From Squalus acanthias (taxonomy: Eukaryota): a DNA stretch of 64,000 nucleotides. Made by a program: the position numbers and the translations under genes. The notes below the pieces were generated by a model, which made no database searches, had not been told where the DNA came from, and was given only the letters and a program-made list of their open reading frames with translations. Location of the stretch: NCBI GenBank assembly GCA_030390025.1, contig CM059425.1:43462001-43526000 (forward strand). Reading direction: 5' to 3'. This document shows positions 1-64,000 of the stretch, piece by piece; the first letter of the stretch is position 1; every line of letters starts with the position of its first letter.

Positions 1-583
1 AATTTGAGGAGGACACTCCATAATCCCTCACGGTTGACAGTGTCGAAGGCCTTTGTGAGATCAAAGAAGACCATGTACAGCGGTTGGTGCTGTTCCCTGC
101 ATTTCTCTTGTAATTGTCGTGCGGTGCAGATCATGTCCATTGTGCCCCTTAGTGGGCGGAATCCGCATTGCGACTCTGGGAGGAGCTCTTCAGCCACTGG
201 GAGAAAGCGATTGAGGAGGATTCTTGCGATGACTTTCCCTGTGGCAGACAGCAGGGAAACTCCTCTGTAATTACCGCAATCGGACTTGTCACCTTTCTTG
301 AAGATGGTCACAATTACGGTGTCTCTGAGGTCCCCTGGCATACTCTCCTCCTTCCAGATAAGAGAAATGAGTTCATGAATTCACGCCAGTAGTGTTTCTC
401 TGCCATGCTTTAGTGCCTCGGCGGGGATTCCATCTGCTCCTGAGGCCTTGTTGTTCTTCAGTTGTCGAATGGCCTTTTCAACCTCATGCCGAGCTGGGGT
501 TGTGCTGAGATGGTGGCGGGTAGCATGCTGTGGGATGGAGTTGAGGACACTCGCGTCGAAGACAGAGTCTCGGTTAAGGAGAT
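1..583 (-). mobile_element. RTE-clade LINE, reverse transcriptase (RT) N-terminal part; continues beyond window start and is split by the Gypsy insertion
   Basis: Minus strand reads LNRDSVFD..KASGADGIPAE..KKGDKSDCGNYRGVSLLS..ESQCGFRPLRGTMD..FFDLTKAFDTV with one in-frame stop; joins WKEHFEDL at about 5020-5045 once the LTR element is removed. Confidence 0.93.
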
Positions 584-777
584 TGTGGTAACACAATACA
601 GCTTTCTGTGACTCGAACTTTATTGCATCACTTCCTGTGATTAGTCCAGGATAAATACTGGACTGATCAGTTGGATCCTGGAGAGGCATAGAGTAAGACC
701 TCTTTTGTATGTAGCACCTTTTTAGTTGATTAAAGCTTACTTTAAGTTCACCACGCGTAAGGCTCATTCTTACGACA
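584..777 (+). repeat. 5' LTR (194 bp)
   Basis: tgtggtaa...ttacgaca, imperfect terminal inverted repeat; matches 4823-5016 except one T/C. Confidence 0.97.
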
Positions 778-778
778 A

Positions 779-789
779 TTTAATCAACT
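779..789 (+). promoter_or_regulatory. Atypical primer-binding site, complementary to LTR 724-734 (candidate self-priming)
   Basis: tttaatcaact is the exact reverse complement of agttgattaaa; no TGG-initiated tRNA PBS follows the LTR. Confidence 0.6.
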
Positions 790-855
790 TTGAAAAACTT
801 CGCACTCAAACTTTTTGGACGAACTCGGAACTAAGGATCCAGGGAATCACCCATC

Positions 856-1764
856 ATGGAAAACATCCTTAAACCATCGCGTCTTGACTTGGACCCAAAC
901 ACCCCAGCAGCCGGTAAGGTGTGGAAACACTGGTATCGCACGTTTGACAATTTTCTCGAATATTGCAAGGCTGATGATGACTCAAAGTTGCGGATACTCA
1001 TCAACTGTGTCACCCCCAATGTATTTCAGTATGTCGAGGAATGGGGCAGTTACGAGGAGGCAATTCGGACGCTTAAAAGACTATATACTAAGACACCGAA
1101 TGAGGTCTATGCCAGACATCTACTAGCTACAGCCCAACAAGGGCCGGAGGAATCCATTGATAAATTCCTCCAAGAGCTTCGCAGACTTAGTATGGACTGT
1201 AACTTTCAGGCGGCCTCAGCTGAGCTGTACCGTGAAGAAATGATCCGTGATGCTTTCATCTGCGGGCTTGCCTCCCCATTTATACGCCAGCGTCTACTGG
1301 AAAGTAAGACACTTGAGCTTCAGAGAGCTTATGACATGGCTTGCTCTCTAGATCTGGCAAAAAGAAATGCAGACCTTTATACAGTGCCCAGACCTCGGTC
1401 TGCTGCCTTAACTACAGTCAGGCAATTTAAGAGGCCACAGGTGAACTCTATTAGGGAGGACTTTATCCCTGACGATCAATCTGATGACTTCACTGATGAA
1501 GAGGATGATGACCCCACTGTGGCAGCCTCTTGGCAATCTAAGAAATGCTTCTTTTGTGGTGATGAGTTTCACCCTCGGAAATTCTGCCCTGCTCGCAATG
1601 CGTTTTGCAGTCATTGCAACAAAAAGGGTCATTTTGCAAAGGTTTGCCTATCAAGAGCCTCTACGAGGGCTTATCAAGCTAAGTCCTACCGAACTGCCCC
1701 GGTAAGGGCCTATCAAGATGTTCCGGCTAAAATCTATCGTGCTTCCTCTCGGGTTTTCTCTTGA
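856..1764 (+). CDS. gag: Gypsy gag with tandem zinc knuckles
   Basis: 302 aa ORF containing CFFCGDEFHPRKFC and CSHCNKKGHFAKVC. Confidence 0.9.
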   Translation: MENILKPSRLDLDPNTPAAGKVWKHWYRTFDNFLEYCKADDDSKLRILINCVTPNVFQYVEEWGSYEEAIRTLKRLYTKTPNEVYARHLLATAQQGPEESIDKFLQELRRLSMDCNFQAASAELYREEMIRDAFICGLASPFIRQRLLESKTLELQRAYDMACSLDLAKRNADLYTVPRPRSAALTTVRQFKRPQVNSIREDFIPDDQSDDFTDEEDDDPTVAASWQSKKCFFCGDEFHPRKFCPARNAFCSHCNKKGHFAKVCLSRASTRAYQAKSYRTAPVRAYQDVPAKIYRASSRVFS

Positions 1765-4700
1765 AGAAACACACCTAGAGTTTCAGCCACTCTTTGTGCA
1801 ACGACACCAATTACAGCTGCTTGTCCTCAGAACCTATTCCATGCAGCTACAAAAGCATCAATTAATGGACATACTTTAGATGCCTTAATTGACTCAGGTA
1901 GCACTGATAGTTTCATTAGGGAACAGATTGTTGCAGAGTTAAAGCTACATGTTTTCCCATCGGACCAGGCAATTGCGATGGCTCAGTCATCACTTAATAC
2001 CAGAATTTCAGGCTTCTGTATGGTTGAAATAACACTTAATGGTCACAGGTATCCCTCCACCCGGCTTTCGGTGCTCAAGGACTTATGTAGTGATCTTATC
2101 TTAGGGCTGGATTTTCAAAAGCAGCATAAGAAGCTCACCATTGAGTTCGGCGGATCCAAACCTGAACTCACTATTTCTAATATACGACCTCGATTACCGT
2201 TCTGTGCATTGTCAGCAGCTTCACTGGATGAACCCTCACTGTTTACCAGTATCCCTCCTCGATGCAAACCGATTATAACAAAGTCACGACGTTTCAGTCA
2301 GGAAGACCAGTCTTTTATTGCGGCTGAGATTTCTCGGCTTTTAGCAGAGGATATCATCGAGCCTTGTTCGTCGCCATGGCGCGCCCAGGTCGTTATTGTT
2401 AAGAACCCTCTACAACCTCACAAGAAACGGCTGTGCATTGACTATTCACAGACCATCAATCAATATACGGACTTGGACGCATACCCATTGCCGCGCATCG
2501 ATGATATGGTTAATAAACTGGCTGAGTACACGGTGTTCTCAACATATGATCTGAAAAGTGCCTATCATCAGGTACCCTTGAAGGTCTCAGACAAGCAGTA
2601 TACGGCCTTTGAAGCCAATGGACGGCTGTATCAATTTCGTCGCCTCCTCTTTGGGGTCACTAATGGAGTGGCTGTCTTCCAGCGAGCAATGGATGACCTG
2701 GTCAAACAGGAAGACTTGAAGGATACGTTTCCTTATCTGGACAATATTACTGTCGCAGGTCGCAATCAGCGGGAACATGACGCCAATCTCCAACGATTTT
2801 GGGATGCACTCCAGCACCGTAATTTGACATTAAATGCGGCTAAATCCATTGAGTCACAACCAACCATCAACATCCTTGGCTATTGTGTGGGCAATGGCAT
2901 CATTAAACCTGACCCTGAAAGGCTTCGCCCACTCCAAGAACTCCCGCCACCTAAAAATCCGGCCTCCTTGCGCCGGGCCCTCGGCCTGTTTGCATACTAT
3001 GCTAAATGGATTCCTAACTTCTCGGACCGAATCCAACCTCTACTGAAGGCCAGCACATTCCACTAGACACAGCGGCTGTTGCAGCCTTTAACCTCCTGAA
3101 AAAACAGTTGGAGAAAGCGGCTCTTCACTCCATCGATGAGAGTCTTCCTTTTGTTGTGGAGTGTGATGCCTCGGAGGTGGCGATCTCGGCCACTCTGAAT
3201 CAGGAAGGTCGTCCGGTGGCATTTTTGTCCAGGACTTTTCAAGGGGCTGAGCTACATTATCCTCCAGTCGAGAAAGAAGCTACAGCCATCATAGAGGCAG
3301 TACGGAAGTGGACTCATCTCCTAGCTCGCCAGCACTTTACCTTAATCACGGACCAGCGATCGGTCGCCTTCATGCTCGATAATCGAAAACGGACCAAAAT
3401 TAAAAATAATAAAATCCAGCTTCGGCGGCTGGAATTGGCCTCTTTTGGTTACACCATCCACTATCGACCTGGCAAGGAGAATGTGGCTCCGGATACCCTC
3501 ACACGAGCATTCTGCTCCGCCATGGCACCCTCTACGCTCGTAGACATCCATGATGGGTTGTGTCATCCGGGCGTTACTCGCATGCTACACTTCATGCGGT
3601 CCCGAAATCTCCCATTCTCTACCGGGGATGTAAAGAAGATGTGCTCGGACTGCAGAGTCTGTGCGGAATTGAAACCTCAGTTTTTCCGCCCCTCGGGTGG
3701 TATACTCATACATGCGACCCAGCCAATGCAACGGCTTAGCATCAATTTTAAGGGGCCGTTGCCCTCTTCAACTCGCAACACTTATCTATTGACCATGGTT
3801 GATGAGTATTCCCGTTTTCCGTTTGCCTTTCCCTGCCCCAATATGCTGACGACCACGGTTATCAGCTGCCTTGAGCAGGTATTTGCTTTCTGTGGCATGG
3901 CATCCTATGTTCATTTGGATCGGGGCCCTTCTTTTATGTCAGGAAAACTCAAGGCCTATCTCTCGGAACGGGGTATTGCTGCCAGCAGAACGACGCCTTA
4001 TTATCCGGTCGGGAATGGGCAAGTCGAGCGTTTTAACGCTATCATCTGGAATGCGGTACGTCTGGCTTTGAGATCTCGGGGCCTACCCAACCAGCAATGG
4101 GAAGCAGTACTTCCAGACGCATTACACTCCACACGGTCCCTCCTTTCGACCGCCACAAATACGACGCCTCATGAACGGTTCTTCCGATTTCAGCGTCGCT
4201 CATCCTATGGGATATCTCTCCCGTCGTGGCTGACTGCACCGGGACCAGTGCTACTCCGAAGATATGTCTAAGAATGACCCCCTGGTAGATGAGGTTGAGC
4301 TCACTGACGTCAACCCTACCTACGCCTATATTCGGTATCCTGACGGTCGGGAATCTACCGTGTCATTGCGGGATCTGGCTCCCTGCCCGCCGAAACATAG
4401 AGGGAAACCAGGGGATGATATTGTACCAGGCACATCTCTGGGCTCGCCAGGTGCCTCTCATCACGATCTGGATCTGACGCCGGCTGGTACCTCACTCCAG
4501 CGTGCCGACCTGGGGCAGACTGACAATGAGCCCGTCGGGGCTCGCACGCGCAGCCACGATCCACCCCGTACCATACGCTCGGAAACGGATCTGCCACAGC
4601 CCTGCCCGACACCCGTTCGGGCACCAGTACACAGTCAGGATCGTCCTGACCCCTCACAGAGCGGGCTGGATCACTCAGACTCTGGTCCACGGCCCGCGGC

Positions 4701-4803
4701 GGGTAAACGGGCTAGGGGCCCTCTACCGCTACGAGAACCCAAACGGGTGCGGCTCTCCCTCGTCCGGCGGCTACGAAATGGAGGGAGCATCCCGGCCTCC
4801 TAA
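1765..4803 (+). pseudogene. pol: Gypsy pol (protease, RT, RNase H, integrase), frameshifted
   Basis: In frame after the gag TGA: LIDSGSTDSF; RT SPWRAQVV, CIDY, DLKSAYHQ, YLDNI; RNase H VECDAS, EKEA, ITDQRS; integrase HDGLCH..CRVC, HLDRG, NGQVER. Frameshifts near 3060 and 4265. Confidence 0.92.
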
Positions 4804-4809
4804 TCTTTT

Positions 4810-4822
4810 GGGGGGGGGAGAA
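4810..4822 (+). promoter_or_regulatory. Polypurine tract
   Basis: G-run plus agaa immediately upstream of the 3' LTR. Confidence 0.9.
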
Positions 4823-5016
4823 TGTGGTAACACAATACAGCTTCCTGTGACTCGAACTTTATTGCATCACTTCCTGTGATTAGTCCAGGATAAATACTGG
4901 ACTGATCAGTTGGATCCTGGAGAGGCATAGAGTAAGACCTCTTTTGTATGTAGCACCTTTTTAGTTGATTAAAGCTTACTTTAAGTTCACCACGCGTAAG
5001 GCTCATTCTTACGACA
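4823..5016 (+). repeat. 3' LTR (194 bp)
   Basis: Direct repeat of 584-777, followed by the GAGAT TSD. Confidence 0.97.
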
Positions 5017-6349
5017 GAGATCTTCGAAGTGCTCCTTCCAGCGGGCACTGACTGCCTCTCTGTCCTTAATGAGCACCTCTCCGTTCTTGGCCCGCAGTGG
5101 GGTAGGGCCTTGGGTGCTTGGGCTGTAGGCGGTCTTGACTGCGCTAAAGAATCCACGCACGTCATGGTTGTCGGCTAGCTGCTGGATCTCCTGCGCTTTC
5201 TCCACCCACCATCTGTTCTTTAGGTCGCGAGTTTTTTGTTGGACCTCGGCCTTCAGGCGTCTGTAGAGCTGCTTTCTTGCTCTCGAGTTCTGTTGCTGTT
5301 TCCAGATCAGGAATGCCTTGCGCTTGCGACTTATTAGCCCTTGGATCTCCTGGTCGTTCTCGTCGAACCAGTCTTGGTGTTTTCTGATCGAGTGACCGAA
5401 CGTCTCTTCACAGGTGCTGATTATGGAGGCCTTGAGTGCAGACCAGGCGCTGTGGGCACTCTGTGTCTCTGCATCACTGGGAGTCGTCAGGTTGTTTGTG
5501 AGGCGCAGGCTGAATAGAGCCTTCTTAGCGGGGTCTTTGAGTGCTCTAGCGTTAATTTTCCTGTGGCATTGTTTCTGTTGCCACCGCTGTTTTGGGGCTA
5601 CATTGATGGAGATGACAGAGCGGATTAGGCGGTGGTCTGTCCAGCAGTCGTCAGCTCCTGTCATGGCGCGGGTGATGCGACGTCCTTGCGGTCCTTCGCT
5701 CGGACGATGACGTAGTCCAGCAGATGCCAGTGCTTGGAGCGAGGGTACTGCCATGAAGCCTTGTACTTGTCTCTCTGACGGAACAAGATGTTGGTTATGA
5801 CAAGGCCATGTTCTAAGCATTTCGACAGGAGGAGGGTACTGTTGGAGTTGGCTTTCCCTACCCCCTCTTTGCCGATCACACCTCCCCAGAGGTCTGTGTC
5901 CTTTCCAACTCTGGCGTTAAAGTCGCCAAGGAGGATCAGCTTGTCGCCCGTTGGGACTCGGGACAGGGATTGTTCGAGGCTGGAGTAGAATTCCTCTTTG
6001 GTCTCATCTGTGGCTTCCAGTGTTGGGGCGTATGCACTGATGACCGTAGCGCACTTGTTCCGGGTTAGGGTGAGCCGAAGAGTCATGAGGCGCTCGTTTA
6101 TACCGCTAGGAGAGTCTCTGAGATGCCCAACTAGTTCATTTTTTATGGCGAAGCCTACCCATGGAGGCGGCGTTCTTCTTCAGGTTTGCCTTTCCAGAAG
6201 AAGGTGTAGCCACCGCCTTGCTCCTTGAGCTGGCCTTCCCCTGCCCGCCGGGTCTCACTTAGGGCGGCGATGTCAATGTCGAAACGTCTGAGCTCCCGGG
6301 CAACGATAGCAGTGTGGCGTTCCGGTCTGTCACTGTTGGGGTTGTCCAA
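5017..6349 (-). mobile_element. RTE-clade LINE, APE endonuclease and linker, frameshifted
   Basis: DIAALSETR, YTFFWKG, ISAYAPT, LILLGDFNARVG, HWHLLDYVIVR, CWTDHRLI across ORFs 6155-6355, 5661-6086 and 4987-5820. Confidence 0.93.
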
Positions 6350-6582
6350 CAGCACAGAAAGAGGCCCTTCGGCCCATCGTGTCCACGCCGGCCATCAAGC
6401 CCTAGCTGTGCTAATCCCATTTTCCAGCACTTGGTCCGTAGCCTTGTATGCTATGGCATTTCAAGTGCTCATCTAAATGCTTCTTGAATGTTGTGAGGGT
6501 TCCTGCCTCTACCACCCTTTCAGGCAGTGAGTTCCAGATTCCAACCACCCTCTGGGTGAAAAAGTTTTTCCTCAAATCCCCT
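6350..6582 (-). mobile_element. CR1 LINE 3' end fragment
   Basis: Reverse complement has FFTQRVV-type coding end and 3' UTR similar to other CR1 copies in the window. Confidence 0.75.
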
Positions 6583-7239
6583 GGATCGAGGCAGGTTTGG
6601 GTTCGGATTTGAGATTTAAAATTTTTTAACTTCCCACGTGACCCAAACCCACCTGTTTTTGGGGGTTAAAATTACCCTCTTGGTTACTGATTGACTTGTT
6701 CCTTTCATAAACGAAAGGTGCCTACAGTATCCCTGTACACATATATGTTGGCCTTTTGCATTTCTCCCTGTAATGGGAGCGATTAGATAAATAGCTGCGA
6801 TCTGTGGCTAGGACCACAGAGCAGAGGCAAACACTGATCAAAAATATCCACTTTAGTTTAAAAAATACCAACATTTGAGTGTGTGCCTGATCTCTGGTAA
6901 AATAAGATGGGGGCATATTGTCTTGTGCTAATGGTTCACCTGTCCCATCTCTGGCAGTTTGGTGGGGAATGTCACTTTGTGGAAGAGCTGCAATGCTTTA
7001 ATCCCTGCTAGTTTGGTGGGTTGCGGGATATACAATCCAATGGAGGTGGTGTATTTATTCAATTTATGGTAGTCTGGTGGGGTGCGGTGAGGCTGTGGGG
7101 TTGTGTATGCATTCTCATAGTGATGTGTGATCAGTCTTTTCCTGGTAGTACTAAGTGGGGTGGGGGTGGGGATTATGCTGTCTTGTGGTAGTGATCTGTC
7201 TGTTTTATAGCTGTTAGCCTAATGGGGTCATTATAGAGA

Positions 7240-7467
7240 ATTAAAGAACAGGGGAGTTCTCCTGGTCTTGGTCAACTTTTATCCCTCAACCAACACCACA
7301 AAAACAGATTATCTGGTCATTGTCTCATTGAAGCTATGTGCAAATTCGCTGCAGTGTTTCCCTACTTTATAACAATGACTGCACGTCAATGGTACTTCAT
7401 TGACTGTGAAGCACTTTGGCACATTCTGAGGAGGTGAAAGGTACTATAAAAATGTAAGTTCTTTCTT
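7240..7467 (+). mobile_element. DeuSINE (SacSINE1-like) 3' half
   Basis: Homologous to 7780-7950 plus the tail aaggtactataaaaatgtaagttctttctt. Confidence 0.75.
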
Positions 7468-7556
7468 ATCGCAGTAACCTGTGCAATCCCTATTTAGTCT
7501 AGTAGTGTCCTGGCATTGTATTCTTGCATGCAGAATAAATTATATTACAATAAATA

Positions 7557-7950
7557 TCAGCCAGTGACTCAGTTGGTAGCACTCTCACCTCTGAGTCAGA
7601 CGGTTGTGGGTTCAAGTCCCACTCCAGGGACTTGAACACATAAATCTAGTCTGACACTCCAGTGCAGTGCTGAGGGAGTGCTGCACTGTCGGAGGAGCCG
7701 TCTTTCAGATGAGACGTTAAACCGAGGCCCCTTCTGCTCTCTCAGGTGGATGTAAACGATCCCATGGCACTATTTCGAAGAAGAGCAGAGGAGTTATCCC
7801 TGGTGTCCTGGCCAATATTTATCCCTCAATCAACATAACAGAAACAGATTACTGGCCATTATCATATTGCTGTTTGTGGCTGCCGCGTTTCCTACATTAC
7901 AACAATGACTGCACTTCAAAAAGTACTTCATTGGCTGTAAACCACTTTGG
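7557..7950 (+). mobile_element. tRNA-headed DeuSINE (SacSINE1-like)
   Basis: A box gtgactcagttggt, B box gggttcaagtccc, Deu-type core gatgagacgttaaaccgaggccc; several more copies in the window. Confidence 0.85.
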
Positions 7951-8172
7951 ACCAGGCGTAAGGGTTCCGTGGGCATTCATTGGGTAAGTAGCCCAACTCT
8001 GCGCCAGCGAATGTCTATTTCCTGCAGATTTGTACATCTGTCAAGCTGAAACTTGACAGATCACAGGTTCCGGGTTTTCGCACGTGCGCAGCGCATGCGG
8101 AAATCCAGAACTCGCGGGGCAAGTACAACCACGTGTGCGTATGCAGTCATAGGCCCCAGAAAATCTGGGCCT
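7951..8172. mobile_element. Harbinger-type MITE fragment
   Basis: Ends in aaaatctgggcc, matching terminal inverted repeat (TIR) consensus of other MITEs here; similar to 14190-14400 in inverted orientation. Confidence 0.6.
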
Positions 8173-8340
8173 TTATGTTACAGTGTAAGGAAAGAGAGCC
8201 GATTTTACCCTTTGCCAGAAGGACTGCAAGATCTGCCTCTAACATGCCTGACTACCAGTCCAGTATGGAAGTCTTGCTTTCACCTGTCAGCATGGGGTTG
8301 ATGACAAAGGAATTTTTGCATCTCATTTCAGTTTACTTCA

Positions 8341-8602
8341 ACAACAACAACAACAACAACTTGTATTTATATAGCGTCTTTAACATAGTAAAACGTTCCA
8401 AGGCGCTTCACAGGAGTGTAATACGACAAAAAATTGACACCGAGCCACATAAGAAATGAGGACAGATGACCAAAAGCTTGGTAAAATAGGTAGGTTTTAA
8501 GGAGCATCTTAAAGGAGGAAAGTGAGGTAGAGAGGCGGAGAGATTTAAGGAGGGAATTCCAGAGCTTAGGGCCGAGGCAGCTGAAGGCACGGCCACCAAT
8601 GG
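8341..8602 (-). mobile_element. L2 LINE 3' end with (TTG)n tail
   Basis: Inverse of 9040-9287; flanked by a ttca duplication that the opposite palindrome arm shows as a single copy. Confidence 0.85.
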
Positions 8603-8770
8603 TTCAGTGAGCATTGCTTGCCTCTGTGATTATTTCATGTACTCCAATAGGACGAAAGTCCTTTTCTTGTTTCATGTGTTACATTTCCTCTACTTGGGTG
8701 GGGATTGTGAGTCCACATCACACAACGTCTTTTGAACAGATACATCAGGCGTATGAGATTATAGGCTCAC

Positions 8771-9287
8771 CTTGCACCCTCAGTAAACTTGAGCTCATCT
8801 GAAACTCTGCTGCCTGTATCCTAACTCCCATCAAGTCCCGTTCACCCATCACACCTGTGCTCGCTGACCTACATTGGCTCCCAGTCCGGCAATGCCTCGA
8901 TTTTAAACTTCTCATAATTGTTTTCAAATCCCTCCATGGCCTCACCCCTCCCTATCTCTGTAACCTCCTCCAGCCCTACAATGCTCCGAGATCTTTGCGC
9001 TCCTCCAATTCTGGCCTCTTGAGCATCGGCGATTTTCATCGCTCCACCATTGGCGGCCGTGCCTTTAGCTGCCTGGGTCCTAAGCTCTGAAGCCTCTCCA
9101 TCTCTCTACCTCTCCCTCCTCCTTTAAGACACTCCTTAAAACCTATCTCTTTGACCAAACTTTTTGTTACCTGTCCTAATATTTCCTTATGTGGCTCGGT
9201 GTCAACTTTTGTTTGATAATGCTCCTGTGAAGCGCCTTGGGATGTTTTACTATGTTACAGGCACTATATAAATGCAAGTTGTTGTTG
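8771..9287 (+). mobile_element. L2 LINE 3' end
   Basis: ITPVLADLHWLPV..FKSLHGLTPPYL..RSLRSS..GGRAFS; tail tatataaatgcaagttgttgttg. Confidence 0.9.
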
Positions 9288-9306
9288 TACTGCGAGTGAG
9301 TCTATA

Positions 9307-10198
9307 GGGGGAAAAATTCGGTTGGTTTGTGCCTCTTGTTAGCGCCTTAAGAGGACGCTAATGGGGCGCAAAGCAACTAGCGCCCGTGCGCGGCGATATT
9401 TGCGCCGCTCACAAAATTAACTAGACATTTTGCGGCGGTGCTAAACACTACCGCCACGATCCCCTGCGCCGGCAGATCATGACATCAGTCGAGAGTGCAA
9501 CGCCCCGGTAGCGCCTCGGACCGGATATTGAGTGGCGCCCCCTGTCTTACCGCCTGCCGCTAGCAACGACAGGTTGAGGGGAGCGTTTTGCAGTCGGGAA
9601 GGGACTGGGGGAGCGCTATTTAAAGGGGACCGCTTCCTGCCTTTTTTTGTCAGTGAAATTTTTGCACCACGCATTCTAAGTGAGAGAGAGAGACTGCAGG
9701 AGAGATTCAAAGCTGTGTTGAGGAGTTTTGGGTACTGAGCAGCACTTTGCAGGTTCTTTCTGATTTGATCTTCCTTGCATCGATTTAGAAGAGAATATGG
9801 GGGCTGCACTCTGAGCTCTTTCCCTGGGCCTCTCCATTGTTCTTTCCAACAGATTTGATGTACAGGTCTCTCCAGGCCAAGATTCAAGGCTACAATGAGC
9901 AGGGTGTGGATGGAGAGCAAGATCGACCCTCCCCTTTAAGAACTGGCTGGCGCCAGTGTGTCTGTGTTCCATTGCTGACTGACATCACATGAGCTTCGCC
10001 AGCGCTCTGAGGTAGCGCCTCGCTCCTCGGACTTTGCGCCTTAAGACAGGTGTGTAGCACCTGATTTAGCGCTCCAATCACCTCCAGGGGCGATAAAAGC
10101 CAAGTTTGCAGTCGGAGGCAATAATTAGTGCCAGGCGCTAATCTTTGCGTCCGGCCAATAATTGCGCCCCAAATGGGGCGATACTGAATTTCTCCCCC
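9307..10198. mobile_element. Non-autonomous PIF/Harbinger element (892 bp)
   Basis: TIRs gggggaaaaattcgg / ctgaatttctccccc; 3-bp TSD ATA; second copy inverted at 25219-26106. Confidence 0.9.
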
Positions 10199-11579
10199 AT
10201 AATCTCATACACCTGATGTATCTGTTCAAAAGACGTTGTGTGATGTGGACTCTCAATCCCCACCCAAGTAGAGGAAAAATAACACATGAAAAAAGAAAAG
10301 GACTTTCGTCCTATTGGAGCACATGAAATAATCACAGAGGCAAGCAATGCTCACTGAAGTAAATTGAAATGAGTTGCAAAAAATTATTTGTCGTCAACCC
10401 CATGCTGACAGGTGAAAGCAAGTCGTTCATATTGTACTGGTAGTCAGGCGTGTTAGTGGCAGATCTTGCGGTCATTCTGGCAAAGGGTAAAATCAGTTCT
10501 CTTTCTTTACACTGTAACTTAACTGTTCATTTATTTTAATATAATTTATTCTGCATGCAAGAATACAATGCTCCAAATAACCTATTGTTAAATTTGTTGG
10601 GAAATATGAGTCAGGGGGTTTATTATTAGGTTTGTACCTCGCGCAATGTCCTCATCAGACTTCAAAGGCTGCTTGCAGTGATACAGTTTAACACCCTGCT
10701 GTAACAGATAACTGTTTGAGTCAGCATGGCAATATTTAATAACCTTTCAAGACTAAATCCTCTGAATCCAATAGTGTGATAGCTAACACTGCTAACGTTT
10801 TATTCTCAAGCATAGATAAAATGGTGATATTAAGTATCTAATACAATGTTATCTCCCAGTTAGCAGAGATTATTGGTTGCTACCCTATATCTGACCCTCA
10901 AGTTGAGATTTAACCAGTCGGTGTAGTGCGAAATCAGTTCTGAGTTCCACTGACACCTCAATATCATTTCCAGTAATCCCCGAAGTTAAGGAGCATTAAA
11001 CCCGATAAATAGAGAATTTCGCAATGAAACTGGAAAATGAAAGTAATCAGAGTGTGAAATCTGTCAACTGAAGCCCCATTCTACAAGGATTAAATTGTAC
11101 TCTTTTTGCTCCAAAACTTGTTCAATTTAAGCTAAATTGTGGGGTTTAGGCCCTATTCAATACAACAGGATTAGCACTTACCTGATCCTCGAAATCTTAA
11201 CAGCGCAGCTGTTTTTGAATGATAGCTTGTGTTTGTAAACAGCTCAAAAGAGCTCCCCTTCCTGTTTCTCCCTATTGTTTAATTATCCCATATATCAATT
11301 TTAGTTTAGTTTTTCTGAGAAATATTACTGGTCATTGTCTTTCTTCATTCTTTGTTAATTCTTTTGGTTTTCCTGTGCCACGTGCTTGCACATTGTTAAT
11401 GCAGCTTCACACCCAACCTCCAGCAGATTTTCAGCAGTGCCCCAGCATGACTTGTCCAGTTTTTGCTCTTGTCCTTTGGGGAATTTTCGGCCGCTGCTCA
11501 GATCATCTTCAGGCAGCCCAAATGAAATCAGAAACTCACCGTTTACAGTGCATTGATAGCCCAATACAACACATCACCA

Positions 11580-11765
11580 GACTTGAGTATATTGTTGAGT
11601 ACATTCAAGACCGAGGTCGATAAATTTTTGGGAACAAAGGGAACTAAGGGATATAGGGATAGTACGGGAAGGTGGAGTTGAGGTAGAAGATCATGATCTT
11701 GCTGAATGGCGGAGCAGGCTTGAAAGGCCAAATGACCTTCTCCAGCTCCTATTTCTTATGTTCTA
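11580..11765 (+). mobile_element. CR1 LINE 3' end
   Basis: gaatggcggagcaggct..ctcctatttcttatgttct tail. Confidence 0.85.
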
Positions 11766-12606
11766 CTTCTTGCTAACGTCTGTTCTGAAAAATGTTACTC
11801 AAGATTTTATAAAATGCACACTTTACCATTCAATGTAGAGCTTGATTATTATAATTTTTGCTGATAATGCCGTTACAATATAAAATCCATACTAATCCTA
11901 GTTCATACATCAAACTTTAATTTAACATTAGTCCAACATTTTTGATTAAAAACTCAGGAATTAAAAATCATTGATTGGCAAATAGACAGCGACCCCCTCC
12001 CCTTAACTGTATGTTACACGGTTTCAAAATTTAACATATTACATCCTAAATAAGACTGCAATAATGTGAAAGGATTTATAATTTATCACATTTGTTCTGG
12101 AAACCAATAGCCTATATTAGTCTTGACATTCTGTGACCTATAGCTGGGTTGGAATTTAATAACAACTGGCCTTGGGCATGCTGTGGTATGAAACAGGTCC
12201 CATTGCTGAAATCTGCCACTAGATTATCCAACAAATCAGACTGTTAATCTATGATTCCTACAATCTGTGACCTTTGAACTGCTCAGTATATGTGGGAGAA
12301 GTCTGAAAACAAAAACGTATTGCTTTTTGTATTAAAAATGCATAAGTCACAAATTACCATGGCAGCAAGACCACCCAATAGCAAGAGATTGTCACTGTAC
12401 AATACTTCTCCTTCATTTTGCTATTTTGATAAGAACAGAAAACTTTTATCACTTCATGGCTGCTTTATTCCTCCTTCCTGTTATTTAAATTTAAACCACA
12501 ATTTTCTTGAGTTCCTACTGGCATTTGTAGGAAACAGATTGAGCCATTTTACTCAGCCTGCCCTCATCTCTTACTCATATCACTCTCATGGCCCCGATTT
12601 TAACTC

Positions 12607-12832
12607 AGGGTGAGTGGGAAGTGTGGGCCAGGCAGGGTGAGTGGGGAGTGTGGGCCAGGCAGGGTGAGTGGGGAGTGTGGGCCAGGCAGGGTGAGTGGGG
12701 AGTGTGGGCCAGGCAGGGTGAGTGGGGTGTGTGGGCCAGGCAGGGTGAGTGGGGAGTGTGTGCCAGGCAGGGTGAGTGGGGAGTGTGGGCCAGGCAGGGT
12801 GAGTGGGGAGTGTGGGCCAGGCAGGGTGAGTG
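12607..12832 (+). repeat. 27-bp G-rich minisatellite, about 8 copies, inside a probable MITE (about 12591-13160)
   Basis: Unit cagggtgagtggggagtgtgggccagg; TIR-like ggccccgatttt just upstream. Confidence 0.95.
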
Positions 12833-14189
12833 GCAAGCTTACCCAAGTTCGCCAACACAAGGCCTGTGCCATTTTAGACCCCCCCCCCGGTATTATTTAA
12901 ATATACCCACTCCTTCCCGCCTGTGATTCTGGATTACTGCTGGTTCCCCACTTCCACCCTTCTCTGATTCCATATTACTGCTGGTTCCCCATTCCCTCCT
13001 CATTCTGGGTTACTAGTTCCTCACTCCCACCCTCCTCCGATTCCATATTTTTCCTGTTTGCCCACACCTTCCCTGTGCCAATGACATGAGGCTGGTGGGC
13101 GGGAGTCAGTGAGCATGGCAGGATTTACATTGAAATCAGTGGAAATAAAAATCGAGTGCTTTCTATAATAGGTGGCCGAAATATACCTCCATGTCTCAAA
13201 GCTAATATAACATATGAAAGCAAACAATATGGCGTCTGCCCGGTTTGGTGTCCCCACCATTCTAATCAATATTCTAAATAGTTTTAAATGTTAGTTCAAC
13301 AAAAAAATGCTTCACCTCTGGGAGTTAACCCTTTGTAAGCTGAACCCAACCTTCATACTAATATCATAACATGCATTAAAACAAAATCCCTTCCAGGCTG
13401 TAGGTAAAAGTCCCAAAATGCTACAGGGCTAAAGCTTTACTGAATAAAATATTGAATAATTTACAGATCCAGCTCAGCTGAAAGCAAACTGACATCTCCA
13501 TAGAGCCAGTCTGGTACTGGTCTTGGCCACTTTCTAAGCCATGTGAACAGATACCGAAAAGGCCTGAACTGAATCCAAATGATTAAAATGCCAGTAAAAG
13601 CATTGAAACAGTAAAATTTGTAAGTGGAACTTTTCCACATATGCAATAATAGCCATCAGCTGCTTTTAGAGATGATTAGTGAGCGTTTACTGCCAGGTGG
13701 TGTTGTCAATACACTTCAAATATGTATGAAGTTTTCTTTGGCCATCTCATATTTTTGAAGCCAATTTTAAAAATGTGGTTTTCTGTGTGTTTAATGTCAT
13801 TCTGCACTGTATTGAAATATTGATTTTCAAACACATAAAGCTCTTAGATTTGCAGCAGTAAGCATTGTACCTTTGCTATGTGGTGACAAAGTATGATTAG
13901 CATGTTTCCAAAGCACATAATGGCTGCTGTCTGTAAGTGGGAAACATCTATTTTGAAATTGCTCTTTACATAAAGGTGAAATACAAAAAATGAATTTGTT
14001 TCAAGTGCTATTGATCTGTGTATATTAAACATGTTGTTTGGAGCCTGATTCCTGTAGCGTCAAGTTCAATAATAATAACTGTACTAAATAATATGGTGTA
14101 ATAGCCAATTAGTCCAATACACATTTACAGTTGGACCGCACGTGCAAAGAGTTCTTTTGTGGTCACAATAAAACACTTTAGGAAATAAT

Positions 14190-14912
14190 GGCCCGGATTT
14201 TGTGGTGGGTATGATGGCGTGCTCTCAGAGTACGCCATCATACCGCCTTTGAAATCCACCGCAAGTTCGGGATTTCCGTGTGCGCTTGTGCTAAATCCTG
14301 AACTCACGGTCTGTCAACGTACGCATTGACAGACCATCCGAACCGCCACTGAAAACCTAATTGCTGGCGCAGAGTTGGGCTAATTGCCCACCAACTGCCC
14401 AGCAATTATGTATGGAAATTTTATGGCACAGAGCCTGTTTCCACAGTGTAAGAGGATATCCAAAATGGAAAAAAATACTTAAAAAAAATTCAATGACATC
14501 CAGGAACTTTAAAAGCTTTAATGAGAAGCAACCCCAGTGTTTGTTAAAGCTGCAGGTTTTTTTAAAATAACCTTTACATTTCATAACTTTCTGCACAGTA
14601 TTTTTTTAGAAGTGGGAATTATGAGTAATGAATTGGATTCCCACGATAAAAGCTAAATCTGTATGTATTTTAAAAGCTGTAGTAATGAAGTAATGTAGTA
14701 ATTTAAATGAATGAAAGACAATCTGTTTTCTGATTGGAGGACCAGGCCCACGTGATCCCAGGTACGCTTCTGCACAGGCTGCGTCGCTGGATCTGTGGGG
14801 CATTACGCTGCCCTCCGCCTCGCAGCGTCAGAGCGCAAGTTTACGCAGGAGGGCCGCTATCAGCTAGATGCGTATTCTTTTCGCAGGTTGGCCGAACGCA
14901 AATTTCTGGCCC
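14190..14912. mobile_element. Harbinger-type MITE
   Basis: ggcccggatttt / aatttctggccc termini, TSD AAT, AT-rich centre. Confidence 0.8.
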
Positions 14913-15346
14913 AATATCTTCACAAATTCAAGGGTAAGTATTATGGTTCTGGAAAATTCAGAGTTTGGCTCTAAAAATACTTGATTGTTTATGTGGGTGG
15001 TATTTATTCTCAAGAGCAGTGGGCCTGAAGTTCCATGGTGCTATTTACACCAGTGTTACACCCGTGGGATGGGAATGCCGTCCGCCCCCCCCCCCACCCC
15101 CCCACCACCCCGATGTTGCCCACTGCTGACCCTGCTGTGAATTGTGGGGTTCGTCGGTTTTAATATCTATTGGTGGTTCAGTAGTGCAACTCCTGTGCAA
15201 CATATGCATAGTGCGCTGGATTGGGCCTAGGAAATGAGGAGTGCAGCCTTTGCAAGGCCAATTCTGGATGAAGATTGCAGCAGCAGGCTGGGGGAGCAGC
15301 AGGTAAGTAGGAAAGAATCTGCCACAGTGAGTTGACTGCCAGATAG

Positions 15347-15506
15347 CTGTAATGGGTAGATTGTTGGGCACTAAGGGAATCAAGGGATATGGGGATAGGG
15401 CGGGAAAGTGGAGTTGATGCAGAAGTTCAGCCATTATCTTATTGAAGGGCGGAGCAATCTTGATGGGCCGTATGGCCTACTCCTGCTCTTATTTCTTATG
15501 TTCTTA
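15347..15506 (+). mobile_element. CR1 3' end nested in the Harbinger element
   Basis: KGIKGYG end and atttcttatgttctt tail. Confidence 0.85.
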
Positions 15507-15584
15507 ATGGGTGGCTTATGTGTGATTTTGTGCCACTTTTGAAGCACGTCTTCAAGTGGAAGGCCTGGCAGAGGTGCTCAAAGA

Positions 15585-15835
15585 ATGGAGCATGGCATTG
15601 CAAAGAGGCAGCAAAAAAGGGTGCCCAATTTCAATGAGCCCGACCTTCAGACAATCCTGGATGAAATGCAGCAAAAGAGAAAGAGAGAGAGACTGCTGGG
15701 TGCCCATATGAGGAAACCACAGAGATATTTCTCACATGCCATGTGGAGGAAGGTGGCAGTGGCACTGAGTGCCACCTCTCTCTCCAGAATTCAGATCAAT
15801 GTCAAAAAGAATCTAATGACCTGATGACAGCAGGC
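15585..15835 (+). pseudogene. Harbinger Myb/SANT-like DNA-binding protein relic
   Basis: KRVPNFNEPDLQTILDEM..MWRKVAVALSA. Confidence 0.8.
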
Positions 15836-16439
15836 AAGATAACATGCTAGTCACTCTCCATGGGCACTATGGCCCTAGCACACTGTTCACCCTCTAAGAT
15901 GAACTGTTGCACACTGTAACCCTTCAGACTGCACTGTTATTAAGGGGATCACTAACTCGGGATCTTACAGAAAGTGTCGCCATCTCCCCTAATTGCAGTT
16001 ACTTATAACCCTTTCCTCCACTTTAATAGAATGTCTGATTCCACCTGGGAGACATTCCTCAATGCTAGCTGTCATCAAATTCCTCAATCCTATTACAGGA
16101 GCAACTTGCTCGCAATGTTCATGAAAGGCAGGGGACCGGAGGGGGCATATCAGTGAAGCTTTTTCTTTGTTACAGGCATCAATGGAACATGTGGCAACTT
16201 CAATGGAATCTGCAAATACTCCTCACCTCAGGAGTAGCCCAGGACCAGTTGTTGACACCACCTTCACGGGAGAACAGATTGCTGCGCTGGTTGTAGTGGG
16301 GACAGATTTGGAAGCACACTGCGTACTGGCTTTCAAATGTTGGAGGCCAGGGTGCAGAATGCTGTCTCTCAGGGCTTTCAGGATTGGATAGCTGCCATTA
16401 GACCAGCCCCGCCACCTATCAGTGGACAAACAGAGCCAG

Positions 16440-17400
16440 AGCCCAGTGGAATGGCGACAGTTGCAGGCTACCTGCATGATACTTGGTCTGGAGCATATTT
16501 CAAAGCCCCGCCTGATCTATCAAGGCAGCAAAGCACCCCTTTAAAACCTCGAAGGCTCTCTTAATGACCATTCTGGTAGAGGCATGCACCTTGCATTACT
16601 TCTCAGCTGCTGTTCTTACAACTGTTGGAGTGGTCATTATCCATGGGAGCAACCCTTGTCATCCACAAGCCACTCGCTCACTTGACTATCTTCCTTGAAG
16701 AGCTCAGGAAAGGCAGTATTCCTGAGGATGAAAGCATCATGGCAATTTCCAGCAAACCTGGCATTCACATGAAGGACTCTTTGCATTGTGGCAACACACA
16801 ATCTGGACAATCAGCGAGTGGTACTCCTTTTTGTTAACAAAGTTGAAGGGATTGATGGTTAGAGCTCGCAATGGTATGTGAGTTCCATCTATTGCAGCCT
16901 GCACTTCGGGGAACTCAGTGATGTGGGAAAACTGGATGGCCTTATCATGCTGCTGCCTTGCTGTTATGCCAAACTGGGTGACTTCCCTCGGACTCCTATA
17001 AAGTGTGCCAGTTACTTGATGATTACATGCCTGGATGGTACCATGGGTGATATTGCACCCATCCCCCATGGCTGCTTGAAATAAGTCTGTGGCATAAAAG
17101 TTGGGTGTGGTCATCACTTTCACAGGCAGAGCTGTCTGGGCAGATAGTCTTGGCCGCAGGTCTTCATGTAGATCCTGGCACAGATCCTCTGCTACTGCTT
17201 TGGTGAATCAACCTCCTCTAACACAGAGCTCCGCACTAACGTCTTCTTACGATCTGGGTGACTTGCAATTTTTTTGGGGAGGGGTAACATCTTGTAGGGT
17301 ATGGCTGATTCTGGCAACAGGAAGCGTCTTTTATGGCTGCAATGGGAGCACAGACCTTGGGATTTGGAAACTCCAATGCTGCTTATTCTAACACATGGTA
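16440..17400 (-). pseudogene. Harbinger (HARBI1-like) DDE transposase relic
   Basis: FPEVQAAIDGTHIPL, FVNKKEYHSL, PGNCHDAFIL, WLVDDKG, CLDRSGGALKY in shifting frames. Confidence 0.9.
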
Positions 17401-18258
17401 ATGAGTTCCCAGCAACACGGCAATTGCACAAATAGAAGGCCATAGGTCAGGTTGGGAATGACAGCGCAGCCATTACAGGGCAGAAACCTGGCCAAAATGG
17501 GTCCTGCCCAGAAGACAACCACATAATTGCTGGTGCACTTATTTGACACCAGAAATTCACCAAACACGGTGAGTAAATTCAGGGCCAGTGTGTCTTAACA
17601 ATTGATATATAACACCAATTAATTTGAGCAAAAATGTTTGACAGTTAATTTGTAAGATCCTTTCTGGCAGAATCCCAAGTGTTAAAATGAATACATCTGG
17701 TTTCTGTCGACATATCTCAACAATATCAAGTGGACATTTATGTGCAACTTTTATCAATATTTTGCTATGTTGAGCTGTGCCCTGTTCCTAGTGTTTTAAT
17801 AGTGCTTTTAATAGTGCACACTGAATATGAAATCAATGTCATCTTGTGATGCTAAAAAGATCCAATATCCTGTTTGTGTGAAAGCCTTCTATAGCAGCTT
17901 ATCTAATGATATCAAGAGACCACGTGATCAAAAATTCACTAACACTGAATTGAAGCTGCCAAAATACTTAATAGTTGAGCTGCAGATTCAACTAGTATGT
18001 TATTCCATATTGTACTCGGAGAACATCAAACCTCTGTATTTTTATTTATCAAGTTTATGCTTTACTATTGCTGTACCGAATAGTAATTACTGTAACCAAC
18101 GTTTAACCCTTTCTATATATTGTTAGCTGGTTCTCCACAATAGCAGTAGTCTGCAGCACAGTGCATTGGGGGGAACCAGCTCATCGTGCCACAAAGTGGT
18201 AGGATGCAGGCTCTCACCGGCCATTCTACTCACAATGAGTTTTCAATCCAGACGGGGC

Positions 18259-18838
18259 TACTGGTAGAAGGTGGCAGGCAGAGCAGACACTGGTAGAAGG
18301 TGGAAGGCAGGGCAGACACTGGTAGAAGGTGGCAGGTGGAGTAGACACTGGTAGAAGGTGGCAGGAGGAGTAGACACTGGTAGAAGGTGGCAGGCAGGGC
18401 AGACACTGGTAGAAGGTGGCAGGCAGGGCAGACACTGGTAGAAGGTGGCAGGCAGGGCAGACACTGGTAGAAGGTGGCAGGAGGAGCAGACACTGGTAGA
18501 AGTTGGCAGGTGGAGTAGACACTGGTAGAAGGTGGCAGGAGGAGCAGACACTGGTAGAAGGTGGCAGGAGGAGCAGACACTGGTAGAAGGTGGCAGGAGG
18601 AGCAGACACTGGTAGAAGGTGGCAGGAGGAGCAGACACTGGCAGAAGGTGGCAGGAGGAGCAGACACTGGCAGAAGGTGGCAGGCGGAGCAGACACTGGT
18701 AGAAGGTGGCAGGAGGAGCAGACACTGGTAGAAGGTGGCAGGAGGAGCAGACACTGGTAGAAGGTGGCAGGCAGGGCAGACACTGGTAGAAGGTGGCAGG
18801 CAGAGTAGACACTGGTAGAAGGTGGCAGGTGGGGCTGA
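18259..18838 (+). repeat. 29-bp minisatellite, about 20 copies
   Basis: Unit gacactggtagaaggtggcaggaggagca with cagggca / tggagta variants. Confidence 0.97.
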
Positions 18839-18888
18839 CACGAAGTGAGATAGCCACCTGCTTGCCTTCATGGTTGATGGGTGATATA

Positions 18889-19209
18889 GAAGAAAGAAAG
18901 ACTTGCATTTATATAGCACCTTTCACGACCTCAGGCCATCCCAAAGTGCTTTACAGCCAATGAAGTACTTTTTGAAGTGTAGTCACTGTTGTAATTTTGG
19001 AAATGAGGCAGCCAAATTGTGTATTGCAAGGTCCCACAAACAGCAATGTGATAATGACCAGATCATCTGTTTTTTAGTGATGTTGGTTGAGGGATAAATA
19101 TTGGCCAGGAATCTGGGGATAACTCCCCTGCTCTTCTTTGAATAGTGCCATTGGATCTTTTACGTCACCTGAGAGGGCAGACTGTGCCTCCATTTAACGT
19201 CTCATCCAT
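18889..19209 (-). mobile_element. DeuSINE, 5' truncated
   Basis: Reverse complement of the 7700-7950 region plus tail. Confidence 0.85.
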
Positions 19210-21099
19210 AAGGGAGCTTAAAAGGATTGAGAGGGGAAATAAGTTTTTTTTAAAAAGGGAGTCAATCTTTAGAATAAAGTAGCACGGCAAAGGCTTCAAT
19301 TATGAAGATATCATGTTGAGTGTCAAGGTTGATCTAGATCAGATCAGCCTGGGAACATGACAATTTAAGCCCTAATTATAATGCACTGATGATTGCACTA
19401 GTATGAGTTATGAAGTCCTTGAGTATTTAACTGGCTGACATGATATTCCTCAGATAGTATCACCAGTAATCCATGGCATAACCTTTCTTTTTGTTAATTA
19501 GAAATTTTCCCTGTTAGACAGCCGAAGAGGTTACGTATATGCAGTGCCCAAAGTGCACGGCAAGAATGACCATATCCCAAGTGCCTTTTCACACCTGCAC
19601 TTCTCGGTTACACTTTCAGCCATGTCTGTGAGAACTGTGAAAAGGATATCAAGGGTCTGCCTGAAGCAGTAATGGAGATATAGTCAAACTACATCTCCCA
19701 CTGGGTGATGGCAGCTGAAAGTACTTACAATGATTATGATTAATTTCATCAGCACTCAATTTGCTTTAATATTTTCTTCCTTTTCTGTGTGCATAGAGAT
19801 AATTTTGTTCTCACAGTGAATTCAGCATGACAGCTTAATTGGCTCAGACAAGCTTAAGCCTGAAATGAATCTGTAATATTAATATGCTATTGACCGCAGC
19901 TATGGATTAAGCAAACTAAGGGCACAGTAAGTGAATGACTGAACAGGATCTTTGTGGTTAGTTTGAAGATTTAAAAAGTCATAGGTAGTAATCAAGAAGA
20001 TTATTTTCTCACTGGTACACAGTATTTGCTTGGGGATTCTTAAAGGGCCGGTAGCCTTTTGTAGTGACTGCGCTTAAAGAGACAAGTATCACTTTGTGTT
20101 GACCTACTGCTCGGATGTTAGTTAAAGCTTTAGTCCAAATCTATCATTTGGCACAAAGTTCTTGGACAATATCTTTTGGTCTGAAAACAAAGGCTACCAA
20201 ATATATAATTGCCGACATGATAATTTCATTGCATTTTCAATCCTAATAGTTAAAATATTTAATAAACCCCCCGCAAAAATCAGCGTTGCTTCTCACATTG
20301 TGAGAGAACAGTGCTTAACGCTGTGTGATTGCCCCCAGCAATGAATAGGGAAGATTTTCAGCACTATACCCCTTTAATATAGATTTGGTTGATTGGTCAT
20401 TTGTGTTTATTTCAAAGCTGTTACCATGGTACGATACACGTGTTCTTGTGGCACTACTTAAATGCTTCTTTTGATTCTTATTTGACTGGTTAAACATATT
20501 GATTTTAAAAAATTGAACTGCATTTGGTTCCTACCTCTACTCACTTCATGCAGATGCAGCATTTCAGTGATTGAACAAAAGGAAGAGGCCAGTCATGCAT
20601 ACCAATATATGCTACACCCTCATTAGAACAGTCTCCTTAGGAGACATGTGCTCACTGTGCTGTAATGAGGTGCATACTGGAGCAAGGATCTTTTAACACT
20701 GCATACAACACAGCATGAACAAGTCAGTAGCCAAGGCCTGCTAGACTTATTATAACTGGGACATTGTTATAACTGAGAGCCTTATAATGAGGGTGGCATA
20801 TAGGAGTTTATACCATTCAGGAGGTGCTTTTTATAAATTTTCACACAGTTTCATTCCATGGGTTTGTGTGGTAATTTCACTGCTTAGCAACTGCAGTGAA
20901 GTTAAAACTATAATACAACTTATGAATTATCACTTAATGTATTGATCCAAAATACACTTAGAAAAAGTACCAATTAATCCCTCTTTCCCAGGAAGAGATC
21001 ATTGTACCAGTGACAGTAAATTACTGAGGTTCTTCCACTCATGCAAAACACTGTCAGAATGGTGCTCCCAGGTTTGACCCTTCCCCCCGCCTTGATAAT

Positions 21100-21832
21100 G
21101 AACCATCCCATATTCATAGAACGAGTCTTTTGATAAATGTTACTTTAATTGCGTACGCGCCCATAGGGGCTTCACAAGTGCCGGGTTTAGGCAGGCGAAG
21201 CGCATGCGCTGAAACCCAGCACTTGCGATCTGTCAAGAATTCTCTTGACAAATCATCCGCCTGCCCAAGAAAAGTGCCTCTGCGGGTGGAGAGTTCCGCT
21301 TTTTGCACAACTTCCACCCGCTGAATGACTCAAATTCTTATGCCTGGTAAAAGTAGGCGTAAGGCCTGCTTTTACCAGCTTAAGAGTGTTGCAAAATAGA
21401 GAAATTAAATTTGATAACTCATTTATAAATTAAAAATACTCTTCAAAAAGGTAAGTTTATTTTTAGACCCCTAAAAACATTTAATTTTTTTCCAAAAAAT
21501 TAAAATTTTTTTTAATTAAATGGAATTTTAATTAATTTTAATTGTGTAATTTTTAAAAAAAATGTTTTTTTATGTTTTAGTGTGTTTTTAAATGTGATCC
21601 CCATTCATACTTTTGACAGTTCTGTCCCGATAGGCCTGTCAAAAGTATGAAGAGGGATTCCCTTCTTCGAACCGCATGCGCCCCTGGGATACCTGGGCCT
21701 CTGCGCATTTCCAACAGGACAGGCCCAGGATCGCAAGTGTCGGGATCCACGGAACCAGCAGGTAGGTTCGTAGATTTTTTTCTGATCGGAGGCATCCACA
21801 TGCAGGAAGCCTCCGATCGGAAATTCAGGGCC
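21100..21832. mobile_element. Harbinger-type MITE (left end unclear)
   Basis: Right TIR aaattcagggcc; GC-rich arms, AT-rich centre, similarity to 14190-14912. Confidence 0.65.
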
Positions 21833-21838
21833 ATTGGG

Positions 21839-24800
21839 TTTTTTTTATTCGTTCATGGGATGTCGGCGTCGCTGGCAAGACCAGCATTTATTGCCCATCC
21901 CTAATTGCCCTTGATAAGGTGGTGGTGAGCTGCCTTCTTGAACTGCTGCAGTCCGTGTGGTGAAGGTATTCCCATAGTGCTGTTACGGAGGGAGTTACAG
22001 GATTTTGACCCAGCAACGATGAAGGAACGGCGATATACTTTCAAGTCAGGATGGTGTGAAACTTGATGAGGAACTTGGAGGTGGTGGTGTTCCTATGCGC
22101 CTGCTGCCCTTGTCCTTCTAGGTGGTAGAGGTCGCGGGTTTGGGAGGTGCTGCCGAAGAAGCCTTGGCGAGTTGTTGCAGTGCATCTTGTAGATTGTACA
22201 CACTGTAGCCATGGTACGCCAGTGGTGGAGGGAGTGAATGTTTAAGATGGTCGATGGGGTGCCAATCAAGCGGGCTGCTTTGTCCTGGATGATGTCGAGC
22301 TTCTTGATTGTTGTTGGAGCTGCACTCATCCAGGCACTCCTGACTTGTGCCTTGTAGATGGTGGAAAGGCTTTGGGGAGTCAGGAGGTGAGACACTCACC
22401 ACAGAATACCCAGCCTCTGACCTGCTCTTGTTGCCACAGTGTTTATGTGGTTGGTCCAGTTAACTTTATTGTCAATGGTGGCCCCCAGGATGTTGATGGT
22501 GGGGGATTCGGCGAAGGTAATGCCATTAAATGTCAAGGGTTGGTAGTTGGACTCTTGCTTGTTGGAGATAGTCATTGCCTGGCACTTCTGTGGCGCGAAT
22601 GTTACCTGCCACTTTTCAGCCCAAGCCTGAAAGTCGTCCAGGTCATGTTGCATGCGGACATGGATTGCTTCATTATCTGAGGAGTTGTGAATGGCGCTGA
22701 ACAATGTGCAGTCATCAACGAACATCCCCACTTCTGACCTTATGATGGAGAGAAGGTCATTGATGAAGCAACTGAAGATGGTTGGGCCTAGGACACTGCC
22801 CTGAGGAACTCCTGCAGCGATGTCCTGGGGCTGTGATCATTGACCTTCAAACAGCACAACCATCTTCCTTTGTGCTAGGTATGACTCCAGCCAGTGGAGA
22901 GTTTTCCCCCTGATTCCCATTGACTTCAATTTTACTAGGGCTCCTTGATGCCAGACTCGGTCAAATACTGCCTTGATGTCAAGGGCAGTCACTCTCACCT
23001 CACCTCTGGAATTCAGCTCTTTTGTCCATGTTTGGACCAAGGCTGTAATGAGGTCTGGAGCCGAGTGGTCCTGCTGGAACCCAATCTGGGCATCGGTGAG
23101 CAAGTTATTGGTGAGTAAGTGTCGCTTGATAGCACTGTCGACAACACCTTCCATCACTTTGCTGATGATTGAGAGTAGACTGATGGGGCGTTAATTGGCC
23201 GGGTTGGATTTGTCCTGCTTTTTGTGGACAGGACATACCTGGGCAGTTTTCCACATTGTCGGACAGGTGCCAGTGTTGTAGCTGTACTGGAACAGCTTGG
23301 CTAGAGGTGTGGCTAGTTCTGGAGCAGAAGTCTTCAGCACAACAGCTGGGATGTTGTCGGGGCCCATAGCCTTTGCTGTATCCAGTGCGCTCAGCCATTT
23401 CTTGATATCACGTGGAGTGACTCGAATTGGCTGAAGAATGGCTTCTGTGATGGTGGGGACCAAAGGAGGAGGCCGATATGGATCATCCACTTGGCACTTC
23501 AGCCTTGTCTTTTGCACTCACGTGCTGGGCTCTGCCATCATTGAGGATGGGGATATTCATGGAGTCTCCTCCTCCAGTTAGTTGTTTAATGGTCCACCAC
23601 CATTCACAACTAGATGTGGCAGGACTGCAGAGCTTTGATCTGATCCGTTGATTGTGGAATCGTTTAGCTCTGTTTATAGCATACTGCTTCCACTATTTAG
23701 CATGCATGTAGTCCTGTGTTGCAGCTTACCCAGGTTGGCACCTCATTTTTAGGTTTGCCTGGTGCTGCTCCTGGCATGCTCTTCTACACTCCTTATTGAA
23801 CCAGGGTTGGTCCCCTGGCTTGATGGTAATGTTAGAGTGAGGGACATGCCGGGCCATGAGGTTACAGATTGTGGTGGAATACAATTCTGCTGCTGCTGAT
23901 GGCCCACAGTGCCTCATGGATGCCCAGTTTTGAGCTGCTAGATCTGTTCTGAATCTATCCCATTTAGCACAGTGGTAGTGCCACACAACACGATGGAGGG
24001 TGTCCTCAGTGTGAAGACGGGACTTCGTATCCACAATGACTGTGCGGTGATCACTGCTACCAATGCTGTCACAGACAGATGCATCTGCGACAGGTAGATT
24101 GGTGAGGACGAGGTCAAATAGGTTTCTCCCTTGTGTTGGTTCTCTCACCACCTGACGCAGGCCCAGTCTGGCAGCTATGCCCTTCAGGACTCGGCCAGCT
24201 CGGTCAGTAATGGTGCTACCGAGCCACTCTTGGTGATGGATATTGAAGTCCCCCACCCAGAGTAGATTCTGTGCCCTTGCTACTCTCAGTGCTTCTTCCA
24301 AGTGGTGTTCAACATGGAGGAGTACTGATTCATCAGCTGAGGGAGGGCGGTAGGTGGTAATCAGCAGGAGGTTTCCTTGCCCATGCTTTACCTGAAGCCA
24401 TGAGAATGTATACCACTGTGCTGCCACCTCTGGATGTTGATGGAGGAGTCTGGGACATTGGCTGAGAGGTACGATTCTGTGAGTATGACTACGTCAGGCT
24501 GTTGCTTGACTAGTCTGTGGGACAGCTCTTCCAAATTTGGCACACGTCCCCAGATGTTTGTGAGGAGGACTTTGCAGGGTCGACTGGGCTGGGTGTGCCA
24601 TTGTCATGTCTGTAGCCGGTTCCGCGGTCAATGCCGGGTGGTCCGTCCGGTTTTATTCTTATTATTGTTTTTTGTAGCAGAATTTTACAACTGAGTGGCT
24701 TGCTAGGCTATTTCAGAGGGCAGTTACGAGTCAACCACATTGCTGTGTGTCTGGAGTCACATATAAGAACATAAGAAGTAGGAGCAGGAGTAGGCCATAC

Positions 24801-25059
24801 GACCCTTCAGGCCTGCTCCGCCATTCAATAGGATCATGGCTGATCCGAACCTAGACTCACGTCCACTTCCCTGCCCTTATCAGCTAGGAAACTATCTCCG
24901 TTTTAAATTTATTTAATATCGCAGCTTCCACAGGTCTCTGAGGTAGCAAATTCCATAGATTTACTACCCTCTGAGTGAAGAAGTTTCTCCTCATCTCAGT
25001 TTTGAATATGGGCCAGACCAGGTAAGGAAGGCAGATTTCCTTCCCTAAAGGACATTAGT
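21839..25059 (-). mobile_element. CR1-group LINE with single endonuclease-RT ORF, internally deleted; 5' region shared with a tRNA SINE
   Basis: LTNIWG..PDVVILTESYL, TYRPPS, VGDFN, SSDH, KAMGPDNIP, LDIKAVFDRVWH, PQGSVLGP, FVDDC; 3' tail gaataaaaaaaa at about 21840. Confidence 0.9.
24765..25005 (-). mobile_element. CR1 3' end nested in the 5' region of the LINE above
   Basis: aagaacataagaa tail; atat duplicated at 24761-24764 and 25006-25009. Confidence 0.85.
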
Positions 25060-26880
25060 CATAGTCAAGAGGCACAGAAGGAGGCCATTCGGCCCATCGA
25101 GTCTGTGCCGGCTCTCTGTAGAGCAATCCAGTCAGTCCCATTCCCCCGCTCTATCCCCATAGCCCTGCAAGTTTATTTCCCTCAAGTGCCTATCCAGTCT
25201 CCCCTTGAAAACATTGAGGGGGGGGGAATTCGGTATCGCCCCGTTTGGGGCGCAATTATCAGCCGGGCGCAAAGTTTAGCGCCTGGCGCTAATTATTGCC
25301 TCTGACTGCAAACTTGGCTTCTATCGCCCCTGGAGGTGATTGGAGCGCTAAATCAGGTGCTACACACCTGAGGCGCTAACGCCGAGGAGCGAGGCACTCG
25401 CTCAGAGCGCTGGCGAAGCTTATGTGATGTCAGTCAGCAATGGAACACAGACACACTGGCGCCGGCCAGTTCTTAAAGGGGAGGGTCGATCTTGCTCTCC
25501 ATCCACACCCTGCTCATTGCAGCCTTGAATTTCGGCCTGGAGAGACCAGTAAATCAAATCTGCTGGAAAGAACAATGGAGAGGCCCAGGGAAAGAGCTCA
25601 GAGTGCAGCCCCCATAGTGTCTTCTAAATCGATGCAAGGAAGGTCAAATCAAACTGATTCTGCAAAGTGCTGCTCCGTACCCAAAACTCCTTCACACAGC
25701 GTTGAATCTCTCCAGAAGTCTCTCTCTCTCTCTCTCAGAATGCGTGGTGCAAAAATTTCACCAACAAAAAAAGGCAGGAAGCGGTCGCCTTTAAATAGCG
25801 CTCCATCAGTCCCTTCCCGACTGCAAAACATTCCCCTCAACCTGTCGTTGCTAATGGCAGGTGGAAAGGCAGGGTGTGCCACTCAATATCTGGTCCGGGG
25901 CGCTACCAGGGTGTTGCACGCTCGACTGATGTCACAATCTGCGGGCGCAGGAGATCGTGGCGGTAGTGTTTAGCGCAGCCACAAAATGTCTGGTCAATTT
26001 TGCAAGTGGCGCAAAAATCGCCGCACCCGGGTGCTAGTTGCTTTGCACCCCATTAGCGTCCTCTTAGGGTGCTAACGGGAGGCGCAAAGCAACCGAATTT
26101 TTCCCCGAGTGTGTCCGCTTCCACCACTTCCGTCGGCAGCGAATTCCAGGTCATCACCACTCGCTGCGTAAAAAAGCTTTTCCTCACATCCCCCCTGTAC
26201 CTCTCGCCCAAAACCTTAAATCTAGTGGAACAGCCTTTCCCTGTCTAGCCTGTCCAAACCCGTCATAATCTTGTACACCTCTATCAAATCACCCCTTAAC
26301 TTCCTTTGCTCTAATGAAAACAAATCCAGCTTCTCCAACCTGTCCTTGTAGCTAAGATTCCCCATCCCCGGAACCATTCTGGTAAATCTCCTCTGCACCC
26401 TCTCAAGGGCCTCACATCCTTCTTAAAGTGTGGTGACCAGAGCTGGACGCAATACTCCTGTTGTGGCCTAACCAGTGCTTTATAAAGGTTCAGCATAACT
26501 TCTCTACTTTTGTACTCAATACCTCTATTTATGAAGCCCAAGATCTCATACGCTTTGCTAACCACTCTCTCAATATGTTCTGCCACCTTCAGAGACCTAT
26601 GCACATTAACTCCCAGGTCCCTCACTCCCTGCACACTCTTTAAAACTGTGCCATTAAGTGTATATTGCCTCTCCCTGTTCCTTCTGCCAAAATGCATCAC
26701 CTCACACTTCTCTGTATTAAATTCCATCTGCCACTTGTCTGCCCATTCTGCTAGCCTTTCTATGTCCTGTTGCAGTCGATTGGTATCATCCTCATTGTTT
26801 GCCACACCCCCAAGTTTGGTGTCATCGGCAAATTTAGAAATTCTACTCTGTATTCCAAATCCAGATCATTTATATATATC
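25060..26880 (-). mobile_element. CR1 LINE RT C-terminus and 3' UTR, interrupted by a MITE
   Basis: FADDTK, LQQDIERLAEWADKWQMEFN, LYKALVRP. Confidence 0.9.
25219..26106. mobile_element. Non-autonomous Harbinger, inverted copy of 9307-10198
   Basis: End-to-end homology; probable TSD GAG. Confidence 0.9.
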
Positions 26881-26974
26881 AAAAAACCTAGTAGCACCCA
26901 TGTCGCCAAACTGTTCCAGTGCAGCCAAGACACTGGTATCTACCTGACAATGTGGAAAATTTCCACTTATGTCC

Positions 26975-27505
26975 TATGTCAAAATGATGGATTGAAGGAG
27001 GGCTTTAACAAATGCGAGGGTGGTGGAGCGGTGGACTGGTTTAGGGAGCAACTTCCAGAGATTGGGGCCTAAGCGGCTAAAGGCACAATCGCCAATGGTG
27101 GGGCAAAGAAAGAGGGAGACGCACAAGAGGCTGGAGTCAGAGGTACGGAGGGTTTGGTTGGGGAGTTGTGGTGCTGGAGGAGGATACAGAGAAATTTAAA
27201 ATCGTGGCTTTGGGGGACCGGAGGTTAATGTAGGTCAGCGCAAGCAGCAGTGATGGGTCTTGGCGTGGGATCGGATACAGGCAGCAGTGTTTTGAACACG
27301 CTGAAATTTATGGAGGGCAGTGGATGGGAGGTCGGTCAAGAGAGCGTTAGAATATTTGAGCTTGATGGTGACATAGACATGGATTGGATAATGGATTCAG
27401 TGGCAGATGGGCTTAGGTGGGGGCAGAGGCAAGTGGAAGTAGGCAGTCTTTGTGATGGTGAAGATATTGGGTTGGAAACTCAGTTCTGGTCGAAAAGGTC
27501 GCTGT
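26975..27505 (-). mobile_element. Degraded L2 LINE fragment
   Basis: Similar to the reverse complement of 8771-9140. Confidence 0.65.
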
Positions 27506-29469
27506 AAAGGAAAGGGGTTAAGATGTAAGGATGCACTTCCCTGATAACACTATATGGTTATTGCAATGGTCTCTGCTATTTTCGCAGCACCCAGTTGATA
27601 ATTCATTGCATTGAAATTTAAAATGTAATTCAGAGACCAAACTATCACTTAATGGTTTGCAGCAGACCAGTTTGTAAACTGTCTTTCAACTTCATCCAAA
27701 ACAGTGTCCTGTGGAATAAAATTGAAAGGAAGGGTACTGCTAAAGTGAGACCTAGTGAGCATCGCCAAAAGTGCCTTGTTCCTCTCATTGTCCTCTCACA
27801 ATACTTCACATGCAGGTTTATAGTCTGGGTCCCATGCTTGTCATATAAGTGTGACACAAACATGCCCAGTGTGGCCCTCCCTTGTTGGAAAAAAAACTGC
27901 TAATGCTGTTACTAAGTGAATCCCAGTCCAATGAAGATGTGTTACCGTTATTTTTTAATTCATGGGGAAGACCTTCATCCGTCACATTTTGATAGAAAAA
28001 GCTGCTACCTCACTAGTACCTATAAGCGTGCAAAACTGCAAAGCAGGTGACACTTGACTGCTGCAATTAAACTGTCATCTTATTTGACCAAATGATTTTT
28101 TTTTAAATTGACAATATGACAAGGCTGAGATAACCAAAGAAAGAGTCATATTAAGGTTTGGCTTTAGTTTCGTAAGCAAGTAAAAGCAAAACTGCATGGT
28201 CTCTATGCTGAAACAAAACCTCTAACAGAAATAGCTTAACAAAAGAATTTGCCAAAGAAAATGCAGACCTAAAAGTAACAGCAGCTGAGGAAATCGCTGA
28301 AAATGTTGGTCTCTTTTAAATAATTGTAATATTGGCTGTGGAAGGGGAAACAGAGAAACATTATTGTATTTCCAGTGGCAGCTTTTCTGAAGGCATTGTG
28401 CCTAATCCTATAAACTGACCTTCACACAGAGGAAACGCCCGGTAAGAAGATTCTATTAATAGTTCTGTTTTCTTGACTTCTAAGCAATAAATAGTGGGAA
28501 TTTTGATTATCGGGAACAGCCATCTTGTCTGCGTAAAAGTAATGCATTCTAATAATATGGTGTATTGTTTAAAATTGGTGGAGGGGAGAAAGGTGTTGGG
28601 ATTCACCAAGTGATTAAAATATGCCCATAAGCAATGCTATAAAAGGATAATAAAATCTAAATCTCATTTGTTCCACTTCAGTTTCTTCATATGCATAAAA
28701 CTCCATAAAAACAGCATCTGTGTTCAAATAATGAGCTGAAAAGACACTGCACAGTTGCTAATTCGATTTACATTCTTAAACTCATTGTACCATATACTTC
28801 CATTCACTAGATATCTGGGCCAATATAATGCTTCAGAAGTAAAAGGGAATTAAAAAAGGAGCTATTTAGTTACTATAATGAGATTGGTAAGCAGATTGAC
28901 AGTATAGTGAGCTGTCAAGTGTACTCTGATATTGTCCAACCACCTGGATTGTTGCTGTCTTTCCAATTTATCACAATTCTGTGGAACAAAATCTTATTTT
29001 GCTGTGTTGCTGATATGGGTCTTATCAGTTTGCCTGAGAGGACTTCTATCTCATATACAATTTCTGACAAGCCAGATATAAAACACAGAGATAACTCCTA
29101 CTGAATGAATGACTGCAAAAGGTACTTATAGTAAGAAGAAAGGAAAGCTACAGCAATATGTTAGGGGTCATTAATTTTGGCATCATTTTCGCAGGAGAGC
29201 AAAGAGTATATACTGGGGTGGAATGGTTAGTGTTCCATCTGCACCTTTTTTTTACAAAGGGGATGCATATCAGAAGGCAGCTACTGTAAAACAATCATGT
29301 GCACATGCTTTAAACTCACCAATTGTGAAGGCATGAGTAAATTATAGGTTATTTTCTGCCATTCCATAACTGCCCCACTGTCGATATCAGACATTGTGAT
29401 TTTTTAGTATTTTAAAACATTAAAAAAAATGAAAGAGTTTTATGTGAGAAAGAGAGGTGTTGCTATATG

Positions 29470-30043
29470 ATCCATTGGATATTAGTATGGGCAATTGGAT
29501 ATCAGAGCAGTTCAATAGATATCTGTATGGGCAATTGATATCAGAGCAGTTCAATAGATATCAGTATGGGCAATTGAATATCAGAGCAGTTCAATGGATA
29601 TCTGTATGGGCAATTGGATATCAGAGCAGTTCAAGGGATATCTGTATGGGCAATTGGATATCAGAGCATTTCAAAGGATATCTGTATGGGCAATTGGATA
29701 TCAGAGCAGTTCAATAGATATCAGTATGGGCAATTGGATATCAGAGCAGTTCAATAGATATCAGTATGGGCAATTGAATATCAGAGCAGTTCAATAGATA
29801 TCAGTATGGGCAATTGGATATCAGAGCAGTTCAATAGATATCAGTATGGGCAATTGGATATCAGAGCAGTTCAATGGATATCAGTATGGGCAATTGGATA
29901 TCAGAGCAGTTCAATGGATATCAGTATGGGCAATTGGATATCAGAGCAGTTCAATGGATATCAGTATGGGCAATTGAATATCAGAGCAGTTCAATGGATA
30001 TCAGTATGGGCAATTGGATATCAGAGCAGTTCAAAGGATATCT
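29470..30043 (+). repeat. 40-bp minisatellite (two 20-bp GATATC subunits), about 14 copies
   Basis: Unit ggatatcagtatgggcaattggatatcagagcagttcaat; degenerate units resume at 30871-30940. Confidence 0.97.
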
Positions 30044-30044
30044 G

Positions 30045-30863
30045 AAATAAAAACAGAAAATACTGCAAACACTCATCAGGTCAGGCAACATCTGTGGAGA
30101 GAGGAACAGAGTTAACGGGCTGGATTTTCATTGACCCGTGGAGGCGGGTTTGGAGGCGTGTGGGGGGTTAAAATTGCGAAAACTGGCGGGCGGGCACAAG
30201 TCCGCCTCCATCCCGCCTCCATGCAATTTTCATTAAATCGTGTCTGCTGGTCCCGACTCCGTCCCGCCTTTAAGAGGCGGGATAGGTTGTTAAGGCCCTT
30301 AACAAGCACTAAATTGGCTCTATAATGCCATTTTGAAAGGCCTTTGTGATTTTAACCCTTGATCTACGTGAAGCATGCCAGTTCTGAACCACGATTGTGA
30401 AACCTGGCGGGAGCACATTTGGATAGCTGACTATCAGCTGCAGGTCCACTAATACAACAGAGATGTGATGAAGGTAGTAGTATTAGGTCTGAAAGTCGCC
30501 TCTGATGCTGCTGCATTGAAGGTCTTCAGAGACTGCCTGGCCTTTGCTGTGAGAGGACCTGGATGCAAAAAAAACCTCTCGCTCTTTCTCTCTCCTCTCA
30601 CAGCAAAGGCCAGGCAGTCTCTGACCTGCAATGCAGCAGCAATGATGACATCATCAGAGGTGACTTTCAGACTGAAAACACTAATTAGGTCATGGGTTCC
30701 CACATGCTGGAACTCAATTGCCCAATTAGGTGAAAATCGCATCAATCTCCCACATCCAATTGCAGTCGGGTGGATAACACGAAATGCGGATGACACGACC
30801 CCAACCCGCCCCAGTATCAAAATCCAGCCCAAAATTTCAGGTCGATGACCTTTCATCAGAACT
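30045..30863 (-). mobile_element. Penelope-like terminal fragment with hammerhead motif, split by a MITE
   Basis: 30045-30116 plus 30831-30863; minus strand agtt-ctgatga-aaggtc-atc-gacct-gaaa; related pieces at about 33015-33125, 43995-44125, 49130-49185, 50642-50760 and 57735-57815. Confidence 0.7.
30117..30830. mobile_element. Palindromic Harbinger-type MITE
   Basis: Perfect TIR gggctggatttt / aaaatccagccc; internal inverted repeats; second copy at 42081-42890. Confidence 0.9.
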
Positions 30864-31864
30864 GCCAGAAGAATGGATATCAGTATGGGGAATTGAATAT
30901 CCGAATGGTCCATTTGATATCAGTATGGTTGGGAGTTCAATGTGTATTTACATGCCCCAGTGCTCCCATCTGGGAACTCCAGAAAAATAGCAGACAGCAG
31001 CAGGGAGAAGAGAGCAGGACAGTGACAGTAGTAAGGCAGGAACAGCAGAGCAGAGCAGAAGAAAGACAGGGCCACACACAACAGGGAACAAGTAAGGAAA
31101 GAGACAGAACACAGTGGGGAAGGGGATGATAAATCAAGAAGTACTGATTAGATGATACCAAAATTGGGCTTTAAGCCTGTAGATTGTGGAAGGAAAGAAA
31201 CGCTGAGCGAGATAAGAGTAACTGTTAGTGATTTTTATCTAACAGTAAAAGCTATCATCAGTTAAAACAATTTTCCCACAGTGCTAAAGCTGGTGGTCAT
31301 TACTTGCTGTTGAATGGGTGATATAGGATTACTGTGGGAAAGTTGGTGGAGTTACCAATCCACCTTGGGGTTTTCCATTTTTCAAATATCAGTAAAGGCT
31401 AACTAGAAGTAAAACCTTATTTTAAAAAGACCCTTCCTTTGGGACGCTGTTTCAGTGGGACAGGAATGTGCTCAAATGGTGTTTGGGTAGAAAAGGGTGT
31501 AGAACAAAGATATGTTACCTATTGCAATCTAGGTCAACTTCTGCCAACAACAGTCATGCAAACTGTCTGAACACCTGCGACAATATATGAATATAATGAT
31601 TACTGATAGAAGTGGAAAGTGACTTGAGCATTAAGAGCGCAATCTAGGCTGGCACTTTTTCTTTACTCTGATGTGAAGTGCACAGTAGGATGCCCTATTC
31701 TGCGTATTGTAGCGGGAATACCTTTATATAGGAAACTGTGATCAAGTAAAAATAACCACTTTTATTTAGTTATCATCTACTGTTACAGACCTAAACACTG
31801 ACATTTAGAGAGGCGTAGTTCTTACAGAAAATAATGATTTGCTAATGCTTTCCCAATACACATA

Positions 31865-32037
31865 GGGGTGAAATTCATCTTGGCCGGCAGTGCAAAGCGG
31901 GCAATAGCGAATCTGCAGCCCGCTTTACACTCTGCCCAATTTTATTTTCCATTGAAGATAATCGGATGTGATATAAAACAGGCTGTCCATTCACTATCGT
32001 CCATTTTGCCCCACTGCCCAAGACGAAGTTCACCTCA
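31865..32037. mobile_element. Small palindromic MITE
   Basis: ggggtgaaattcatcttgg / ccaagacgaagttcacctc; related copies at about 32217-32329, 46835-47014 and 63033-63215. Confidence 0.7.
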
Positions 32038-35000
32038 TGGTTTGGATGGTGGGAAGTTCTGTAATAAACAGAATTTCCAGAAGCAATGGGTGTACAGTAC
32101 GAGAAACATGCATATTTCATATTGAAATAAGACAATCTTTAAAATGGTAAAATATTGTTAATGAACAAAGAGATACAAAGGATGCACCACAGATATGCAC
32201 CAGTGCGGATTACTCTGGAGGTGAAATTCGTCTTAGAAGGTCGCGCAAACTGAGCAATAGCGAAGTGGCAGCCCGTTTCACAATCCGCCTGATGTTCTTT
32301 TCCATTGAATTCAATGGAATTTCATCCCCTCAGTCTTTTAAAAGTGAAAAACTTTGTATTTGTGAATAATTCAATATTAGTTTCCTGACATTCAATTGTT
32401 TGGAGTTTTGGGATAAGACTGAACTCAAAAAAGCTGCTGATTATGAACGTATTCAGTGTGGCGTAAAAATGTGTCTCAGTCATACCCAAGGGATGAATTG
32501 TATTTACAACTGCTCATAGTGTATTATGCCAAATAGAAACTAAAAATGAGATACCATCTTTGAGATTTGTACATTTAGAGATGGTTTTTGTTATTAAAAA
32601 TGTCCTATTTATACATGCAAATTAAGCCTAATCATGCACTTTCAGTATTGTTTAAGAAAACTCACTGAATGATATTTTTAATTTGAGCAAAATAATTGAT
32701 TTGCATATGGTAATAAGTAAAAGCTGAAATTAGAAAGCCACAATTGTATTATGACAAATCCCATGACAATTATGCTTTCTGCAGATTGCAGAGCGTGTAA
32801 AGGAATTTGAATAAAGCCTAAAAGAGAATTAAAAATGAAAAGGGACTGAAAGTCCAAACGTTATCTAAATGCAAAACCTTGTCAATAAACATTTGTGTTG
32901 GTTACAATTTACTGAGAAATGACCGGCAGCGGCTGATTAACACCTCACTGTTTAACCATTTTATTATAGTCAAGCTAGAAACCACAGGCAATCCAACTAT
33001 GAACAAAAAGCGAAATCCCGTAGATGTTGGAAATCTGAAACAAAAACAGAAAATACTGGAAGCATCCGTCGAGAAAACACGAGACAGTTGATGTTTCTGG
33101 TATAAAACCTGTCCTTAGAACTGAAAGATATTACAGATAAACAGCATTTAAAAAGGAACAGAAGAAGGGAAAGAGGAAGAAGAAGAAACACACACGTGCA
33201 CACACACGCAAAAATATTACACACAAGAAAAGACATACAATAGCGTGTGAAGCAGTGTCCTTAAGTGTTATAGTAATGGAATCGATGTTTTGGACCAGAA
33301 GGCAGAGGTGTGATGGGAAAACTGATAACTTCTGGAAGTGAATTTTGGGGAAAAGTAAAGGGATGTGTTTTACTCAAACAATGGATAGATGGATTACTAG
33401 GGGAATGAGAAAAGGGGGTGGCCATGGTTAGAGCTCATGAAGAGAGCAGCTGTAACATGGTGCTGCCATCATTATGCCACTAGTTTCTAAATAAATGGGG
33501 AATTGTACAGAGAGTGGCCCTTTAACACAGCGTTAACTTTAAACAACATTGTTCTGTAATCTTTTGAACTTGTTTATGATCTGGAAGAGTACATAATTCC
33601 AGAAAAAAGCGTATTAAACTTTACTTTGAAGGTCTATCTGAAAAAAATTAATTATTCGATAAACTGAGAGAAATAATTGCATTTTAATGAGCAAAATGGC
33701 TTATTTAGTGGCTATTTTTCATTAATACTTCAAACATCCACAGTGAACCTACTATCTTTATAAGAAAATATTTTCCTTTACTCAATGATATTTATATAAT
33801 TGGAGTCCACTGCAGTGTTAAGACACATATTAAGCTTCATGTTGTCATGCACTAAAGGAGAGTGAATTAGCAGACTATTCGAACAACAAAGATATGCAAC
33901 AATAAAATGAAGACCTTCCACAATGATCGAAAGGATACAATTGTCATGGCAACATTATACTATGAAGGACAATGTTATTATTACTCAACTGTTGCTATGA
34001 GAACTCATAAGTAATTACCAGAACATGAAGACAAACCATACTATAACAAAATGTAAAGGTAAAACATACTAAAACAAAGATCTATAGCTCTATATCAGCT
34101 TCTTTTCTCACAATGCTACAAAAAGAAAAGGTAAGTGGTGGAAATGTGGGGTGTGGTAATTAGCTGTGTGATTTCAGGGACTGGGAAGAGTGTCTTTGTT
34201 CATTATATGTGTGTTGGGTCAGGGGAGGGGGGGTGGGGGGAGACTTCTTCCCTTGGGAGGGCCTAGGTTGTAAAAAATGAAAAAAACAAAACTGAGCATG
34301 GATTTGAGGAATTCCTCAGAAGGATTTGGAAATGTGACTACTTTAGTAGAGATCTTTAACTGCATAGTTAGGAGAGGGTTAGTTTTACATTTAGAATCTC
34401 CCATTATTTTTTAAGAGACCGTGTAACATGCACATGATGAAACCCAGTACGTGTTAATAATCTTATTATATTATGTGAATCGCTGCAGCACAATCGTCAT
34501 GGCTGCAGAACGGAAATATTTCATGCAGCGTCGTTTTCTGATGTATAAATTGTACATCTTGCAAAGCCAATTTTGTCTTGTCACTTCTCCTTAATCTAGT
34601 GCTCCACATACTTTGTAAACTGAATCTAAACAATTCTTTCATTATGAAGAAGTAAGAACCCTGCTGGAAATCTCAAATATAAAGGCTCAGCTGATTTCTT
34701 TTTCCTGGAGGCTAGCAAAACAGAGGATTTAGAGGGAGGTACACTGCCTTAGGCAACTCATGTTTTAAAGGCTGGGCTATGCCTTATTTTCAGTAGGGAA
34801 ACGCAAATTAGTAGTATTATGAATAAATTTACCACCGTGTAGCTTCGAACAATGAAATTATATTGAAAAAAATCAGGATGTTATTAGTCTTTGGCCTGGC
34901 AGGTATCAATTAATCAATTATCATCCCATTATACTGGCTGCATCCCGCTGAATGAAATCCCTATGTAGTCATTATACCAAGAATCAATCTTTTGTTATTT

Positions 35001-35532
35001 CTTTGAAGCCAAGTACAGTACTGTAGATCTTATACTGAACAAAGTGTAGCACCAGTCGGCCCATTCAGCGCATTGATTGTCTGCCATTTCTTGCTGGATG
35101 AACACTTTCTGCCGTAAGAAACTGGCCCCTCTGTAAGAAGCTGCTCTCCATCTGTCAGGAGCAATTTGTCTCATTTATCTCTCGTATTATATTAGGGGTA
35201 GTAAATGTGCCAATTAATGCTGTAAACATTGATTTAGTTGGAAATTGCTAAAAATGAAGCAGCTATATTCATATGTCACAAAAAATTTAAGTGTGTGGAT
35301 ACTGACTGATTTGCCTCATTGACTTCAATTACTAACACCCCTAGGTTGGTTAAAAAGGGATGCAAAAGTGCTCTATAGGAACCATGTGGCATTTTTAATG
35401 GCTATACGTTGACATACAGGTCATTTTTATCTCTATAAATTCAGAACAGGATTTTCATAAGGTAACCTATAAATCTCAGAATGTCAGGTTATTTGTAATT
35501 TGGAAAAAAAAAACGCATTTTCTCTCACTTAC

Positions 35533-35599
35533 CTTGTTCTTCAGCCTCTCCAATTGATCTGAGCTCAGGCTGAGAGGATAGACAAATGACCGTCAGCAT
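35533..35599 (-). CDS. Candidate first coding exon (MLTVICLSSQPELRSIGEAEEQ, phase 1)
   Basis: ATG in gagATG context to a strong AAG/GTAAGT donor in non-repeat DNA; no homologue recognised. Confidence 0.25.
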
Positions 35600-36004
35600 C
35601 TCCCCAGCGTCAGTTTATGCTCCTTGGGAGTCTCCAAGTAAAGAGTGAAACATCTGTTAACTTAATTCCCCTCCAGTCAGATGGGCAGGTTGCCTTTGGT
35701 TGATGTTACAGTTAATGGTTCAGCTGGGGCCAGTGCACTATCTGGGGAGTCCAAGTAATAGCAGGCATTTGACTATTATGATTATTACAGACTATATGAT
35801 GCCTAACAATGGGGTAAGTAGTTAATTAACATGCACAAACTTATCAAAACCACTTTAAAGAGTATATGATGCCATTTGCCACCCAAGGGAGAACAAATGG
35901 GGCTATAGACAGGCACTCATATGTCACAGCAAGGTTTTAATAATGTAAATGTCTATTATCAGACAGTTTTGATCTCCTATTGCTCAACCTATTTCTGACT
36001 GTTA

Positions 36005-37801
36005 GGGCTGAAATTTTGCCGGTGCTCAGAGGGTGGGTTCGGAGGCAGGTCCGCTGTCAAAATCAAAAAGATTGACAGCGGGGCAGTATCCCGCTCTGAA
36101 CTCGCCTCCTTGTCAGTTTCCCGAGTGCCCGCTCTGCCTGCGCTTTGCAGACCCGGCATTAAGTGGCGGGTCAGGCAATTCAGGTAGTTAAGAGGGTGTT
36201 TAGAGCAATTTAATCAGCATTTTACCAGGTACAAACCATCTTCCCAAGTTTTCCATGAGGTTCACTCCGCTCAGGTAAGTGTGGCGGGTTTTAAATAACA
36301 CTCTATTTCTGTGAATAGGTGACAGCTGCAAAAGTGGTATAAAAGCTACCATTTCACAGCTGGTCACTTTCCAATCTTAGAGGCTGCAGCCTTCAGGATT
36401 TGGAATACATCTTTCAGCTTTATGGAGGTTTGAAGTGTTTGGAGCAAACTCTCTATCCAGTGTCACCTCCTTGGAGCAACCTCTCACCATTGACAGATCG
36501 CTTCTGTCATCTCAACCTCACCTGACATCTATTCCATCAGCATCGGTGCCCTTGAAAAAATCTCACCTTGGTCCTCAGAATCCCACCACAATCAGTCCCA
36601 ACACCAGCAGCACCAGGCACACCAGCAGCACCAACAACAACACCAACCTTCTCTGCAATCACCTGATGCTGCACAGGACACAGGGCATCAGCACCCGACC
36701 ACATTGCTGCCCAGGAGGCCAGGGATGGCCTCACCATGGCCAGATTTACTTCACTTAACGCTGTACACCCTGGCTGACATATGATGCACCAGGTTGGCAC
36801 CACTCCACACCAACACCATAAAGCATCCTTACAATGGCCAAGCCATTCCTTTCACACTCATCACCATTGGGGGTGGGGGGGGTGGGGGTGGGGGGCGTAC
36901 CGTTATGTCTCACAATTCATTGCAACTCTCTAAGCCACTTCCAAAGGTGCACACAGATCTGTCCAAGTTGGCAATGTTTTGAAAATAAAGATTTCATTGT
37001 TTGGCAACACATTAACAGAATCTTTACATGAACATTGGCGATAACACCCAAGTGCCTACCCTTGTGTGTTGTTAGTTGGTATGATTGCACTAGGATGAGG
37101 GTGACTGTGAGGCGTGGCTAGTGAGATGGGGAAGTGATAATGTAGATAGAGAGGGATGGGTGGAGGTGCAAGGTAAGTTGGTGTGAGTAAGGATGTGCTA
37201 GCATAGTTTAGGGAAGGCAGAGTGATGGGGATGTGATGAGAGGCACAGCAGGATGAGGCTGAGTGTGGCTTTGCAGTAACGTTTTGTGATCTACTGAGAT
37301 CACCAACACTTCACAGATGTGGGGTCCCCACACACCACTGCAGCCTGGTCCTCCTGACGACATCCCTGCTTGTGCCCTCCTGTGCAATGTGCAACCAGGC
37401 TGCATTGGTCTCCTGGGGAGGTCTCTACCACCCATTGGAAGGGAAGAGAACCTCCCTGCGTGCTGTGACTGCCTCCATAAGCATATGGCGGGAGTAATGG
37501 GAGAGCCTGGGTGCAGTCATTGTTAGTGTTTGCAGCACCTCAATGCTGTAGAACACTGGCAGCACAACTGTCAAAATGATTGTGGCCGTGGTCCCTTTAA
37601 GGAAACCAGCTGATGACGCGTCATCAAATGACGTCATCAGACCCGCTTCCTATTAATTATCTGGGAACCTCGCAGGGTGGGCTTAACAAGCCCCATCAAC
37701 GGAATATCTTGTTGGAGGCCGGGATCGACGCAGATGCAGGGTCCCCACACACCACAGACGTCGCCCGCCCCAGACCCACCGAGGTTGGAAAAATCCAGCC
37801 C
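36005..37801. mobile_element. Internally deleted PIF/Harbinger element
   Basis: TIRs gggctgaaatttt / aaaatccagccc, TSD TTA; Myb relic APRLSH..LMEAVTARREVLFP on the minus strand. Confidence 0.88.
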
Positions 37802-38070
37802 TTAGTGTGACAAAAAATGCAGACATATGAGGATATATTTTCTTGGTACTGTGTCTGGGGCTATTGCATCGCCTGGGCATAGTGAATATAGGAAAACCAG
37901 GCGCATGCCTGTAAGAGAGCTGGCCCGATTTTCTGTTAATTAGCTTAGCGGGAGGAATAAACGGAGAGAAAATAGGTGGGCTCCCATATGGGCATGCACT
38001 CCTCCCCACCCAATTTTCCTGTATTTGCTACATGCAGGCAAGCCAATGGCCACAGGTGTAGGTCCAGGAA

Positions 38071-39463
38071 TCTGTCATTGGGAAAATGCTGGAGTCCATC
38101 ATTAAGGAAGTGGTAGCAGGACATTTAGAAAATCATAATATAGTCAAGCAGAGTCAGCATGGTTTTATGAAAGGGAAGTCATGTTTGACAAATTTGCTGG
38201 AGTTCTTTGAGGATGTAACGAGCAGGGTGGATAAAGGGGAACCAGTAGATGTCGTGTATTTGGATTTCCAGAAGGCATTCGATAAGGTGCCACATAAAAG
38301 GTTACTGCACAAGATAAGAGCTCACGGGGTTGGGGGTAATATATTAGCATGGATAGAGGATTGGCTAACTAACAGAAAACAGAGAGTCGGGATAAATGGG
38401 TCATTTTCAGGTTGGCAAACTGTAACTAGTGGGGTGCCACAGGGATCAGTGCTGGGTCCTCAAGTATTTACAATCAATATTAATGACTTGGATGAAGGGA
38501 CCGAGTGTACTGTAGTCAAATTCGCTGATGATACAAATATAGGTGGGAAAGCAAATTGTGTGGAGGATGCAAAGAATCTCCAAAGGGATATAGATAGGCT
38601 AAGTGAGTCGGCAAAAATTTGGCAGATGGAGTATAATGTGGGAGAATGCGAGGTTATCCACTTTGGTAGGAAAAATAAAAAAGCAAATTATTATTTAAAT
38701 GGGGAGAGATTACAAAATGCTGAGGTACAGAGGGATCTGGGGGTCCTTGTAAGTGAATCACAAAAAGTTAGCATGCAGGTACAGCAAGTAATTAGGAAGG
38801 CAAATGGAATGTTGGCCTTTATTGCAAAGGGAATGGAGTATAAAAGGAGGGAAGTCCTGTTACAACTGTATAGGGTATTGGTGAGACCACACCTGGAGTA
38901 CTACGTACAGTTTTGGTCTCCTTATTTAAGGAAGGATATACTTGCATTGGAGGCAGTTCAGAGAAGGTTCACGAGGTTGATTCTGGAGATGAAGGGGTTG
39001 TCTTATGAAGAAAGGTTGAGCAGGTTGGGCCTTTACTCGTTGGAGTTTAGAAGAACGAGAGGGGATCTTATTGAAACATATAAGATTCTGAAGGGGCTTG
39101 ACAGGGTAGATGCAGAGAGGATGTTTTCCCTCGTGGGGGAATCTAGAACTAGGGGGCATAATTTCAGAATAAGGGGGCACCCATTTAAAACGGAAATGAG
39201 GAGGAATTTCTTCTCTCAGAGGGTCGTGAATCTTTGGCATTCTCTTCCCCAGAGAGCAGTGGAGGCTGGGTCATTGAATATATTTAAGGTGGAGATAGAC
39301 AGATTTTTGAACTATAGGGGAGTCAAGGGTTATGGGGAGCAGGCAGGGAAGGGGAATTGAGGCCAAGATCAGATCAGCCATGATCTTATTGAATGGCGGA
39401 GCAGGCTCGAGGGGCCAAATGACCTACTTCTGCTCCTACATCTTATGTTCTTATGTTCTTATG
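38071..39463 (+). mobile_element. CR1 LINE, 5' truncated, RT frame still open (38086-39360)
   Basis: QHGFMKGKSCLTNL, YLDFQKAFDKVPH, VPQGSVLGP, KFADDT; (ttatgttc)n tail. Confidence 0.96.
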
Positions 39464-39749
39464 AATCGCTACCCGATTATGTTCTTTGGTGTATGTTCAC
39501 CATTGTCTTTCTTCTATCACTATTACAAACATGTGAGAATGATAGACAGGAAAAGACCAGCTGGTCCATTGAGCCTGTCCCGTACTGTCATAGTGCAACT
39601 TATGCATATCTTGACCCCCATTCTGCCCCACCCCCCATCGATCAGTGATGCAATCCCCTGGAAGATACAAAATAACGGACAAAAATATTAGAAAAAAAGA
39701 CTCTGAAATTCCTCACCATATTATTTTTGAAAGCTTCATTAATAGAAAG

Positions 39750-40210
39750 AACAAAAGAAGGTGCATTTATATAGCATCTTTCACACTCAGGACATCCCAA
39801 AGCATTTTACAGCCAATGAAGTACTTTTTGAAGTGTAGTCACTGTTGTAATGTAGGAAAATGCGGCAGCCAATTTGCACACAGCAAGGTCCCATAAACAG
39901 CAATGAGATAATGACCGGATCATCCGTTTTTGGTGTTGGTTGAGGGAAAAATACTGGCTAGGACTCCGATGAGAACTCCCCTGCTCTTCTTTGAATAATG
40001 TCATGGGATCTTTTAAGGCCACATGAGAGGGCAGACGGGGCCTCGGTTTAATGTCTCATCCAAAAGACGGCATCTCCGATTGTGCAGCACTGCCTCAGTA
40101 CTGCACTGAAGTGTCAACCTGGATTATGTGCTCAGGTCTCTGGAGTGTGGCTTGAATCCACAAACCTTTGATTCAGAGGCAAGAGTGCTACCACTGAGCC
40201 AAAGCTGACA
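39750..40210 (-). mobile_element. Near full-length DeuSINE
   Basis: Head with A/B boxes at 40150-40205, Deu core and L2-like tail. Confidence 0.88.
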
Positions 40211-40214
40211 CTTA

Positions 40215-41059
40215 GGGCTGGATTTTATCAATGGGGACGTGTTGGGGGCGGGACTACTGGTTGTTGGGTTTCAGTCCCGCTCCTAACGGCGTCTGGCCGA
40301 CCCACGCTATTTTCCTTTGATTGACCTTGTTAAGCCCATCCTGCGGGCTTAGCAGGCCAATTAAGGGAAAGCCGGTGACAGAGAACGTCAGTGTATGACG
40401 TTTCATCTGTCAAAAATTTTTGACAGATGAATTGTCATCGTTTGACAGCTTTGAGAAGCTGTCAAACACTAACAATTTCTGTTCTTTGGTGAGTCCTTGT
40501 ACTCAAGACTCACCAAATCTCTTTCCTGAGCAGAAATCAGATGGCTGTTGCATTGGAGAATGCAGCAGCCATTCTGTCATCTCTGCCATGGAGATGTGGA
40601 CCCTCCGGATCCCCAAGGGTTGAAGCCTGCAGGAAGAAACAAAGGTAAGGAAACTTTTTCTAAGACTTTTCACTCACCTCCCATACTTACCTCTCCGCAC
40701 TTGCACCCATCACTCACCTCCACAGCGCACTTTTCGACCCCTCTCACCCTCGCAGACCCACTGCTTGCCTCGCTGACCCAGACGGGGTTTCCTGACGTTG
40801 GGAAGCCCGCACTTGTGTTAGTAAAATGGGGATAAGCCTCTTAACTGCCTGTTAACTACCTGTTAACAGGCAGTTAAGTGGCTGTAATCCCCTTCCCACC
40901 TTGAGGAGACAGGCCCCTGCGCGAGTCGGAGACCCGCCTCCCGGGAAGATGGCACAGAGGCGGGTTGGGAGCGGGTTCAGTACCCGCTCCCAGTTTCTGC
41001 CATTTTCCCAGCAGTCCCGCCTCCAAATCCGCCTCCCCAGGGCTGGCAAAATTCCCCCC
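40215..41059. mobile_element. Harbinger-type MITE
   Basis: gggctggatttt / aaaattcccccc termini, TSD TTA. Confidence 0.8.
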
Positions 41060-42080
41060 TTAGCCTGAGAAGCAATGGCTTATGTGTCATTGCTTTTCCT
41101 ATACTTTGGAGTAATGCTGATGATGTGTTATGCAAATAGCAAAACTGACATGCAAGTGTTTTACCAATCTGACTTGGATTATTTTGCAACATTACACAAC
41201 TATTTACACTCATGCCATTCTACAGTTTTAATACTGTGTTATTCAAGGTACAGGAGAATACAGGAATATTGTTGCATATCATTAAAGTTTGGGTAAATTC
41301 CATTATTGGTACATTTAGCAAGATGAAAAAGAGCAAGGAGCACACAGAAGTTTATTATTTTGATTTCAAATCTCACAAGACACAGATATTGAAGCTTATT
41401 ACGAAGCTCTTTATGTTCTAAGAACTCAACTGTATAATAGTTACAACAGTACTACTGATCTCACATTACTTCACTTTTGTTTCTCTGTGGATCCAACCAT
41501 TTTTCAGCTGCACTGTTTGTTCAAGACTTAATTTACAGAAAAGAGAAACACAACATGGGGTCAAATTTCAATTTAAAAATATGAGTAAGATGTGCATATT
41601 TTTATTGAAAAGAACAAATTCTTAATAAAAATGAGTGCACATTTTAAAAATGTGTAATTCTGGAGAATGGGATTTCATTAGTCCTAATGAAAGTAATGAC
41701 ACACCTACAACACTTCTCAAATAGTGACTTAACTGGTATGAATGGCGAAAGATTCATTAATCCAGCTGTTAAGTGCACAAATGCTTTAGAAAATGGCTGA
41801 ATGCCAGCAGAGAAATCTTGACGTAGCCACGAGCCAGGCTTAGGCTTGTAGTGGCATTCCTGACTTTCTTGCTGAAGATTGGTTTGGAGTACAGCACAGA
41901 TGTTCATTTTTGATACTTTCTACAGAGCAGCCTGATCAATTGATTTTGAAACAATGCATAAATTATTTCGCATTCTCATTTTTTTAAGTCACATAACTCA
42001 TTTTCAAGCAAAATAAACATGCAACATAAATCCTCCATGTGTATTTCATAAAATCACCGATGGCAACTTGAGGACACTAT

Positions 42081-42538
42081 GGGCTGGATTTTGAATGACC
42101 CATGGAGTCGGGTTTGGAGGCGTGTGGGGGGTTAAATTTGCGGGGTCGGGGGTCCCGACCCCATCCCGACTCCATCCCGCCTCCACGCAATTTTGACAAA
42201 ATCAGTCGCGGGGTTCCCGACTCCGTCCCGCCTCCAAGAGGCGGGAGAGGCCATTAAAGCCCTTAACAAGCTCTAAATTGGCTCTGTAATGCCATTTTGA
42301 AACGTTTTAGCTAGTTTAAGCCTTTTCTGACGTGAAGTACGCCTGGTGTGAAACACTCCAGTGAAACCTGGCGGGAGCACAAGTGGATAGCTGACTATGA
42401 TCCACTATTACAACGGAGATGTGATGAAGGTAGTAGTAGTATTAGGTCTGAAAGTCGCCTCTGATGCTGCTGCATTGAATGTCTTCAGACACTGCCTGGC
42501 CTTTGCCGTGAGAGGACTTGGATGCAAAAAAATTCTTC

Positions 42539-42572
<34 letters not shown>

Positions 42573-42890
42573 ACACATATCAAGTTTGCATCCAGGTCCA
42601 ATCACATCAAAAGCCAGGCAGGTCCTCTCTCAGCAACAGCCAGACAGTCTCTGAGACCCTGCAGACAGTCTCTCACCTGCAATGCAGCAGGAATGATGAC
42701 ATCATCAGAGGAGACTTTCAGACTAAAACCACTAATTAATTCATGGGTTCCCACATGCTGGAACTCAATTGCCCAATTAAGTGAAAATTGCATCATTCAT
42801 CCACATTAATCTGGAGTCGGGGGGGGGGGGGGGGGGACACGAAATGCGGATGACACGACCCCAACCCGACCCCAAGACAAAATCCAGGCA
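42081..42890. mobile_element. Harbinger-type MITE, same family as 30117-30830
   Basis: Collinear homology and TIRs. Confidence 0.9.
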
Positions 42891-44359
42891 CAGTTGCAGA
42901 TCGAAAGGAAAAATATTTTTGAAGCTCCTAAAACTTAGCAAATTTTCCATCGAAAAATTCTCATTTTCTGATATCCTACTTGTTAAATAGGTCTTCTCTG
43001 ATGCTGACTTTACCTTATCTTTAGTAACCTTCCACCACTTGTGCATATGGTGTTATAATGCAGGCAGCAGATTTTGAAGCACTGACCATTTCAAATTGTC
43101 AAGAATTTTCTGACAAGGAGAATTTATGTGAAAAGGAACATTTGGTGGATTGAGTGTATGAAGTTTTCACCTGTGTGTGTGTGTATATAGTTTCATATTC
43201 ATGTAACCAGTGGTAGATTTATGAGGGAAGCTGGAATGCAGCCTGACTCTTTCATTAATTTTCTTCTTGTTTGACCAACGTCCAGTATATATGTCATCCA
43301 TATATTTTGTCGCCGAACAGGCCAACTGTATTAACTTTGAAATGAAATGAAGCTCAGGTTTCTGCCTCGACCCATCAACTATGATCTGCAAAATATGATG
43401 TGGAAGGAAGCCTCCAGCTTCAATACTTGGATCAAATGGCACTATTGACTTTAGCAATTTACTCTCCAGATGCAAGAAGATTTATATTGGGCTGCGATCA
43501 GTACATTCATCTGTCTTTCCATGAACACATATGTATCAGATCCTAAAAATACATCCGATCAGATTTTACGGGAGTTCATTTCAAAACTTCCTCTCATCGC
43601 AGGCTGGAGTCTATTCCTTTTATAACAAGTCATTTGAATTCACTTTGAAATGTGAAAGCCTGAAATGGCATGAATGAAATTTCTGTCAGAATCGGCACTG
43701 ATTACATTCGATATGAAAATGCTCAACTAGTTTTAAAATAATATTTTTTATAATATGGAAGCTAATATTCATAATAGAGCTAGTTCCGTGATCAGTTAAA
43801 AAAAATGCATAATATTTGGGCCTGGATCAGACTTTCAAAAATCAACAATTTCTAAGGAAGGGTGCATGCTAAATCCCTCTGAAAATAAATCTTGTGCCTT
43901 CAGTGCTCATAACCTCATTCAGAGCTGTTAGCTGGTTACCTTACTGTAGAACCGAACAGCCATTAATTTTCTAACTAGCTTAATCAACATAATCAACTGT
44001 TCTGAGGAGGGTACACAAGCAAAATTCAATAACTTGCCATTTCACAGATGCTGTCCGACCTGTTGTGTAGCACTAGCATTTTTCAGTTTTTATTTCACAA
44101 TTCCAGCATTTGCAGTTTCTCCCTTTTATTTTAATCAACATATTTTAATTTTAATTTTGTTTTTTTTTGCTCATCCCCAGAGTATGTTCTGTGCCCACAT
44201 TTCAAGCCAACTGTGTGGATCTATGACCTCTTTTTAGGCCTCCACCTATAGCCAATAAGATCTGCCCAGGGTCCCCTCCATCAGAAATCGAAAAGCCAGG
44301 GCAAATGGACAGAGTCACAGCATAACTGGGTTCCACACTAAATTTCTGGCCCATGGATG

Positions 44360-44912
44360 GAATTCAGGCTTTCTGCCCTCTCTGACCACAGGAATGTTTG
44401 AGTCCATTAACATGTTCAAAGTACATTTAGTTTGGCAGTCTTCTTGATTCATTCATTTGTCCCCATTCACCCTCTCGGACAACTCCATCCAAACAGCTTG
44501 CACCTCTGGCTTGACCAGGAGGTTGCTGTTCCCCTCCAAACAAGGCCACCCTCCTTTACAGCACCTCCTGCAGCAGGATCTCCACATGTGTCGTGAGGGA
44601 GTTTCCCCAATATTTTTCCTTGTTTTCATTGTACTCCCAGCAAAGTGATTTCTCAGCCCAACAAAATAGCACTCCTCTTTAATGGTGAGCAGCAGCCCTT
44701 TAAAGGTTGCTAACTTGCTAGATTTCCTGCTCCCCAGCCAGTTTGCCAAGCTCCCTGTGTTCATTTTCCATATACAGGGAGCCTATTAAAATGAGGTGGA
44801 GGGGCTAGCTTCATAAGTTTGGAGAGGACAGCCCTCTCTGCTGCTGACATAGGTGCACCCCTGCTGTGGGTGGACACAGACCCGACATTGCTGCCTTCGC
44901 AAAATCAGGGCT
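44360..44912 (-). mobile_element. Degraded Harbinger fragment with Myb/SANT relic
   Basis: VEILLQEV..RRVALF and QAVWMELSERVNG in shifting frames; TIR-like aaaatcagggct. Confidence 0.6.
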
Positions 44913-46231
44913 ATGATCTCCAACTGACATTATAGATTGGTTAAGTTATGTGCTTTGAATCTGTGCTGCACCCACATTTGGATGCATGTCAGTACAAACT
45001 GGTCGGGGACTAAAGACCCAATCTTCCAGTCCTCTCCATACCACCCGCACCATCCAGAGTACCCACTGCTTGTTCTCAGCGACCTTTTGTTAAAAGGTTC
45101 AACTAACTTGCAGATGGGCACACATACACAGTAAAAATGAACACGGCTTCTGATATTTGTGTGTGTGTCTACCCATAAACTAAATGGATCTTCCCACAGT
45201 GTAAATGGAGCAGATGAATTCAATCTGTCAGTGTGGATTTAAATGCAGATTACGATACAGGGTCTGAGCATAAAGGAAATAAATGAGTCTGCACTGATTG
45301 CAGCTCTGTTAAAGTGAATAAATTTCCAGGAGGAATTATGGTCTAGGTGCCAAATGAAGGAGTTCTGATATTCTCCAATCTTTTTCAACCTAGATGATTT
45401 ACGAATTTGCAATACTTTCAATTTAAATTCACCGTCAGGTTTCATCAGTTTGGAGGAAATTTTCCAGTGTGCTATTTATAGTAATCTTGTGAAAGGGTTT
45501 GTTATACAGAGGAAATATTTCCTCTTCGTGTGCAAAAGGCTTGAATGAATTCTATCCAAGATGCAAATAAGAGCAATCCAATGAACTTACCTATGGGTGG
45601 ATTCCATCACCACCCTCCCAGTCCATTGGTAAATGTAAGAAATGCTAAATTGGTTCACTGCGCACTGTGATGTTTTTAATTACAGCTAATGCTGATCCCC
45701 AGTAGGAAGAGAGTTTAGTTCATGTCCAAAACAAGTTCAGAATTTTTTTTTCTCCATAGCATCCTATGCAGCACTGTGGGGATTCTAAGCGGAAGGGGTC
45801 AATTTGTTTTAAAATAACAGGAGTACTATAGGACTGAGGAAGGATTTACTCTACTTTTCTGCTGTCTGTTGCAGATTGATGATACGTGGACCACCTCCAG
45901 GATTGCCTCCCCACTGTTCATCTGTCATGGTGAAATCAAAATCTCCATCCCCTATGGCTTTCAGAATTGGGCTGTGTTTTACTATACACGCTATGAAAAA
46001 CCTTTAAAAAGCCTGACTGTAGACTGACCATCTGCAGTACACATGTCAAATGATGTGGAAGAGTACAAGCAGCTTTTTTTTGTTTCGTTACACTAGGAGA
46101 GGTCTAATCTGCAAATACGTAGAAGAATTGCTTTTGGGTGGGCCACACTCCTGGGTGTCTGAGATGCTCAAATAGCTTCAATATTCCATCCGTGAACAGA
46201 ACCCATTTTTAATCCCTAACTCATATAAAGT

Positions 46232-46808
46232 GGGAATTATTGAACCTTGGTTAGGCTACACTTAAGAATACTGTGCACAGTTCTGGTCTCCATATTACAC
46301 AAAAGATATAGAGGCACTGGAGAAGGTGCAAAAAAGATTGACAAGGATGATAGCAGAACTGAGAGATTATAACTATCAGAAAAGACTGAACAGGCTAAGG
46401 CTGTTTTCTCTAGGAAAGAGAAGGCTGAGGGGTGACAAATAGAGGTCTTTAAAATTATGAAGGGGTTCTATAGGCTAGATGTAGAGAAGATGTTTCTACT
46501 TGTGGGAGAGTCCAAAACTAGGGGTCTTAAATATAAGATAGTCACTAATAAATCCAATAAGGAATTCAGGTGAAACTTCTTTACCCAGAGAGTAGTTAGA
46601 ATGTAAAACTTGCTACCACATGGAGTAATTGAGGCAATTAGCATAGATGCATTTAAGGGGAAGCTAGATAAGTACATGAGGGGGAAAGGAATAGAAGGAT
46701 ATGTTGATAGGGTTAGATGAAGAAGGGTGGAAGGAGGCTCATGTGGAGCATAAACACCAGCATAGACCTGTTGGGCCGAATGGCCAGTTGCTGTGCTGTA
46801 AATTCTAA
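46232..46808 (+). mobile_element. CR1 LINE 3' fragment
   Basis: LVR.HL..YCAQFWSPY..ALEKVQK, plus 3' UTR. Confidence 0.88.
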
Positions 46809-49451
46809 GTAATCCTATGTAAATTAAAGCTATAGGGGTAGAAATTCATTTTGGGCAGTAGTGCGAGACAGGTGTTATCGCATCCACCACCTGTTACACG
46901 ACCCTCACGATAGTCTGTTGACTTCAATAGAACTGAATATCGGGTGGTGCGTATAACAGGCATTCCATGCGATACCGTCCATTTTGCACTAACACCCAAG
47001 GCAAATATCTACTCCACAATTCTCAGCAGAAAGAGTAGATACTGCACAGGAGAGTACTGGACACTGCAGAGCGATTTTTTTCAGTTTGATCAGCTTTTGA
47101 GAATTTTTGCTGGTTAGGAGGGATGGAGGGCTGCTGTACGGTGAAGATATTTGCCAACGTCTTGAAGTTTTGGTTAAGCAGGAAGATTACTCACTAATAG
47201 ATGCAATGTACAGACTCTTTACTTTCTTAATTTCTTGCCATCAAGTCCGTTGGGTGGAATTACAGTGGCAAAGGTAGGCTGCTGGCTTACTCCAGAACTT
47301 GTCCTGTGTGTGTGCTTGTTTTTGTGCAAAAAAAAAAGGAAATAATTTAAAAAGGCCATGGATTCTGGATGCTCTGCACAATGGGATACCAGTATCAGGA
47401 ATCTTGAATTTGTTTGACTAACAGTACACATGCCTGATTATCCACGAGTGTGTGTTCCATCATCAAATAACACTACATGCCAAGTTCTGCTTCATGAAAA
47501 TGAAATATTTTTATTGCATTGAATAGCATTAAGTCAACGCAGCTAAAAATCAACTGATCGCTTCTGCCTCTTCAGTAATTAAACTTCCATTCTACACTGG
47601 CAATGTAGTTAAATTTATGACTAAACATTGAACAAGCTTGTTATTACCCCATATTATTACTTTTCTAAGAAATTGCTGCAAAATATGAAACGATTGATTG
47701 CCGCAGCGGATGACTGAACTTTTCTGAAATGGAAGCTCCCCGACTTGGCACTTCATTCCCCAACAGAGATCAGAGAGGAAATCAAAAAGGTGTGACTTAC
47801 ACTCAGGTGTAATAAGAATTCTGGTCTGTCTCCAGCAGCACTGAGCGCTTTGTGATAAAATCAAGATTGGCAGGTTGCGAGTGAAAACAGTGCAGCACTT
47901 ATCTTTACTTTCCATATTATTCATCCCGATATTGGGTGGATACAAATCAGAAGCTGGTTGTATTGGGATGTCCTTGGCTATAATGGTCAGGAGAGTGGGG
48001 ACAACGGCTTTAAGTGATTACTGCGAAATATCAGTTCATCTATCTGCTCTTAACATTAGGGCTGCTTTACACAAATAACAAGTTTATTGTGTTTCTAAAT
48101 TGTCATTTATGTTGTCGGAGAGCAGTTAATTAGGAAGCCTTGATCTCTGACACCTGCTACCATGTGAATATATGCATGAACCACAATTCAGTTGAATTTC
48201 TGGAGGCAGAGCTGAGATGTAAATGAGGCGGGAGGGGGCATCATCCTTGTCCTCTGGTCTCATTTTCCTGCTCATTGGGCCTTTTGGTACATCAAATTGC
48301 AGGAGTGCCCAGAGACCAGGCATTGGGCTAGCACTAGGACCCCTGCAGACCATAGTGTCTGTGGGGTCCCAGGAGCCCTCCAAAGATCACTGGTGGCATA
48401 AGATAGGTCCACGATTTTCCCTCCCCAGCACAATCTTCAGGCCCCGGGGTCTTCTGGCAGCTGCTTTCCAGCACCAATGAAAAGGCACTAAGGCCAGCAG
48501 TCAGGCCCGAGAGGTGGTGAACGAATTACCCTCCCCACTTTTGACAGTATTATGCCTGCCAGGAGGTGGACCTGTGCTGAATGCTCCCCCAGGCCAATGG
48601 CTGGCGACAGGAAATAGCTTTGCTCCTTGACTTGGACACTGTAGATTCGCTGCTCCTGTCCCAGCACTGGGATGGAGGGGAGCCAGGAAAATCAGCCCCA
48701 TAGTCCCTCAGAAATGTGTTGAAGCACTTCACTTACAATGAATTACTTTGAAATGTAGCTGCTGTTCTTAGGTTAATTATAGAAGTTACAACAGGGAAAC
48801 AAACCATTCAGCCCAACCAGTCCATGCCAGCATTTATCCTCCACACAAGCAAATAGTCCTAATCACATTTACCTGCCTTGTTCCCATAACCCTTTATTCC
48901 CTTTTCCTTCATCCACCTTTCTAATCTGATCTTGAATCTTGACTGTTTCCGCCACCATAAGCAAGCAGTGGGAAGGGCGGAACAGGGAATAAATCTGACT
49001 CCCAAGGTTTCTAATTGTGTATTTTTCCCCCAGTGGACAGTGGGAAATCTGACACTGGGAAAGGTTAAGAGGGATTATAGAAACCCTGGTGATTTGTAAT
49101 TATAATTAACTAACATTTGTTAAAAATAAATTAAATAAAAACAGAAAATGCTGGAAAGACATTGCAGGGCAATCAGCATCTGTAAAGTGTTAGGTGTTTC
49201 GCCTGTTGAGGAAATGCAAGAAAATGGGAGCGATGATAGAGATGGAAAACACGGTAAATTGGGGAGCCTGACCACTAAGTTTCCCATCTCTCCCATTTTC
49301 TTGCGTTTCTCCAGGCCTCCCACTCCGAAGCTATTTACGTTTATTTTGTCTCTTTAATGTCTTAATTTTTTTTTTACTCTTGACTGAAATGATTTGTTAC
49401 ATCATTACACTCACAATACTGCCTTGGTTTGTTTTATATACAGTATTAAAT

Positions 49452-50358
49452 AAGAACATAAGAACATAAGAAATAGGAGCAGGAGTAGGCCATTCGGCCC
49501 TTCGAGCCTGCTCCGCCATTCAATGAGATCGTGGCTGATCTTCTGCTTCAACTCCATTCACCGGCCCTATCGCCATATCCCTTGATGCCCTTACTAGTCA
49601 GAAATCTATCGACTTCTGTTTTGAATATACCCAATGACTGAGTCTCCACAGCCCTCTGGGGTAGAGAATTCCAAAGATTCACCACCCTCTGTGTGAAGAA
49701 ATTTCTTCTCATCTCAGTCCTGAATGTCCTACCCTTTATCTTGAGGCTGTGGCCCCTGGTTCTAGACTCCCCAGCCAAGGGAAACATTCTCCCAGCATCC
49801 ATCCTATCAAGTCCTGTAATAATTTTGTATGCTTCAATGAGATCCCCTCTCATTCTTCTGAATTCAAGAGAATACAGGCCTAGTTTACTCAATCTCTTCT
49901 CATACGACAGTCTCGCCATCCCAGGAATCAATCTCGTGAACCTTCGTTGCACTCCCTCTATGGCAAGTATATCCTTCCTTAGGTAAGGAGACCAAAATTG
50001 TACACAGTACTCCAGGTGTGGTCTCACCAAGGCCCTATATAATTGGAGTAAGACTTCTTTACTCCTGTACTCAAATCCTCTTGAAATGAAGGCCAGCATA
50101 CCATTTGCCTTCCTAATGGCTTGCTGCACCTGCACATTCACTTTCAGTGACTCATGTACAAGGACACCCAGGTCCCTTTGAGCATCTGCATTCCCCAATC
50201 TTTCACCATTTAGGAAATACTCTGCCTTTCTGTTTTTTCTACCAAAGTGGATAACTTCACATTTATCCACATTATATTCCATCTGCCATGTTCTCGCCCA
50301 CTCACTGAGCCTGTCGCGATCCCCTTGAAGCCTCTTCACATCCTCTTCGCAACTTCGC
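49452..50358 (-). mobile_element. CR1 LINE 3' fragment
   Basis: WQMEYNVDKCEVIHFG..LYRALVRPHLEYCVQFWSP; aagaacat tail. Confidence 0.95.
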
Positions 50359-50360
50359 AA

Positions 50361-50641
50361 CATACCTGTTTTTATATCCTCAATTTTCTTTGTTCCACCA
50401 TTGGCAGCTGTACCTCCAGCTGCCAAGGCCCTAAGCTCTGGAATTCCCTCCCTAAACCTCTCCGCCTCTCTCACCTCCTTTAAGACGCTCCTTTAAACCT
50501 ACCTCTTTGACCAAGCTTTGGGCATCTGTCCTAATATGTCCTTGTGTGGCTCGGTGTCAATTTTGTTTGATTACGCTTCTGTGAAGCGCCTTGGGACGTT
50601 TACTTTGTTAATGGCACTATATAAATGCAAGTTGTTGTTGT
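50361..50641 (+). mobile_element. L2 LINE 3' end
   Basis: Homologous to 9010-9287, ttg tail. Confidence 0.88.
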
Positions 50642-51483
50642 TTGTCCAAAATGTTAACTTGTCTATTTCTCTCTCCACAGATGCTGCCTGACCTGCTGAG
50701 TGTTTCCAACATTTTCTACTTTTGTTTCAGATTTCCAGCACCTGCAGTTTTTTTGCTTTTTACTCGATTGCCAAATTTAACTGAGGCTAACACCTCAGAC
50801 TGTTGTCAAAATAGCCGTAGTTAATGCGTATCCATATTCTTATCTTACCTCTGCTCTTTATGAAATTGGCTATACCGACACAATCACTGAATGTAAATGG
50901 TATAATTTGCAAGCATACACCAGCAGACATGAACCCACGCGCTGTGTTTAAAAATAACTGTTGCTAAGTAATAACTGGAAGGATACAGGATTAAGCGGAT
51001 AAAAAAAATAACAATTCATAAGTAAATACTGACCTTTATTATATTGAAAAACCCAGTTATTATGTGGGAACATGGCCTATTTGCTGAAATACCGTATTTA
51101 CTATAGTCTTCATAAAAAATAATCTGAAATGGAGTCCATCCATCACAAAATGAAATTACCTTTAGCAGAATGAGTAACTGGTGAGTGCCGCAATTCAAAA
51201 TTAAATATATAACCTTGTATTCAAGAATAACTGGGTGAGCCTGTTAGAATAATTGAGTTGTAGATGTAGGAATACGTGTGAAAGAAGGAAAGAAATTGGC
51301 TGCTGTGAAGGATTACTTAATCGCCACTGTCACATCATTTCACAGTGTGGGGAATTAGTAGTTGTAGATTCTCCCTTCAGTTTTCCAGCTTTACCCCTAC
51401 TCTCTCAAAGTCAGTGCTGGCTTACGGCTCTCTGTTAGCTCATGCAAGTCGCCATTCTTTGAGAGTTAGTGTCAGCGGCGATT

Positions 51484-51940
51484 TAACGTATGGAGAGAGC
51501 TTGGGACGATTGGGCTTGTATTCGCTAGAGTTTCGAAGAATGAGAGGGGATCTCATTGAAACTTATAAAATTCTAACAGGACTAGACAGACTAGATGCAG
51601 GAAGGATGTTCCTGATGGCGGGGGAGTCCAGAACCAGGGGTCACAGTCTAAGGATAAGGGGTAAGCCATTTAGGACTGAGATGAGGAGGAATTTCTTCAC
51701 CCAGAGAGTGGTGAACCTGTGGAATTCTCTACCACAGAAGGCAGTTGAGGCCAATTCATTAAATATATTCAAGAAGGAGTTAGATATATTTCTTAAGGCT
51801 AAAGGGATCAAGGGATATGGGGAGAAAGCAGGGACAGGGTACTGAATTTGGATGATCAGCCATGATCTCATTAAATGGCGGAGCAGGCTCGAGGGGCCGA
51901 ATGGCCTACTCCTGCTCCTATCTTCTATGTTTCTATGTTT
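51484..51940 (+). mobile_element. CR1 LINE 3' fragment
   Basis: LGLYSLEFRRMRGDLIE..FFTQRVVNLWNSLP; ttctatgt tail. Confidence 0.93.
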
Positions 51941-53328
51941 TTAACTGTGAAAAATCATCTTACTGGCCCTCAGTGTCCACGATTCAGTCCTCACCTCCCA
52001 GTCACAAATGTTCTTCCAGCAAGACTCTTTTGCCCAGCTCAGGGTGTTGCATCCAACTGTAGCACTCCCACTGACAGCCAACTGAAATCATCACAGATCA
52101 CTAACTGGACATCCCAGGTCAACTAGAGCAACTATCGAGGTGATCTTTATTTGTAGATACCAGCCCCGATAATCTGCAATGGGCTATTGAGGTGCCTCTT
52201 AGTCTAACCGCCAAGAGCCACCTGCTGGGAACCTCCGACACTGATCATGGGGGATCTTGCTGGATTAGGGGGAGGTGCCCTGATTTGCTTCCCAACGGCG
52301 GGCACCTCACTAGGAGGGCATCTGGGGCACCTGGTTGTTGGCGAGTATGCCTGGTCTGACTTGTGCTTAGACTGCTGGGTAGCAAAATTTCACTAAGTCG
52401 CTACTGTTCTGCTCGAGAGTTGTGATTTTGTTTAGCATTTATTTTTTTGTAGGGGTCCGAGGCTCTACCCGCCCCAAACATGGCAATTGTGGTAAGGGGG
52501 CGGGGCAGGGACGGGGACTTCCTACATCGGGAGTTCCTGTGCCCTGGGCTTTTGGAGGGGCCAGCTGTATAGTCAGCAGAGGCACACCTAATACCAACAA
52601 GCTGCAGTGTGGAGATCATGATCCTGCCTCTGGCCCCTGAGGAAAAAGTTCAATTTTATCTTAATTTTAAAATCACAAAGGGTACCCGATACGTCCCACC
52701 CCACTCAGGCTATCTTCACACAGGGTGGGTGCCCCAGATGTTCTAGTGTCACAGACGATCGCCATTGGGACACGAATCAGGGGACCTCCTGCTGACCTCA
52801 GAAAGTCCATCAGGATCAGCGGCAGAAGTTCCCAGTGGTGCATCTCGACAGTTATGTCCTATTGCAGACTCTGCCCTTTAAAAAAGATTCCGAATTATAA
52901 AATATGTGCATTGTTGTTAAAATCGGGCATTCTGGGAGATATTATTATCCAATTATCCATTTATTAAGACGAGATATGGTTACGTTATTAGTTTTGTGAT
53001 TAGTACCTGGTGTTTTATGATCATGAAACTGATAAAATCATCTACCAAGGACCTTTTTTAGAAAAGACACAGGCTAAATATTTGTGGGGAGAGTACGGGG
53101 GAGGATGAAAATGGCTGGAGAAGCCGGCAAGGTGGGGTATGAGGAGGTCCTGCTGAACTTAACGGCAGGATCTCATTATCACTTTTCTTGATCCGTTTCC
53201 CACTCGGCAACTGGCCAAATTGACAGCATAGCCGGCGACTGGGAGGGAACACTAGCGGCTGGTGTCCGCAGCCTGGGACCCTTGGGGACGGTCCCCGGCT
53301 TGGAGGGGAGGTCGGCAATCGGCAGGTA

Positions 53329-53538
53329 GGAGAGAGAGACCGCGAATGGGCGGGGGGAGAGAGAGGCCGCGAATGGGTGGAGGGAGAGAGAGGCCGCGAA
53401 TGGGCAGGGGGGAGAGAGAGGCCGCGAATGGGCAGGGGGGAGAGAGAGGCCGTGAATGGGCAGGGGGGAGGGAGAGGCCGCGAATGGGCAGGGGGGAGGG
53501 AGAGGCCGCGAATGGGCGGGGGGAGAGAGAGGCTGCGA
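53329..53538 (+). repeat. 27-28 bp GC-rich minisatellite, about 7 copies
   Basis: Unit gagagagaggccgcgaatgggcaggggg. Confidence 0.93.
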
Positions 53539-53779
53539 TCAGCAGGGGAGGCCGAAGGCTTCCTAGAGTGGTAGGACTTAGATGTGCAGCCAATACAAAA
53601 CCACCAGGGAGTAGGGGACATGCCTGTTATTGGACGATCAGTCATCCATGTGGCATCTCAGAGATAATGTCAATTTAGTGCCTATTGATACCAAATTATG
53701 GGCATTTTTGTGCTGTGGACAAATGCACACTAGGAATCGTTCAGACAACCAAAACACATTTCATTAAGATCCTTTTAAA

Positions 53780-54230
53780 TAAAAACTTGCATTTATATAG
53801 TGCCTTTCACGACCACCGGACATCTCAAAGTGCTTTACAGCCAATGAAGTACAGTCACTGTTGTAATGTGGGAAACGCGGCAGCCAATTTGCAGACAGCA
53901 AGCTCACACAAACAGCAATGTGATAATGACCAGATAATCTGTTTTTGTTATGTTGATTGAGGGATAAATATTGGCCAGAACACTGAGAATAACTCCCCTG
54001 CTCTTCTTCGAAATAGTGCCATGGGATCTTTTACATCCTACCTGAAAGAGCAGACAGGGCCTCGGTTTAACATCTCATCCAAAAGACTGCACCTCCAACA
54101 GTGCAGTGCTCCCTCAGCACTGCACTGGAGTTTCAGCCTAGATTTTTGCGCTTAAGTCCCTGGAATGGGACTTGAACCCACAACCTTCAGACTCAGAGGG
54201 GAGGGTGCTACCCACTGAGCCACAGCTGAC
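53780..54230 (-). mobile_element. Near full-length DeuSINE
   Basis: Reverse complement of 7557-7950 plus tail. Confidence 0.9.
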
Positions 54231-54507
54231 ACTCCTTACTGTCTCTCCTTAAGATTAAGGAGAGACATTCATCTTAACACCACAAGGCATGCAGCAGTTC
54301 AACGAGAAGGCCCATCACCACCTTCTCAGGGCAATGAGGGATGAACAATAAAAAGCAAGCTTGCCATTGTTGGCCACATCTTGTGGACAAATAGATTTCA
54401 AACCATTCTGTCCCCTGGCTATTATCTTTCCACCTATTTGCTAATTAAATAATCATTGTAGCCCAATATGCACCAAAGTGTAGAACCTACGTTTCTGAGA
54501 ACAGAAT

Positions 54508-55451
54508 GATGCAGATGCAATACAATATTGGAAAATGTGAGGTTATGCACTTTGGCAGGAAAAATCAGAGAGCAAGTTATTATCTTAATGGCGAGAAACT
54601 GGAAAGTACTGCAGTACAAAGGGATCTGGGGGTCCTAGTGCAAGAAAATCAAAAAGTTAGTATGCAGGTGCAGCAGGTGATCAAGAAGGCCAATGGAATG
54701 TTGGCTTTTATTGCTAGGGGGATAGATTATAAAAACAGGGAGGTATTGCTGCAGTTATATAAGGTATTGGTGAGACCGCACCTGGAATACTGCATACAGT
54801 TTTGGTGTCCATACTTAAGAAAAGACATACTTGCTCTCGAGGCAGTACAAAGAAGGTTCACTCGGTTAATCCCGGGGATGAGGGGGTGGACATATGAGGA
54901 GAGGTTGAGTAGATTGGGACTCTACTCATTGGAGTTCAGAAGAATGAGAGGCGATCTTATTGAAACATATAAGATTGTGAAGGGGCTTGATCGGGTGGAT
55001 GCAGGTAAGGATGTTCCCAAGGATGGGTGAAACTAGAACTAGGGGGCATAATCTTAGAATAAGGGGCTGCTCTTTCAAAACTGAGATGAGGAGAAACTTC
55101 TTCACTCAGAGGGTAGTGGGTCTGTGGAATTTGCTGCCCCAGGAAGCTGTGGAAGCTACATCATTAAATAAATTTAAAACAGAAATAGATAGTTTCCTAG
55201 AGGTAAAGGGAATTAGGGGTTACGGGGAGCGGGCAGGAAATTGGACATGAGGCTGAGTTCGGATTGGTCGAGGCCCTGTGGGTGGCGTAGCGGGCCCAGG
55301 GGCTGAGTGGCCGGGTCCTGCTCCTACTTCTTGTGTTCTTTAGATTTGAGGTTAGGATCAGATCAGCCATGATCTTATTGAATGGCGGAGCAGGCTCGAA
55401 GGGCCGATTGGCCTACTCCTGCTCCTATTTCTTATGTTCTTATGTTCTTAT
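54508..55451 (+). mobile_element. CR1 LINE 3' fragment with tandem 3' UTR
   Basis: RT C-terminal motifs in ORFs 54506-55030 and 54987-55250; two successive UTR modules. Confidence 0.93.
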
Positions 55452-57419
55452 CTTCTGTGGGAGATTGATGTGATTAGATAGAAACATGCACACAGTGGGA
55501 TTCTGATATTCAAGAAAATAGAAGAGTTTGAAACTTCTGACAAAAACCTTTCAGCGGTCCCATGAAAAATATTTAGGAATTAAATGAAATCTTTCAGAAG
55601 TCTGCACTGTTGACAGGCAGACTTTTCTGAAATGAACTTGTGTAGTTCTGCATCAAAGGACTCAATTGCTGGAGGATTTTTTCTTTTGGTGCTCCCTTCT
55701 TAGCTATCAAGAGTCTGAGCTATAGCAGCAAGGGTTAGAATTTCCTATGTCCACTAACCTTAGCTAAAAATTAGCTGAGTAAAAGTGGGGAAACATTGTT
55801 TATACTCATGTTATACTAGAATAACAAATGGAGGAAAATATGCCTCCAAAAGTTCAAGGCAGTTCACTCAGCACCAGGGACGAGATGCTCTATCCTTTGT
55901 CCACTTGAAGAACACCCATTGCTATGTGCTACATATTAAATCGAAGTAGATTTCTGGCAGCATGCGCTACACTCGGTTCTGTATATAGATAACAGATATG
56001 TGACAATTAGAAACAGTTCTGTCATCCAGCGATCTTTGCCTAGCACGCCCAAGATATTAACTAGATATGTGCAACAGAACTGTAATCACACCCTCCAGTG
56101 CAATCTACTTTATTATAAATCACTTGAAATTGAAGTTTAAAAAATTGATGCAAATGGACTTGCTGAATTATTCATTACAATGACCGAATCTGAACGTAGA
56201 CTTTTCAATCTCGGTTTTTCCGCTTTTGGAATTTCCTTCCCTTTCTGCCTCTCACCTTTGCTTCCATTAATCTCCTGCTCATAGTGCAGATGAGCAGGCT
56301 TGCAGGCGCCCTCAATATACCATGCTAGCTTTATCACTAACAGAATGGCTAAGTGAGTTCATCACCAGTACAACTGGCACCTTCCACTAAGCCATCCCGG
56401 GAGCATTCCAGTAAGAACCTCACATTGGCGTTTGAAGAAAGAAGAAAGAAAAGGTGGCAAATACATGAAGAAAGGTTGACCGTATAAATTTAAAGGCCTA
56501 TTAAAATGATAAAGTAGGAAACAATAAATAGTGTGACATACTATAGGTACAGTAATAAAATTCGAATGCATTTTACAGTCCATAATTATCTAGTTGGATG
56601 AAGTGCAAGCCAGTTCCACAGAGATATTGCTGAATAGCCATTACAGTAATTTGAAGAATAGAATTCAACCAGTAAAAAAGAATGGATTTCAGATCCTTAC
56701 TTATATACTTTTAATTCAAGTTTGGTAATTAATTCACATATTGCAGTGGAAGAGAGATTTGCAATAGAAGGGCTTTCCTGTTCAAACAGTCTTTTATTCC
56801 ATCATTTATATAGTCCAATGCAAGCTTCCTATGATGGACTGAATAGGTTTCTGTCCAAGGTGTCAAATTAATGCAAATCATTTTGAAAAGTTAATCTTCA
56901 CAGGGGCAGAGTTCATAGGTTGTGAATGAGCTGTATTGCAGCATTTCTAAAAACAATTTTCTATATTATTTGTCTGACGGTGCTCACCATTTCCCTTAAC
57001 ATTAGCCCTTTGAGTAATTCTTTGCATAATCATTATTGCACTCCATCTTAGATCTATTTTATAATGATATTGGTTTTCTTCACCCAAACCATAAAAGGAA
57101 ATCTCACATTTTAGACTTTCGTTATTACGAGTTCTCAATGGTGCAATAAATGTAATCAAAGTAAATATGCCTTCCGGCAGGGTTATCGCTTAGGCAGCTT
57201 CCCATAATTCCTGGCAGGCTGCTTTCCATGGGAATTATCAAATTCCCCACCTTTCATTTTAATCATAGCGTCCCGAAAACCTGTCACCGATGTCATTGTC
57301 TGCAGAAGTGATTCCTTGATACCTGAGGCTGCCGTGTGAACAGTAACTGCAGTGATTATTGCTGCCTGTGCACTGGTGCTTTGCTGCTGACAAGGTGAAT
57401 GAAGTGTCGCTGCTTGCGA

Positions 57420-57640
57420 GCAGGGGCCACGTGCATCACTAAAAGAAGGTGGTACCCGCGAGTACTCTGACTCCCCATCCCCAACAGCAACGTAAACAGA
57501 ATTCAGCCCTGCTGCCAGGGGAAGAGATGGCCACGTGTTTGACCTCACGTGCTGAGCCTCTCTGCCCATACAGGCCTTGCAAGCACTGCGAATCCTTTCC
57601 CTAGCGATTGGTAAGATGCAGCTGTTGGTTACGTAGTTGT
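57420..57640. promoter_or_regulatory. Candidate promoter/enhancer with three CACGTG E-boxes, CCAAT and D-box-like site
   Basis: CACGTG at 57428, 57532 and 57546; gattgg at 57606; gttacgtag at 57628; CpGs retained in non-repeat DNA. Confidence 0.4.
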
Positions 57641-58077
57641 AAACTGCAGTTTAAAAATAAACTGCACATCCACCAAGTTACACTTGTGTTGAGGTGATAA
57701 TAGCTGCTGATGCAACGGCTCAGAAATATAAATGGGATGCTGCCTGACCAGCTGAGTGCTTCCAGCATATTCTGTTTTTATTTCCGATTTCCAGCATCCG
57801 TCGTATTTTGCTTTTGTATACATGGGATGCGTTCTCCAGCACCAGGAATTCAGAGCTGGTATTCAGAACTGCTTCTGGAATATAAATGTGCTTTGAAACT
57901 TGTTTTACGGCCACTTTATGGTCACAGTTAGCCACCTGACAGTGTGTTGCCAGCAGAGGATTCTTAGTTTGTGTTCTAAAGCCTGTTAACACTAGATTTC
58001 AGATATGGTCTCAGCTCTGAGGCAAAACAGCCAGTGTGAATGAACTGCAGATTCTATGGGCAACCTGCCATAAGTAC

Positions 58078-58495
58078 TTATGCCCGATATGAGACTCCCA
58101 AAACAAGCGCTCTACTCGGAGCTCCGACACGGCAAGAGAGCCCCAGGTGGGCAGTGGAAACGCTTCAAGGACACCCTCAAAGCCTCCTTGAAAAAGTGCA
58201 ACATCCCCACCGACACCTGGGAATCCCTGGCCCAAGACCACACAAAGTGGAGGAGAAGCATCCGGGAAGGCGCCGAACACCTCGAGTCTCTTCGCCGGGA
58301 GCAAGCGGAAGCCAAGCGCAAACAGCGGAAGCAGCGCACGTCAACCCAAGCACCCCACCCACCCCTTTAACCACCGTCTGCCCCACCTGTGACAGAGACT
58401 GTAGGTCCCACATTGGACTCATCAGTCACCTGAGAACTCATTTTTAATGTGGAAGCAAGTCATCCTTGGTTCCGAGGGACTGCCTAAGAAGAAGA
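58078..58495 (+). mobile_element. RTE LINE 3' end
   Basis: RLPKQALYSEL..KRFKDTLK, C2H2 motif CPTCDRDCRSHIGLISHLRTH, (aag)n tail. Confidence 0.93.
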
Positions 58496-59688
58496 CTGGC
58501 ATTTCTGGGCAACACAGATGTTATGTGTGCGAGGGCCCATTGCCGACTGATAAGATAGAGACATAGTTACAGCACTAAAGAACGCTTTACTGTTATTTTC
58601 TACACAGTTAATATTTTAGATTTGGTGAAAATGAATGCTGTTTTAGAATATTTTCATCTTATATTGAATTTCTTGGGAACATGAATTCCCCACTATCCCT
58701 GTACTCGTGTTTCAGTTCTGATTCACGACACAGTACAAAAACATCAAAGAAAATAAAAAGCAATTTAAAATCGCATTTTACTTCCACATATTTCTGCACT
58801 TTTCAATCTATCCATCAGCAGAGACTTTGCACGAACTTTTTAACAATAAGAAGGGCTTGTGTGTATGGGAAGCTTCAAATGAATCTTATCTCAACAACTG
58901 GAGTTGATTTACAGCTTCACTGGGTAAAATGCACTAAGTGAAGAATGGGAGAACATTATAGGAATATAAAATATTTGATATATTTTGGACATCATAAATA
59001 GAATAATGTATAAGCAGATGGACATATAAAACAACTGAAAGGTTCAGGTAAACCATGATAGAGAAGCTCAAGTGGTTTATGCACATTACCGGACTCCCCA
59101 AGTAATGATGACTTTAATACACACTTATTGCTTAGCTTTCTTTTACTTGTGGAGGTTCTAACTTCATATCCTGCTGGTAGTCTGGGCTGTCTAATACTGA
59201 ATTATGCCAGCAATGATAAATTTTGAAACCTTTCTCAAATAAGCCATCATCTATCACTTGTGACTGGTGGAAGTATATAACATATAGAACAATTGACTCT
59301 TGCAAGGGAGCTACAAGGCAATAATGTAATCAAAGGGTTTCGATGACATCTTAAATGACAACTGCAATGCTTGTAGCTTCTAAATTTATCTGAATTTGGA
59401 GTTTGTCATACTCTGAATTCCCTTTGAGATCACAACATGTTTATTTGCGGCGCGGGGGGGCTTTTTATGTTATTTGAACTTGTGTAAAAGTGCTTTGCGC
59501 TTTTTTTTTCAGGATAAATATCTTATTTCCACTTAGCATGATCCATCTGCCTCTTACCTCAAAGGGCTCTGTCTTCTTGCAAATGCACTTGGCAAATATT
59601 TAATTGCTTGGAAAAGAAGAAAAGCTAAGTGTTACAAATGATGCGTAAATAATTTGAATTCCATAATTGCGACAATGGAGAAGATTCT

Positions 59689-60244
59689 GGGGGAGAAATT
59701 CATTCGAGCCCCGTTTGGGGCGCTAAATTTTAGATTAGCCAGGCGCTAATGTTTCCAAACTTTTAAAAAATTCGGTTTTGCACTCCAAGAAGGAAGTGGA
59801 GTGTTATCAAGCGCTCCACTTCCTTCTTGGAGCGCAATCAGCAGCAAGCGGGGCAGAGACTTCAGCAGCGCTGCACACTGGGCCGTGCAGTGCTGCCGCG
59901 TTCAAAGGCTCCTTCCCTCCCTTAAAGGGAACGGCCATCGCTGCAGGCTCTGCAATAGAAAAAGTACCTACCTGGACCATCAAGGTAGCCACAGAGTGCC
60001 GGGCTGATCGATCGCGGGCAGATATTATGCAAAAAAAGCGGAACAAAGGTATTTTTTTTTTACTTACCTCGGCCACCTTGCCTTAAATCATCGCCCTCGA
60101 AGCTGCCGGCCGACCAATGCATGCCTCCTGTGGCTGTCGGTGTTTTCACCCGGCGCTGCTGCAGAGGGGAAAGTCAATTTCAGGGCCAGGGTGATGTGCA
60201 CAGCGATGATGTCACGATCTCCGGGCAATGCCATAGCGCCGCCG
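59689..60244. mobile_element. Harbinger-type MITE related to the 9307-10198 family, right end truncated
   Basis: gggggagaaattc..ccccgtttggggcgc start as in 25219. Confidence 0.75.
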
Positions 60245-60494
60245 GGAACGGTAGCACAGTGGTAATGTTACTGGGCTAGTCATCCAGAAGCCTGCACTAA
60301 TGATCCAGAGACATGAGTTCAAATCCCACCACCACAGCAGCTGGGGAATTTAAATTCAGTTAATTAAATAAATCTGGAATAAAAAGCTAGTATCAGTAAT
60401 GGCAACCATGAACTATCAGATTGTCATAAAAACCCATCTGGTTCACTAAAGTCCTTTAGGGAAGGAAATCTGCCGTCCTTACCTGGTCTGGCCT
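60245..60494 (+). mobile_element. tRNA-headed SINE, 3' truncated
   Basis: A box tagcacagtggt, B box gagttcaaatccc; body matches 25010-25059 in reverse. Confidence 0.8.
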
Positions 60495-61520
60495 GTAGTT
60501 ACTAGGAATGTCCTTCCGCCCTTTCTTGAACAATGGTGTCATATTTGCCACTTTCCAATCCTCAGGCACCTCCCCCGAATCTAGGGAACATTGGAAAATT
60601 ATGGCAAGCCCTTCCGCTATCTCCTCCCCCAATTCCCTTAGCAACCTGGGATGTAAGCCATCTGGACCAGGCAACTTGTCCATTCTAAGCATACCCAGCC
60701 TTTCTAGTACAGCTTGTCTATCAATTTTCACCCCTTCCATTGCTTCTACCTTTTCCACTTCTACCAATATTTTGTCAGCATCCACCTCCTTAGTAAACAC
60801 CGATACAAAGTACTCATTGAGTATTCTAGCCTTGCCCTGCGCCTCTAAGCATATATCACCTTCTTTGTCCCTAATAGGCCCCACCCTGCCTCTTACTACC
60901 CGCTTACTGTTTACATGCCGGTAGAAGATTTTTGGGTTCCCTTTTATGTGAACTGCCATTCTACTCTCATATTCTCTCTTTGCCAATCTTATTTTCATCT
61001 TCACATCCCCTCTCAACTTAGTGTATTTGGTCTGGTTCTCCCTTGAAGAATTCAACTGACATGTATCATACACCCTCTTTTTTTGTTTCATCATCTTCTC
61101 TATCTCCCTCGTCATCCAAGGAACCTTTGCTTTGGTTCCTTTACCCTTCCCTCTTGTTGGAATGTACCTAGCCTGTACTTGGAACATCTCCTCCTTAAAG
61201 ATCACCCATTGTTCTGTTACAGTTTTTCCTGTCTGTCTTTGGTTCCATTTTACCCTGGCTAGATCCTTTAGCATCCCATTGAAGTTAGCCCTATTCCAGT
61301 TTAGAAGTTCCACTCTAGATTGTTCCTTGCTCCTCTCTATTGCTAATCTAAATCTTATGAAACGATGATCACTCGTACCCAAGTGTTCTCCCACAGACAC
61401 TTGGTCGACCTGGCCCACCTCATTCCCCAGCACCAGATCCAGCAATGCCTCCTTCCTAGCTGGGCCAAGAACATACTGGTCAAGGAAATTCTTCTGAATG
61501 CATTTCAGAAATTGTACACA
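60488..61520 (-). mobile_element. CR1 LINE ORF2 internal fragment (endonuclease end to RT start)
   Basis: LLDLVLGNE..HLGTSDH..PGPDGLHPRLLREL..PLFKKG..NYRP. Confidence 0.93.
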
Positions 61521-61526
61521 GCAAGA

Positions 61527-61860
61527 TCCCACTAACAGCAATGAGCTGAATTTGTTTGTAATGGTGTTGGTTGAAGGAAGAATGTTGGCCAGGACACAGG
61601 GAGACACAAGGAGAACTCCTTGCTCTTCTGCAACCTTTAACCTCTCTACCTGAACCACTGGAACAGGCAGACATGGCCTCGGTTTCACCTATCCTCTGAA
61701 GGACATTCCAATCAAAGCAGCACTTCCGCTATGCTGCGCTGGAATGTCAGCCTAGATTATGTGCTGAAGACTATGTGATGTAGGGCTTGAATGCATAACC
61801 TTCAGACTCAGAAGTGAGAGTGTTACCAACTGAGGCAAGTCAAAACAAACTGAGCCAAGC
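61527..61860 (-). mobile_element. Degraded DeuSINE
   Basis: Diverged match to 39900-40205. Confidence 0.7.
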
Positions 61861-63859
61861 TATCACTGGTGCTTGAAGCAAGCGACTGATGAAGGTGGCA
61901 CAGATAAAATTAGCTGACTTGTACATATTGCCAACTGACTCATACAATAGTAAGAATATAGGAAAATATTGGCAGTATATCTTATATCAGCTATCTTTGT
62001 AATGAGATATTTGGGATATTCGCCACCTTATATACATCAAGTAATGCTAAGCTACAATGGTACAGTTAGGTAAGTCTACTTAGCTGTCAGGATTTCTGTA
62101 CAGGACACATACATTTAAATCCTTTTGCCCAGTGGTCTGACTGCATGCAGGTGAAAAAATAGTGTGTCATGAACACTGGCACCATCGTACTGTTTTCCTT
62201 GTCCTCCTGTAGGGATAACGGAGAGCTATGTTACTATTGAAGACTGCTTATTAATTAACCTAATTGGTGCATAAGATAATACGTAACCGTTTAAATTCTG
62301 ATCAGCTAATATTTACAGGCGAAAGAGTGAAGTTGCTTTGAAATAAGAAAAAGAATGAAATTAACTTGCATTCTGCTTTTGCTGTATGTCAATTCTGGTT
62401 TCATGAATATCACTGAGAACTTATTTTACACTACTTTAATAATTTATACTGCTAAGTCTTAGAACCACCCAAAAAGGAATAATGGAATTTTAATCCATCC
62501 TACATACTTTATAGAATCATTGACTTCACACATATCCTGATGCCCAGTAGGCATAATATATACTCTTTATGTTTCAGCTACTAACATACAGGTAATTTCT
62601 TCTGATGCCATGACTATGTGATTTGCATATTCTTTTATCCTACCACTCCATTATGAATACAGATTATTTAATACATTTTTTGAAGGAACTCTAAACAGGA
62701 GGCACATTAGCAGCACAAGGGTCTCTCAAATATTCAAATGAGAATGATCTCCATGGTGATGATACTTGGTAACAATTATGGTCAGTCCATGCAGCTGGGA
62801 CACATCGTGACCTTACACTGAGCAAATCCTAATGGGTTGTTGGTGAAAAGTATTGATTTCAGTTTTATTTTGCGATTGCTGGATTTAAAGCCTTGACATT
62901 TATGATGATAATATATGGAATTTTCTTTTATCTATTCTGTGTAGCTTATATTTTATTAACAAAAAGGGTCTTCTTTGGAATATGCCAAAATTATTGTGAA
63001 AGCCACAGCATTTACTGGTTATTAGTAACTAAGGGGGTAATTTGAACTTTTGGAGGTGGTGTGAATGGGGTGGTATCAGATCGGCCGCCTGTTATACACC
63101 CCGCCCAACTTACATTAAAATCAGCAGAAAGAAAAATCAGGCAGGGTGTATAAGAGGAGGCTGATCTGATATCGGCTGTTTTAAGTTACCGTTTTAAGGA
63201 ATTTTAAATGAACCCCCACCCCTCTGCAAGCTTTAAGGATGATATATCCTTTGAGGACAGCAACAAAATTAAGATTCAAATATGTATGTCCAGCCCATGA
63301 GCCAGGGCTTTTATAAATATGTTGTGGATCAGTCCAACTTTTATACTATATAAAATTCATTGCTACATATTTCCAGAATATAAGCTTGGTGATGTTATCT
63401 AAAAGAATGCAATGCACATTGTGAAAACTGATATGAATCTTTCAGCACTCAAAGAGTTAAGGTGTGCCTGACCTATAAAACCTTGTAATATATGGTCTAT
63501 TAATGCTGAGGATTTTAAATTTAGTTTTGATCTGAATTACAAATCAATTCTGATTATTGTTTACCCTGTACGAACACCATTCATTGGGATGACTGATAAT
63601 TACAATAATAAAAAAAATCACCTTGTGGCTTTCTGCAAATGCTCAGCTTTTTAAAATCCAGATAATACAGCAGATAACATTTTCGAGGTTATTTTCTGAG
63701 CCGGTGCCGTTGGCGTGGTCTTGCCCACCTTCAGTTCTTATACGCGTTGCAAGTGGTCAAGGCTCCAGGCTGGCAGCTTGGACTCATGAAATTGCCCCTT
63801 ACATCTCATAGAATTGTCTATTGCCATTTTCATTATGCGGAGATGCTGGTGTTGGACTC

Positions 63860-63942
63860 TACCTGACGAAGGGGCAACAGCTCCGAAAGCTTGTAATTTT
63901 AAATAAATCTGTTGGACTATAACCTGGTGTTGTGCGACTTCT
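63860..63942 (+). mobile_element. Penelope-like terminal fragment with minimal hammerhead ribozyme motif
   Basis: tac-CTGACGA-a-ggggc-aaca-gctcc-GAAA-gc-tt-gta followed by aataaa and gttggactataacctggtgttgtg. Confidence 0.7.
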
Positions 63943-64000
63943 CATTTTTGGCCATTTTCATTGACATTGATCTTGTCTTACCAGAGTGCTGATCAATTCG

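Follow-up and report, generated by a model that had tools for sequence, protein, structure and literature searches.

Covariation between LTR and primer-binding site suggests self-primed reverse transcription in an animal clade of Gypsy retrotransposons

How does an LTR retrotransposon begin minus-strand synthesis if no tRNA-type primer-binding site (PBS) follows its 5' LTR? The question is raised by a Gypsy element in the 64,000-nucleotide stretch of Squalus acanthias DNA analysed here (the window). A preliminary description of this DNA had suggested that the element primes with a piece of its own transcript, that self-priming may therefore occur in a Gypsy branch other than the chromoviruses, and that masking of the poly(A) signal in the 5' LTR could be an alternative function of the same pairing. 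In Tf1, the first 11 transcript bases pair with the PBS and RNase H cuts between bases 11 and 12 (excerpt of PMC7175516). We compared the window element with its relatives in the host genome and in metagenomes.

The element and its arm:PBS pairing

The element is a young insertion at window positions 584-5016, with 194-bp LTRs that differ from each other at one position and a 5-bp target site duplication (TSD). The TG..CA ends of the LTRs, the TSD, the polypurine tract (PPT) and the order PR-RT-RH-IN identify it as a Ty3/Gypsy LTR retrotransposon; the full domain order is gag-PR-RT-RH-IN. The gag-pol of the window copy is broken three times, by a stop at 1762-1764 and by frame changes at ~3020-3066 and ~4265. 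The insertion host is a LINE-like element on the minus strand (window 1-578 and 5022-6330) with remains of an endonuclease and an RT, which we take to be RTE-like. In the 3.7-Gb host genome, RT identity is 99-100% in the best 150 matches, and an anchored-pattern search recovered at least 1679 near-identical 5'-LTR/PBS junctions, which marks the family as young and abundant. A DNA search with the LTR, in which common words were skipped, gave at least 12 matches. Elsewhere in the window there are minisatellite arrays at 12579-12875, 18144-18955, 29418-30177 and 53305-53538, with units of 27, 29, 40 and ~28 bp.

Table 1. Features of the window copy and its flanks
Feature	Position in window	Strand	Remark
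Left TSD, GAGAT	579..583	+	
5' LTR, TG...CA, 194 bp	584..777	+	boundaries identical in sister copies
TATA-like box GATAAATA	650..657	+	74 nt upstream of the arm; putative function
Candidate self-primer arm AGTTGATTAAA, 5' strand of P1	724..734	+	initiator-like A at its start; ATTAAA (729-734) at its end
P2 hairpin, 735-739 with 743-747	735..747	+	directly 3' of the arm; putative role
One-base spacer between LTR end and PBS	778	+	A in 20 of 21 family representatives
Putative PBS TTTAATCAACT, complement of the arm, without TGG	779..789	+	
gag-pol remains: double-knuckle gag, protease, RT, RNase H, integrase; no chromodomain	856..4803	+	
RT catalytic motif YLDN, not YxDD	2734..2745	+	
PPT	4810..4822	+	
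3' LTR	4823..5016	+	arm copy at 4963-4973
Right TSD, GAGAT	5017..5021	+	

As the preliminary description had stated, the 5' LTR is not followed by a TGG-type PBS. One base past the terminal CA of the LTR there begins instead an 11-mer that is the exact reverse complement of the arm inside the LTR, and the TTAGTT context at the start of the arm and the ATTAAA hexamer at its end are also found as described. The pairing stops at exactly 11 nt, with no extension at T723/T790 or at G735/A778. In dinucleotide shuffles of the LTR, a match of at least 11 nt to the sequence beginning 0-4 nt past the LTR end arose 13 times in 20,000. Only 44 nt separate the 5' arm from the PBS, and the predicted pairing probability of the middle pairs is at least 0.97 for eight fold start points at 680-725 and ~0.6 in a longer fold begun at 726. 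Among the first 100 listed family copies, counted by eye, none shows a change in the arm and three show one in the PBS. There is no PBS behind the arm copy of the 3' LTR, so the ATTAAA at that end would be free and might be used as a poly(A) signal.

Conservation and anatomy of the paired region

A metagenome scan led to 80 fetched loci, of which 38 were testable and 42 had no detectable gag start with upstream DNA. A perfect stem of at least 9 nt is present in 30 of the 38 testable loci, and in 29 of these 30 it lies in the register of the window; L079 and L080 are a single insertion. The eight loci without such a stem include L122, where the stem is mismatched, L136, where the PBS is kept and the arm is lost, and several 5'-truncated copies. 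From the stem-positive loci, 23 representatives were picked and 21 were used, forming 12 groups at 75% RT identity. The two left out, L121 and L124, were anchored elsewhere by the script; L124 has the normal register with one mismatch. The 21 family representatives have RTs that are 50-100% identical and share one register, with 11/11 pairs in 19 of them and 10/11 in two, and carry 18 distinct arm sequences. None has TGG in its PBS. In nine families the LTR end is fixed independently by the 3' LTR copy, and here the pairing is 11/11 in eight and 10/11 in one.

The check proposed earlier, for covariation between the two 11-mers, came out clearly positive in comparisons of distant families. In 20 of the 21 families all four of the variable arm positions 4-7 are paired; when arms and PBSs are combined between families, this holds for 8.6% of the pairings. 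L078 differs from four sister copies by a compensated change: both of its LTRs show G>T, and its PBS shows C>A. Compensated changes also distinguish other close kin (L066/L067, L167/L194 and L099/L119). The host genome holds two further families with RTs ~80% identical and different LTRs, and the arm:PBS pair is kept in both. Uncompensated variants also exist, among them the three PBS changes mentioned above and L071, in which the arm is changed in both LTRs and the PBS is not. A search for double changes at arm position 5 returned none in families A or B, the family being too young, and only a third family. L166 and L182, which share a mismatched PBS, were considered as counter-evidence and dropped: their shared U5 change is confined to the 5' LTR, which means that this stretch has not been passed on by retrotransposition. 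A K02A2.6/Mag-type family of the same genome (L144/L145, two copies) served as a control; it has a TGG PBS, TGGCGACGAGG, at the LTR end and no long self-match. The arm:PBS feature is genuine and extends across the clade.

The stem is constant at its inner end, where the arm closes in AAA, (G/A)C(C/T/G) comes next and the PBS begins one base after CA, while its outer end varies between families, as would be expected for the 3' end of a primer. Of the 21 families, 17 have A at arm position 1 and 20 have G at position 2, with a pyrimidine ahead in 15. This initiator-like context (YAGTY) is conserved at exactly 11 nt, which is the primer length of Tf1 (excerpt of PMC7175516). Arm positions 6-11 read ATTAAA or AATAAA in 13 families; the hexamer is non-canonical in the other 8 of 21, and the pairing is still present there. 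In 16/21 families the stem continues at least 2 nt upstream of the AG (13% by cross-pairing), an extension that would not be expected from a strict start at the A, and in several families it reaches to 1-7 nt from the gag ATG. We abandoned a reading of the T-rich AG as a splice acceptor, since this AG is itself part of the pairing with the PBS.

A second helix, the P2 hairpin, begins exactly at nt 12. Its summed length over the families, which are not fully independent, is 90 against 61±5 in shuffles, and none of 2000 shuffles reached it. P2 abuts the arm:PBS helix, so the predicted cut 734|735 falls at a helix-helix junction, where stacking of P2 on P1 is predicted. The second helix of the clade is thus a local hairpin, as opposed to the pretzel of PBS-adjacent duplexes of the Tf1/sushi chromoviruses (excerpt of PMC10085805). 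No leader duplex of the Tf1-pretzel kind was detected in the families, with leader-to-loop stems of 4.62 nt against 4.66 nt in shuffles; the 3'-adjacent duplex is the one that was tested formally.

The start site of transcription can be read in two ways. The TATA-like box of the window copy implies a start near 680, as against the initiator-like A724. TATA boxes lie 74-92 nt upstream of the arm in three host-genome families (74 in the window family, -89 and -92 in the other two), and most other families have no TATA box at -25 to -30. A start near 680 is the case that the preliminary description had named as refuting its proposal; it would alter the length of the primer, and not necessarily self-priming. 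One raw RNA run contributed no reads to this stretch, and RNA runs present as contigs only displayed no start, end or poly(A) tail, which speaks neither for nor against either start. From the sequence signals, a start exactly at A724 appears possible and somewhat short of probable.

Placement of the clade

The element had been described as Mag-like, with a double-knuckle gag and no chromodomain. Neither a chromodomain nor a Tf2-type SH3 was found in the four ORF pieces of the window or in 40 clade proteins (39 full-length proteins and the protease-RT piece of the window), and a chromodomain was detected in the controls L259 and L260. The double zinc knuckle is present in the window gag and in 17/21 clade gags, against 19/20 K02A2.6/Mag-type gags. 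In gag profile alignments the clade aligns with Mag over 241 columns (E 2.5e-36) and with chromoviruses over only 59. We take the comparison group to be Mag from its K02A2.6-like names, its knuckle and its TGG PBS, and the labels CsRn1-like and Mdg3-like are likewise our assignments from motifs. Judged by the chromodomain and pretzel tests, the element falls outside the Tf1/sushi group.

In an RT-RH-IN tree (29 rows, 633 columns) the clade forms a long-stemmed group (100/100) that is sister to the K02A2.6/Mag-type rows (83/82), with the chromodomain-bearing rows separate (100/99). The outgroups of this tree were gathered here, and the named elements Mag, SURL, Gulliver, Tf1 and sushi are not among its rows. 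With RT-RH alone the deep order does not resolve. With modest support, the tree bears out the Mag-like placement as a sister position, and an AU test does not reject the clade and the chromoviruses as sisters (p 0.135). A position of the clade beside Mag-like elements, and not among the chromoviruses, is modestly supported by the gag homology and the tree. The clade shares with Mag/K02A2.6-like elements a homologous gag, the double knuckle, short LTRs, a length of ~4-4.5 kb and a 5-bp TSD. It differs from them in its RT (identity ~33-35%, on a long stem branch) and in lacking the tRNA-Leu or tRNA-Ser PBSs reported for Mag-like elements (excerpt of PMC3286476).

The RTs also differ in their catalytic motif, which is YxDN or FLDN in 85 of the 106 motif-readable clade proteins (of 120) and YxDD in all 108 motif-readable K02A2.6/Mag-type proteins (of 120). 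The equivalent residue of Ty1 is reportedly D211, and its change to asparagine is said to block transposition. The Ty1 D211N (Asp-to-Asn) enzyme retains in vitro polymerase activity (excerpt of PMC2148107). The clade RT is mostly of the YxDN/FLDN type, yet the window family is very young and abundant.

Named relatives occur in a soft coral, a sea anemone, shrimps, a stomatopod, a copepod, a mussel and a catshark. Scans of IMG/VR returned no clade members, the ESM Atlas returned only generic RT and K02A2.6-like clusters, and the nearest RT in the PDB is that of Ty3. Matches to SH3_Tf2-1 and Integrase_H2C2 were discarded, being ERV-like or Mag-type or without an RT match. A search of the host genome for sushi-type gag gave no match, and its control was likewise silent. 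The host genome also contains many ERV-like RTs with a VQYVDD motif (L146-L163), which were used as outgroups only, and a Gypsy element in a region with tRNA genes (L243:1-3607, G000:C13:8180001-8183607), presumably CsRn1-like from its gag motif.

Proposed self-priming and its alternatives

To our knowledge, self-priming has been demonstrated experimentally only for the yeast element Tf1. It has been described for Tf1/sushi, Tcn1 and Copia TAR elements, and can be predicted from a complement of at least 10 nt starting 0-5 nt past the LTR (excerpt of PMC6317226). The Copia TAR elements (Houba, Osr-1) and the moss Tcn1 are such predictions, and the same rule selects the window element (excerpt of PMC6317226); those elements belong to another superfamily or to the chromoviruses, and their hosts are plants. 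With Tf1/Tf2 of Schizosaccharomyces pombe, Tj1, Tosmo and the Tf1/sushi group, the clade shares a PBS complementary to the LTR instead of to a tRNA, and the 11-nt register. Besides the differences in domains, gag and RT motif given above, the clade is set apart from Tf1/sushi by the poly(A)-like hexamer in its arm.

Self-priming in some form is highly probable for the clade. The proposal that it occurs in another Gypsy branch is supported by the covariation, by the missing chromodomain, by a gag homologous along its length to that of Mag-type elements and by fold-back copies (below) that fit a self-derived primer. We favour, as reasonably likely, a Tf1-like form in which the element's own 5' arm is the minus-strand primer and is cut at 734|735. 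Transcription would start at or upstream of A724. The 5' arm would fold onto the PBS over a loop of 31-66 nt, which would also hide the 5' ATTAAA. The RT/RNase H of the element would then cut at 734|735, where the conserved P2 adjoins the arm:PBS helix, and release a 3' end lying one base away from that of the LTR. Strong-stop DNA would end at 735 and jump to the 3' R, and plus-strand synthesis would copy the retained primer and so regenerate the PBS. About half of Tf1 cDNA retains a copy of the PBS at its 3' end (excerpt of PMC11042837). Occasional longer primers would explain the pairing that extends 2-7 nt past the AG in most families.

Rare family copies may carry footprints of this process. 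Searching for copies with a base other than T directly after the PBS, we found six. Three of them (L185, L187 and L190) go into reverse-complemented U3 directly after PBS base 11; of the others, two are T>A point changes, each adding a further base to the pairing, and the last is a deletion. The reversed U3 of L185 is 45 nt long and ends at window position 679, 29 nt past the TATA-like box, and that of L187 is 106 nt long. L190 (G000:C20:53246182) is palindromic and consists of the LTR, the A spacer, the PBS and U3 at full length in reverse orientation, so that the insertion has U3 ends at both sides; its insertion flanks are G-rich and near-matching. A search for junctions at 735 returned one point variant. 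Four small TRIM-like elements (L191, L193, L202 and L205) have deleted LTRs of ~60 bp without promoter and arm, each with a 5-bp TSD. In four elements, both LTRs are deleted between AGCTT repeats, one of 9 direct repeats of at least 5 nt in the LTR; the arm is gone and the right junction falls at 734-738. Each of these four LTR-deleted elements is flanked by a clean 5-bp TSD and carries internal deletions; the fold-backs L185 and L187 are two of them. L185 and L187 have no arm in their own LTRs, so their U3 copy derives from a different molecule or from the RNA's 3' LTR. The deletion junctions and the fold-backs fit a plus strand that stops inside the PBS and strong-stop DNA that ends at 735, and show that an arm sequence with U3 attached, supplied by a different molecule or by the RNA's 3' end, can act as template. 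The footprints favour self-priming without deciding which arm primes normally.

The primer could then also be the 3'-LTR arm of the same or a co-packaged RNA, cut at TAAA|GC with U3 attached, with R comprising little beyond the arm. Such a primer would account for pairing upstream of the AG in 16/21 families, for the whole reversed U3 of L190 with a U3 end on either side, and for the 106 nt of reversed U3 in L187. If the skipped U3 RNA stayed attached to the primer, an excess of fold-backs would be expected in arm-less elements, and fold-backs are in fact found in two of the four arm-less deleted-LTR elements, against one full-LTR element beside 1679 normal junctions. Fold-backs are rare, however, and could equally be produced by a PBS-ended plus strand annealing to any arm-bearing template, be it leftover 3'-LTR RNA or, for L190, its own strand. 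The proximity of the 5' arm to the PBS and its high folding probability also speak against a 3'-LTR primer, as do the junctions at 734-738, which fit strong-stop DNA ending at 735 as a 5' cut predicts, and the exactly 11 nt that pair in the window family. We regard priming by the 3' arm as rather unlikely.

The helix could alternatively be a switch only, hiding the poly(A) signal of the 5' LTR and perhaps the leader while another primer is used. The poly(A)-like hexamers in 13/21 families, a geometry that hides the signal at the 5' LTR only, and stems approaching the gag ATG agree with this. Masking, however, does not need a stem that starts exactly one base past the LTR end; the priming site sets that end, the adjacent bases leave other primers no room, and pairing persists where the hexamer is non-canonical. 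A switch without priming is therefore very unlikely, and the masking proposed earlier as an alternative holds up as a plausible second function and not as the sole one. Priming at 778-795 by a tRNA or tRNA half of the host, or by some other host RNA, with the LTR match being secondary, might be suggested by an identical 11-mer in 4/21 representatives of different sources. This is extremely unlikely: in the absence of TGG no mature CCA end is able to pair, and there are 18 distinct PBS sequences, each following its own LTR. Against 40 distinct sampled tRNA sequences, among which ARAGORN recognised only 6 types and the tRNA of the Mag control was absent, the best match of the PBS is 7 nt. For a chance inverted repeat one could point to the AT-rich sequence and to a single-copy p of ~6.5e-4, which is uncorrected for a genome-wide search, but the same register and the compensated changes across distant families refute chance, leaving it a negligible probability.

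It is likely, as far as sequence comparison can tell, that the clade uses a variant of the known Tf1-type mechanism in a lineage beside Mag. A more far-reaching view is that the clade gained tRNA-free priming independently of Tf1/sushi and works differently, as a widespread non-chromoviral lineage of marine animals in which a three-way RNA junction marks the cut after the poly(A) hexamer, a single helix acts in priming and as poly(A) switch alike, the 3' LTR or a second RNA supplies the primer with U3 attached, and the last catalytic aspartate of the RT is naturally asparagine; this combination appears doubtful. In the literature searched, outside Repbase, subscription journals and bioRxiv supplements, we found no animal Gypsy clade outside the chromoviruses for which self-priming is reported, and Gypsy self-priming was described for chromoviruses only (further sources, in excerpt: PMC4600332, PMC5341516, PMC6934838 and PMC12471100). 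Gypsy clades A/B/C and MolGy have been described (excerpt of PMC6238403), and a motif search in the accessible part of the supplements of PMC6238403 and PMC8556966 gave no match.

If the proposed priming is correct, there is alongside the tRNA-primed Mag elements a large animal lineage that likewise does without tRNA, using a different RNA architecture. This would bear on whether hairpin priming is ancestral or was gained repeatedly in LTR elements, as discussed in PMC3601003 (excerpt), and would predict immunity to defences based on tRNA fragments. The arm:PBS rule explains why PBS searches would come back empty for such elements and offers a simple rule for their annotation. Because the window family is young and abundant, with at least 1679 junctions, its start sites, cut sites and primer remnants should be readable from host tissue.

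Two further observations concern the structure of family copies. L191 and L202, and by their length also L046, L053, L055, L058 and L059, carry a ~39-bp copy of the LTR start with a purine run ahead of it, just upstream of the PPT; in this subfamily the copy may be a second start of plus-strand synthesis. At L198 (G000:C1:562000-575100) copies are arranged head to tail with shared LTRs at a spacing of 4247 bp, which recalls the integrase-independent tandem insertion of Tf1.
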